This document shows, piece after piece, positions 1 to 64,000 of a DNA stretch of 64,000 nucleotides. Source of the stretch: a virus (Duplodnaviria > Heunggongvirae > Uroviricota > Caudoviricetes); the IMG/VR virus record IMGVR_UViG_2713896898_000005; one strand, written 5' to 3'. The position numbers were made by a program, and so were the translations under genes. The notes under the pieces were generated by a model. The model made no database searches. It had not been told where the DNA came from and was given only the letters and a program-made list of their open reading frames with translations. How positions within the stretch are numbered: position 1 is the first letter of the stretch; every line of letters starts with the position of its first letter.

Positions 1-20074: not shown

Positions 20075-21802
20075 TTACTCAGAGTCACCAGCATCAATCG
20101 TGTTACCGGTCAGGAAGTTAATTCCGCCATTTTTGGCCATAGTCAGAGTTACACGGGTGAAGTAGTCAGCACCGTTGCGTGGATGCATATCGTTGATAGC
20201 CGAACCCCACAGAGTGGTTCGGTTGACCAGTGCCGGGGTGGTTGGATGCTGGAATGGGATAGCTGGAACTGCATCACCAGTCACAAAGCCCGCTTTGCCC
20301 GGATTTTCATCACGGACGTAGCACAGCACATCCATCGGGCTGAACTGAATACCTTCGGCGGTCAGGTTCGTGCAAATACCTTCTGGTACTTCGAACACTT
20401 TGACGTTACCGAACAGAGTGCCAATGTAGTGAACGTATGGTGTCTGGATATAACCTTCTGCTGGCTGGAAGAAATCCTTCGGCAACTGTTTGAAGAAAGA
20501 TGCCGCATCAGCACCGGCATACATACCCATCGCACCAGAAGATCGAACGCGCTCAATAATGCCGCGATATACCGTCTGGAATTTGCCGCGAATGATGGTT
20601 GCCCACACATCAAAGGACTGGTTAACCGGCAGCGCAATGTCAAAGGAGTCGGTAGCCAGAGTTCGCCAGATCATGATACGAAGACGAAGCATATCCTGTT
20701 CATGGGACAGATATTCCTTCAGGGTGCGGAACTGTAGGGAACCGAGGTCAAGACCAAATTCACGCTGTGCTTCATACGCCGCCTGTACCGTGTGCTCAGC
20801 CGCGATGACGAACTGGCTTGGGAACAGGGTGTAACTCTTCATTTCGTGGTTGATAAGTGGGATCAGTTCAGGAGCGGCTTCAATATTGATCTCCGCCTCA
20901 ATGGCGATCTCTGTACCTTTATCAGGCGCTTTGGAGAACGACAGGGCAATCTGTCCAATGTTGTAATTCAGAGAGCAGGTAACAGTGATTTGTTCGCCAG
21001 CTTTGTTATTGAATGTGTGAAGCAGAGTACCGGAGCCGTTATCAACAACAGACTTAATACGGTTTACGTAGATATTTGTACGGCCTTTGCGGATCGGGAC
21101 ATTCTGGCCTTCAAAGTCTTCCATCTTGAAGGTTGCGGTTTTGCTGGTGCCATCGGAACTTGCCACCAGCACATAGCGGCGGCGCAGTTGGCTGTACACA
21201 CCAACAGATTGCATATCCAGAACATCACCCGAAGCATAAGAACCAAAAGAGGAACCCGCTACGTTAAAGATTTCATAGATTTCGGACTTGTCACGCGTAA
21301 CCGGAATGAAGGTACACGCATCAGCGGTAGCTGCCCCCAACTGAACAGGCAGGATCATCGCGAGGAATAAAGGCAGACGCATAACACCGTCAGAAACGCT
21401 CATCATCTCTGCTGCGACGGATTCCAGCATCGCTTTATTAGTGGCATCCATGCGATTTCGGGTGGACTCAATCAGGCAGTTTTCCAGCGTCTGGTGGCAG
21501 GAGGCCAGAATTTCCGGACGCGGCATAGATTTATGTGCTGCGGCGTAGTCAGCCAGTGCACTTGCCCACGCTGTAGCGATTTGAGCAGTGGCATTATCAG
21601 AGATACCTGCAAAAATCGGGTCTTTGCGTGCAGCTTCAAGGATAGATGCGGCACGCGCGGCATCATCTTTGATGAATTGGTTATCAGTACCGAACTGTGC
21701 TGTACTTGCCCAGCCAAGAACGGCTTTAGAGCGTTTTGCGATATCTGCAATACGATTCTGGTATTCGCGTAAGTTACTCAAGTTACTCTTCCTTAAACAC
21801 AA
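20075..21802 (-). CDS. 23: Major head protein
   Basis: 575-aa ORF (likely true start at a TTG after the AAGGAAG RBS, near 21781); position of P1 gene 23 next to parS. Confidence 0.6.
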   Translation of the reverse strand: MCLRKSNLSNLREYQNRIADIAKRSKAVLGWASTAQFGTDNQFIKDDAARAASILEAARKDPIFAGISDNATAQIATAWASALADYAAAHKSMPRPEILASCHQTLENCLIESTRNRMDATNKAMLESVAAEMMSVSDGVMRLPLFLAMILPVQLGAATADACTFIPVTRDKSEIYEIFNVAGSSFGSYASGDVLDMQSVGVYSQLRRRYVLVASSDGTSKTATFKMEDFEGQNVPIRKGRTNIYVNRIKSVVDNGSGTLLHTFNNKAGEQITVTCSLNYNIGQIALSFSKAPDKGTEIAIEAEINIEAAPELIPLINHEMKSYTLFPSQFVIAAEHTVQAAYEAQREFGLDLGSLQFRTLKEYLSHEQDMLRLRIMIWRTLATDSFDIALPVNQSFDVWATIIRGKFQTVYRGIIERVRSSGAMGMYAGADAASFFKQLPKDFFQPAEGYIQTPYVHYIGTLFGNVKVFEVPEGICTNLTAEGIQFSPMDVLCYVRDENPGKAGFVTGDAVPAIPFQHPTTPALVNRTTLWGSAINDMHPRNGADYFTRVTLTMAKNGGINFLTGNTIDAGDSE

Positions 21803-21829
21803 GGCACTTGTGTGAATCCCTTTTCGGAA

Positions 21830-21854
21830 GAGATTTTATTAAAAGTCACTTGTT
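21830..21854 (-). promoter_or_regulatory. Candidate late promoter for the head/sheath operon
   Basis: Minus strand reads CAACAAGTGACTTTTAATAAAAT. Confidence 0.35.
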
Positions 21855-21914
21855 GACTTTCTCGCGAAAAGTAATTTTTTATTTTTTGTAGGGATAGGGG
21901 AGGAGGGTAAAATC

Positions 21915-22003
21915 CAAGGTGAAATCGTGGCGATTTCACCTTGAAATTTTAGATGAATTTACTTTAAAAACAGATGGTTACAAATGAAATTTCAATGGCG
22001 AAA
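21915..22003. promoter_or_regulatory. parS: parS partition site
   Basis: ParB box A heptamers (ATTTCAC / GTGAAAT) and box B hexamers (TCGCCA / TGGCGA) flanking an AT-rich IHF-like core, immediately downstream of parB. Confidence 0.8.
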
Positions 22004-22005
22004 GT

Positions 22006-23007
22006 TTAAGGCTTCGGCTTTTTATCGAGGCTCTTTCTAAGGATATGCCCAATCATCCTGTCAAGTTCTTCCTGTAACTCTTTGGAGAGACGATTAAACT
22101 CATAGGAAAAGGTACGGCCTTTCACACGCTTCCTTGCGAAACGATCTTTATCCTCAAATTTCCATAATTCAGTAACTACAGACTTATCTTTAGAGCCTTT
22201 ATCCGTGAGTAACGAGGCTTCCTTTGTTATCAGGCGAAGGATTTTATTTTTCACTTCATCTTCGGCCATTTCTTCAATGGATAAGATGTCGTTTATTTCC
22301 TGGGATATGTTTTGAATAAGCTGATCAAACTCTAAATCCTTATTCCCCATTTCATCGCCAACAGCGCAAAGCGTTTTGTAGTCCGAAAAGGTTAATTCCG
22401 ACTGCACAGGGAAAAGAGCGACTAATTCTTCCGGAGCGCTCGCAGCCTGAAGAGCACGCGTGACCTTCGCCTGAGATAGCCCTTCTTTAGCGGCAATATC
22501 CTTCTGACTCATTCCATCATTTTTCATTCGCATCAAACGCAGACCTATTTCTCGAATGCTGTGCTGCAATGCTGTCTGAACGTCTTTCGCTAAATTTTGC
22601 GCTTCCTGAACGCTGATCTCCTGGTCCGTGACTAAAACCCGCAACCCTACGTTCTCTAAGATGGCAGAAGCTCGACGCCGGGAACCATCCAAAATTTCAA
22701 TTTTCCCTGTAGCCCGTCTAACACCTATTGCAGGGTAAAATTGCTGATGTTTAATGGTGCTTCTGATGCTTTTTAATGATTTTGGTGTAAGAGCTGCCTG
22801 ATCACGTCCGTTGTTATGCTGATCAACAAAGGTATCATCTTCTACCCGGTTCGGAGGGATTACCTCCTCAATGAATGTGGCCTGGCGACCTGTTGATAAC
22901 TTGAATACCTGCTCAACCCGATCACCAGAGGCAGAGGAACTATCAAATGCGCTTAATACTGAAGGATTAAGGGTTCGCCCAATTGTTGGTCTGTTTTTCT
23001 TTGACAT
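22006..23007 (-). CDS. parB: ParB partition protein
   Basis: 333-aa ORF, near-identical to remembered P1 ParB (MSKKNRPTIGRTLNPS...). Confidence 0.95.
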   Translation of the reverse strand: MSKKNRPTIGRTLNPSVLSAFDSSSASGDRVEQVFKLSTGRQATFIEEVIPPNRVEDDTFVDQHNNGRDQAALTPKSLKSIRSTIKHQQFYPAIGVRRATGKIEILDGSRRRASAILENVGLRVLVTDQEISVQEAQNLAKDVQTALQHSIREIGLRLMRMKNDGMSQKDIAAKEGLSQAKVTRALQAASAPEELVALFPVQSELTFSDYKTLCAVGDEMGNKDLEFDQLIQNISQEINDILSIEEMAEDEVKNKILRLITKEASLLTDKGSKDKSVVTELWKFEDKDRFARKRVKGRTFSYEFNRLSKELQEELDRMIGHILRKSLDKKPKP

Positions 23008-23023
23008 GGCGTTTTCTTACTCC

Positions 23024-24220
23024 TTAGTTAGATCTGATAAATTCAATACGGTCAAAAACTGCTTTTGCAAAATCTTCAGCGGCGATACGCGCGTTCTTCA
23101 GTGCGTCAGCACTACCAACATACGTTGCCGGATTAGCAGAAATAACAGTGTCAAAGGACTCGCCGCAGCGTTCGAAACCATCAAGGCGAGGGAGGACGAC
23201 ATCGAGCATATCCCCACCGAAAACTTCTTTCGCCAGGCTATGGCAATACTTATGGTCTGCCTTGTTACTCAACTTGGACATAAAACCAATGTTAGTCGCA
23301 AGCTGGCACTCGCAGCCTTCATCCGAAATGAGTTTCACCAACTCAGGAAGGCGGGCAACGTATTTAAGCGATGAGTGGAAATCGACCGTTGCTGGTGGCA
23401 GAGGTGTAAACAGTATATTGGCCGAGGCCAAAGCATTTTTCAGGAAGGCGTCAAGGTGAGGACCACTATCAACGAGGATAAAATCATAATCGCTCTTCAG
23501 CTTATCAATCACATTTTCTTTCAGGACAGCATGGATGTTCTGACCCGGTAGATGCTCATTGCACAGCTCTCTCCAATCGGATGCAATAAAGGCATCGTCA
23601 ATCGACGCAGGCATAACGTCAACCCCAGGTACAACAGAAGGAACAATAAACTCCTCTAACAGCTCTTCACGGCTTACATTCTGCAACATAGCCTGTGCAG
23701 ATGTTGCGTTTACGATACCAATAGAGTGTTTATGGCTTAAAAACATCGTTGCTGAAGATTGCGGATCAAGGTCAATAACCAGAATCCTTAAATCTTCCAT
23801 CAGAAGATGAGGGTGGGCACGCATTGCATGCGCCAGAGAAACCGTCGATACAGTTTTTGACACACCGCCTTTAAGATTGGAGATGAAAATAACATACGCT
23901 TCGCTGTAGCGATCCCGGTATTTTGGCACTCCGCGATGTTCATATATATCAATGATGTTCTGAATTGACATCGCATATTTCATTGAAGAGCCAGCAGGGC
24001 GTTTATCGAAAACATAACCCTTTTCTTCCATTTCACTTACGGCATAGTCAACGTTCGCTCGAGTCAGTAGAGGCAATTTTGCCAGTGCCGCTTTCGCATA
24101 GACCTGGTAAAACTCGTTCGCGTGTAGCTCATCCTTTTGCAACTGTACTTGTTCAGTCAGAACATTGAGCATTCTGTTTGCTCTTTGAGCAACCTTGTGA
24201 AGCTGGCTGGAATCACTCAT
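23024..24220 (-). CDS. parA: ParA partition ATPase
   Basis: 398-aa ORF; deviant Walker A KGGVSKT; P1 ParA length. Confidence 0.95.
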   Translation of the reverse strand: MSDSSQLHKVAQRANRMLNVLTEQVQLQKDELHANEFYQVYAKAALAKLPLLTRANVDYAVSEMEEKGYVFDKRPAGSSMKYAMSIQNIIDIYEHRGVPKYRDRYSEAYVIFISNLKGGVSKTVSTVSLAHAMRAHPHLLMEDLRILVIDLDPQSSATMFLSHKHSIGIVNATSAQAMLQNVSREELLEEFIVPSVVPGVDVMPASIDDAFIASDWRELCNEHLPGQNIHAVLKENVIDKLKSDYDFILVDSGPHLDAFLKNALASANILFTPLPPATVDFHSSLKYVARLPELVKLISDEGCECQLATNIGFMSKLSNKADHKYCHSLAKEVFGGDMLDVVLPRLDGFERCGESFDTVISANPATYVGSADALKNARIAAEDFAKAVFDRIEFIRSN

Positions 24221-24360
24221 CGAAAGTCATCCTTTATGCTGTATTTTTGAATTTAATTAAAAATGCTACATAAAATAATAATGTATGCGCAGATGCTTGT
24301 ACATAGCATTCTCTGCATGTTTGGTTCATTTTGCACGATTGAGCGTTGCAAGGAGGGCAC

Positions 24361-24381
24361 AAAAAAGCCCCGTTCAGGGGC
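24361..24381 (-). terminator. Rho-independent terminator after the T5orf172-like gene
   Basis: Minus strand GCCCCTGAACGGGGC followed by TTTTTT. Confidence 0.6.
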
Positions 24382-24388
24382 ATCAGTG

Positions 24389-25198
24389 TTATTTGCTAAG
24401 AGCAGCGAATAATCGTTCGAAATCGATAGTATCTATAGCACGCGTAAGCGCCGGAAGTTCAGCCTCAAAGTACCCGTGTCGATCGTAAAAGAAGGGACCG
24501 AAGAGCGAGGCATGTTGGATTCTACTTCGCCCCAGCCCGGACACACAGTTAAGCCCATTACCGGTTAAAAGGCTAAAAAACTTCTCTGGATTATCGTGGT
24601 AAAGCTGGGAATCAATGGTGGCGGTTAACTCTTCCATAGGGAAGCACACCCGCCCTGTCTCCCAGGGATATTTAGTCCGAAGCATAAACATTGCTTTCAG
24701 CAATTCACATTGAGCGCGGATCGCGTCCGGGTCATAGCCAGATATGGAGACATAAGCCACGTCCCTCATTCCTGCGTCATCTTTGAAAGTCACGATAGAA
24801 GTAACATCCAGTTCTTTTTCGAAAGAGCGAGCAGCATCTACTGGACGCTGAAGTAAATCATTCGACTTAATGAGCTCGAGAATCCCTCCCCACATATCAT
24901 TTAGATATTCGATATGAGCCAAAACCTTATCAAGACACTCTCGTGTAAACCATTCAGTATACCCGCCACCGGCGCTTTTCTCCCACGGCGCATTCCAGGG
25001 GAAAAAGGTTGCGTGTAAAGCCCGCTCAAGATTAACCATTGCCAAACGCGTACCACGATAGATTCGTGAAAGCGCAATATCGGGACTCACTTGTAGCCCT
25101 TTAAACCGTGCCAATGGACCACATGAAATGCCGATTTTAAAAGTATCTCCGTTCTCCGGCACCAGAATGTAGAGGTAGTGTTGTTTCTCTTCTTGCAT
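24389..25198 (-). CDS. T5orf172 (GIY-YIG-like) domain protein
   Basis: 269-aa ORF; N-terminal YLYILVPENGDTFKIGIS...RFKGLQ...GGYTEWF pattern typical of T5orf172/GIY-YIG-like domains; about 170-aa C-terminal region of unknown type. Confidence 0.6.
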   Translation of the reverse strand: MQEEKQHYLYILVPENGDTFKIGISCGPLARFKGLQVSPDIALSRIYRGTRLAMVNLERALHATFFPWNAPWEKSAGGGYTEWFTRECLDKVLAHIEYLNDMWGGILELIKSNDLLQRPVDAARSFEKELDVTSIVTFKDDAGMRDVAYVSISGYDPDAIRAQCELLKAMFMLRTKYPWETGRVCFPMEELTATIDSQLYHDNPEKFFSLLTGNGLNCVSGLGRSRIQHASLFGPFFYDRHGYFEAELPALTRAIDTIDFERLFAALSK

Positions 25199-25229
25199 AT
25201 CAATACCACTGCTTGATGAGAACCGCGCA

Positions 25230-25490
25230 AATGTTGACTATGCGCGAAGGTTAATGTGAATAGTTGACTATGCGCGATATGACCACAGTCAAAAGTTGAC
25301 TGTAGTCGATTTAACTCCACCAAAGATCGACTATGTAAGATATTGTCGGGAGAAACGTTGACTATACGCGATGAAATGACCCTAAAAGCCATCTCAATAG
25401 CGACTTGCAGAATATTGACGCCAGCAAAAATCCACCAGCGTCAACGAATGTCGCCTATAGTCAACTTCTCGCTATCGCATATAGTCAATA
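25230..25490. repeat. incA: incA-like iteron array (about 8 copies, two orientations)
   Basis: Repeats of TTGACTAT(G/A)CGCGA(T) in one orientation and CGC(C/A)TATAGTCAA in the other, immediately downstream of the repA stop. Confidence 0.75.
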
Positions 25491-26411
25491 TTATGGATTG
25501 CGCTTATGGATCTGGAAGCCGATTTTCCTGCCGTTTTTTATCTCTGAAAATTTAAGATATTCAATAGCTTCCAAATCTTTCATGGCTTTTCTGATAACGC
25601 TATTTTGCACGCTAACGGATGATTTGAGGTTAAGCCTTGCTCTAAGGCGCTCAATGCTGACAGGTGCTGGGTTGGCAGGTAGAGCCTCAAAGAATGTATA
25701 CAGTACCTTGGCCGTCTCTTTGCGCCCGAGCTTATCCAGCATCTTCAGCTTCAGGATTCGCTTATAGTCAACATAGTAAAGTTCAGATAGCTGTTTCTGC
25801 GGCTGGATCTCGATAACATCAAGCTCGGTATTCAGGCTGCTATATGCCAACAAGTTGACGTTAATGTTATTGAGATGACCTTTTGCCGCCGGGAAGCGGA
25901 ATTTGACAACTGTCTGCTGAATGCGTGTCAGAGAGTCATCAATACTTTTACGGAACGCCTTTGAAAGGCGCTTACGTGGATAGCCGCATCGATCGGCAAA
26001 CTCGGAGAATGGCAGGGTAATTATACCGTCATCATCAGGTGCATAGTCAAACAACGCGGAGGTTATGCCCACCCACACCTTAAAATCAGTATCCATATCC
26101 AGGCGTGGACCATGAATTTCAATTCCCTCATAGCCTTCCTGCTCAACAATTTTGAGGCTTGATAGTTCTTCGGTTGCGTTCGTTGTGTTTGTAGTAACTG
26201 ACGATCCGCGACGTAGTGCCACATTGGTAGATTTTAAGGTTGGCACAAACACACCTAAGCGCAACAAAGCGATGGGTTGTATAGTGCTGTTGTTATTGGG
26301 TTTCAGGCTGTGGATTTCTCCTGTATTTCCTGCAACTTCTTCAACGCTAAGGAAGCCTTTACTTTCTTCCGGCATCGTGGTTTCTCCATGTGTGGCGCGG
26401 CCTGACGTCAA
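25491..26411 (-). CDS. repA: RepA plasmid replication initiator (P1 RepA family, divergent)
   Basis: ORF flanked by iteron arrays; blocks shared with P1 RepA (QPIALLRLGVFVP, GPRLDMDTDFKVW); true start probably an internal Met. Confidence 0.85.
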   Translation of the reverse strand: MTSGRATHGETTMPEESKGFLSVEEVAGNTGEIHSLKPNNNSTIQPIALLRLGVFVPTLKSTNVALRRGSSVTTNTTNATEELSSLKIVEQEGYEGIEIHGPRLDMDTDFKVWVGITSALFDYAPDDDGIITLPFSEFADRCGYPRKRLSKAFRKSIDDSLTRIQQTVVKFRFPAAKGHLNNINVNLLAYSSLNTELDVIEIQPQKQLSELYYVDYKRILKLKMLDKLGRKETAKVLYTFFEALPANPAPVSIERLRARLNLKSSVSVQNSVIRKAMKDLEAIEYLKFSEIKNGRKIGFQIHKRNP

Positions 26412-26454
26412 TTTGGATGGCTGTTATCAACAGCTGTGAATATTCAGGCTTTAA

Positions 26455-26557
26455 AATCGCGTACAGTCAATGTTTATATCGCGTATAGTCAACATAAAAT
26501 CGCGTGTAGTCAACAATAAATCGTGTACAGTCAACATAAAATCGCATATAGTCAATG
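26455..26557. repeat. incC: incC-like iterons (5 direct repeats, about 21-bp period) with repA promoter
   Basis: ATCGCGTA(C/T)AGTCAA(C/T)(A/G) x5. Confidence 0.8.
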
Positions 26558-26700
26558 TTGATCACGTTTCAGGCCAGACATGGCGCGGCCTGCAGCGATC
26601 CGGGATCTTATTTGGATCTTCTAGGGTTCTCTTTTGGATCTGTTTATTGGATCTATGCTGTGGATAAGTTGAATAAACCGGCCAACAAAGCCGGTTGGAA
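26558..26700. promoter_or_regulatory. oriR: oriR plasmid replication origin
   Basis: Cluster of GATC (Dam) sites at about 7-14-bp spacing, DnaA box TGTGGATAA, adjacent to incC iterons. Confidence 0.7.
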
Positions 26701-26710
26701 GGAAGCCGTA

Positions 26711-27103
26711 TTATTCTACGCTTTCGATGAGAAGACCATGTTCATAGCATTTAAGCTCATCGCCCTCGTACAGGAATTGGTATCCAATACCACCATATTC
26801 AGGCACATTAGGGAATAACTCATCACTTACCGAAGAACAAATCACACCAATGCAGCGATCAACGCCTTCTCGTTCTTCAGTGCTGAAAAAATCCTCTTCG
26901 GTAAGAACATGAGTACATTGCTCATCAGCATAGGTCGGAAATACATGCTCGATACAATCTGGATGTTTTAAACCAAGCTGATCGGCAAGCTCGAAAGCAT
27001 GACGGTATTGTTCAGATCCTGGCTTGCCAACAGTGATTTGCTCAATTTTGTAGATTGAAGTCGCTTTGTTGATAGTTTGCTTTACTGTTACTTTATCAGA
27101 CAT
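26711..27103 (-). CDS. Hypothetical protein (upfA-like position)
   Basis: 130-aa ORF next to oriR. Confidence 0.45.
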   Translation of the reverse strand: MSDKVTVKQTINKATSIYKIEQITVGKPGSEQYRHAFELADQLGLKHPDCIEHVFPTYADEQCTHVLTEEDFFSTEEREGVDRCIGVICSSVSDELFPNVPEYGGIGYQFLYEGDELKCYEHGLLIESVE

Positions 27104-27114
27104 AAAAATCCCTT

Positions 27115-27441
27115 TTAGTTACCGCTGATAGCGCGGTTGTAATCATTAACGTTGCGATTCTTCCTGTTAATCCCCATCAGCATCGTTTCTGTATCAAGGA
27201 TATAGGCTGGCAGATCATCAAAATATTCACTGCTAAACTCTGGCATCCTGCACATAAATGCACTTTTGGGGGCAGGGTGATTAACCTTTGTCGGCGTTAA
27301 ATTCGCTGATCGACTCCCGGAGCAACCGCTGAGTGTCAACAGGAATGCGCTGGCGAACATTACCCGCCGCAACAAGTTGTTTCTGAACTTCAGCTTTTCG
27401 TTCCATTTGCCTGTCAGCATACTTGGCTTGTTCTGATTCAT
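27115..27441 (-). CDS. Putative o-spanin lipoprotein, overlapping the i-spanin gene
   Basis: Lipobox LLTLSGC after an internal Met; Pro-rich mature part; out-of-frame overlap with the upstream coiled-coil gene (Rz/Rz1-like architecture). Confidence 0.5.
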   Translation of the reverse strand: MNQNKPSMLTGKWNEKLKFRNNLLRRVMFASAFLLTLSGCSGSRSANLTPTKVNHPAPKSAFMCRMPEFSSEYFDDLPAYILDTETMLMGINRKNRNVNDYNRAISGN

Positions 27442-27697
27442 TTTTCACTTCCTGGCTGTGAAAATGTTGCTCTGCTTTGTTCATCGTCTCAATGGTCTGG
27501 TTAAGATCCATTATTGACTTATCACGTTCCTTAACAGCCTGATCAAGACTGCCAATTTTCTCCATGGCTTGCTTTAGCTGATGACGTTCCCATGCAAACC
27601 CAGCACCAACGAGTGCGCAAATCAGGACAAGAACACCAGTAACAGCAAGTTTCTCCTTCAAAGACAAAGCTGTTTTTAACGTTGAAAAAAACGACAT
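27281..27697 (-). CDS. Putative i-spanin (N-terminal TM helix plus periplasmic coiled coil)
   Basis: 138-aa ORF; TM segment VTGVLVLICALVGAGFAW; charged coiled-coil remainder; AGGAGG RBS. Confidence 0.55.
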   Translation of the reverse strand: MSFFSTLKTALSLKEKLAVTGVLVLICALVGAGFAWERHQLKQAMEKIGSLDQAVKERDKSIMDLNQTIETMNKAEQHFHSQEVKNESEQAKYADRQMERKAEVQKQLVAAGNVRQRIPVDTQRLLRESISEFNADKG

Positions 27698-27716
27698 TTC
27701 TTCCTCCTGAAGAAAA

Positions 27717-27740
27717 ATTATCTGTGAAGTCCTTTGTTAA
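27717..27740 (-). promoter_or_regulatory. Candidate late promoter for the spanin genes
   Basis: Minus strand reads AACAAAGGACTTCACAGATAAT. Confidence 0.3.
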
Positions 27741-28582
27741 AGTGTCGCCTTGTTTAATTCATCAAGAACAGAATCAGGAACCAAAGCTGCGACTGCGCTG
27801 GCGGTGCTGGCCTTATTTGCTGATGCTTCCGCCAGCGCGGTTCCGATAGCATGGTTATAAGCAGTTATGGCTACGCTGGCGCTTTCCTTCGCTCGTTCAT
27901 ACTGCTGTTGCAATGCAACTGTGGGCGCTGTTGTTTGGTTGAAAACTACCCCAAACTGTTCAGTTGCTACTTTCAGAGCCTCAATTTGCTTTTCTGTTAG
28001 TGCTGGTGGGGGAGTGGCAGTGCCGCCGCCTGAACTAGTGCCTGACGAACTTCCTGAGCCAGTGTTAATGGTCTGGTTAATCTCCCCCATAGCAGCGACT
28101 AAACTTGATGTATTAAGCGCGTTTACAGCGTCCTCAAGCGATTTAGTAATAGTCACATCACCAATGGCAATAGAGATCAGCAGTTCTGATACTTCTCGCT
28201 CATTAGCACGGCAGTAAACATCCCAACCAATATCGAGTTGAAGCAGCATTGACAGATCTGCATAACCAGCCAACAGGTCCGCGTGCTTAGTTGCCAGTTC
28301 TCCAATGTTCGTTAAGCCGGTTGTGGTTGTTCTGATCGTTGAAACATAGCTGGTAATAGTGTCGGGATAGACAATTGTATCCAAAATTAATCCGGTCAAT
28401 TCTTCTGCAAGCTGTTTTGCTGTGTTAGCGCTGTTTCGTGCCGATGTTATGGCACCAGGTGTTTTCATCCCACCGGCTGCGGCCAATTTTTTATATGCGG
28501 ATAACTGGTAGTCTTTTTCCAGCATGATATCTCCTAACTTACCTGAACCAGGGCGTCTCCTGACGCTACGGTAGAGCCGCAT
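27737..28582 (-). CDS. Hypothetical protein with Gly/Ser/Thr-rich linker
   Basis: 281-aa ORF. Confidence 0.45.
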   Translation of the reverse strand: MRLYRSVRRRPGSGKLGDIMLEKDYQLSAYKKLAAAGGMKTPGAITSARNSANTAKQLAEELTGLILDTIVYPDTITSYVSTIRTTTTGLTNIGELATKHADLLAGYADLSMLLQLDIGWDVYCRANEREVSELLISIAIGDVTITKSLEDAVNALNTSSLVAAMGEINQTINTGSGSSSGTSSGGGTATPPPALTEKQIEALKVATEQFGVVFNQTTAPTVALQQQYERAKESASVAITAYNHAIGTALAEASANKASTASAVAALVPDSVLDELNKATL

Positions 28583-28818
28583 GAAACAGGGTCACCAACG
28601 CATACGACCCCTTTACCATTGACGGTAAACCATGCCCTGGTTGATATAGCTTGCCCACCGTGCGTACTGTTTCCATCGGTATGCTGTGCATATTGCTTAC
28701 CATCAACTAACACTTCGACTCCGTTGACTTTAAGTAGTGGTTCACTCTCTACAGGAGGTCTGGATGGGAATCCTCCGTGCCCCGAACAAATGCTGTCTTT
28801 TGTTGCAATACTTGCCAC
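28534..28818 (-). CDS. Small Gly/Cys/His-rich protein (possibly PAAR-like)
   Basis: 94-aa ORF; ...CSGHGG...HTDGNSTHGG...VCVGDPVSCG...; assignment tentative. Confidence 0.35.
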   Translation of the reverse strand: MASIATKDSICSGHGGFPSRPPVESEPLLKVNGVEVLVDGKQYAQHTDGNSTHGGQAISTRAWFTVNGKGVVCVGDPVSCGSTVASGDALVQVS

Positions 28819-28899
28819 GTCATCACCAATGATTTGCTCTGATTTTCGTTATTTTAACTTAGGTTGTTTGTGGTCTACATGGCATTCACTTACTGTAAA

Positions 28900-28916
28900 A
28901 TTGCTCTAATAAATAT
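28900..28916 (+). promoter_or_regulatory. C1 operator upstream of the uhr-hrdC-dmt operon
   Basis: ATTGCTCTAATAAATAT, 16/17 to consensus. Confidence 0.7.
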
Positions 28917-29272
28917 TGTTTTTTATGTCGTGTTTTCGGTACTATTCAGCCATCGCCCTTCAATGGGCATTTGTTTGGAGTCGTCAGATGCAGATGGAGC
29001 TAATAAGCCGCAAGGAGTTCGATAGCCGTGTAACCAGCGGTGAACTCGACAACTTGCAGGCTATCAAGGTGAAAGAAGGCTTTTGCCTCATTGGGAATCA
29101 GAGCGGAACAAATCGCGTTTTTATGCTTCGCCGTACGGATTTGAAGCCATTTGTCTGGAAGAACGAAATTGGTCCCAGCTCATACGCTCAAACGAGGGGG
29201 GGCCACAACCTGGCATTTTTCTACAAAGACGAGCTTTCTGTGGTTGATATTCAAGGGTTACAACATGTTTAA
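28916..29272 (+). CDS. Hypothetical protein upstream of hrdC (uhr-like)
   Basis: ORF between the C1 operator and hrdC; real start probably an internal Met. Confidence 0.4.
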
Positions 29273-30170
29273 GCACTGGAAAAACATTACTATTTATAAA
29301 CTTTCTCGTGAGGCGGATCTGACCGACTTAGAAGATAAAACGAAAATGATCCTTTTCACGCCATGCGGTAGTCAGGATATGGCCAAGTTCGGTTTTGTAT
29401 CGCCATTTGGTGATAATTCCGAAGTTATCGCTATGCATGGAAATGGTTTTATCCTTGTTGAAGCAAAGCGCGAAACAAAAATTCTTCCCCCGCCGGTTAT
29501 CCAGCGAGCTATTCAAGAAAAAATTGAAAAAATTGAGCAAGAACAAGCGCGTAAACTGAAGAAAACAGAGAAGGACTCCCTGAAAGACGAAGTTCTGCAT
29601 TCTCTTCTGCCACGGGCTTTTTCAAAGTTTTCTGTTATCCAGGCGATCTACGACGGTTCAACTAAACGTATCTATATCAATGCCAGCGCGCGGCAGGCAG
29701 AGGATATGCTCGCGCTTATGCGTAAATCTCTGGGTTCTCTTCCTGTTGTTCCCCTAAGTGTTGAAAATCCCATTGAATTAACGCTGACCGACTGGGTACG
29801 TGATGGTAGTGCTCCACAGGGATTTCAAATGGGGGATGCGGCAGAACTTAAGGCAGTGCTTGAGGATGGCGGTATTGCCCGAGTGAAAAAGCAGGATTTG
29901 GGAAGCGATGAAATTTCCACACACCTGGAAGCTGGCAAGCTCGTCACTAAGTTGGCACTCGACTGGCAGAACCGCATTAAATTTACACTGGACCATAACT
30001 TCAGCCTTACCAGCGTCAAATTTGCGGATGAATTGCTTGAGCAGAACTCTGATATTGATAGTGAAGATGTTGCGCAGCGACTGGACGCAGATTTCTTCCT
30101 GTTGACCAGTGAAATTTCGTGCCTGGTTGATGCTCTGGTAAATGCCCTTGGTGGAGAGGCTAAGCAGTGA
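29265..30170 (+). CDS. hrdC: RdgC-like recombination-associated protein
   Basis: From internal Met [13 protein letters not shown]...; close to E. coli RdgC throughout ([11 protein letters not shown]..., [12 protein letters not shown]...). Confidence 0.9.
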
Positions 30171-33100
30171 AAGAGCTGTGCTATGGATCTGTTTGCAGTG
30201 GAATTGAAGCCGCGAGTATTGCCTGGGAACCGTTGGGTATGCGTCCGGCGTGGTTTGCTGAAATCGAGTCTTTTCCATCGGCCGTTCTTGCGCACCGCTG
30301 GCCCCATGTCGCCAACCTTGACGACATGACTAAACTTGCCAAAAAAGTCCTGGCTGGGGAAATCGAATCCCCTGACGTGCTCGTCGGGGGAACACCATGT
30401 TTTACCGCGGGGCATATGGTTCTTTGTAAAAATGGTTATAAACCAATAGAAGATGTTTGCCCTGGCGATTACGTAGTCAGTCATCTCGGGCGGTTACAAC
30501 AAGTAAAAAGAGTTGGTTCAAAAATAGCTAATACGGGGTTACTTAATGCCGTTGGGCAGCCTTTAGGTATAAGAACAACCAATGACCATCCCTTCCTGGC
30601 TGTTCGGTGGAAAGCCCAAAACACCCGGAAAAATGGCACATATTTTAAGAGAGAGTTGTTGTCTGAACCGGAATGGCGAGCAGCATGTGATATGCCAGGA
30701 TATCAATGGTGCGCTCTAACTAATTTCAATATTGCATCTCCAGATATTTGTTCTCGGTTCTTGTCTGAAGAACAGGCTATATATCTTGCGGGCGCTTATG
30801 TTGGCGATGGATATATTAGGAGATGGAGAGGTAAATCTAAGAAGGCGGTTGTTTTTGGCATAAATTGCCAGAAATTGAGAAAGTTTCATTGTCGCATACC
30901 AGAAAACATATTTTCCGTGGCAAGAGAAATCCGAGGGAGCATCAAAGTAACCTTGAATGATACGTGTTATGCCAATTGGCTTAATGAACATTTTGGCGAG
31001 TTAAGCCATGCTAAGCGTATCCCTGCATGGGTGATGTCGCATCCATTGCGTCATGTGTTTTTACAAGGCTATCTTGATACTGATGGGACACCAAGTGGTA
31101 AAGCGGGATTTAGAATTAATAGTGTTAGTCCTGCGCTTGCTTGGGGCGTTGCGGGGGTGTCACAGACTTGTGGTTATGTTTCTTCGGTCAGCTTTATTGA
31201 AGTTGAGCCCAAAAAAGTGATCGAGGATCGCGTGGTAAATCAACGGAATTATTATCAGGTAACAATCTGCCCGCAGAAATTGTCACGTAAATCAAGATTG
31301 GCTCATGGAATGCTTTTACGAACAGTCAAAGAGTTTAAATCGGTAGGCCTAGATACTGTATACAACATAGAAGTCGAAGGTGATCATTCCTATATTCTCA
31401 ATGGTGCGGTGGTCCATAACTGTCAGGCATTCAGTATCGCGGGATTACGTGGTGGGCTTGATGATGAGCGTGGCGCGCTAACTTTAAAGTATGTGGAGCT
31501 TGCAAATGCAATTGACGACAAACGGGCTGAGTCATTTCTCAAACCAGCCGTTATCGTCTGGGAAAATGTCCCAGGAGTCTTGTCATCGGCAGATAACGCC
31601 TTCGGATGTTTCCTTGCCGGATTGGCTGGAGAAGATGCGCCATTTGAACCAGGTGATCGACCTGAATCAGGAAAAAGTAACGCGTTCTGGCGGTGGGATG
31701 GCAAAACCGGTTGCCATGCTCCAAAGTGGCCGCAGTGTGGTTGTATTTATGGACCGCAGCGAAAGGTGGCCTGGAGAATCCTTGATGCCCAATACTTCGG
31801 AGTGGCACAACGACGCCGACGCGTGTTTGTTGTCGCAAGTGCTCGAACAGACCTCGATCCCGCAACGGTACTTTTTGAGTTCGAAGGCGTGCGCCGGAAT
31901 ATTGCGCCGAGCCGAAAAAAGAAGGAAATCGCTTCCGCCATTATTGCAAATGGCGCTGCAATCAGTGGCGAAAGCCTAAATTCATGCCTACACGCTGACA
32001 TTACCCCCGGTATGAAATCGACGAAAGCCGTAAACGCTTTCAGGATGGCGGCATTTGGGGAATATATTGGCGATGAAACCGCATCGACAGTAAAGGCGAG
32101 AGACTTTAAAGATGCCACTGACCTTGCAGTTTTTAGCAGCACAGGAGCAGGTTTTTGGTCAGAAGGGCATGGTACATTGCGGGCACGTGAGCAAGAAAGC
32201 CATGAGCATCTTGTTACATTGGCTTTTCCTGAGCGTATGAGCGGTACACAACATGCTGCAACTAAGAATACTTCACCATCTTTAATGGCCAAAAATACAA
32301 CAGCCGTTTGCTATGACGTAGGAAACGCAGCAGTAGCTGTCCGCCGTCTTACCCCTGTCGAATGTGAAAGACTGCAAGGTTTTCCTGATGGGCATACGTT
32401 GATCCCGACGGAAAAGCGTAAAAAAGTTACTTCAGATGAACTGGCATACCTTCGCAATCACTATCCAGATTTAAGCGAAGAAGAGGCCGCGATGCTTGCA
32501 GCTGACGGACCGCGTTACAAAGCGATCGGCAATAGCATGGCGATACCAGTAATGCGATGGATTGGTGAGCGGATTATTAAGGCTGCATATCAGCAGGCAA
32601 AAAATCATGAAGCAACAGAACGGAGAGTTAAGCTAACGGCAGAATTTGACCGTCCCATATTTAAATGGGTCGGCGGAAAATTTGGTGTTCTTGAACAAAT
32701 CTTTAGGCATTTACCTGACGGAAAGCGCCTGATCGAGCCTTTCGTTGGTGGCGGAGCTGTCTTCATAAATGCCGGATATCAAGAAAATCTGCTAAATGAT
32801 GTGAATGCTGACCTGATTAACTTTTACAGGACTCTGCAACGTGAGGGACATTCACTTATCACTCTGGCGCATCGGTTTTTCCAGGACTACAACACACAGG
32901 AAGGATACCTGGCAGTACGGAATGCGTTTAACAAACAAGCCTATGATGATTTACATCGTGCAGCAGCGTTTTTGTTCCTGAACCGACATTGTTTTAACGG
33001 ATTGACGCGTTACAACCAGGCCGGTGAGTTTAATGTTGGTTATGGGAAGTATAAAACTCCGTATTTCCCATTACAGGAGATGGAAGCCTTCCTCGGTGCT

Positions 33101-33454
33101 GAAGGGCGTTCTGAGTTTGTATGTGGTGATTTTTCAGCGGTGATTGAAGCTGCCGGAGAAGGAGATGTCATCTTTTGCGATCCTCCGTATGAACCGCTCC
33201 CCAATACAGAGGGGTTCACAAACTATTCCGGTCATGACTTTAAGTTTGAAGAGCAAAAACGCCTGGTATCTCTGCTAATGGATGCTCATCGCCGAGGTGC
33301 AAAGATCCTCATTACTAATAGTGGTGCGCCAAACATCAGGGAGCTTTACCAAGACAGTGGCTTCAGAGTGGAACCTCTTTTTGCCAGACGTTCTGTGTCT
33401 TGTAAGGGGAACACTCGTGGTGTAGCTCATGACGTTATTGCTATATTGCTCTAA
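30167..33454 (+). CDS. dmt: Dmt bifunctional DNA methyltransferase (Dcm-like C5 domain plus Dam-like N6 domain), intein-containing precursor
   Basis: C5-MTase motifs SVCSGIE (I), [12 protein letters not shown] (IV, interrupted), VIVWENVPG (VI); Dam motifs EPFVGGGAV and DPPYEP; 1095 aa = about 754 aa + 341-aa insertion. Confidence 0.9.
30398..31420 (+). mobile_element. Intein with LAGLIDADG homing-endonuclease domain, inside dmt
   Basis: Starts with Cys (CFTAGHMVL), ends VVHN followed by Cys +1; block B TNDH; LAGLIDADG-like [11 protein letters not shown] and [10 protein letters not shown]; excision restores [12 protein letters not shown]. Confidence 0.85.
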
Positions 33455-33461
33455 TAAATTT
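33445..33461 (+). promoter_or_regulatory. C1 operator (perfect consensus) overlapping the dmt stop codon
   Basis: ATTGCTCTAATAAATTT 17/17, followed by TAATAT -10-like hexamer. Confidence 0.75.
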
Positions 33462-33642
33462 ATTAGTGTAATATGGTTTCAATGAATCGTGATTTATAGA
33501 GCGATTTAGCTGTTAGCCGCGACAGGCGCGGCGGCAAGTATGGCGGGGTAGTGACTCCTTCCCCCTCATGACGCCGAGTTGCCAGGTTGACCATACGCCT
33601 AAGTGGCAATACCGAAATGCGTAACGAGCTTACATCCTGTTT

Positions 33643-33667
33643 GCCCATCTTCGGGTGGGCGTTTTTT
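33643..33667 (+). terminator. Rho-independent terminator with UUCG-type loop
   Basis: GCCCATC-TTCG-GGTGGGC followed by TTTTTT. Confidence 0.6.
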
Positions 33668-33848
33668 CAGGGTTTTCGTCATGGTTAGCGACTTTGCGGC
33701 GGTTTAGAAACTGACCATTAAAGTAAATGCAAACGATGATCTGATGATGGCTGCGGCCTAAGAAGCCAGACGCCACGGGGTATGAGTCGTCCCCCGTCAA
33801 AAAATCGACCGCAGAGTGTCCCCGTCTGTGTATTAGGGAACGGGGAGG

Positions 33849-33927
33849 CACAACAGGTAAGGGCGCTGGTGTGATTAACCAGATGAACGAGAAGGGGCCA
33901 TCTGTTGGTCAGCGTCCTTTCCTGTTG
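33849..33927 (+). repeat. tRNA-like structured repeat unit A
   Basis: CACAACAGGTAAGGGCG pairs with CGTCCTTTCCTGTTG around a roughly 50-nt core; leader and trailer boxes shared with units B-D. Confidence 0.4.
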
Positions 33928-34132
33928 CGTCTTCTTTTCAGCGTAACAGCGGTGCTTAACAGCACTTTGGGTACAGTTCCACGAATTTACGGGTATATCC
34001 CGTCATGCTGAAAGCGCTAATCACGCTGGAAGCCAGGGTTATGCATCCCCTGTTACCGAATTGCAGCCAGGGCGCGGTGCGCCGAAAAGCATACGGAGGT
34101 GGAAGCCCTCGCCGGAGACGTACCCGGCAAGT

Positions 34133-34208
34133 GATGGTGTAGCTCAGCGGTTAGAGCAGTTGGCTGTTAACTAACTGGTCGGTGGTTCGAATCCACCCAC
34201 CATCGCCA
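34133..34208 (+). tRNA. tRNA-Asn (anticodon GTT)
   Basis: 76-nt cloverleaf: acceptor GATGGTG/CACCATC, anticodon loop CTGTTAA, T-arm GGTGG-TTCGAAT-CCACC, 3' GCCA. Confidence 0.85.
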
Positions 34209-34210
34209 AT

Positions 34211-34343
34211 GCCGGTTTAGCTCAGTGGGAGAGCACGAGAGCCAAAGCATCGTTTCTACTTCGGTAGACAGCCTTGCTGGTCAAATGACAACGATTCGAT
34301 GTTAGGCCAGAGGTCAGCGGTTCGAATCCGTTAACCGGCACCA
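34211..34343 (+). ncRNA. 133-nt tRNA-like RNA gene (tRNA ends with a structured internal insertion)
   Basis: Perfect acceptor stem GCCGGTT/AACCGGC with ACCA 3' end, D-arm GCTC..GAGC and T-arm; interior replaced by about 57 extra nt including a UUCG-capped hairpin; no canonical anticodon arm. Confidence 0.45.
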
Positions 34344-34344
34344 G

Positions 34345-34431
34345 CACAACAGGTAAGGGTATTTTGCGACGTCGGAGATCGCCGAGCTTGGCAGAGGGTT
34401 CGAATCCCTCCGAAGTACCCTTACCGTTGTG
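34345..34431 (+). repeat. tRNA-like structured repeat unit B
   Basis: 16-bp imperfect outer stem CACAACAGGTAAGGGTA / TACCCTTACCGTTGTG around a T-arm-like hairpin GAGGG-TTCGAAT-CCCTC. Confidence 0.4.
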
Positions 34432-34557
34432 ATGAATGCGCAGGCTGATGCGCGAAAGACATTGCAGCTATTGCGGAAAAGAGCTGTCCGGCGGGGCAAT
34501 TAAACGCCCGTGAGAGTCTGAAATAACCGCAAGCCGGAGATCAGCACCGGTCATCAC

Positions 34558-34646
34558 AACACAACAGGTAAGAGCATTTGTAGAGTTCGACTCTCTACCG
34601 TGGGCTTTTTCCCGCGATGCGAGACGTGAATGCTCTTTCCGTTGTG
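34558..34646 (+). repeat. tRNA-like structured repeat unit C
   Basis: Outer stem ACAACAGGTAAGAGCATT / AATGCTCTTTCCGTTGTG around the T-arm-like hairpin GTAGAG-TTCGACT-CTCTAC. Confidence 0.4.
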
Positions 34647-34799
34647 GTGAATGCGCGTTGCTGGCGCGCAAGTCCGCCCTATGGCAACGAGGCGGCGTAG
34701 TAAATATCGATGCCTCAGTCATCAAGCGCACTGACCGGCCTTATGGGCTATGAAAAAAAGAGGCGCAGTCGGAGATCAGCACCGACCACCACAATCATT

Positions 34800-34886
34800 G
34801 GAGAGTAGGGAGTATGGCGCTCAAGCGGTCTTGAAAACCGTCCCATTGCGCAAGCGATGATGGTTCGATTCCATTACTCTCCACCA
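34800..34886 (+). tRNA. Type II tRNA, probably tRNA-Ser (anticodon TGA), with atypical D-arm
   Basis: Acceptor GGAGAGT/ACTCTCC plus ACCA; anticodon arm GCGGT-CTTGAAA-ACCGT matches E. coli tRNA-Ser(UGA); long variable arm; T-arm GATGG-TTCGATT-CCATT. Confidence 0.5.
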
Positions 34887-34896
34887 GCGCAACGTT

Positions 34897-34990
34897 AAGA
34901 GTATTTGGCTAATTAAGCGAATGCCGGAAGCAGAACCGGATCACCAAATGCGTACAGGCGTCATCGCCGCCCAGCCAGCCAAGTGCTCTT
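34897..34990 (+). repeat. tRNA-like structured repeat unit D
   Basis: Outer stem AAGAGTATTTGGCT / AGCCAAGTGCTCTT followed by the same conserved trailer box as units B and C. Confidence 0.35.
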
Positions 34991-35107
34991 ACCATTGCGG
35001 TGAATTCGGCTAAGCGCACGCGGAACAGTTAAAACAATCCTCCTTGATGATTAAACATTCCGGCGTTAATTGTTAACTGGTTAACGTCACCGGGAGGCAC
35101 CCGGCAC

Positions 35108-35124
35108 CGCAATCTAATAAATAT
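35108..35124 (+). promoter_or_regulatory. C1 operator-like site upstream of tciA
   Basis: CGCAATCTAATAAATAT keeps the TCTAATAAAT core. Confidence 0.4.
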
Positions 35125-35148
35125 GTCACTTTTATTGAGGGATAACCA

Positions 35149-35583
35149 ATGTTCGGTAAATTGTTCGGCAAGAAAGTCGCTTCTGCAAAAGTAGAGCTGA
35201 AAAAAGTTGAGAATCGCGATCTGATGGAGGCCATTATCGGTGGCTGTTTGTTGGTGTCTGCCGCTGATGGTGAAATCAAAAAAGAAGAAACAGCGAAACT
35301 TGATCAGCTTATCCGCTCTAATCCGCGTCTTAGTCATTTTGGTAACGAAATTACCGCAACAATTACCCGCTTTACCGAGCAACTGGAAGCTGGCTTCCGT
35401 GTTGGTCGCATGAATATCCTTCGCGAAATTGAAGATATCAAAAACGACCCAAAAGAAGCGGAAGAAGTATTCGTTAACATGCTGACGATTGCAGAAGCGG
35501 ACGGTGAAATCGAGCCAGCAGAACACAAAGTACTGGAAGAAGTAGGCCGTCGTTTAGGTCTTCGTGTGGAAGATTATCTGTAA
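35149..35583 (+). CDS. tciA: TerB-like protein
   Basis: 144-aa ORF; TerB-like helical pattern; followed by two tiny membrane ORFs and tRNA-Ile as in P1 tciABC. Confidence 0.75.
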   Translation: MFGKLFGKKVASAKVELKKVENRDLMEAIIGGCLLVSAADGEIKKEETAKLDQLIRSNPRLSHFGNEITATITRFTEQLEAGFRVGRMNILREIEDIKNDPKEAEEVFVNMLTIAEADGEIEPAEHKVLEEVGRRLGLRVEDYL

Positions 35584-35747
35584 TGGCAAGCAAGGCACGT
35601 ATCGCAATCGCCATTGGTTTTCTCTTGCTGTCCGTGCTGGTGGATTTCACCAGCACAATCCTGTCAGTTTTATCGGACGGGGCGTTGGTGGCAGTGGCTG
35701 TAACATTGGTATGGCCGATATTTAAAACAGCTTCGAAGGATCAGTGA
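35583..35747 (+). CDS. tciB: Small membrane protein
   Basis: 54-aa hydrophobic ORF; start overlaps the tciA stop (TAATG). Confidence 0.55.
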   Translation: MASKARIAIAIGFLLLSVLVDFTSTILSVLSDGALVAVAVTLVWPIFKTASKDQ

Positions 35748-35854
35748 TGGGCTTCTGGGATTTTGCTGACAAGTATCCAATTGTTCTCATTATCATTGTT
35801 GCCATAGTTGTAGGCGGCGTTGTTAGCGCCATTGAAGCACTTAGGAAACAGTAA
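35747..35854 (+). CDS. tciC: Small membrane protein
   Basis: 35-aa hydrophobic ORF; start overlaps the tciB stop. Confidence 0.5.
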   Translation: MGFWDFADKYPIVLIIIVAIVVGGVVSAIEALRKQ

Positions 35855-35857
35855 TCC

Positions 35858-35933
35858 GGCCCTTTAGCTCAGTGGTTAGAGCTGGCGACTCATAATCGCA
35901 CGGTCACCGGTTCAAGTCCGGTAGGGGTCACCA
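35858..35933 (+). tRNA. tRNA-Ile2 (anticodon CAT, lysidine type)
   Basis: 76 nt; anticodon arm GGCGACTCATAATCGC and D-arm match E. coli ileX; 3' ACCA. Confidence 0.85.
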
Positions 35934-36208
35934 CATTTGGTTGTAACACGGCGTCTGGCACATGCGTCGTTAGCGGTCTGGTGACGTTAAAGGGGTTACC
36001 TTTTCCCCTAGCTCAGGCAACAAACCAGGTAGCCGGAATGTGCAAGCCCCGTTCATAGCGTCGGACTGCGGATTCACCATCCTGGCGATTCGGTGTGACA
36101 GCCGGGAAGAGTCCGGCGCATTAATCCTGATTTTCTGGTGATGACTCATATCGTTAGGAGTGATTTGAGTATGCCGATTATATCTGACATTCAGCACACC
36201 AGGGTGGA

Positions 36209-37579
36209 GTGTTAATGTCTGCATCCCCTCTTGAATCCATGCCAAATTCCCTTAGTGCAGAACAAGCTGTGCTTGGTGGCTTAATGCTTGATAACTGCCG
36301 CTGGGATGAAGTTGCAGATCGTATAGTTGCTGATGATTTTTATACCAGTGCTCATCGTGAAATTTTCAGTGAGATGGAGAGGTTATTAAGTCATGGCAAA
36401 CCGATTGATTTGATAACACTTGCTGAAGCACTTGAACAGAACGGTAAATTAGAACGCGCCGGTGGTTTTGCGTACCTTGCGGAGATGTCAAAGAACACGC
36501 CCAGCGCGGCAAATATTTGTGCTTATGCGGATATCGTTCGTGAACGTGCGGTTGTTCGTGAAATGATTTCCGTCGCAAATGAAATAGCCGAAGCTGGATA
36601 TGCGCAGGATGGCCGGAGCAGCAATGAATTGCTGGATATGGCCGAGCGCCGCGTTTTTGAAATAGCTGAAAAACGACAAAAGAGCGGTAGTGGTCCAAAA
36701 GATATCGCCAGCATTCTCGATGCAACGGTATCTCGCATAGAAGAGTTGTTTCAGCGACCGCATGATGGTGTAACGGGGCTTGATACCGGATTTACCGATC
36801 TCAATAAGAAGACGGCAGGGCTTCAGCCATCCGATCTCATTATTGTCGCCGCCCGCCCATCTATGGGAAAGACTACGTTTGCGATGAATCTTGTCGAAAA
36901 TGCCGCAGTCCGTAGCGATAAGCCTGTATTGGTTTTTAGCCTTGAGATGCCAAGCCACCAGCTGATGATGCGCTCACTGGCCTCTCTTGCACGTGTTGAT
37001 CAGACTCGTATTAGAACGGGGCAACTTAACGACGAGGATTGGGCGCGTGTTTCTGGTGCAATGGGGATTCTGTTGGACAAGCAGAATATTTTTATTGATG
37101 ACTCAAGCGCCCTGACACCTACAGAGCTTCGTTCCCGTGCTCGTCGTGTTTATAAAGAAAATGGCGGATTGAGCATGATCATGATCGACTACCTGCAACT
37201 TATGCGCGTCCCCGAGCTGCAAGACAACCGAACGCTGGAAATTGCCGAGATTTCTCGCTCACTTAAGGCGTTGGCGAAGGAATTACAGGTGCCGGTGGTG
37301 GCATTGTCACAACTTAATCGCTCGCTTGAACAGCGTGCGGACAAACGACCGGTAAATTCAGATTTGCGTGAATCTGGAGCAATTGAACAGGACGCAGACC
37401 TGATCATGTTTCTGTATCGCGACGAGGTTTATCACCCGGATAGCGAAATGAAGGGCATTGCCGAGGTGATTATTGGTAAGCAACGAAATGGCCCGATTGG
37501 CACGGTGAGATTGGCTTTTAACGGCCAGTATTCACGATTTGATAACTATGCTGGTGCTGACTGGCAAGAGGATTATTAA
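36209..37579 (+). CDS. ban: Ban, DnaB-family replicative helicase
   Basis: 456-aa ORF; Walker A ARPSMGKTTFAMN; DnaB C-terminal motifs. Confidence 0.9.
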   Translation: MLMSASPLESMPNSLSAEQAVLGGLMLDNCRWDEVADRIVADDFYTSAHREIFSEMERLLSHGKPIDLITLAEALEQNGKLERAGGFAYLAEMSKNTPSAANICAYADIVRERAVVREMISVANEIAEAGYAQDGRSSNELLDMAERRVFEIAEKRQKSGSGPKDIASILDATVSRIEELFQRPHDGVTGLDTGFTDLNKKTAGLQPSDLIIVAARPSMGKTTFAMNLVENAAVRSDKPVLVFSLEMPSHQLMMRSLASLARVDQTRIRTGQLNDEDWARVSGAMGILLDKQNIFIDDSSALTPTELRSRARRVYKENGGLSMIMIDYLQLMRVPELQDNRTLEIAEISRSLKALAKELQVPVVALSQLNRSLEQRADKRPVNSDLRESGAIEQDADLIMFLYRDEVYHPDSEMKGIAEVIIGKQRNGPIGTVRLAFNGQYSRFDNYAGADWQEDY

Positions 37580-37980
37580 TGCAATGGAATGAGGAAAAGC
37601 CGATGAACATCCTGATCATTGGGCGAAAATTTGAAGCCATCAGTGATGTGAAAACATATACGGAAATGTGGGCTTATAACCTGGCCTGCGTCTTTAGTGA
37701 GGCTGGGGTAACATTGCAATACCATCGTCCATATTTCCCCGGCGTCGAAAGCCCGGAGGATTATGTTGAAGCTGTGTTGACTGCTGCGACCGCATGTTCT
37801 GCGAAGGCCATTTTGGCACCAGGATTGAGGTATTTTACTACGGTGCCCAGGGAAATAGGCGTGCAACTGCGTCGTCGATTTACTGGATGGGTAGCCCAGG
37901 TATACGACGGTTCTATGCTGGATTCGGCACCAGTCGATATTACTTTTACTGTCCGCGATGATCTGGCGGTACCTGGATAA
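37579..37980 (+). CDS. N-terminal half of a GT-B-like glycosyltransferase (split gene)
   Basis: MNILIIGRKFE... Rossmann-like start; ends 23 nt inside the next ORF, which is in the +1 frame. Confidence 0.4.
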   Translation: MQWNEEKPMNILIIGRKFEAISDVKTYTEMWAYNLACVFSEAGVTLQYHRPYFPGVESPEDYVEAVLTAATACSAKAILAPGLRYFTTVPREIGVQLRRRFTGWVAQVYDGSMLDSAPVDITFTVRDDLAVPG

Positions 37981-38575
37981 TCCCGGTCGGTTAGAGCGTC
38001 ATAATCGCTTTAACAAACATGTTGGATGGGCAGCGAATCAGGAGCTGTTCCATCTGGAAACCAAAACAGACGATGTTCTGCGTATTTTTGTAGACCACGC
38101 TGCATTTGATGTTAGTGGGTTTGATCACTCCTTAAGTATCCTTATGAACCTTCAGCGTCTGACCGTTCCGAATGAGGCCAGAACGTTGACCGATGACGGA
38201 TTGGTTACCATTGATCCGGAGAATATTTCGGTAACCCCATACAGACGGACGCCGGTACCAGCAACCGAATTTGCAGCTGAATTGCGTAAGAGTGACGTTT
38301 TTATCGTTACGCATCCCGAAAGCCTTGGATTAACTGTTCTTGAGGCGGCAATGTGTGGGGCGTTGATATTAACGCCGCCCGATTGTCTTCCGCCGGATCG
38401 CCTGGCTTTGGTGAACCATATGGTTATCAAGTCGCGGATTGATTGGGATGAGGTTATTGCTCGCATTGATCGCGTGAAAAATGCTGAAAAGGTCCAGTGT
38501 CACACTTGGTCGGCAATTGCGGAAAAGATGCTTGATACGTTTATCACGCAGAAACCGTCGCGCGGTAACGGATAA
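37958..38575 (+). CDS. C-terminal half of a GT4-like glycosyltransferase (split gene)
   Basis: ...DVFIVTHPESLGLTVLEAAMCGALILTP... resembles the GT4 EX7E region. Confidence 0.4.
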   Translation: MIWRYLDNPGRLERHNRFNKHVGWAANQELFHLETKTDDVLRIFVDHAAFDVSGFDHSLSILMNLQRLTVPNEARTLTDDGLVTIDPENISVTPYRRTPVPATEFAAELRKSDVFIVTHPESLGLTVLEAAMCGALILTPPDCLPPDRLALVNHMVIKSRIDWDEVIARIDRVKNAEKVQCHTWSAIAEKMLDTFITQKPSRGNG

Positions 38576-38600
38576 AAAATTGAACCCGTCATAACAGAAA

Positions 38601-64000: not shown

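What the first reader, a model, noticed from the sequence alone, without database searches (positions are those of the whole stretch)
24361..25198. T5orf172/GIY-YIG-like gene with its own terminator inserted between incA and the par operon
In classical P1 the par operon promoter follows the incA iterons directly (established organisation, from memory). Here an 810-bp ORF sits between the last incA iteron and the parA promoter and is followed by a clean rho-independent terminator. It encodes an N-terminal T5orf172-type GIY-YIG-like domain (YLYILV...KIGIS...GGYTEWF) plus an uncharacterised roughly 170-aa C-terminal domain. Such domains occur in nucleases and in many phage-defence and homing proteins; a position inside the maintenance core guarantees co-inheritance with the plasmid.
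Basis: partly seen in the sequence, partly recalled or inferred. Interest (0 to 1): 0.6.

Follow-up and report, generated by a model that had tools for sequence, protein, structure and literature searches.

The report
Rep-linked T5orf172 nuclease gene in P1-like plasmids
The gene is real and common, but it is not a stray insertion: it is the last gene of a swappable replication cassette in P1-like phage-plasmids and most likely encodes a homing-type DNA-cutting enzyme with a targeting domain that resembles a plasmid replication initiator, which could help explain why these plasmids switch replicon type so often.

Summary
An 810-bp ORF (24389-25198, minus strand, 269 aa) with a clean intrinsic terminator lies between the last incA-type iteron and Ppar/parA.

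The gene is not inserted into a P1 replicon. It is the last element of a roughly 2.25-kb replaceable cassette (iterons, p0111-type repA, iterons, ORF, terminator). This cassette replaces the classical IncY cassette between fixed joints.

Diverged positional orthologues (44%, about 28% and about 31% identity) occupy the same slot in three other P1-like cassette types. One of these has an IncY-like RepA. Classical P1 has an unrelated spacer there.

The gene is carried by 412 of 5,426 complete E. coli genomes. About 16% of sampled copies are disrupted. Constraint is weak (piN/piS 0.31, against 0.02 for repA).

The N-terminal domain is a T5orf172/GIY-YIG nuclease with the family's invariant residues intact. 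The modelled C-terminal domain resembles the WH1 domain of iteron-plasmid initiators. Relatives in unrelated metagenomic elements sit directly after Rep_3 genes, and some carry genuine Rep_3 domains.

Best reading: a homing-endonuclease-like, Rep-mimicking nuclease, analogous to phage ICP1 Odn. It is a new variant of a known kind, and its function is untested.

The parts
26456..26559 (-). Five oriR (incC-type) iterons at 21-22 bp spacing. This is the left end of the replaceable rep cassette. Homology to classical P1 stops at about 26565.
   Evidence: Repeat family D1/D2. In the alignment to P1 oriR, identity through upfA, the DnaA box and the GATC region is lost exactly at the iterons.
25491..26375 (-). 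repA of the p0111 type (Rep_3 family). It is 294 aa from the ATG at 26375. An upstream TTG at 26411 would give 306 aa.
   Evidence: Pfam Rep3_C 27.1 bits (above the 21.1 cut-off) and Rep3_N 21.8 bits (just below the 22.4 cut-off). 42% identical to P1 RepA and 84% to the RepA of L003. RefSeq annotates an 885-bp repA in RCS47.
25229..25492 (-). incA-type iteron array downstream of repA. At least six copies in two orientations. The first overlaps the repA stop codon. The last ends 31 bp before the ORF start codon.
   Evidence: Repeat families D1, D4 and D5. Sequence read directly.
24389..25198 (-). The 269-aa ORF: a T5orf172-class nuclease gene (RefSeq name 'GIY-YIG nuclease family protein'; PHROG 2876).
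24869..25180 (-). N-terminal catalytic domain, residues 7-110, T5orf172/GIY-YIG fold. Family-invariant residues: Y10, K21, G23, R31, S44, E58, L61, H62, E82, W83, F84.
24392..24817 (-). C-terminal domain, residues 128-269, a putative winged-helix DNA-targeting domain with a Rep WH1-like fold. A low-confidence linker (residues 114-127) joins it to the N-terminal domain.
24358..24381 (-). Intrinsic terminator of the ORF: GCCCC-TGAAC-GGGGC followed by T6.
   Evidence: An analogous terminator follows the L080 orthologue and a hairpin follows the L003 orthologue.
24315..24325 (.). Right joint of the cassette. Near-identity to classical P1 resumes here, about 16 bp upstream of the Ppar -35.
   Evidence: Alignment to P1. 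Megablast matches to P1 begin at query positions 1179-1182. The same joint is seen between L003 and L079.
24275..24303 (-). Ppar (TGTACA, 17-nt spacer, TATTAT), identical to the P1 par promoter.
   Evidence: compared with the P1 annotation.
22006..24220 (-). parA (24220..23024) and parB (23007..22006) of the P1 type. These belong to the flanking backbone, not to the cassette.
   Evidence: 100% and 98% protein identity to P1 ParA and ParB. Pfam.

Best explanation
**What it is.** The ORF encodes a two-domain, sequence-directed DNA endonuclease of the free-standing homing-endonuclease type. The N-terminal domain is a T5orf172 (GIY-YIG superfamily) catalytic domain. A flexible linker joins it to a C-terminal winged-helix targeting domain that resembles the WH1 domain of iteron-plasmid Rep initiators.

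**Where it sits.** The gene is physically tied to the right edge of the exchangeable iteron-repA-iteron cassette of P1-like phage-plasmids. It is not needed for replication or partition.

**Proposed mechanism (inferred, not shown).**
- The protein binds iteron-like DNA in a related replicon that lacks the gene or carries another cassette type, for example an IncY P1. It then cuts nearby.
- Either the rival element is destroyed, or the break is repaired by recombination using the ORF-bearing element as template.
- The two cassette types share no homology internally. Repair must therefore resolve in the conserved flanks (the oriR GATC region on the left, Ppar/parA on the right). This would copy the whole rep cassette together with the nuclease gene.
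- The element's own cassette would be immune, because its iterons and the adjacent sequence differ.

**Shown here:** the domain architecture, the synteny, the cassette joints, the presence/absence polymorphism, the decay and relaxed constraint, and the existence of relatives that carry genuine Rep_3 domains next to Rep_3 genes.

**Inferred:** nuclease activity, the target, and homing or exclusion.
For: **1. Nuclease domain.**
- Pfam T5orf172 matches in all four orthologues.
- The family-invariant residues Y10, K21, G23, R31, E58, H62 and E82-W83-F84 are kept across 17 diverse relatives.
- None of the 37 codons that vary at the amino-acid level in the population falls on these residues.
- In Odn, nuclease activity depends on the Glu that its authors aligned with the catalytic Glu of I-TevI (PMC8263062). 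I take E82 here to be the equivalent residue, but I did not align the two proteins.

**2. Targeting domain.**
- Members of the same N-domain subfamily carry genuine Rep_3 domains. P0056 has Rep3_N at 31.4 bits and Rep3_C at 39.3 bits, both above Pfam cut-offs. P0015 has Rep3_N.
- P0012 carries a MarR-like winged helix instead.

**3. Linkage to Rep genes in two unrelated groups of elements.**
- In four P1-like cassette types the gene follows repA and its iterons.
- In five metagenomic loci (L083, L084, L088, L131, L132) a T5orf172 gene lies immediately downstream of a Rep_3 gene.
- In L083 the Rep-like part of the nuclease is 47% identical in protein to the neighbouring Rep, and 72-85% identical in DNA over two stretches.

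**4. Position at a boundary of genetic exchange.**
- The same left and right joints separate the window from P1 and L003 from L079. The flanks of L003 and L079 are 94-99% identical.
- IncY cassettes also break exactly at the end of incA when paired with a P7-type par.
- Published work infers 17 IncY/p0111 switches on a tree of 193 Salmonella phage-plasmids (PMC11165635).
- T5orf172 genes at exchange boundaries next to essential genes are the signature described by Barth et al. 2023 (PMC10448857).

**5. Homing-endonuclease-like population signature.**
- Presence/absence polymorphism at one intergenic site.
- Eleven of about 69 sampled copies are disrupted by at least six independent events: nonsense mutations, a frameshift, an IS200/IS605 insertion and a truncation.
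- piN/piS is 0.31, against 0.02 for repA, 0.05 for parB and 0.09 for gp23.
- Between the window and L003 the ORF is 44% identical while RepA is 84% identical.
Against: - **The C-terminal domain has no sequence similarity to any Rep protein**. However, the thin profiles used could not link two genuine Rep_3 families either, so this negative result carries little weight.
- **The C-terminal domain is only about 32% identical between the window and L003**. Their RepA proteins (84%) and iterons are almost the same. This argues against constrained recognition of the element's own iterons.
- **The gene is present in essentially every p0111 cassette** (404 against 402 plasmids). Most copies are intact and piN/piS is below 1. 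Some benefit to the element, or continuing homing, is therefore needed. Pure selfish decay is not enough.
- **No convincing promoter and only a weak ribosome-binding site precede the start codon**. Expression is unknown.
- **No 'empty' site that is homologous on both sides can be defined.** The spacer in P1 is unrelated to the orthologue's flanks.
- **There is no experimental result for this protein.**
Confidence: 0.5

Rival explanations
1. Anti-phage or anti-plasmid defence cargo. The nuclease would be activated by infection (abortive infection or direct degradation of incoming DNA). It would sit in the maintenance core only because that position guarantees inheritance.
For: Nuclease domain with intact catalytic motifs. 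Own terminator, as in a self-contained accessory gene. Fast evolution and variable presence, as in conflict genes. P1-like elements carry many defence systems (bioRxiv 10.1101/2025.09.12.675607).
Against: No match to any PADLOC model. It is a single gene with no sensor-like domain. Its strict positional linkage to Rep genes in two unrelated groups of elements is not expected of generic defence cargo, which tends to sit in variable hotspots. About 16% of copies are disrupted.
Confidence: 0.15
2. A domesticated accessory factor of the replicon. Examples: a Rep-like iteron-binding protein that modulates copy number or handcuffing, a repressor like the T5orf172-derived CapR, or an enzyme that nicks its own origin.
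For: It co-diverges with RepA type and always lies directly after the iterons or the rep gene. In L083 the Rep-like part is 72-85% identical in DNA to the neighbouring rep over two stretches, so it may recognise the same iterons. No promoter of its own is visible, so it may be read through from the autoregulated repA promoter. There is precedent for domesticated T5orf172 proteins (PMC10448857).
Against: Natural knock-outs persist in otherwise intact plasmids. Constraint is more than ten times weaker than on repA. IncY replicons work without such a gene. The catalytic residues are retained, which a pure DNA binder would not need.
Confidence: 0.15
3. A decaying passenger with no present function. 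It would be the relic of an ancient homing-endonuclease invasion, carried along only by tight linkage to repA.
For: 16% of copies are disrupted. piN/piS is the highest among neighbouring genes with many sampled copies. The ribosome-binding site is weak and no promoter is visible.
Against: piN/piS of 0.31 is well below 1. The ORF has stayed open, with all motif residues kept, in four lineages down to about 28-31% identity. 84% of sampled copies are intact.
Confidence: 0.12
4. A recent insertion of a mobile T5orf172 gene into an otherwise P1-type replicon, between incA and Ppar.
For: Classical P1 lacks the gene at this site. For the IncY-like pair L079 and P1, the difference is confined to the incA-Ppar interval.
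Against: RepA and the iterons next to the gene are of a different specificity type (42% identity). All sampled p0111 cassettes have the gene. Diverged orthologues occupy the slot in three other cassette types, with a pattern of relatedness that roughly matches that of RepA. GC content is the same as the rest of the window.
Confidence: 0.05

Closest known systems
Odn (gp88) of vibriophage ICP1, the origin-directed nuclease (Barth et al. 2021, eLife, PMC8263062). Also the related T5orf172/RepA_N proteins gp5 and those of coliphages Inny, Muut and Mt1B1_P17 (PMC10448857).
   Same: A T5orf172 nuclease domain joined to a DNA-binding module of replication-initiator type. Odn cuts at the iterons of a replicon, and sensitivity follows replicon type. 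The modelled N-terminal domain here matches ICP1 ORF88 in BFVD. Relatives of the gene studied here carry genuine initiator domains copied from a nearby rep gene.
   Different: In Odn the initiator module is of the RepA_N family, lies at the N-terminus, and is 42% identical to its target's RepA. Here the module is C-terminal and Rep_3/WH1-like only at fold level. Odn is encoded by a lytic phage and aimed at a satellite. This gene sits inside the replicon cassette of a phage-plasmid, directly after its own repA and iterons. Its target is unknown.
[quoted passage not shown] By architecture, also the GIY-YIG homing endonucleases I-TevI and the Seg proteins of T4 (from my own knowledge).
   Same: Nuclease domain at one end and a DNA-binding domain at the other. 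The gene lies beside an essential gene, at the edge of a block that is exchanged between relatives. Presence is variable, with frequent frameshifts and stop codons.
   Different: Those genes are in lytic phages and flank structural or replication genes. Here the linked cargo is a plasmid-prophage replicon and incompatibility cassette. The DNA-binding domain is not one of the zinc-finger, CapR, AP2 or helix-turn-helix modules described there. Homing has not been shown for this gene, and Barth et al. state that it has not been experimentally verified for the ICP1 genes either.
IncY versus p0111 replicon types of P1-like phage-plasmids (PMC9603915, PMC11165635).
   Same: This window carries the p0111 type. 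[quoted passage not shown] Frequent switching between the two types is documented.
   Different: Those papers use the replicon only as a typing marker. They do not discuss the extra gene's domains, its orthologues in other cassette types, or a possible role in switching.

Membership tests
T5orf172 domain family (Pfam PF10544, GIY-YIG clan) | Match to the family profile above the curated threshold | tested here: met
   21.2 bits against a cut-off of 20 for the window protein. All four orthologues match, best E = 3.2e-6. PHROG 681 'endonuclease' matches at 6.5e-9.
T5orf172 domain family (Pfam PF10544, GIY-YIG clan) | Conserved core motif residues: Tyr in strand 1, K-I-G in strand 2, Arg, and the Glu of the T-E-W-F motif | tested here: met
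   Y10, K21, G23, R31, E58, H62 and E82-W83-F84 are invariant in 17 diverse relatives and in the four orthologues.
T5orf172 domain family (Pfam PF10544, GIY-YIG clan) | GIY-YIG alpha/beta fold | tested here: met
T5orf172 domain family (Pfam PF10544, GIY-YIG clan) | Metal-dependent endonuclease activity | not testable with these tools
   Needs purified protein and an E82A control.
Free-standing homing endonuclease genes | Nuclease domain plus a separate DNA-binding domain joined by a linker | tested here: inconclusive
   The two-domain model has a disordered linker at residues 114-127. The C-terminal domain is winged-helix-like only by fold search. No DNA-binding family matches by sequence.
Free-standing homing endonuclease genes | Presence/absence polymorphism at one intergenic site between otherwise homologous genomes, next to a conserved or essential gene | tested here: met
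   Present after repA and incA in p0111-type and three other cassette types. Absent from IncY P1 and P7-type plasmids.
Free-standing homing endonuclease genes | Signs of decay cycles: frameshifts, stop codons, relaxed constraint | tested here: met
   Eleven of about 69 copies are disrupted. piN/piS is 0.31 against 0.02-0.09 for repA, parB and gp23. A split fusion gene is seen in L132.
Free-standing homing endonuclease genes | Cleavage of the allele that lacks the gene, followed by copying of the gene into it (homing) | not testable with these tools
   Needs mixed-infection or co-residence crosses and in vitro cleavage mapping.
Odn-type origin-directed nucleases | DNA-binding domain homologous to a replication initiator's DNA-binding domain | tested here: inconclusive
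Odn-type origin-directed nucleases | RepA_N-family domain at the N-terminus with T5orf172 at the C-terminus; encoded by a lytic phage and aimed at a satellite | tested here: not met
   The domain order is reversed (T5orf172 at residues 8-85). There is no RepA_N match. The gene lies in the plasmid-maintenance cassette of a temperate phage-plasmid. It is therefore an analogue of Odn, not a member of that family.
Odn-type origin-directed nucleases | Iteron-dependent cleavage of a replication origin | not testable with these tools
   Needs nuclease assays on origin fragments with and without iterons.
Known anti-phage defence systems (PADLOC-DB 2.0) | Match to a model of a known or candidate defence protein | tested here: not met
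   No families matched at E up to 1.
Essential P1 plasmid-maintenance functions (rep, inc, par) | Required for stable plasmid maintenance and conserved under strong constraint | tested here: not met
   Nonsense, frameshift and IS-disrupted alleles occur in otherwise intact elements. IncY replicons lack the gene. Constraint is far weaker than on repA and parB.

The most novel reading that the evidence does not exclude
A previously unrecognised class of 'Rep-mimicking' nucleases is hard-wired directly downstream of Rep_3 initiator genes. Each uses a targeting domain derived from an initiator to cut rival iteron replicons. In P1-like phage-plasmids this would act as a replicon-cassette drive: cutting an IncY-type element forces repair from the p0111-type element, which copies the nuclease gene together with its repA and iterons. 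This would be the mechanism behind the frequent IncY/p0111 replicon switching, and a new, active form of plasmid incompatibility.
Probability: 0.3. Interest if true: 0.8.

Novelty: new variant of a known kind. Interest (0 to 1): 0.6.

Why it matters
P1-like phage-plasmids are common carriers of resistance and virulence genes. This gene is present in 412 of 5,426 complete E. coli genomes, yet no function has been assigned to it.

Replicon type (IncY or p0111) is used for typing and decides which elements can coexist. Published phylogenies show that it switches often, with no mechanism proposed.

A nuclease gene that always travels at the edge of the switching cassette, and whose relatives borrow their targeting domain from the neighbouring initiator, gives a concrete hypothesis that simple experiments can test. 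Replicon replacement and incompatibility may be enforced actively by DNA cutting, not only passively by iteron titration.

It would also extend the 'origin-directed nuclease' idea, so far known from a lytic phage fighting its satellite, to competition between plasmids.

Tried and rejected
- **Direct sequence similarity between the ORF's C-terminal domain and RepA, ParA, ParB or the Upf proteins of five elements.** BLASTP found nothing.
- **Profile-profile comparison of the C-terminal domain with P1-family RepA and with the metagenomic Rep_3 modules.** Nothing was found. The control comparison between the two genuine Rep_3 alignments also failed, so these negatives carry no weight.
- **Profile searches of the whole protein and of the C-terminal domain against PDB sequences.** Only noise.
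- **NCBIfam and PADLOC.** No useful match.
- **A remnant of the ORF in the spacer of classical P1.** None was found by tblastn or blastn. A 56-codon open frame in that spacer matches only other IncY P1 plasmids.
- **More distant homologues.** The genome and IMG/VR scans found only close P1-like copies, apart from one weak Flavobacteriaceae hit that I did not pursue; the metagenome scan found only close P1-like copies. The P0009-type orthologue is absent from PLSDB and from the phage collection.
- **First structure model from three sequences.** Too poor to use (pLDDT 58.7).
- **AFDB fold libraries.** Not available.
- **An own sigma-70 promoter for the ORF.** None was found in the 31 bp after the last iteron, nor by the scan.
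- **Compositional foreignness.** Rejected: the ORF is 47.2% GC and the window is 47.1%.
- **More distant family members P0163 and P0166.** They lie in integrase-bearing elements with no recognisable Rep neighbour. The Rep linkage therefore holds for the closer subfamily only.
Full report
**The observation.** The window holds an 810-bp ORF at 24389..25198 on the minus strand (269 aa, ATG start). A canonical intrinsic terminator follows it: GCCCC-TGAAC-GGGGC plus T6 at 24381..24358, folding at -11.9 kcal/mol with z = -2.5. Read on the minus strand, the order is:
- five 21-bp oriR iterons (26456-26559);
- repA (26375/26411..25491);
- an incA-like iteron array (25492..25229), whose first copy overlaps the repA stop and whose last copy ends 31 bp before the ORF start;
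- the ORF and its terminator;
- the par promoter (24303..24275), then parA and parB.

Pfam T5orf172 matches residues 8-85 at 21.2 bits, against a cut-off of 20.

**Origin of the window and what is already known.** The segment is 100% identical to Escherichia albertii plasmid NZ_CP117651.1, a 99-kb P1-like phage-plasmid.
- The repA-plus-ORF module occurs at 95-99% identity in 404 PLSDB plasmids, and the protein in 402.
- It also occurs in 12 deposited phage records, including RCS47, SJ46, JL22 and phi456.
- It is present in 412 of 5,426 complete E. coli genomes.
- RefSeq calls it 'GIY-YIG nuclease family protein'. It forms PHROG 2876, of unknown function.

The gene and the swap are therefore known. 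The function is not, and I found no paper that discusses it.

**It is a cassette element, not an insertion.** The RepA beside the gene is only 42% identical to P1 RepA, and the iterons differ (TTGACTATNCGCGAT type against GATGTGTGCTGGAGGGA type).
- Near-identity to classical P1 runs through upfA, the DnaA box and the GATC-rich part of oriR. It stops exactly at the first iteron, at about 26565.
- It resumes about 16 bp upstream of the Ppar -35, at about 24320.
- The roughly 2.25 kb between these joints (iterons, repA, iterons, ORF, terminator) is a replacement unit.
- Classical P1 has about 190 bp of unrelated spacer where the ORF lies, with no trace of the ORF.
- IncY cassettes paired with a P7-type par also lack any gene there, and they break from P1 exactly at the end of incA.

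**The slot is old and conserved.** A full-library HMMER search found only three further full-length relatives. All three sit in the same place in diverged P1-like elements.

| Source (locus) | Protein | RepA relationship | ORF identity to the window ORF |
|---|---|---|---|
| ERR2144811 (L003) | P0004 | 84% to the window RepA | 44% |
| Salmonella enterica GCA_007478465.1 (L078/L079) | P0009 | 83% to classical P1 RepA (IncY-like) | about 28% |
| Faeces metagenome (L080) | P0011 | A third type, 43-48% to the others; P7-like par | about 31%, and 40% to P0009 |

- L003 and L079 share flanks that are 94-99% identical. They differ in the same cassette, between the same two joints.
- For the IncY-like pair, L079 and P1 align from oriR to the last incA iteron and again from Ppar onward. 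Between those points, about 1 kb containing the ORF in L079 faces about 210 bp in P1.
- The relatedness of the ORFs roughly follows that of the RepA proteins, but the ORF diverges much faster.

The simplest history is an ancestral repA-iteron-ORF cassette that diversified, with the gene lost in the classical IncY lineage.

**Population behaviour.** I examined about 69 loci of the p0111 type fetched from metagenomes and IMG/VR.
- 60 ORFs are intact and 9 carry nonsense or frameshift mutations.
- One ORF is interrupted by an IS200/IS605 TnpB element and one is truncated.
- This amounts to at least six independent inactivations.
- repA has 31 DNA alleles but only 6 protein variants. The ORF has 37 DNA alleles and 31 protein variants.
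- piN/piS is 0.31 for the ORF, against 0.02 for repA, 0.05 for parB, 0.09 for gp23 and 0.16 for upfA.
- None of the varying residues is one of the family-invariant residues.

The gene is therefore dispensable for plasmid maintenance and weakly constrained, but it is not free of selection.

**The protein.** A five-sequence AlphaFold model (mean pLDDT 73) shows two domains, residues 7-110 and 128-269, joined by a low-confidence linker.
- *Catalytic residues.* Y10, K21, G23, R31, E58, H62 and E82-W83-F84 are invariant across 17 diverse relatives. In ICP1 Odn, activity depends on the Glu that its authors aligned with the catalytic Glu of I-TevI. I take E82 to be the equivalent, without having aligned the two proteins.
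- *C-terminal domain.* It has no sequence match to any family. Its element order (helix, strand, helix, helix, strand, strand) is that of a winged helix.

These scores are modest. The tool does not say which residues were aligned. I treat the Rep-like fold as a lead, not a result.

**Independent support from relatives.** I searched with an alignment of the N-domain subfamily.
- P0056 (430 aa) carries T5orf172 plus Rep3_N (31.4 bits) and Rep3_C (39.3 bits). P0015 carries T5orf172 plus Rep3_N. All are above Pfam cut-offs.
- P0056 lies 20 bp downstream of a Rep_3 initiator gene in a 59-kb phage-like contig (L083).
- Its Rep part is 47% identical in protein to that neighbour, and 72-85% identical in DNA over two stretches.
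- In four further loci of that group a T5orf172 gene again directly follows a Rep_3 gene:
  - L084: the T5orf172 gene overlaps the end of the rep gene.
  - L088: the upstream gene is a fragment of a Rep C-terminus.
  - L132: the T5orf172-Rep3 fusion is split into two ORFs.
  - L131: Rep_3, then T5orf172, then a second gene containing Rep3_C.

  These rest.
- Within that group the C-terminal part ranges from plainly Rep-derived (P0056) to unrecognisable (P0036, P0155). The latter is the state of the P1-like ORF.
- P0012 carries a MarR-like winged helix instead.
- More distant members (P0163, P0166) lie in integrase-bearing elements with no recognisable Rep neighbour.

**Interpretation.** The closest described systems are two:
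- the T5orf172 homing-endonuclease-like genes of ICP1 and other phages, which 'occupy boundaries of genetic exchange' next to essential genes and show variable presence and frequent decay (PMC10448857);
- ICP1 Odn, a T5orf172 nuclease fused to a RepA_N domain that mimics a satellite's initiator and cuts its origin at the iterons (PMC8263062).

The gene here shares the nuclease class, the two-domain logic, the position at an exchange boundary and the decay signature. It differs in domain order and in the type of initiator-like domain. It also differs in location: it sits inside a plasmid replicon cassette, directly after its own rep gene.

I therefore file it as a member of the T5orf172 family. 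I file it as homing-endonuclease-like by genomic signature, and as an analogue of Odn but not a member of that family.

The mechanism I consider most likely (confidence about 0.5) runs as follows. The protein binds iteron-like DNA in a related replicon that lacks the gene or has another cassette type, and cuts it. Either the rival is lost, or repair from the ORF-bearing element copies the whole cassette, because homology exists only in the flanks. This fits the frequent IncY/p0111 switching inferred from phylogeny, with 17 changes among 193 Salmonella phage-plasmids (PMC11165635).

**Weak points.**
- Activity, target and homing are all inferred.
- The Rep-like fold is weakly supported.
- The C-terminal domain is only about 32% identical between the window and L003, although their RepA and iterons are nearly the same. 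This speaks against constrained recognition of the element's own iterons.
- No promoter of its own is visible and the ribosome-binding site is weak, so expression may depend on read-through from repA.
- The gene is present in all p0111 cassettes, so no empty p0111 allele exists for it to invade.

**Rivals.** The alternatives, with rough confidence, are:
- defence cargo (0.15);
- a domesticated replicon accessory or regulator (0.15);
- a functionless passenger (0.12);

**Verdict.** The feature is real, very common and already annotated, and the replicon swap is published. Three things are new here:
- the gene is a conserved, fast-evolving terminal element of the rep cassette in all non-classical P1-like replicon types;
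- its subfamily is repeatedly linked to Rep_3 initiator genes, and some members carry domains copied from them;
- this suggests a nuclease-driven mechanism for replicon competition or replacement.

It is a new variant of a known kind. Interest is 0.6.

Noticed in passing
window 25757-25775: An iteron-like sequence (TTCGCTTATAGTCAACATA, 79% to the reference iteron) lies inside the repA coding region. It could be chance or an internal RepA binding site.
   Followed up: no
window 26375 vs 26411: The mechanical ORF for repA starts at a TTG (306 aa). RefSeq annotates the RCS47 homologue as 885 bp (294 aa), which corresponds to the ATG at 26375. The true start is unsettled.
   Followed up: partly
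L002 4826 (end of P1 incA); PLSDB hits: IncY repA and incA pair with two different par operons (P1 type and P7 type), and the break lies exactly at the last incA iteron. The incA/Ppar junction is therefore a general recombination joint, independent of the ORF.
   Followed up: partly
L074 8294-9504: In one IMG/VR P1-like contig the ORF is cut after about 294 bp by an IS200/IS605-family element encoding a TnpB (OrfB_IS605 plus the Cas12f1-like TNB domain).
   Followed up: yes
L003 8001-8123: The deposited gene call for orthologue P0004 has a 41-residue N-terminal extension. This is a translation of the iteron array ('AYSQH' repeats). The real start is the Met that aligns with M1 of the window protein.
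   Followed up: yes
L083 6617-6734 and 6810-6826; 7259-7612 vs 8952-9302: This metagenomic element has four direct iterons (core AACATTTATAATCTGAC, at about 32-bp spacing) upstream of its Rep_3 gene, and an inverted copy over the rep start codon. Two stretches of rep are 72-85% identical in DNA to the 3' part of the downstream T5orf172 gene, which suggests recent duplication or gene conversion.
   Followed up: partly
L132 4464-5326: A T5orf172-Rep3 fusion gene appears split into two overlapping ORFs (152 aa carrying T5orf172, and 148 aa carrying Rep3_C). This is probably a frameshifted copy.
   Followed up: partly
window 24389-25198 compared with its neighbours: Synonymous diversity of the ORF (piS 0.022) is lower than that of the adjacent repA (0.044), parB (0.032), gp23 (0.051) and upfA (0.077) in the same set of loci. 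This could be noise or could reflect a more recent spread of the ORF sequence.
   Followed up: no
NZ_AP027538.1 31339-31596 (E. coli, 231-kb plasmid): Only the last 258 bp of the ORF, plus the terminator, survive in a large non-P1-sized plasmid. This is a remnant of a p0111 cassette.
   Followed up: no
window 27115-27697: The ppfA- and mlp-like ORFs overlap in different frames, as annotated in P1. The window's ppfA and upfB differ in length from most related loci, because few ungapped full-length copies were found.
   Followed up: no

What the first reader, a model, noticed from the sequence alone, without database searches (positions are those of the whole stretch)
30398..31420. 341-aa LAGLIDADG intein inserted in the PCQ catalytic motif of the Dcm-like domain of Dmt
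The dmt ORF is 1095 aa, whereas I remember P1 Dmt as about 754 aa. The extra 341 aa sit exactly between GGTP and CQAFSIAG, the motif IV that carries the catalytic Cys of C5-cytosine methyltransferases. The insert has the intein signature: first residue Cys (CFTAGHMVL), block B TNDH, two LAGLIDADG-like motifs ([21 protein letters not shown]), C-terminal VVHN followed by Cys +1. Splicing would recreate [12 protein letters not shown] with the ENV motif downstream. The host protein's C5 activity would therefore depend on protein splicing, and the element would be an independently mobile homing unit inside a phage-plasmid anti-restriction/methylation gene. I do not know of an intein reported in P1-family dmt.
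Basis: partly seen in the sequence, partly recalled or inferred. Interest (0 to 1): 0.85.

Follow-up and report, generated by a model that had tools for sequence, protein, structure and literature searches.

The report
Intein splitting P1-type Dmt methyltransferase
The DNA methyltransferase gene (dmt) of this P1-like phage-plasmid is interrupted, exactly at its cytosine-methylation catalytic cysteine, by a standard self-splicing protein element (an intein with a homing endonuclease) that is common in natural P1 relatives but seems never to have been described there.

Summary
The dmt ORF (30167-33454, +) encodes 1095 aa. Phage P1 Dmt has 754 aa and lacks exactly the 341 aa encoded by 30398-31420, which sit between GGTP and CQAFS (motif IV).

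- **Intein features:** the insert has Cys1, TNDH, two LAGLIDADG motifs with their acidic residues, a block F/G ending HN, and Cys+1. It passes the Hint_2, LAGLIDADG_3 and intein C-terminal profile cut-offs. A confident model (pLDDT 88) matches PI-SceI and VMA-type inteins.
- **Frequency:** it occurs in about 26% of P1-like plasmids in PLSDB, in 31% of dmt-carrying complete E. coli genomes, in phage RCS47, and in a laboratory P1vir stock. It is never annotated as an intein.
- **Selection:** all 31 copies examined are intact. The splicing domain is strongly constrained (ω≈0.09). The endonuclease domain is not distinguishable from neutral (ω≈0.64).
- **Mobility signs:** it sits on two Dmt variable-region types and two replicon types, is far less diverged than its N-extein, and has lower GC.
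- **Wider lineage:** at least 150 protein clusters carry related inteins at the same Pro|Cys site of diverse C5 methyltransferases.

Verdict: a genuine canonical intein and a new member of a known kind. Splicing and homing are inferred, not shown.

The parts
28900..28916 (+). C1 repressor operator Odmt (ATTGCTCTAATAAATAT), which controls the uhr-hrdC-dmt operon
   Evidence: It is identical to the annotated P1 operator Odmt (annotation; alignment).
28916..28945 (+). Pdmt sigma-70 promoter (-35 TTGTTT, -10 TACTAT)
   Evidence: It aligns to the annotated P1 Pdmt. The -10 differs by one base, TACCAT in P1.
30167..33454 (+). dmt precursor ORF of 1095 aa: a C5-cytosine methyltransferase domain interrupted by the intein, followed by a Dam (N6-adenine) domain
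   Evidence: ORF list. Pfam PF00145 and PF02086, and NCBIfam TIGR00571.
30167..30397 (+). N-extein of 77 aa, carrying motif I ([11 protein letters not shown]) and ending ...VGGTP (Pro at -1)
   Evidence: Alignment to P1 Dmt; junction codons ACA CCA|TGT.
30398..31420 (+). Intein, 341 aa, class 1, with an embedded LAGLIDADG endonuclease
30398..30400 (+). Cys1 codon (TGT), the N-terminal splicing nucleophile (block A, CFTAGH)
   Evidence: Cys is residue 1 in all 152 full-length relatives and in all 31 P1-family copies.
30578..30589 (+). Block B, TNDH (T-x-x-H)
   Evidence: It is conserved as T..H across the family and identical in all 31 copies.
30728..31279 (+). Homing endonuclease domain (approximately intein residues 111-294; the boundaries are my own estimate from the model)
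   Evidence: Secondary structure of the AF2 model. Pfam LAGLIDADG_3. Absent from the mini-intein P0023 at the same site.
30785..30811 (+). LAGLIDADG motif 1 (LAGAYVGDG; putative catalytic Asp137)
31061..31087 (+). LAGLIDADG motif 2 (LQGYLDTDG; putative catalytic Asp229)
31358..31420 (+). Blocks F and G ([21 protein letters not shown]), ending with the His-Asn of the C-terminal splice junction
   Evidence: TIGR01443 intein_Cterm above its cut-off. It aligns to the Spl DnaX mini-intein C-terminus. The terminal Asn is invariant.
31421..31423 (+). Cys+1 codon (TGT). This residue is both the intein's +1 nucleophile and the catalytic Cys of methyltransferase motif IV (P-C-Q)
   Evidence: Cys is at +1 in 148 of 152 relatives.
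31421..33454 (+). C-extein: the rest of the C5 domain (CQAFS, ENV, QRRR, variable region, [18 protein letters not shown]) and the Dam domain (about 32666-33367)
   Evidence: Pfam stretches 533-748 (PF00145) and 834-1067 (PF02086); alignment to P1 Dmt.

Best explanation
The 341 codons at 30398-31420 encode a canonical class 1 intein with an embedded LAGLIDADG homing endonuclease. It is inserted in frame between Pro77 and the catalytic Cys of motif IV (P-C-Q) of the C5-cytosine methyltransferase domain of the P1-type bifunctional methyltransferase Dmt.

Proposed mechanism, all inferred from established intein chemistry:
1. The operon is transcribed from Pdmt once the C1 repressor is lifted.
2. 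The roughly 120-kDa precursor undergoes an N-S acyl shift at Cys1.
3. The acyl group is transferred to Cys+1 (trans-thioesterification).
4. Asn341 cyclises and an S-N shift follows.
5. The products are a 754-aa Dmt with an intact GGTPCQAFS motif and a free intein of about 38 kDa.

The same cysteine therefore serves first as the splicing nucleophile and then as the methyltransferase nucleophile. C5 activity should require splicing, whereas the C-terminal Dam domain need not. The free intein, if its endonuclease is still active, would cut the uninterrupted site (...GGT ACG CCT|TGT CAG GCA...) in an intein-less dmt of a co-resident or co-infecting P1-like element. Repair from the intein-bearing copy would then copy the intein in, together with short flanking tracts. 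The element belongs to a large intein lineage dedicated to this Pro|Cys site in C5 methyltransferases, most of it found here on viral contigs.
For: **Shown by the sequence and tools**
- There is a clean 341-aa (1023-bp) insertion relative to P1, P7-type and other dmt alleles.
- Curated profile hits for Hint_2, LAGLIDADG_3 and intein_Cterm.
- Cys1, T-x-x-H, both x-D-G motifs, block F, the terminal Asn and Cys+1 are conserved in relatives down to about 28% identity.
- The AF2 model (pLDDT 88, pTM 0.87) has as best PDB matches PI-SceI (E=1.8e-18), the TliVMA and PhoVMA inteins (TM up to 0.61), PI-PfuI and PI-PkoII.
- In-silico splicing restores a continuous PF00145 match through motif IV (profile positions 5-119), and the score rises from 105 to 129 bits.

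**Evidence that it splices**
- All 31 P1-family copies are 1023 nt, with no stop or frameshift and with every key residue intact.
- The splicing domain shows 10 synonymous against 3 nonsynonymous variants (ω≈0.09, binomial p=5e-5 against neutrality).

**Evidence for mobility**
- The intein is present in 127 of 497 PLSDB records and 151 of 492 dmt-carrying complete E. coli genomes.
- It sits on both the 754-aa and 672-aa Dmt backbones, giving 1095 and 1013 aa, and on both IncY-typed and p0111-type plasmids (PLSDB labels the latter IncHI1B).
- Inteins differ by at most 15/1023 nt, while N-exteins of intein-bearing alleles differ by up to 21/231 nt.
- Synonymous flank haplotypes are linked to intein presence: CCA against CCT at -1, and a C-extein tract that ends at about +116 in RCS47.
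- Intein GC is 42.6%, against 55% for the N-extein and 48% for the rest of dmt.

**Regulation and lineage**
- The C1 operator and Pdmt are conserved upstream.
- 180 cluster representatives match at E<=1e-30. Of 152 full-length matches, 137 have Pro at -1, 148 have Cys at +1 and 129 continue 'CQ'.
- Six of seven divergent exteins tested are PF00145.
Against: - No experiment is available. Splicing, endonuclease activity, homing and even m5C activity of the Dmt C5 domain are all untested here.
- The endonuclease domain is not distinguishable from neutral evolution (7 synonymous against 16 nonsynonymous variants, ω≈0.64, p=0.23). It may be decaying, although it is intact in every copy.
- P1-like plasmids are highly mosaic. 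Ordinary homologous recombination could therefore produce the patchy distribution and flank mosaicism without endonuclease-driven homing.
- From my own recollection, not tested here: Pro at -1 is unfavourable for N-terminal cleavage in several engineered inteins. Splicing efficiency cannot be assumed, although 137 of 152 relatives share Pro at -1.
- The Hint_2 score is only at the Pfam threshold, and the Intein_splicing model is below its threshold.
- The polymorphism counts are small and were not corrected for phylogeny.
Confidence: 0.85

Rival explanations
1. The intein splices, but its endonuclease is inactive or decaying. It persists by vertical inheritance with the plasmid and moves between dmt alleles only through the general homologous recombination that is common among P1-like elements. 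This would be the late stage of the homing cycle.
For: The endonuclease domain has ω≈0.64, not different from neutral and significantly higher than the splicing domain (Fisher p=0.014). The flanks show ordinary mosaicism. The wider family includes decayed forms: the mini-intein P0023 at the same site, and P0009 with Asp-to-Asn in motif 2.
Against: All 31 copies keep a full-length endonuclease domain with both putative catalytic Asp residues and no stops or indels. The intein is much younger than the divergence of its N-exteins and sits on several backgrounds. Synonymous changes immediately at the junction are tightly linked to intein presence, as expected from co-conversion.
Confidence: 0.3
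2. The insert is a dead intein that no longer splices. The 1095-aa protein works only as a Dam methylase, and its C5 domain is permanently disrupted.
For: The C-terminal Dam domain is intact and should be independent of the insert. A review states that the P1 dmt methyltransferase is essential only in Dam-minus hosts, through Dam methylation of pac sites (PMC12707154). The C5 function may therefore be dispensable. Pro at -1 can hinder splicing (my recollection, not tested).
Against: There is strong purifying selection on the splicing domain (ω≈0.09, p=5e-5). Cys1, TNDH, HN and Cys+1 are invariant in 31 copies, and the same residues are conserved across the lineage. The C5 motifs of the extein remain intact in intein-bearing alleles.
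Confidence: 0.07
3. The element has been co-opted for a function. Either splicing is conditional, so that C5 methylation is switched on post-translationally. Or the endonuclease, expressed only after C1 derepression, serves as a weapon against competing intein-less P1-like phage-plasmids.
For: Expression is tied to the C1-controlled Pdmt. The Cys1/Cys+1 pair could in principle form a disulfide (inference only). The intein is held at an intermediate frequency of 26-31% rather than fixed or lost.
Against: There is no direct evidence. The endonuclease domain shows relaxed rather than positive or purifying selection. The anatomy is fully explained by an ordinary selfish intein.
Confidence: 0.06
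4. The insert is an assembly artefact, or a free-standing endonuclease gene wrongly read as part of dmt.
For: None found.
Against: The same in-frame 1023-bp insert occurs in 133 plasmid records, 5 phage records, 151 complete E. coli genomes and about 24 IMG/VR contigs. Hint blocks flank the endonuclease domain, and there is no internal stop or frame change.
Confidence: 0.01

Closest known systems
PI-SceI (yeast VMA1 intein) and archaeal VMA-type, PI-PfuI and PI-PkoII inteins
   Same: Bipartite architecture: a Hint splicing domain split by a two-motif LAGLIDADG endonuclease. Cys1, a C-terminal Asn and Cys+1. These are the best structural matches to the model (E=1.8e-18 to 8e-10, TM up to 0.61).
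   Different: Only 11-16% sequence identity. The host protein is different (ATPase, RNR or polymerase rather than a DNA methyltransferase). This intein is smaller (341 aa against 454 or more), and its activity is untested.
Inteins in actinobacteriophage DNA methylases (Kelley et al. 2016, PMC5050341; Gosselin et al. 2023, PMC9957025; bioRxiv 10.1101/2025.01.02.630785)
   Same: Phage-borne inteins that interrupt DNA methyltransferase genes, with a patchy distribution and evidence of horizontal transfer. The 2025 survey lists C-5 methylase (IPR001525) among intein hosts.
   Different: The described cases are N6/N4 methylases (PF01555) of actinophages. I found no description of the motif IV Pro|Cys site, of Enterobacterial hosts or of P1-family Dmt. 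Whether the actinophage C-5 inteins occupy the same site was not checked.
Phage P1 Dmt (NC_005856 gp069, 754 aa)
   Same: The spliced product would be collinear with P1 Dmt and 94% identical to it. It has the same operon (uhr-hrdC-dmt) and the same C1 operator and promoter.
   Different: The reference P1 lacks the intein. It also has Trp instead of Gly two residues before the Pro (VWGTPCQ).
Same-site inteins in other C5 methyltransferases (Mannheimia haemolytica P0010, Pseudonocardia P0022, IMG/VR loci L037-L093)
   Same: Homologous inteins (28-56% identity) inserted at the identical Pro|Cys position of motif IV.
   Different: The exteins are different and often very divergent (stand-alone methyltransferases, CTNHS and CKHFS types). 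Some are decayed: a truncated C-extein, a mini-intein, and Ser at +1.

Membership tests
Class 1 intein | In-frame insertion in a conserved host protein for which intein-less homologues exist | tested here: met
   P1 Dmt and 370 of 497 PLSDB alleles lack exactly 341 aa / 1023 bp.
Class 1 intein | Cys or Ser as the first residue (block A) | tested here: met
   Cys1 (CFTAGH). Cys is residue 1 in all 152 relatives.
Class 1 intein | Block B T-x-x-H | tested here: met
   TNDH at residues 61-64, conserved as T..H in the family.
Class 1 intein | C-terminal (His-)Asn followed by Cys, Ser or Thr at +1 (block G) | tested here: met
   VVHN|C. TIGR01443 scores 25.9-28.9 bits against a cut-off of 15.6. HN in 134 of 152 relatives and Cys+1 in 148 of 152.
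Class 1 intein | Hint (horseshoe beta) fold | tested here: met
   Pfam Hint_2 at its threshold. The model matches intein structures, including the mini-inteins gp41-1 and Ssp DnaB and the Prp8 intein.
Class 1 intein | Autocatalytic protein splicing that yields ligated exteins | not testable with these tools
   Only indirect evidence: ω≈0.09 on the splicing domain.
Class 3 intein | WCT triplet (block B Trp, block F Cys, block G Thr), usually without a Cys1/Ser1 nucleophile | tested here: not met
   Cys1 is present. The block F position is Asn (VYNIEV), not Cys. Block G is VVHN.
LAGLIDADG homing endonuclease (two-motif, monomeric) | Two LAGLIDADG motifs, each with a conserved acidic residue | tested here: met
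   LAGAYVGDG and LQGYLDTDG. Pfam LAGLIDADG_3 scores 30.5 bits against 22.5.
LAGLIDADG homing endonuclease (two-motif, monomeric) | The alpha-beta-beta-alpha-beta-beta-alpha repeat fold | tested here: met
   The model's helices and strands over residues 134-291 match I-SceI, I-Tsp061I and the PI-SceI endonuclease domain.
LAGLIDADG homing endonuclease (two-motif, monomeric) | Site-specific cleavage of the intein-less allele, and homing | tested here: inconclusive
   The population pattern is compatible with homing, but ω≈0.64 in this domain and background recombination leave it open.
C5-cytosine DNA methyltransferase (PF00145), for the extein | Conserved motifs I, IV (PCQ), VI (ENV), VIII (QRR), IX and X (GNS) in order | tested here: met
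   PF00145 scores 105 bits in the precursor and 129 bits after in-silico splicing, with a continuous match through motif IV. Motifs can be read.
C5-cytosine DNA methyltransferase (PF00145), for the extein | m5C methylation activity | not testable with these tools
   The P1 annotation itself says 'perhaps at C5 cytosine'.

The most novel reading that the evidence does not exclude
The intein is more than a passenger. Its endonuclease is made only when C1 repression is lifted, during lytic growth, induction or superinfection. At that moment it could cut and convert, or destroy, the dmt locus of competing intein-less P1-like phage-plasmids, including those of the compatible IncY and p0111 groups that can share a cell. 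That would give the carrier a competitive edge and explain a stable frequency of about 30%. In addition, or instead, splicing at the unusual Pro(-1)/Cys1/Cys+1 junction could be conditional, making m5C methylation a post-translationally timed activity.
Probability: 0.1. Interest if true: 0.7.

Novelty: new member of a known kind. Interest (0 to 1): 0.45.

Why it matters
- **P1 biology:** P1 is a classic model phage and the archetype of phage-plasmids. An unannotated intein in roughly a quarter to a third of its natural relatives, and in a lab P1vir stock, is a gap in annotation. PGAP calls the protein only a 'Dam family methyltransferase'.
- **E. coli as an intein-free host:** about 3% of complete E. 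coli genomes carry a native intein. That is relevant to the common assumption (my recollection) that E. coli is intein-free.
- **Site choice:** the intein splits the catalytic P-C-Q motif and reuses the methyltransferase's catalytic Cys as its +1 nucleophile. This is a clean example of intein targeting of active sites.
- **Protein engineering:** a lineage that natively splices after Pro at -1 could be useful.
- **Evolution:** at least 150 same-site clusters in diverse phage C5 methyltransferases offer material for studying homing cycles.
- **Testability:** the lab P1vir stock makes splicing, homing and methylation tests immediately feasible.

Tried and rejected
- **PDB sequence search.** A sequence-only search gave only weak hits (Spl DnaX mini-intein E=0.0012, PI-PkoII E=0.012). 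A structure prediction plus Foldseek was needed.
- **Literature.** Ten full-text searches found no report of this intein. Papers that contained both 'intein' and 'cytosine methyltransferase' or 'phage-plasmid' turned out to be irrelevant: reference-list hits, or inteins in NrdA or helicase. The library holds only open-access papers, so an earlier report cannot be excluded.
- **Empty site with intein-type flank.** A scan of IMG/VR for ...ACA CCA|TGT CAG..., which would indicate precise intein loss or a pre-insertion allele, found a single hit. It was an unrelated stand-alone C5 methyltransferase, not a P1-like element.
- **Class 3 intein:** rejected, because there is no WCT triplet.
- **Bacterial intein-like (BIL) domain:** rejected, because of the endonuclease domain, HN plus Cys+1, and the existence of intein-less alleles.
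- **Artefact:** rejected on recurrence.
- **PADLOC on the neighbouring variable region:** no hit.
Full report
**1. Observation**

The window has one long ORF at 30167..33454 (+) of 1095 aa. Translation of 30398-31420 in frame gives 341 residues without a stop, from [10 protein letters not shown] to ILNGAVVHN, followed by CQAFSIAG. The opposite strand is full of stops.
- TNDH at intein residues 61-64
- LAGAYVGDG at residues 130-138
- LQGYLDTDG at residues 222-230
- VVHN followed by Cys
- ENV downstream

The reference P1 dmt (NC_005856, gp069) is 2265 nt, or 754 aa. A protein alignment shows a single clean 341-aa gap between GTP and CQAF, with 94% identity elsewhere. At the DNA level, intein-less alleles lack exactly 1023 bp. 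The junction reads ...ACA CCA|TGT TTT...CAT AAC|TGT CAG... in the window and ...CCT|TGT CAG... in empty alleles.

**2. What it is**

Profile searches give these hits:

| Model | Score (bits) | Curated cut-off |
|---|---|---|
| Pfam LAGLIDADG_3 | 30.5 | 22.5 |
| Pfam Hint_2 | 28.5-29.3 | 28.4 |
| NCBIfam TIGR01443 (intein C-terminal region) | 25.9-28.9 | 15.6 |
| Pfam Intein_splicing | 18-22 | 35.8 (not reached) |

The flanks are PF00145 (C5 methylase) and, further downstream, PF02086/TIGR00571 (Dam).

An AlphaFold2 model of the intein with short extein stubs was built on an alignment of 15 homologues. It is confident (pLDDT 88, pTM 0.87). Its best matches among solved structures are all LAGLIDADG inteins: PI-SceI (1ef0, 1vde, 1jva; E=1.8e-18 to 5e-16), the TliVMA and PhoVMA inteins (TM up to 0.61), PI-PfuI and PI-PkoII. 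Free-standing LAGLIDADG enzymes and mini-inteins follow. A sequence-only PDB search was weak.

Removing the 341 residues in silico raises the PF00145 score from 105 to 129 bits. It also yields a continuous match across profile positions 5-119, that is, through motif IV.

The element is therefore a class 1 intein. The +1 Cys is the catalytic Cys of the methyltransferase's P-C-Q motif. It is not a class 3 intein, because there is no WCT triplet and block F reads VYNIEV.

**3. Distribution**

The intein DNA (at least 95% identical) is found in:
- 133 PLSDB plasmids: Escherichia 118, Salmonella 14, Shigella 1. The best matches are Escherichia albertii P1-like plasmids at 99.9%.
- 5 phage records: RCS47, vB_EcoM-Ro157c2YLVW and OP279344.

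A query spanning the N-extein, the intein and 480 bp of C-extein gave these counts:

| Collection | Records or genomes with dmt | With the intein |
|---|---|---|
| PLSDB plasmids | 497 records | 127 (about 26%) |
| Complete E. coli genomes | 492 of 5426 genomes | 151 (31%, about 2.8% of all genomes) |

The annotations read 'Dam family site-specific DNA-(adenine-N6)-methyltransferase' or 'DNA methyltransferase'. Only some fragments are named 'Hint domain-containing protein'. OP279344 is the genome of a laboratory P1vir stock (bioRxiv 10.1101/2022.09.09.507302).

**4. Evidence bearing on function**

I examined 31 P1-family copies: the window, 6 database loci and 24 IMG/VR loci. All are 1023 nt with no stop or frameshift. 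All keep Cys1, TNDH, the two Asp-Gly motifs, HN and Cys+1. There are 19 haplotypes and the overall pN/pS is 0.26.

I split the intein at residues 111-294, using my own boundaries taken from the model and from the mini-intein P0023. The result:

| Domain | Synonymous | Nonsynonymous | ω | p vs neutral |
|---|---|---|---|---|
| Splicing (1-110, 295-341) | 10 | 3 | ≈0.09 | 5e-5 |
| Endonuclease (111-294) | 7 | 16 | ≈0.64 | 0.23 |

The two domains differ (Fisher p=0.014). This is the pattern expected of an intein that must splice for the host protein to be useful, while its endonuclease is under weak or intermittent selection. The counts are small and were not corrected for phylogeny.

**5. Evidence bearing on mobility**

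- **Backbones.** Dmt comes in at least three lengths without the intein (754, 672 and 862 aa, differing in the variable region of the C5 domain). With the intein it comes in two (1095 = 754+341 and 1013 = 672+341).
- **Replicons.** Intein-bearing alleles occur on plasmids typed IncY and on the p0111 type, which PLSDB labels IncHI1B.
- **Divergence.** Inteins differ by at most 15/1023 nt. The N-exteins of intein-bearing alleles differ by up to 21/231 nt, for example window against L007.
- **Junction markers.** All intein-bearing alleles have CCA as the last N-extein codon, and all seven intein-less alleles sampled have CCT. A C-extein haplotype from +24 to about +106 is linked to the intein. 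In RCS47 it switches to the 'empty' haplotype at about +116, which looks like the end of a co-conversion tract.
- **An exception.** One intein-less allele (L008, the 862-aa type) has intein-type flanks apart from the -1 codon.
- **Composition.** Intein GC is 42.6%, against 55% for the N-extein, 48% for the rest of dmt and 47% for the window.

These observations fit homing with co-conversion. They do not exclude ordinary recombination among these mosaic plasmids.

**6. Regulation**

The C1 operator Odmt (ATTGCTCTAATAAATAT, window 28900-28916) and Pdmt are conserved upstream of uhr-hrdC-dmt. Precursor synthesis, and hence endonuclease production, should therefore follow C1 derepression. This is an inference.

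**7. The wider lineage**

- **First protein search.** Relatives of 47-52% identity appeared in other PF00145 proteins, including Mannheimia haemolytica (578 contigs). Relatives of about 30% identity appeared in actinobacterial-type methyltransferases and in a Parvibaculum protein. A mini-intein lacking the endonuclease domain (P0023) sits at the same site.
- **IMG/VR scan.** It confirmed 405 relatives. In 50 of the 57 loci I parsed automatically, the intein (328-368 aa) lies at ...[GS]P|CF...HN|C[QTKIL]xxS. The seven loci that the automatic parse missed show the same PC...HNC junction in the printed sequence.
- **Extein check.** Six of seven divergent exteins tested after in-silico splicing are PF00145, with E from 4e-24 to 9e-60.
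- **Exhaustive search.** The search of 1.84 billion cluster representatives found 180 with E<=1e-30. Of 152 full-length matches, Cys1 is universal. Pro is at -1 in 137, Cys is at +1 in 148, 'CQ' follows in 129, and ENV lies within 90 aa in 123.

The window's intein is thus one member of a large, mostly viral lineage dedicated to the Pro|Cys site of C5-methyltransferase motif IV.

**8. Comparison with what is known**

Inteins in phage DNA methylases are known:
- N6/N4 methylases of mycobacteriophages (PMC5050341).
- An actinophage methylase family (PMC9957025).
- A 2025 survey lists C-5 methylase (IPR001525) among actinophage intein hosts.

None of my ten full-text searches found a report of an intein in P1, Punavirus or phage-plasmid dmt, or a description of the motif IV site. 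The library is open-access only, so absence of a report is not proven.

**9. Verdict**

The element is a canonical intein in a host gene where it appears not to have been described, so I rate it a new member of a known kind.

- **Shown here:** the anatomy, fold, insertion site, distribution and selection pattern.
- **Inferred:** splicing, dependence of C5 activity on splicing, endonuclease activity and homing.

Interest is moderate. There is nothing mechanistically new. But the intein is an overlooked and frequent feature of a model phage family and of E. coli genomes, and a lab phage stock is available for experiments.

Noticed in passing
window 49370-55474 (ORF 49910..53548 +; ORF 54360..54986 +): P1 carries res/mod at this position, and the closest E. 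albertii plasmid (NZ_CP117591.1) carries a type I hsdMSR system. This window instead has a 1212-aa inverse-autotransporter adhesin (IAT_beta E=1e-108, four Big_1 repeats, Invasin_D3) and a DDE_3 transposase fragment. There is no PADLOC hit. An intimin/invasin-like adhesin on a P1-like phage-plasmid may be worth a separate look.
   Followed up: partly
window 34133-34208, 34800-34886, 35858-35933: The tRNA set downstream of dmt is Asn(gtt), Ser(tga) and Met/Ile2-type(cat). P1 and RCS47 have Asn and Thr adjacent at this place. The stretch 34364-35619 is not collinear with the closest E. albertii plasmid.
   Followed up: no
L001 (NC_005856) codon 74 of dmt; compare window 30386-30388: The reference P1 Dmt has Trp (TGG) where the window and the 12 other alleles examined have Gly (GGG/GGA), two residues before the motif IV Pro: VWGTPCQ against VGGTPCQ. 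This may be a lab-strain change in a conserved motif residue of the C5 domain.
   Followed up: no
dmt variable region, about window 31900-32350; loci L003, L006, L008, L011, L013: The C5 domain of Dmt exists in at least three variable-region (presumably target-recognition) types, giving spliced lengths of 754, 672 and 862 aa. They assort independently of the intein. This suggests different m5C specificities among P1-like elements.
   Followed up: partly
L003 (OP279344.1): A laboratory 'P1vir' stock (88,362 bp, labelled del res del mod) carries the intein and the 672-type variable region. It therefore differs from the reference P1 at dmt.
   Followed up: partly
P0010; L049 and L050 (IMG/VR): The Mannheimia haemolytica same-site intein (seen on 578 contigs) is followed by only 20 C-extein residues (CQSDKGGTVKASGGGFEWRE, then a stop). 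The methyltransferase there appears truncated while the intein ORF is intact.
   Followed up: no
L057 (IMG/VR), P0080; also P0023: Some lineage members have Ser at +1 (HN|SQGFS), so the spliced methyltransferase would lack its catalytic Cys. P0023 is a mini-intein at the same site without an endonuclease domain. P0009 has Asn in place of the second putative catalytic Asp, and NN instead of HN.
   Followed up: no
L012 5136-5711 and L013 4890-5711: In two intein-less P1-like plasmids, a TnpB-family RNA-guided endonuclease gene lies about 370 bp downstream of dmt. It is absent at that place in the window.
   Followed up: no

What the first reader, a model, noticed from the sequence alone, without database searches (positions are those of the whole stretch)
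33445..33667. Candidate C1-repressed small transcript between dmt and the tRNA cluster
A perfect 17/17 C1 operator overlaps the dmt stop codon, is followed by a TAATAT -10-like hexamer, then about 170 nt without a convincing ORF, and ends at a strong intrinsic terminator (GCCCATC-TTCG-GGTGGGC plus T6). This is the architecture of a repressor-controlled sRNA or leader peptide unit and lies just upstream of the tRNA-like array.
Basis: inference. Interest (0 to 1): 0.45.

Follow-up and report, generated by a model that had tools for sequence, protein, structure and literature searches.

The report
P1 ban-operon leader with DicF-type RNA
This stretch is the already-known repressor-controlled start of phage P1's ban operon. 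Its first ~190 transcribed bases form a conserved, folded RNA related to the precursor of the E. coli small RNA DicF and end at a strong terminator, so a small RNA is plausible but it is an operon leader, not a separate gene.

Summary
A perfect 17/17 C1 operator (33445-33461) overlaps the dmt stop codon. A TAATAT -10 follows (33469-33474), then ~170 nt with no conserved ORF, then a strong intrinsic terminator (33643-33667).

It is not an orphan unit. It is the annotated bipartite operator Op72 (Oban a/b) and promoter P1ban of the P1/P7 ban operon, and the P1 GenBank record already labels the stretch "dicF-like region".

New here:
- The transcribed stretch is a ~125-nt RNA module (33508-33630) with four helices and a pseudoknot, supported by covariation and absent from Rfam.
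- Its core is ~82% identical to the sequence just upstream of DicF in Qin-type prophages. 4,425 of 5,426 E. coli genomes hold a match to the query.
- In lambdoid prophages the module precedes DicF or at least six other terminator-ended RNAs. In P1-type phages only 12 nt and the terminator follow.

Best reading: this is a C1-controlled operon leader. Early termination would give a ~185-nt structured RNA, a DicF-type cassette with minimal cargo. Read-through continues into a tmRNA-like RNA, tRNAs and ban. It is not a DicF family member and has no leader peptide. No transcript, termination or module function was tested.

Next door (33670-33867) lies a widespread phage tmRNA-like RNA with a 10-codon tag frame and no detectable tRNA-like domain.

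The parts
33445..33461 (+). C1 operator half-site a (Op72a / Oban-a), 17/17 match to ATTGCTCTAATAAATTT. Overlaps the dmt stop codon at 33452-33454.
   Evidence: annotated as such in P1 AF234172 and P7 AF503408
33456..33472 (-). C1 operator half-site b (Op72b / Oban-b), 15/17. It overlaps site a by 6 bp in inverted orientation, giving a bivalent operator.
   Evidence: P1/P7 annotation
33446..33474 (+). Sigma-70 promoter P1ban: -35 TTGCTC (33446-33451), 17-bp spacer, -10 TAATAT (33469-33474). Both hexamers lie inside the operator. The predicted transcription start is about 33481.
   Evidence: Sequence; P1 record annotation 'sigma 70 promoter P1ban'. The start site is inferred from spacing and was not mapped here.
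33484..33507 (+). 5'-proximal hairpin of the leader (GAAUCGU / GCGAUUU). Found only in P1-type copies and invariant among 31 P1-type variants.
   Evidence: MFE fold; variant list. It does not vary, so there is no covariation evidence.
33508..33630 (+). Conserved structured RNA module. P0: AGCUGUUA 33508-33515 with UAACgAGCU 33622-33630. H1: 33517-33521 with 33527-33531. H2: 33545-33548 with 33561-33564. H3: 33576-33584 with 33604-33612. Pseudoknot: GUAUGG 33538-33543 with CCAUAC 33591-33596, which lies in the H3 loop.
   Evidence: Homology to the pre-DicF region of Qin. Per-helix variant tables. Covariation counts. The covariance model finds one copy in the window, at 89.9 bits. No Rfam family matches.
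33631..33642 (+). Short linker UACAUCCUGUUU, predicted to be unpaired, between the module and the terminator. This is the only candidate 'seed'. It differs here from all 30 other P1-type variants, which have UCCAGUUU.
33643..33667 (+). Intrinsic terminator: a 7-bp stem with a cUUCGg tetraloop (-14 kcal/mol), then G and T6. It sits where DicF and other sRNA hairpins sit in lambdoid prophages.
   Evidence: Conserved in 31 P1-type variants with T-tracts of 6-8, and in the divergent L216 with changes that keep pairing (GCCCACC / GGUGGGU). Also present in D6, which has no module.
33670..33867 (+). Next unit in the same transcription unit: a tmRNA-like RNA. It has a 10-codon tag frame with no start codon (GCA...GCC, 33729-33758, ANDDLMMAAA) and stop TAA at 33759-33761 inside a hairpin, followed by two pseudoknots. 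No tRNA-like domain was found.

Best explanation
The interval is the control region and 5' leader of the P1-type ban operon.

Control region. In the lysogen, C1 (encoded at 60112-60963) would bind the bivalent operator Op72, which covers both promoter hexamers of P1ban, and keep the unit silent.

Leader. When C1 is lost, RNA polymerase should start near 33481 and first transcribe a DicF-type cassette. This has three parts:
- a 5' hairpin;
- a ~125-nt module of four helices (P0, H1, H2, H3) locked by a 6-bp pseudoknot, homologous to the conserved element that precedes DicF and other small RNAs in Qin-type lambdoid prophages;
- after only 12 nt, a strong intrinsic terminator at the position where those prophages carry the sRNA.

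Inferred outcome. A large share of transcripts would end at 33667, giving a ~185-nt structured RNA. The rest would read through into a tmRNA-like RNA, tRNA genes, tciABC and ban. On this reading the terminator acts both as the 3' end of a small RNA and as an attenuator or punctuation mark of an operon whose first 1.5 kb is all RNA genes.

Role of the module. I propose it is the conserved folding and processing platform of the cassette. Its P0/H3 stack and elbow-like pseudoknot give it a cloverleaf-like topology. In K-12 the RNase E-made 5' end of DicF lies 16 nt after P0.

Shown versus inferred. Shown here: the operator, the promoter hexamers, the homology, the RNA fold (by covariation) and the terminator features. 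Taken from the P1 record annotation: that these are Op72 and P1ban and that they control ban. Inferred and not tested: the transcription start, actual termination, accumulation of the small RNA, and what the module does.
For: Identity of the control region:
- 95.6% identity to P7 and 93.8% to P1 across dmt and the tRNA region.
- P1 and P7 records annotate Obana/Obanb (former Op72ab, 'controls expression of ban'), promoters P1ban and P2ban, and a 'dicF-like region' at the corresponding positions.
- The operator statistics are far above chance, and c1 is present in the window.

Homology:
- Window 33517-33609 matches, at ~82% identity, the stretch that ends 30 nt upstream of mature DicF in K-12 Qin. 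The search found a match in 4,425 of 5,426 E. coli genomes and in many lambdoid phages.
- The module also occurs in Citrobacter, Trabulsiella, Serratia, Erwinia and Izhakiella.

Structure:
- H2 stems swap completely between copies (CGGGG/CCCCG, CUGGGG/CUCCAG, CAGGUG/CACCUG, CUGGG/CCCAG).
- H3 shows UGUCA/UGACA changing to UGCCA/UGGCA and, in Izhakiella, GGGUAACCA/UGGUUACCC.
- The pseudoknot shows GUAUGG/CCAUAC changing to GCAUGG/CCAUGC in P1, with the U-G wobble intermediate found in other isolates.
- In alignment A9, 92.9% of cells are paired against 32-49% when the partners are slid, and 13 pairs have changes on both sides against 5.8 +/- 1.5 in shuffles (0 of 500). Alignment A5 gives the same picture.

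Cassette logic:
- The module is followed by DicF or by at least six other hairpin-plus-U-tract RNAs. Rfam calls only one of the seven variants tested DicF.
- DicF is known to arise by early Rho-independent termination plus RNase E cleavage (PMC9438474, PMC5069750).

Terminator.

No coding potential.
Against: - No expression data were available. The transcription start, termination efficiency and RNA accumulation are all inferred.
- The minimum-free-energy fold of the 187-nt RNA is not unusually stable (z = -0.82).
- The ban operon is known from the P1 record to be driven from this promoter, so the terminator cannot be absolute. Nothing here says what fraction of transcripts terminates.
- Phage D6 keeps the terminator and the tmRNA-like unit but lacks the module. 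The module is therefore dispensable for whatever the hairpin does there, and the hairpin may belong functionally to the downstream unit.
- Two lambdoid variants (L014, L058) lack the 5' strand of P0.
- The proposed processing role rests on topology and on the DicF precedent only.
Confidence: 0.65

Rival explanations
1. A free-standing, trans-acting, Hfq-dependent base-pairing sRNA (a functional DicF analogue) under C1 control. After RNase E cleavage, the 3' end (linker plus terminator hairpin) would pair with host or phage mRNAs.
For: - It sits where DicF sits relative to the conserved module.
- The terminator hairpin followed by six or more U is the usual Hfq-binding 3' module.
- DicF itself is released this way (PMC9438474).
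- Different prophages carry different cargo RNAs at this site, suggesting a slot for regulators.
Against: - There is no similarity to DicF: no RF00039 match was listed even at E up to 10.
- Only ~12 nt remain unpaired between P0 and the terminator.
- Those 12 nt differ (a 4-nt indel plus substitutions) between this window and all 30 other P1-type variants, which argues against a conserved seed.
- No target search was possible genome-wide.
Confidence: 0.2
2. The module is a cis-acting processive antiterminator RNA that works like HK022 put. It would modify RNA polymerase so that it reads through the hairpin terminator and later terminators into the tRNAs and ban (or into dicB in Qin).
For: - The module always lies a short distance upstream of an intrinsic terminator that downstream genes must pass.
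- In P1 it is promoter-proximal, as putL is (PMC9378689).
Against: - There is no sequence similarity to HK022 putL or putR, and the covariance model finds nothing in the HK022 early region.
- The architecture differs: four helices plus a pseudoknot against two stem-loops.
- In Qin the module lies ~750 nt from the promoter, after three ORFs.
- The Rho-independent 3' end of DicF shows that termination does occur downstream of the module (PMC5069750).
- D6 manages without the module.
Confidence: 0.12
3. The hairpin is simply the terminator or insulator that stops transcription coming out of dmt. The sequence between operator and hairpin would be spacer with no function of its own.
For: - The hairpin is the first terminator-like site after the dmt stop codon.
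- dmt has its own upstream promoters in the P7 record, so an insulator before a repressor-controlled operon would make sense.
Against: - The 'spacer' is a covarying structured RNA conserved across Enterobacterales prophages.
- The module-plus-terminator unit occurs without dmt or the operator upstream and after another terminator-like hairpin (L216).
- The promoter lies upstream of the hairpin, so the hairpin also acts on P1ban transcripts.
Confidence: 0.08
4. Leader-peptide attenuation: translation of a short ORF in the leader would control formation of the terminator.
For: A 5-codon ORF (AUG 33482, MNRDL, stop) lies at the very 5' end and is present in P1 and P7 as well.
Against: - No longer ORF is conserved in any frame.
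- The mini-ORF ends 140 nt before the terminator.
- I saw no alternative pairing that competes with the terminator. I looked for one only by eye; this was not a tool result.
- Lambdoid copies of the module have no equivalent ORF.
Confidence: 0.02

Closest known systems
Op72 (Oban a/b) operator and P1ban/P2ban promoters of the bacteriophage P1/P7 ban operon
   Same: Same sequence, same bivalent arrangement and same position at the dmt stop codon upstream of tRNA-Asn, tciABC and ban. This is the same element in a P7-like relative.
   Different: Three bases just after the -10 differ: GGTT here, CGCC in P1 and P7. dmt upstream carries an intein here.
DicF cassette of the Qin prophage ydfABC-dicF-dicB operon (sRNA made by early Rho-independent termination plus RNase E cleavage)
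   Same: - The conserved module upstream of the sRNA is homologous (~82% identity) and has the same fold.
- A terminator hairpin follows inside an operon whose downstream genes need read-through.
- Downstream, the dicB-leader homologue STnc100 is also present in the window at 34996-35111.
   Different: - The sRNA part is not DicF: no RF00039 match.
- It is reduced to 12 nt plus a short hairpin.
- The unit is promoter-proximal and C1-controlled, rather than in the 3' UTR of ydfC under DicA/DicC.
- P0 has a different sequence.
StxS: an sRNA made by promoter-proximal termination of the Stx phage PR' transcript (PMC7547250)
   Same: A phage promoter is followed closely by an intrinsic terminator, so the short terminated leader is itself an RNA product, while read-through expresses the operon.
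   Different: As described in that paper's abstract, PR' is constitutive and read-through depends on antitermination. Here the promoter is repressed in the lysogen and no antiterminator is known. There is no sequence relation, and StxS was not compared with this sequence by any tool.
HK022 put RNAs (cis-acting antiterminator RNAs)
   Same: A structured RNA at the start of a phage early operon, upstream of terminators.
   Different: No sequence or structural similarity was found. put has two stem-loops of about 70 nt; this module has four helices and a pseudoknot over about 125 nt.

Membership tests
P1 C1-controlled operator / P1ban promoter (Op72) | 17-bp asymmetric operator matching ATTGCTCTAATAAATTT | tested here: met
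   17/17 at 33445-33461. The window has 15 sites with 3 or fewer mismatches against 0.32 expected.
P1 C1-controlled operator / P1ban promoter (Op72) | Bivalent arrangement (two overlapping inverted half-sites) covering the promoter hexamers, at the dmt 3' end upstream of the tRNAs and ban | tested here: met
   The second site is at 33456-33472 on the - strand. Position and flanks are collinear with the P1 and P7 annotation.
P1 C1-controlled operator / P1ban promoter (Op72) | Repression by C1 protein and transcription initiation at P1ban | not testable with these tools
   The c1 gene is present in the window. Binding and the start site are taken from the P1 record annotation.
DicF sRNA (Rfam RF00039) | Match to the DicF covariance model (sequence plus hairpin) | tested here: not met
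   No RF00039 hit at E up to 1 over 4 kb or E up to 10 over 261 nt. The same model scores 76.7 bits on K-12.
DicF sRNA (Rfam RF00039) | Location downstream of the conserved pre-DicF element, ending at a Rho-independent terminator inside an operon | tested here: met
DicF sRNA (Rfam RF00039) | Base pairing with ftsZ, xylR or pykA mRNAs; Hfq dependence | not tested
   No shared sequence with the DicF pairing regions. No target search was done.
Intrinsic (Rho-independent) terminator | G+C-rich hairpin immediately followed by a U-tract | tested here: met
   7-8 bp stem, UUCG loop, -14 kcal/mol, T6. Conserved with T-tracts of 6-8 and pairing-preserving changes in relatives.
Intrinsic (Rho-independent) terminator | Actual transcript release at the U-tract | not testable with these tools
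   Needs Term-seq, Northern blotting or in vitro transcription.
HK022 put antiterminator RNA | Similarity to putL/putR (two stem-loops, conserved residues) | tested here: not met
   No significant blastn-short match (best E = 0.11, an 11-nt exact match) and no hit of model R1 in the HK022 early region.
HK022 put antiterminator RNA | Terminator read-through conferred in cis | not testable with these tools
   Needs reporter or in vitro assays.
Leader-peptide attenuator | Conserved short ORF whose translation is coupled to alternative terminator/antiterminator pairing | tested here: not met
   No ORF keeps its frame between the window, P1 and P7, apart from a 5-codon ORF 140 nt upstream of the terminator.
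tmRNA (for the neighbouring element 33670-33867) | Tag reading frame without start codon, ending in hydrophobic-Ala-Ala, with the stop codon in a hairpin, flanked by pseudoknots | tested here: met
   A 10-codon frame in all 125 copies. Covariation supports the stop hairpin and two pseudoknots.
tmRNA (for the neighbouring element 33670-33867) | Alanine-accepting tRNA-like domain (acceptor stem with G3-U70, T-arm, CCA end) | tested here: not met
   ARAGORN finds no tmRNA in the window or in 102 related loci. Rfam tmRNA models score below their gathering thresholds and match only the tag region.

The most novel reading that the evidence does not exclude
The ~125-nt module would be an undescribed class of structured RNA. 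It has a cloverleaf-like four-helix junction, with an 'elbow' formed by a 6-bp pseudoknot. It would serve enterobacterial prophages as a portable launch pad for exchangeable small RNAs: DicF, at least six other cargos, and the bare terminator in P1. It would work either by directing precise RNase cleavage or by modulating read-through of the cargo's terminator. In P1-type phages this device has been placed directly under C1 control, at the head of an operon of RNA genes: the module RNA, a tmRNA-like RNA that lacks a tRNA-like domain, and tRNA and tRNA-like genes. Derepression would then release a burst of non-coding RNAs before the ban helicase is made.
Probability: 0.3. Interest if true: 0.65.

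Novelty: new variant of a known kind. Interest (0 to 1): 0.42.

Why it matters
The operator and promoter are textbook P1 biology, and that part is ordinary.

Two things would interest RNA and phage biologists.

1. DicF, one of the oldest known bacterial sRNAs, sits behind a conserved, covarying, pseudoknotted RNA element that is not in Rfam. A match to it was found in about four of five complete E. coli genomes, and it precedes several different cargo RNAs. P1 offers a clean, repressor-switchable version with almost no cargo. That makes the function of the element (processing guide, stabiliser or read-through device) directly testable.

2. The ban operon must read through a strong terminator about 185 nt from its start. 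This is an unexplained feature of how P1 controls its helicase and tRNA genes.

Tried and rejected
- Rfam, at E-value thresholds, over 32500-36500 and 33440-33700: no family fits the leader. The weak RefB11, Ysr49, CcsR1 and AgvB hits only reflect hairpins and the terminator.
- put-like antiterminator idea: I located HK022 putL and putR from the HK022 sequence and PMC9378689 and compared them. There was no similarity by blastn-short or by my covariance model.
- Thermodynamic stability as evidence: the z-score of the 187-nt RNA is -0.82 on the + strand and -0.53 for the complement. This is uninformative, so I relied on covariation instead.
- Protein-coding readings: the 61-aa minus-strand ORF (annotated 'hypothetical protein' in some phage records) and the + strand ORFs that cross the terminator are not conserved in frame.
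- Plain MAFFT alignment misaligned H2 and the P1-type P0. My first regular expression for parsing helices failed and was rewritten. Alignments fitted to a covariance model were used for the pair counts, so those counts lean towards the model's structure.
- Alternative pairing between the terminator arms and upstream or downstream motifs (a riboswitch-like switch, or closing helix with 33856-33867): by eye only 4-5 bp are possible, so I dropped it. This was not a tool result.
- Literature: no held paper describes an RNA from the P1 'dicF-like region'. The P1 genome paper (PMC523184) is not held.
- I did not run a genome-wide target prediction for the 3' tail. The tail is not conserved among P1-type phages, so a hit would not have been interpretable.
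Full report
WHAT THE WINDOW IS. The region around the finding is 95.6% identical to phage P7 and 93.8% to P1 over 33300-34250. The window also encodes the C1 repressor (60112-60963, - strand). The ORF at 62126-63157 begins with the sequence I recognise as Cre; that identification is from my own knowledge and was not checked with a tool. The window is a P1/P7-type phage (Punavirus).

CHECK OF THE OBSERVATION.
- The perfect operator ATTGCTCTAATAAATTT is at 33445-33461, across the dmt stop codon at 33452-33454.
- A second, inverted half-site lies at 33456-33472 with 2 mismatches.
- TAATAT is at 33469-33474, 17 bp after TTGCTC at 33446-33451.
- The terminator GCCCATC-TTCG-GGTGGGC-G-T6 is at 33643-33667 (-14 kcal/mol).
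- Operator-like sites are about 50 times more frequent in the window than in shuffles: 15 against 0.32.
- No ORF on either strand keeps its frame between this phage, P1 and P7.

IT IS A KNOWN CONTROL REGION.
- The P1 record (AF234172) annotates the corresponding positions as the 'divalent C1-controlled operator Obanab; corresponds to former Op72ab; controls expression of ban'.
- It also annotates 'sigma 70 promoter P1ban', a predicted P2ban, and, 100 nt further on, a 102-nt 'dicF-like region' that ends in the terminator.
- The P7 record annotates the same operator.
Its transcripts have to pass the terminator to reach tRNA-Asn (34133), the tciA homologue and ban (36209-37579).

WHAT 'dicF-like' REALLY MEANS.
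- Rfam finds no DicF here, nor any other family.
- Window 33517-33609 is ~82% identical to a chromosomal sequence. The search found a match in 4,425 of 5,426 complete E. coli genomes and in many lambdoid phages.
- In K-12 that sequence lies in the Qin prophage between ydfC and dicB and ends 30 nt upstream of mature DicF (L003 1501-1592; DicF at 1622-1673).
- The homology is therefore to the DicF precursor, not to DicF.
- In 90 or more viral contigs carrying the element, it is followed 16-45 nt later by DicF or by at least six other short RNAs, each ending in a hairpin and a U-tract. Of seven such variants, Rfam recognises only one as DicF.
- In P1-type phages the corresponding position holds just 12 nt and the terminator hairpin.
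- A second piece of the dicBF operon, the dicB leader (Rfam STnc100), is also present in the window upstream of the tciA homologue (34996-35111).

THE CONSERVED ELEMENT IS A STRUCTURED RNA. Sorting the variants by helix gives five paired elements.
- P0: GUUGUGGC pairs with GCUGCAAC, GCUACAAC or GCCACAAC, and GUUGUGGU with ACCACAAC. In P1 types the sequences are unrelated: AGCUGUUA with UAACgAGCU.
- H1: CCGCG with CGCGG. It is almost invariant, so it is uninformative.
- H2: whole-stem swaps between copies (CGGGG/CCCCG, CUGGGG/CUCCAG, CAGGUG/CACCUG, CAGGGG/CUCCUG, CUGGG/CCCAG in P1).
- H3: UGUCA/UGACA changes to UGCCA/UGGCA in P1 types, UUG/CAA to UCG/CAG, and in Izhakiella the helix is GGGUAACCA/UGGUUACCC.
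- Pseudoknot: between the H1-H2 linker and the H3 loop, GUAUGG with CCAUAC. It becomes GCAUGG with CCAUGC in P1, and the U-G wobble intermediate exists in other isolates.

A covariance model built on this structure finds exactly one copy in the window (33482-33659, 89.9 bits) and none in HK022. Pair counts support the structure:

| Alignment | Cells paired | Cells paired when partners are slid | Pairs changed on both sides | Same, in shuffles |
|---|---|---|---|---|
| 71 viral and P1 copies | 95.9% | 34-56% | 8 | 2.8 +/- 1.2 (1 of 500) |
| More diverse set incl. Citrobacter, Trabulsiella, Serratia, Erwinia, Izhakiella | 92.9% | 32-49% | 13 | 5.8 +/- 1.5 (0 of 500) |

Both alignments were fitted to the model, which biases them towards the structure. 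The raw per-type tables show the same swaps.

In the window the fold occupies 33508-33630. A P1-specific 5' hairpin (33484-33507) precedes it, and the linker UACAUCCUGUUU and the terminator follow. The MFE prediction reproduces P0, H1, H2 and the terminator, although its energy is not exceptional (z = -0.82).

HOW IT MOST LIKELY WORKS.
- Established for DicF: the sRNA is produced by early Rho-independent termination inside the operon, with RNase E making the 5' end. Read-through transcripts give dicB and an RNase III-made longer DicF (PMC9438474, PMC5069750).
- By homology of the module and identity of layout, I infer the same logic for P1. Once C1 leaves Op72, P1ban transcripts fold into the module. 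Many would stop at 33667, giving a ~185-nt RNA. The remainder would continue into the RNA genes and ban.
- The module has P0 stacked next to H3 (0-1 nt between their 3' strands). Its pseudoknot ties the post-H1 linker to the H3 loop. This is the topology of a cloverleaf with an elbow. In K-12 the RNase E-made 5' end of DicF lies 16 nt after P0.
- I therefore favour a role as the folding and processing platform of the cassette. This step is inference.
- A classical trans-acting seed is unlikely in P1 types. Only ~12 nt are unpaired, and those differ between this window and all 30 other P1-type variants examined.

RIVALS.
- A put-like cis-antiterminator would elegantly explain how ban is expressed through a strong terminator, but it has no sequence or structural support. 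It also conflicts with the documented termination at DicF.
- A mere dmt terminator or insulator does not explain the covarying module, nor the occurrence of module plus terminator without dmt or the operator (L216).
- A leader peptide is excluded by the lack of a conserved ORF.
- A caution for my own reading: phage D6 has the terminator hairpin and everything downstream but lacks the module, as a precise absence relative to L216. The hairpin may therefore belong as much to the downstream unit as to the module.

WHAT LIES DOWNSTREAM (outside the finding, same transcription unit).
- Extent: directly after the T-tract, 33670-33867 is ~71-73% identical to unannotated DNA of other phages. The search with 33668-34132 matched 331 phage records in all, hosted by Salmonella, Klebsiella, Escherichia, Serratia, Erwinia and others. 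They include virulent Ackermannviridae and G7C-like phages.
- Tag frame: it contains GCA AAC GAT GAT CTG ATG ATG GCT GCG GCC TAA (33729-33761). All 125 copies recovered have a 10-codon frame without a start codon. The peptides include ANDDLMMVAA, ANDDVVLMAA, ANEEMYLAVA and ANDEQFLAVA. From my own knowledge, the E. coli SsrA tag is ANDENYALAA.
- Fold: the stop codon sits in a hairpin, and two H-type pseudoknots follow. Covariation is strong: 167 cells changed on both sides against 66.7 +/- 7.5 in shuffles (0 of 500), and the outer stop-hairpin helix is paired in 100% of cells with GC/AU swaps in 26 and 21 sequences.
- Relation to ssrA: the 5' part aligns with E. coli ssrA around UUUGCG...GAAAC and the resume codon, but lacks pseudoknot 1.
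- Detection: ARAGORN finds no tmRNA in any copy. Rfam tmRNA models stay below threshold and match only the tag region.
- Closing helix: in non-P1 phages the unit is closed by a ~12-bp helix (AGUGCUCUUUCC with GGUAAGAGCAUU). In P1 types the 5' strand of that helix is replaced by the terminator hairpin of the finding.
- Prior record: a 2014 census of ssrA in RefSeq viruses lists only mycobacteriophages and Bacillus phage G (PMC4131195). I found no description of this element, but my literature access is limited.
- Further downstream come a 17-bp hairpin made of the same spacer motifs (33851-33927), tRNA-Asn, and a tRNA-Thr-derived gene with a ~57-nt insertion.

VERDICT.
It is a C1-controlled unit that probably yields a small terminated RNA, but it is the known Op72/P1ban leader of the ban operon and already carries a 'dicF-like' label.
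- It is not a member of the DicF family, although it works like a DicF cassette with minimal cargo.
- What is new is the recognition that the shared part is a widespread, covarying, pseudoknotted RNA module with exchangeable cargos.
- Interest is moderate. The more surprising object is the neighbouring tmRNA-like RNA, which deserves its own follow-up.

Noticed in passing
window 33670-33867 (tag frame 33729-33758, stop 33759-33761): A tmRNA-like RNA lies immediately downstream of the terminator. It has a 10-codon tag frame without a start codon (ANDDLMMAAA here; ANDDLMMVAA, ANDDVVLMAA, ANEEMYLAVA and others elsewhere), the stop codon in a hairpin, and two covarying pseudoknots. No tRNA-like domain is detectable by ARAGORN or Rfam. 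The search with 33668-34132 matched 331 phage records (including virulent Ackermannviridae and G7C-like phages), and the element's pattern hit 120 or more IMG/VR contigs. About half the copies lie upstream of tRNA clusters. It is not listed in the 2014 ssrA census (PMC4131195)..
   Followed up: partly
window 30167-33454 (insert about 30398-31420): Dmt is 1095 aa here, against about 754 aa as computed from the P1 CDS coordinates. A ~341-aa insertion splits the C5-methyltransferase GGTPC|QAFS motif. It starts with Cys, ends with His-Asn followed by Cys, and has Pfam Hint_2 and LAGLIDADG_3 hits. This is an intein with a homing-endonuclease domain at the catalytic PCQ motif.
   Followed up: partly
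window 34211-34343: At the position of P1 tRNA-Thr, the acceptor stem, the 5' side of the D-arm and the T-arm are retained. About 57 extra nucleotides replace or expand the anticodon-arm region. ARAGORN does not call it a tRNA, and Rfam gives only a weak YrlA-like hit (E = 0.36). It could be a tRNA-like or Y-RNA-like molecule, or a disrupted tRNA.
   Followed up: partly
window 33849-33867, 33910-33927, 34344-34363; also flanking the tmRNA-like unit in other phages: A repeated spacer motif CACAACAGGTAAGRGYRYT and its complement AGYGCTCTTTCC(TGTT) flank the RNA units. In other phages they form a closing helix around the tmRNA-like RNA. In P1 types they form a 17-bp hairpin (33851-33927), which Rfam mistakes for miRNA precursors. 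They look like processing stems between RNA genes.
   Followed up: partly
window 34996-35111: An Rfam STnc100 hit (50.3 bits, above the gathering score) lies upstream of the tciA (TerB-like) homologue. It is homologous to the leader of dicB in Qin. The ban operon therefore carries two separate pieces of a dicBF-type operon.
   Followed up: no
window 34800-34886 and about 34380-34420: A tRNA-Ser(UGA) lies where the P1 record annotates plp/upl on the opposite strand; D6 has the same tRNA. A further T-arm-like sequence, GAGGGTTCGAATCCCTC, near 34400 is not called by ARAGORN.
   Followed up: no
loci L017, L114, L044, L058, L090, L037 (lambdoid prophage contigs): At least six different short RNAs ending in a hairpin and U-tract occupy the DicF slot behind the conserved module, and Rfam does not recognise them as DicF. 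In L058 and L090 the cassette is followed within ~300 nt by isrK and C4-type RNAs on the same strand.
   Followed up: partly
L248 (phage D6) 690-730 compared with L216 1393-1549: D6 lacks the module precisely, while keeping the same upstream sequence, the terminator hairpin and the tmRNA-like unit. L216 has the module in that context without dmt or a C1 operator. The module therefore behaves as a discrete, insertable or deletable unit.
   Followed up: yes

Follow-up and report, generated by a model that had tools for sequence, protein, structure and literature searches.

A conserved tRNA-like RNA of phage tRNA arrays with a predicted four-way junction in place of its anticodon arm

The tRNA arrays of phages may contain stable RNAs that are not tRNAs, as exemplified by the species 1 and species 2 RNAs of phage T4 (rnaC and rnaD), which are processed together with the tRNAs of their array, and of which rnaC carries a T-arm-like GGGUUCGAAUCCC hairpin near its 3' end. 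In the engineered tRNA scaffold of Ponchon and Dardel, a cargo RNA reportedly takes the place of the anticodon stem-loop, and the cell is said to process and stabilise the product as a tRNA. The tRNA-like domain of tmRNA has an acceptor stem and a T arm, and its anticodon side runs into a long irregular helix with further structure beyond it. YrlA and other bacterial Y RNAs are non-coding RNAs that mimic tRNA with D- and T-arm-like elements, and some of them are substrates for RNase P and for CCA addition, while phages encode some (PMC4201824). In YrlA a Ro-binding stem joins the 5' and 3' ends and the "acceptor" is a closed hairpin, so that the topology is permuted, and the YrlA genes lie next to rsr.

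Here we describe a 133-nt tRNA-like gene of a P1-like phage-plasmid, which resembles all of these systems in part. Like the T4 RNAs it encodes a non-decoding structured RNA within a co-oriented phage tRNA cluster, with the exception of its prophage copies, which lie in a pL leader; unlike it, the T4 RNAs have neither a full cloverleaf body nor a four-way junction, and they show no similarity to it in sequence or by model, our family covariance model R1 matching only true tRNAs in the T4 locus. With tmRNA it shares a tRNA-like acceptor stem and T arm, but it lacks a G3-U70 pair, a tag reading frame and pseudoknots, and its D arm is intact. In contrast to YrlA, its two ends form a normal acceptor stem. 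Its design is identical to that of the engineered tRNA scaffold, but the scaffold is a laboratory construct, whereas the element is a natural conserved family with one specific cargo. By analogy, the element would work like the engineered scaffold, and in kind it would belong with the stable RNAs of phage tRNA clusters. Literature searches found no description of this tRNA-like RNA.

Locus and tRNA body of the gene

The window, by which we mean the whole 64,000-nt stretch of DNA that was analysed, is a P1-like phage-plasmid. Rfam finds in it the C4 antisense RNA of P1 immunity together with its a1/b1 targets (11254-11306 and 11375-11460, + strand; 70 and 55.5 bits), and these sequence matches confirm a P1-type immI region. 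The region around the tRNA-like gene corresponds with 91-96% identity to the dmt-trn-tci-ban region of P7, P1 and D6. The gene for tRNA-Asn(GUU) ends at 34208 and is followed by a 2-nt spacer, AT, and then by the tRNA-like gene. The features of the locus and of the tRNA body are as follows.

33445-33475, + strand: P1-type Pban promoter and C1 operator, 5' of the RNA-gene cluster, near-identical to the annotated Pban/Oban of P1.
34211-34343, + strand: the whole tRNA-like gene, 133 nt, scoring 159 bits with covariance model R1.
34211-34217, + strand: 5' strand of the acceptor stem, GCCGGUU, which pairs with 34333-34339; double-sided changes at 7/7 pairs among 16 homologues.
34220-34234, + strand: D arm, GCUC-AGUGGGA-GAGC; U8, A14, G15 and G18-G19 conserved among homologues.
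34236-34310, + strand: module replacing anticodon-arm positions 27-43, 75 nt where 17 are expected, as defined by alignment with tRNA-Thr(UGU) of P1, P7, D6 and Cyrano.
34311-34332, + strand: variable loop AGGUC and T arm AGCGG-UUCGAAU-CCGUU, the T stem having one G-U pair.
34333-34343, + strand: 3' strand of the acceptor stem, AACCGGC, discriminator A and encoded CCA.

Since the Pban promoter and the C1 operator have been kept upstream, the element is likely to be co-expressed with the neighbouring tRNAs after de-repression of Pban. Between Pban and the tRNA genes there is a strong terminator-like hairpin with a T-run (33636-33670, + strand), within the region annotated as "dicF-like" in P1, and transcription of the tRNA cluster and the element would therefore require read-through or antitermination. 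Further downstream, tRNA-Ser(UGA) (34800-34886, + strand) is called by ARAGORN and missed by the Rfam tRNA model, giving only a sub-threshold tRNA-Sec match of 37.7 bits; the same oddity is noted in the D6 record.

The acceptor stem (GCCGGTT/AACCGGC) is a perfect 7-bp helix with a C-G pair at position 3-70, and U8 and A9 are present between it and the D arm. Three of the five T-stem pairs covary, and G53, T54, Psi55, C56, A58 and C61 are conserved among homologues, as are generally the nucleotides that build the tRNA L-shape. The encoded CCA is missing from the N4-like, L114 and prophage copies. Compared with a canonical elongator tRNA (RF00005), the element thus retains the acceptor stem, the discriminator, the CCA and both the D and T arms with their conserved tertiary nucleotides, and what it lacks is the 5-bp anticodon stem with its 7-nt loop (U33, anticodon and purine 37), in place of which there are 75 nt.

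The origin of this body can be read from the gene that occupies the same slot elsewhere. In P1, P7 and D6 a 76-nt tRNA-Thr(UGU) lies 2 nt after tRNA-Asn, and in the SSU5-like phage Cyrano, too, tRNA-Asn is paired with an ordinary tRNA-Thr(UGU) in the slot. Outside the D loop (AGUUGGUA in Cyrano versus AGUGGGA), the body of the element is the same as that of the Cyrano tRNA-Thr base for base, the remaining differences being confined to positions 27-43 and two bases of the variable loop, and the alignment shows the bodies of the P1, P7 and D6 tRNAs to be essentially as in the element. Because its body matches the tRNA-Thr(UGU) of the same slot, the element is, as judged from sequence, a tRNA-Thr(UGU) gene in which the anticodon arm has been swapped. 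The phage tRNA-Thr(UGU) and the element share the slot, the acceptor stem, the D arm, the T arm, the CCA and the C1-controlled early operon. They differ in that the element has a 75-nt junction module for arm 27-43, that it cannot decode ACA and that tRNA callers reject it.

That the element is unable to decode codons follows from the fact that no anticodon loop is present in it and that none can be restored by excising parts of the module. None of the loops of the module is conserved in sequence or in length, and there is therefore no cryptic anticodon either. The discriminators vary between lineages (A, U, C or G), as do the acceptor stems, and G3-U70 occurs in none of them, so that a shared aminoacylation identity across the lineages is unlikely from their sequences.

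Annotation pipelines label the gene "tRNA-OTHER", as does NCBI's PGAP for a 97.7%-identical copy, or miss it. ARAGORN calls neither a tRNA nor a tmRNA on the element, and its score with the Rfam tRNA model RF00005, 13.5 bits, falls short of the cut-off of 29. Apart from this weak tRNA match, Rfam 15, searched at gathering thresholds and at E <= 10 with the window, a 2.5-kb region and the element alone, contains no family that matches the element, and its ribozyme and riboswitch models give no match there at E <= 10. The YrlA model (RF02553) reaches 21.4 bits against a cut-off of 69, with a match that runs from the tRNA-Asn T arm into the D arm of the element, and no gene for Rsr (Ro60) or a TROVE-domain protein is found among the annotated neighbours in P1, P7, SSU5-like plasmids and prophages. 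As for tmRNA, the tRNA-Ala-like G3-U70 pair, the tag reading frame and the pseudoknots are all absent from the element, and only weak, unrelated tmRNA matches occur, outside the element, in Rfam at E <= 10.

The sequence-only reading from which this analysis started had delimited the 133-nt gene with its intact tRNA ends 2 nt after tRNA-Asn exactly, had estimated about 75 nt for the 17-nt anticodon arm and had named a tRNA-Thr at this position in P1, and in all three respects it was right. It had left open whether the anticodon region was replaced or expanded, and whether the product was a tRNA-like non-coding RNA, a tRNA with a small insertion or a pseudogene. Of these options replacement is correct, and the tRNA-like non-coding RNA is the one borne out by the evidence. 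The small, spliceable insertion falls, since the ends of the insert do not allow a 5-bp stem with a 7-nt loop to be restored, and the pseudogene is contradicted by the conservation, with compensatory changes, in at least six phage backgrounds.

Fold and covariation of the 75-nt module

The module is built, with high confidence from comparative modelling, as a stem of two helices (P1 and P2) capped by a four-way junction from which three short hairpins (P3, P4 and P5) emerge. Its parts are as follows.

34236-34243, + strand: module base, with C27, the purine-rich loop GAGA and the 5' strand of P1, GCC.
34246-34252, + strand: 5' strand of P2, AGCAUCG, which pairs with CGAUGUU at 34297-34303.
34253-34254, + strand: junction strand J2/3, UU.
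34255-34268, + strand: hairpin P3, UCUAC-UUCG-GUAGA, with a stem that is invariant in 16 sequences.
34269-34279, + strand: hairpin P4, CAGC-CUU-GCUG, with compensatory versions of the stem (CGCC/GGCG, CCC/GGG).
34280-34289, + strand: hairpin P5, GUC-AAAU-GAC, with the stem GGC/GCC in homologue L266.
34290-34296, + strand: junction strand J5/2, AACGAUU, nearly invariant.

The 5' strand of P1 pairs with GGC at 34305-34307, all three pairs covary, and CAG at 34308-34310 closes the base of the module. The GAGA loop at the base varies among homologues and is replaced by full Watson-Crick pairing in L110. In P2 one pair is seen as CG, GC, UA and GU, and two pairs switch between wobble and Watson-Crick forms. 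The loop of P3 is UUCG, UCCG, UUAG or GUAA depending on the lineage, and a fixed stem with a changing loop suggests that P3 is a structural hairpin. The loop of P4, of 3-4 nt, is different in almost all lineages, and that of P5 is found as AAAU, AAU, AAAC, AUA and AAA. J5/2 has only the rare variants AACGAUC, AACGACU and AACAAUU, and it is conserved also in those homologues that were retrieved with patterns not containing it.

The same fold emerges in several ways. When RNAalifold is applied to a MAFFT alignment of 12 sequences, it independently predicts an intact cloverleaf body and P1-P5, with P1, a small internal loop, a P2 of 6-7 bp and a four-way junction with connecting strands of 2 nt and 7 nt. 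In this alignment 99.5% of the cells are paired, and double changes occur at 12 pairs, as compared with 6.9 +/- 1.2 in shuffles. In the covariance-model alignment of 16 sequences, which is fitted to the model and therefore biases the covariation figures towards the modelled structure, 99.1% of the cells are paired and double changes occur at 18 pairs, as compared with 10.7 +/- 1.6 in shuffles and at most 8 in slid controls. Minimum-free-energy folding of the module alone gives the same four-way junction in four divergent variants. Folding had been proposed in the sequence-only reading as a check, and RNAalifold and minimum-free-energy folding agree on the four-way junction of the module. The UUCG-capped hairpin (TCTAC-TTCG-GTAGA) pointed out there is real and is P3. 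The CTGG...CCAG helix around a 24-nt loop, which had also been proposed, is contradicted: CTGG lies in P4/P5, CCAG lies at the base of the module, and L110 has no CCAG.

Several other readings of the module were considered and discarded. An alternative helix, AUCGUU/AACGAU, in place of P2 is disrupted without compensation in the N4-like phage Jgk1 and in L117, whereas P2 covaries. A mini-ORF within the module (ATG ACA ACG ATT CGA TGT TAG) has lost both start and stop in Jgk1. Mimicry of the sarcin-ricin loop by CGAGAG is at odds with the variation of this segment (CGAGCG, CAAGAG, CAAAAG, AAGGGG). Antisense pairing of the module core to E. coli 16S, 23S and 5S rRNA does not exceed that of shuffles, and neither conserved internal loops nor pseudoknot candidates are seen in the module.

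Homologues and the pattern of constraint

We found 16 distinct homologues, distributed over P1-like and SSU5-like phage-plasmids, N4-like phages, large phage contigs, other contigs and lambdoid prophages. Three independent E. albertii plasmid assemblies and four IMG/VR contigs share the element letter for letter, and this rules out that the extra nucleotides are an assembly artefact, which the sequence-only reading had named as a possible refutation. Copies with 97.7% identity occur in SSU5-like plasmids of E. coli and copies with 92-93% identity in SSU5-like plasmids of Salmonella. The phage Jgk1 has an 89% copy in a slot where its relatives have an ordinary tRNA. Further copies were found by pattern scans of viral and metagenome contigs and then checked with the covariance model; they lie in the N4-like contig L115, in contigs of 135, 171, 259 and 342 kb, in a 43-kb contig and in lambdoid prophage contigs. 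With R1 the members of the family score 98-160 bits and ordinary tRNAs at most 58 bits, and a homologue truncated by the end of its contig scores 60.6 bits. A loose pattern scan of viral contigs gave only chance matches among the matches listed, and a 19-mer scan of genome contigs gave only chance matches in unrelated organisms. The "tRNA-OTHER" genes of phages PBM-3 and KP8 are tRNAs of ordinary length and lie outside the family, and Yersinia phages related to the lambdoid prophage contigs do not have the element.

In every case the element is co-oriented with a tRNA array or an early operon, and no protein gene co-occurs with it across the lineages. In the lambdoid prophage contigs (L243, at 5323-5452 on the - strand; L242, L244 and L252) it is solitary, with no tRNA array, and is preceded by a P63C-domain gene, a terminator and a pL-like operator region. 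It is there part of the pL leader, after boxA/boxB-like sequences and 22 nt before the Shine-Dalgarno sequence of an N-like antiterminator gene.

As the Asn-X-Ser cassette is common to P1-like and SSU5-like plasmids, part of the spread is plain cassette transfer. The tRNA frame of the Jgk1 copy (L004, 2997-3130), when compared with L106, L107 and L108, is apparently a mosaic, its outer acceptor pairs and T loop looking like those of the resident Gamaleyavirus tRNA, its inner acceptor pairs and D arm like those of the P1/SSU5-type element. Such a mosaic hints at spread of the module by recombination within conserved tRNA segments.

The distribution of differences along the gene tells which part is held constant. 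To take one pair, the window and L110 are identical at 31/55 positions of the tRNA frame, at 9/24 of the module base and at 2/8 of two hairpin loops, and at 45/45 of the module core. More generally, the core is identical at 43-45 of its 45 positions between lineages in which the frame is only 55-75% identical, an apparent invariance that is inflated by the retrieval of homologues with patterns derived from the core. The homologues that were found via the 3' half of the core, however, retain its 5' half, and vice versa, and since each half is kept where the other half was used for the search, the constraint rests on the junction and not on any of the loops.

The element has company among other RNAs with tRNA-like parts. 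In the window, 34352-34425 (+ strand) forms a long stem (GGUAAGGGUA.../...UACCCUUACC) around a perfect T-arm hairpin, GAGGG-UUCGAAU-CCCUC, with a minimum-free-energy z-score of -4.1; the unit is also present in P1 and D6, is called by no tool, and when folded looks like a tRNA-like minihelix RNA. Four units on the + strand (~33848-33945, ~34346-34440, ~34560-34660 and ~34887-35111) are framed by CACAACAGGUAAG(G/A)G ... CUUACCGUUGUG(A/G)UGAAU and a GCGC hairpin. Three of the four were folded, each giving a long stable hairpin (z from -3.7 to -4.3); the last of the four overlaps an Rfam match to STnc100 (34996-35111), pieces of the units recur in Stx and lambdoid phages, and the units may be processing modules of the ban-operon leader. 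In the 259-kb phage contig L116, a tRNA-like unit (1779-2001, + strand) has its anticodon arm replaced by ~150 nt, which contain a second, permuted set of T arm, hairpin and D arm in YrlA-like order, and it lies just upstream of that contig's copy of the family described here. At 2004-2083 of L116 and at ~2205-2285 and ~2585-2712 of Jgk1, RNAs with an acceptor-stem and T-arm minihelix and other inserted domains are found between true tRNAs. The combination of a tRNA frame with a cargo seems to recur in the tRNA arrays of phages.

Possible roles of the RNA

We propose that the element encodes a functional, non-decoding, tRNA-shaped RNA, the junction of which binds a partner in trans early on, and that its most plausible role is that of a tRNA-shaped decoy of, or adaptor for, a tRNA-directed enzyme. 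To this proposal as a whole we give about even weight, and in its functional part our confidence is low. The RNA would share the transcript of the C1-controlled early operon with the tRNAs beside it, and would be excised and stabilised by RNase P and the 3'-end machinery owing to its likeness to tRNA. The conserved junction, placed at the tip of the long arm, would be the working surface, and would bind a protein or an RNA in trans early after induction or infection; the RNA could then act as decoy or adaptor for a tRNA-directed enzyme, for instance an anti-phage tRNA nuclease. A function of this kind is preferred because phage tRNA genes, and tRNA-Thr(UGU) in particular, counter tRNA-cleaving defence nucleases such as P2-OLD (PMC12445682). 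Against a decoy speaks that the module resembles no known nuclease target. The tRNA frame could also serve processing alone, in which case the part of the proposal that concerns a tRNA-directed enzyme would be wrong. Since the same arrays hold other RNAs consisting of frame and cargo, and since the T4 species 1 and 2 RNAs are similarly placed, the analogy suggests a general use of the tRNA frame as a socket for the expression of structured RNAs. A more far-reaching version, which we regard as rather improbable, is that tRNA body and junction "warhead" make up a trans-acting phage RNA that neutralises a tRNA-directed immune enzyme of the host or of a rival element, in other words an RNA-only anti-defence factor that passes between unrelated phages through tRNA-gene recombination.

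Consider instead that the element acts only in cis, its tRNA shape recruiting RNase P and 3' processing and its module forming a stable end-cap for the flanking RNAs. The location in the pL leader of lambdoid prophages, so close to the ribosome binding site of the N-like gene, would agree with this, as lambda uses RNase III processing in its pL leader, and so would the location in the window, within a long, structured ban-operon leader among other hairpin modules. For such a purpose, however, an ordinary tRNA, as in P1, would suffice, and the conservation of junction strands and hairpin stems across unrelated flanks and different RNA polymerases would be left unexplained; we consider punctuation in cis unlikely. 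A trans role could also be of a much more specific kind, with the element as a decoy or inhibitor of Toprim nucleases of the P2-OLD/PARIS type, which cut the anticodon stem, and with its evolutionary origin in the phage tRNA-Thr(UGU) that normally replaces the cleaved host tRNA. P2-OLD is lethal mainly because it removes the anticodon arm of host tRNA-Thr(UGU), and the effect is rescued by phage tRNA-Thr(UGU) (PMC12445682). In the P1-like and SSU5-like elements it is exactly this tRNA that has been replaced and exactly the arm cut by OLD that has been changed, and the stem CCUGC/GCAGG of the P1 and Cyrano tRNA-Thr retains both CNG motifs. But the element itself has neither the paired CNG motif nor the A37 that P2-OLD needs, which makes the specific link to OLD weak; the lone CAG at its 3' base lies one position off and is missing in L110 and L115, the frame is not that of tRNA-Thr in N4-like phages and prophages, and the phage tRNA-Thr is reported not to act by competitive inhibition (PMC12445682). 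Taken together, these points make a dedicated OLD decoy decidedly unlikely.

The compact multi-helix junction, with near-invariant junction nucleotides and freely varying hairpin loops, could in principle also be that of a small RNA of a new type, either a self-cleaving ribozyme or a ligand-binding aptamer, set in a tRNA frame. Such a pattern is typical of small ribozymes and aptamers, and motifs of this kind are frequent in phage tRNA regions, but the failure of all Rfam ribozyme and riboswitch models at E <= 10, the lack of conserved internal loops and pseudoknot candidates, and the absence of an expression platform make it highly improbable. Two further explanations are essentially excluded. 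A decaying tRNA-Thr pseudogene, or a neutral insertion hitch-hiking in a mobile tRNA cassette, would account for the rejection of the element by ARAGORN and by the Rfam tRNA model and for the shared Asn-X-Ser cassette; it is strongly disfavoured by compensatory changes in all tRNA stems and in P1, P2, P4 and P5, by a core that is conserved where the frames are ~56% identical, and by the presence of the element, with unrelated flanks, in N4-like phages, in large contigs (up to 342 kb) and in lambdoid prophages. The insertion falls in the anticodon region, which is also where bacterial group I tRNA introns are located, and a spliced product could be a working tRNA. A group I intron would, however, have at least 200 nt, a P1-P9 core and exons that restore the anticodon arm; the insert has 75 nt and matches no intron model or family, its ends (CGAGA... 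and ...GCCAG) form no anticodon stem, no excision gives a 7-nt loop with U33, and no candidate anticodon is conserved, the candidate loops varying in length and sequence among homologues. Splicing is the least credible of all the explanations considered.

Phage tRNA arrays are now seen mainly as stores of spares against tRNA-cleaving defence systems. The same arrays also hold non-decoding tRNA-shaped RNAs, more strictly conserved than the tRNAs that surround them, and the element described here ranges over temperate phage-plasmids, lytic N4-like phages, large contigs (up to 342 kb) and lambdoid prophages. Small (133 nt), well defined and amenable to genetic work, it is a candidate for a new RNA function early in infection, for which the plain tRNA-Thr(UGU) of P1, in the same slot, provides a natural allelic control. 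It may also illuminate the 50-year-old question of the role that the T4 species 1 and 2 RNAs play in tRNA clusters. If it is true that the element acts in trans as an anti-defence RNA, it would represent a previously undescribed class and a natural counterpart of the engineered tRNA scaffold.
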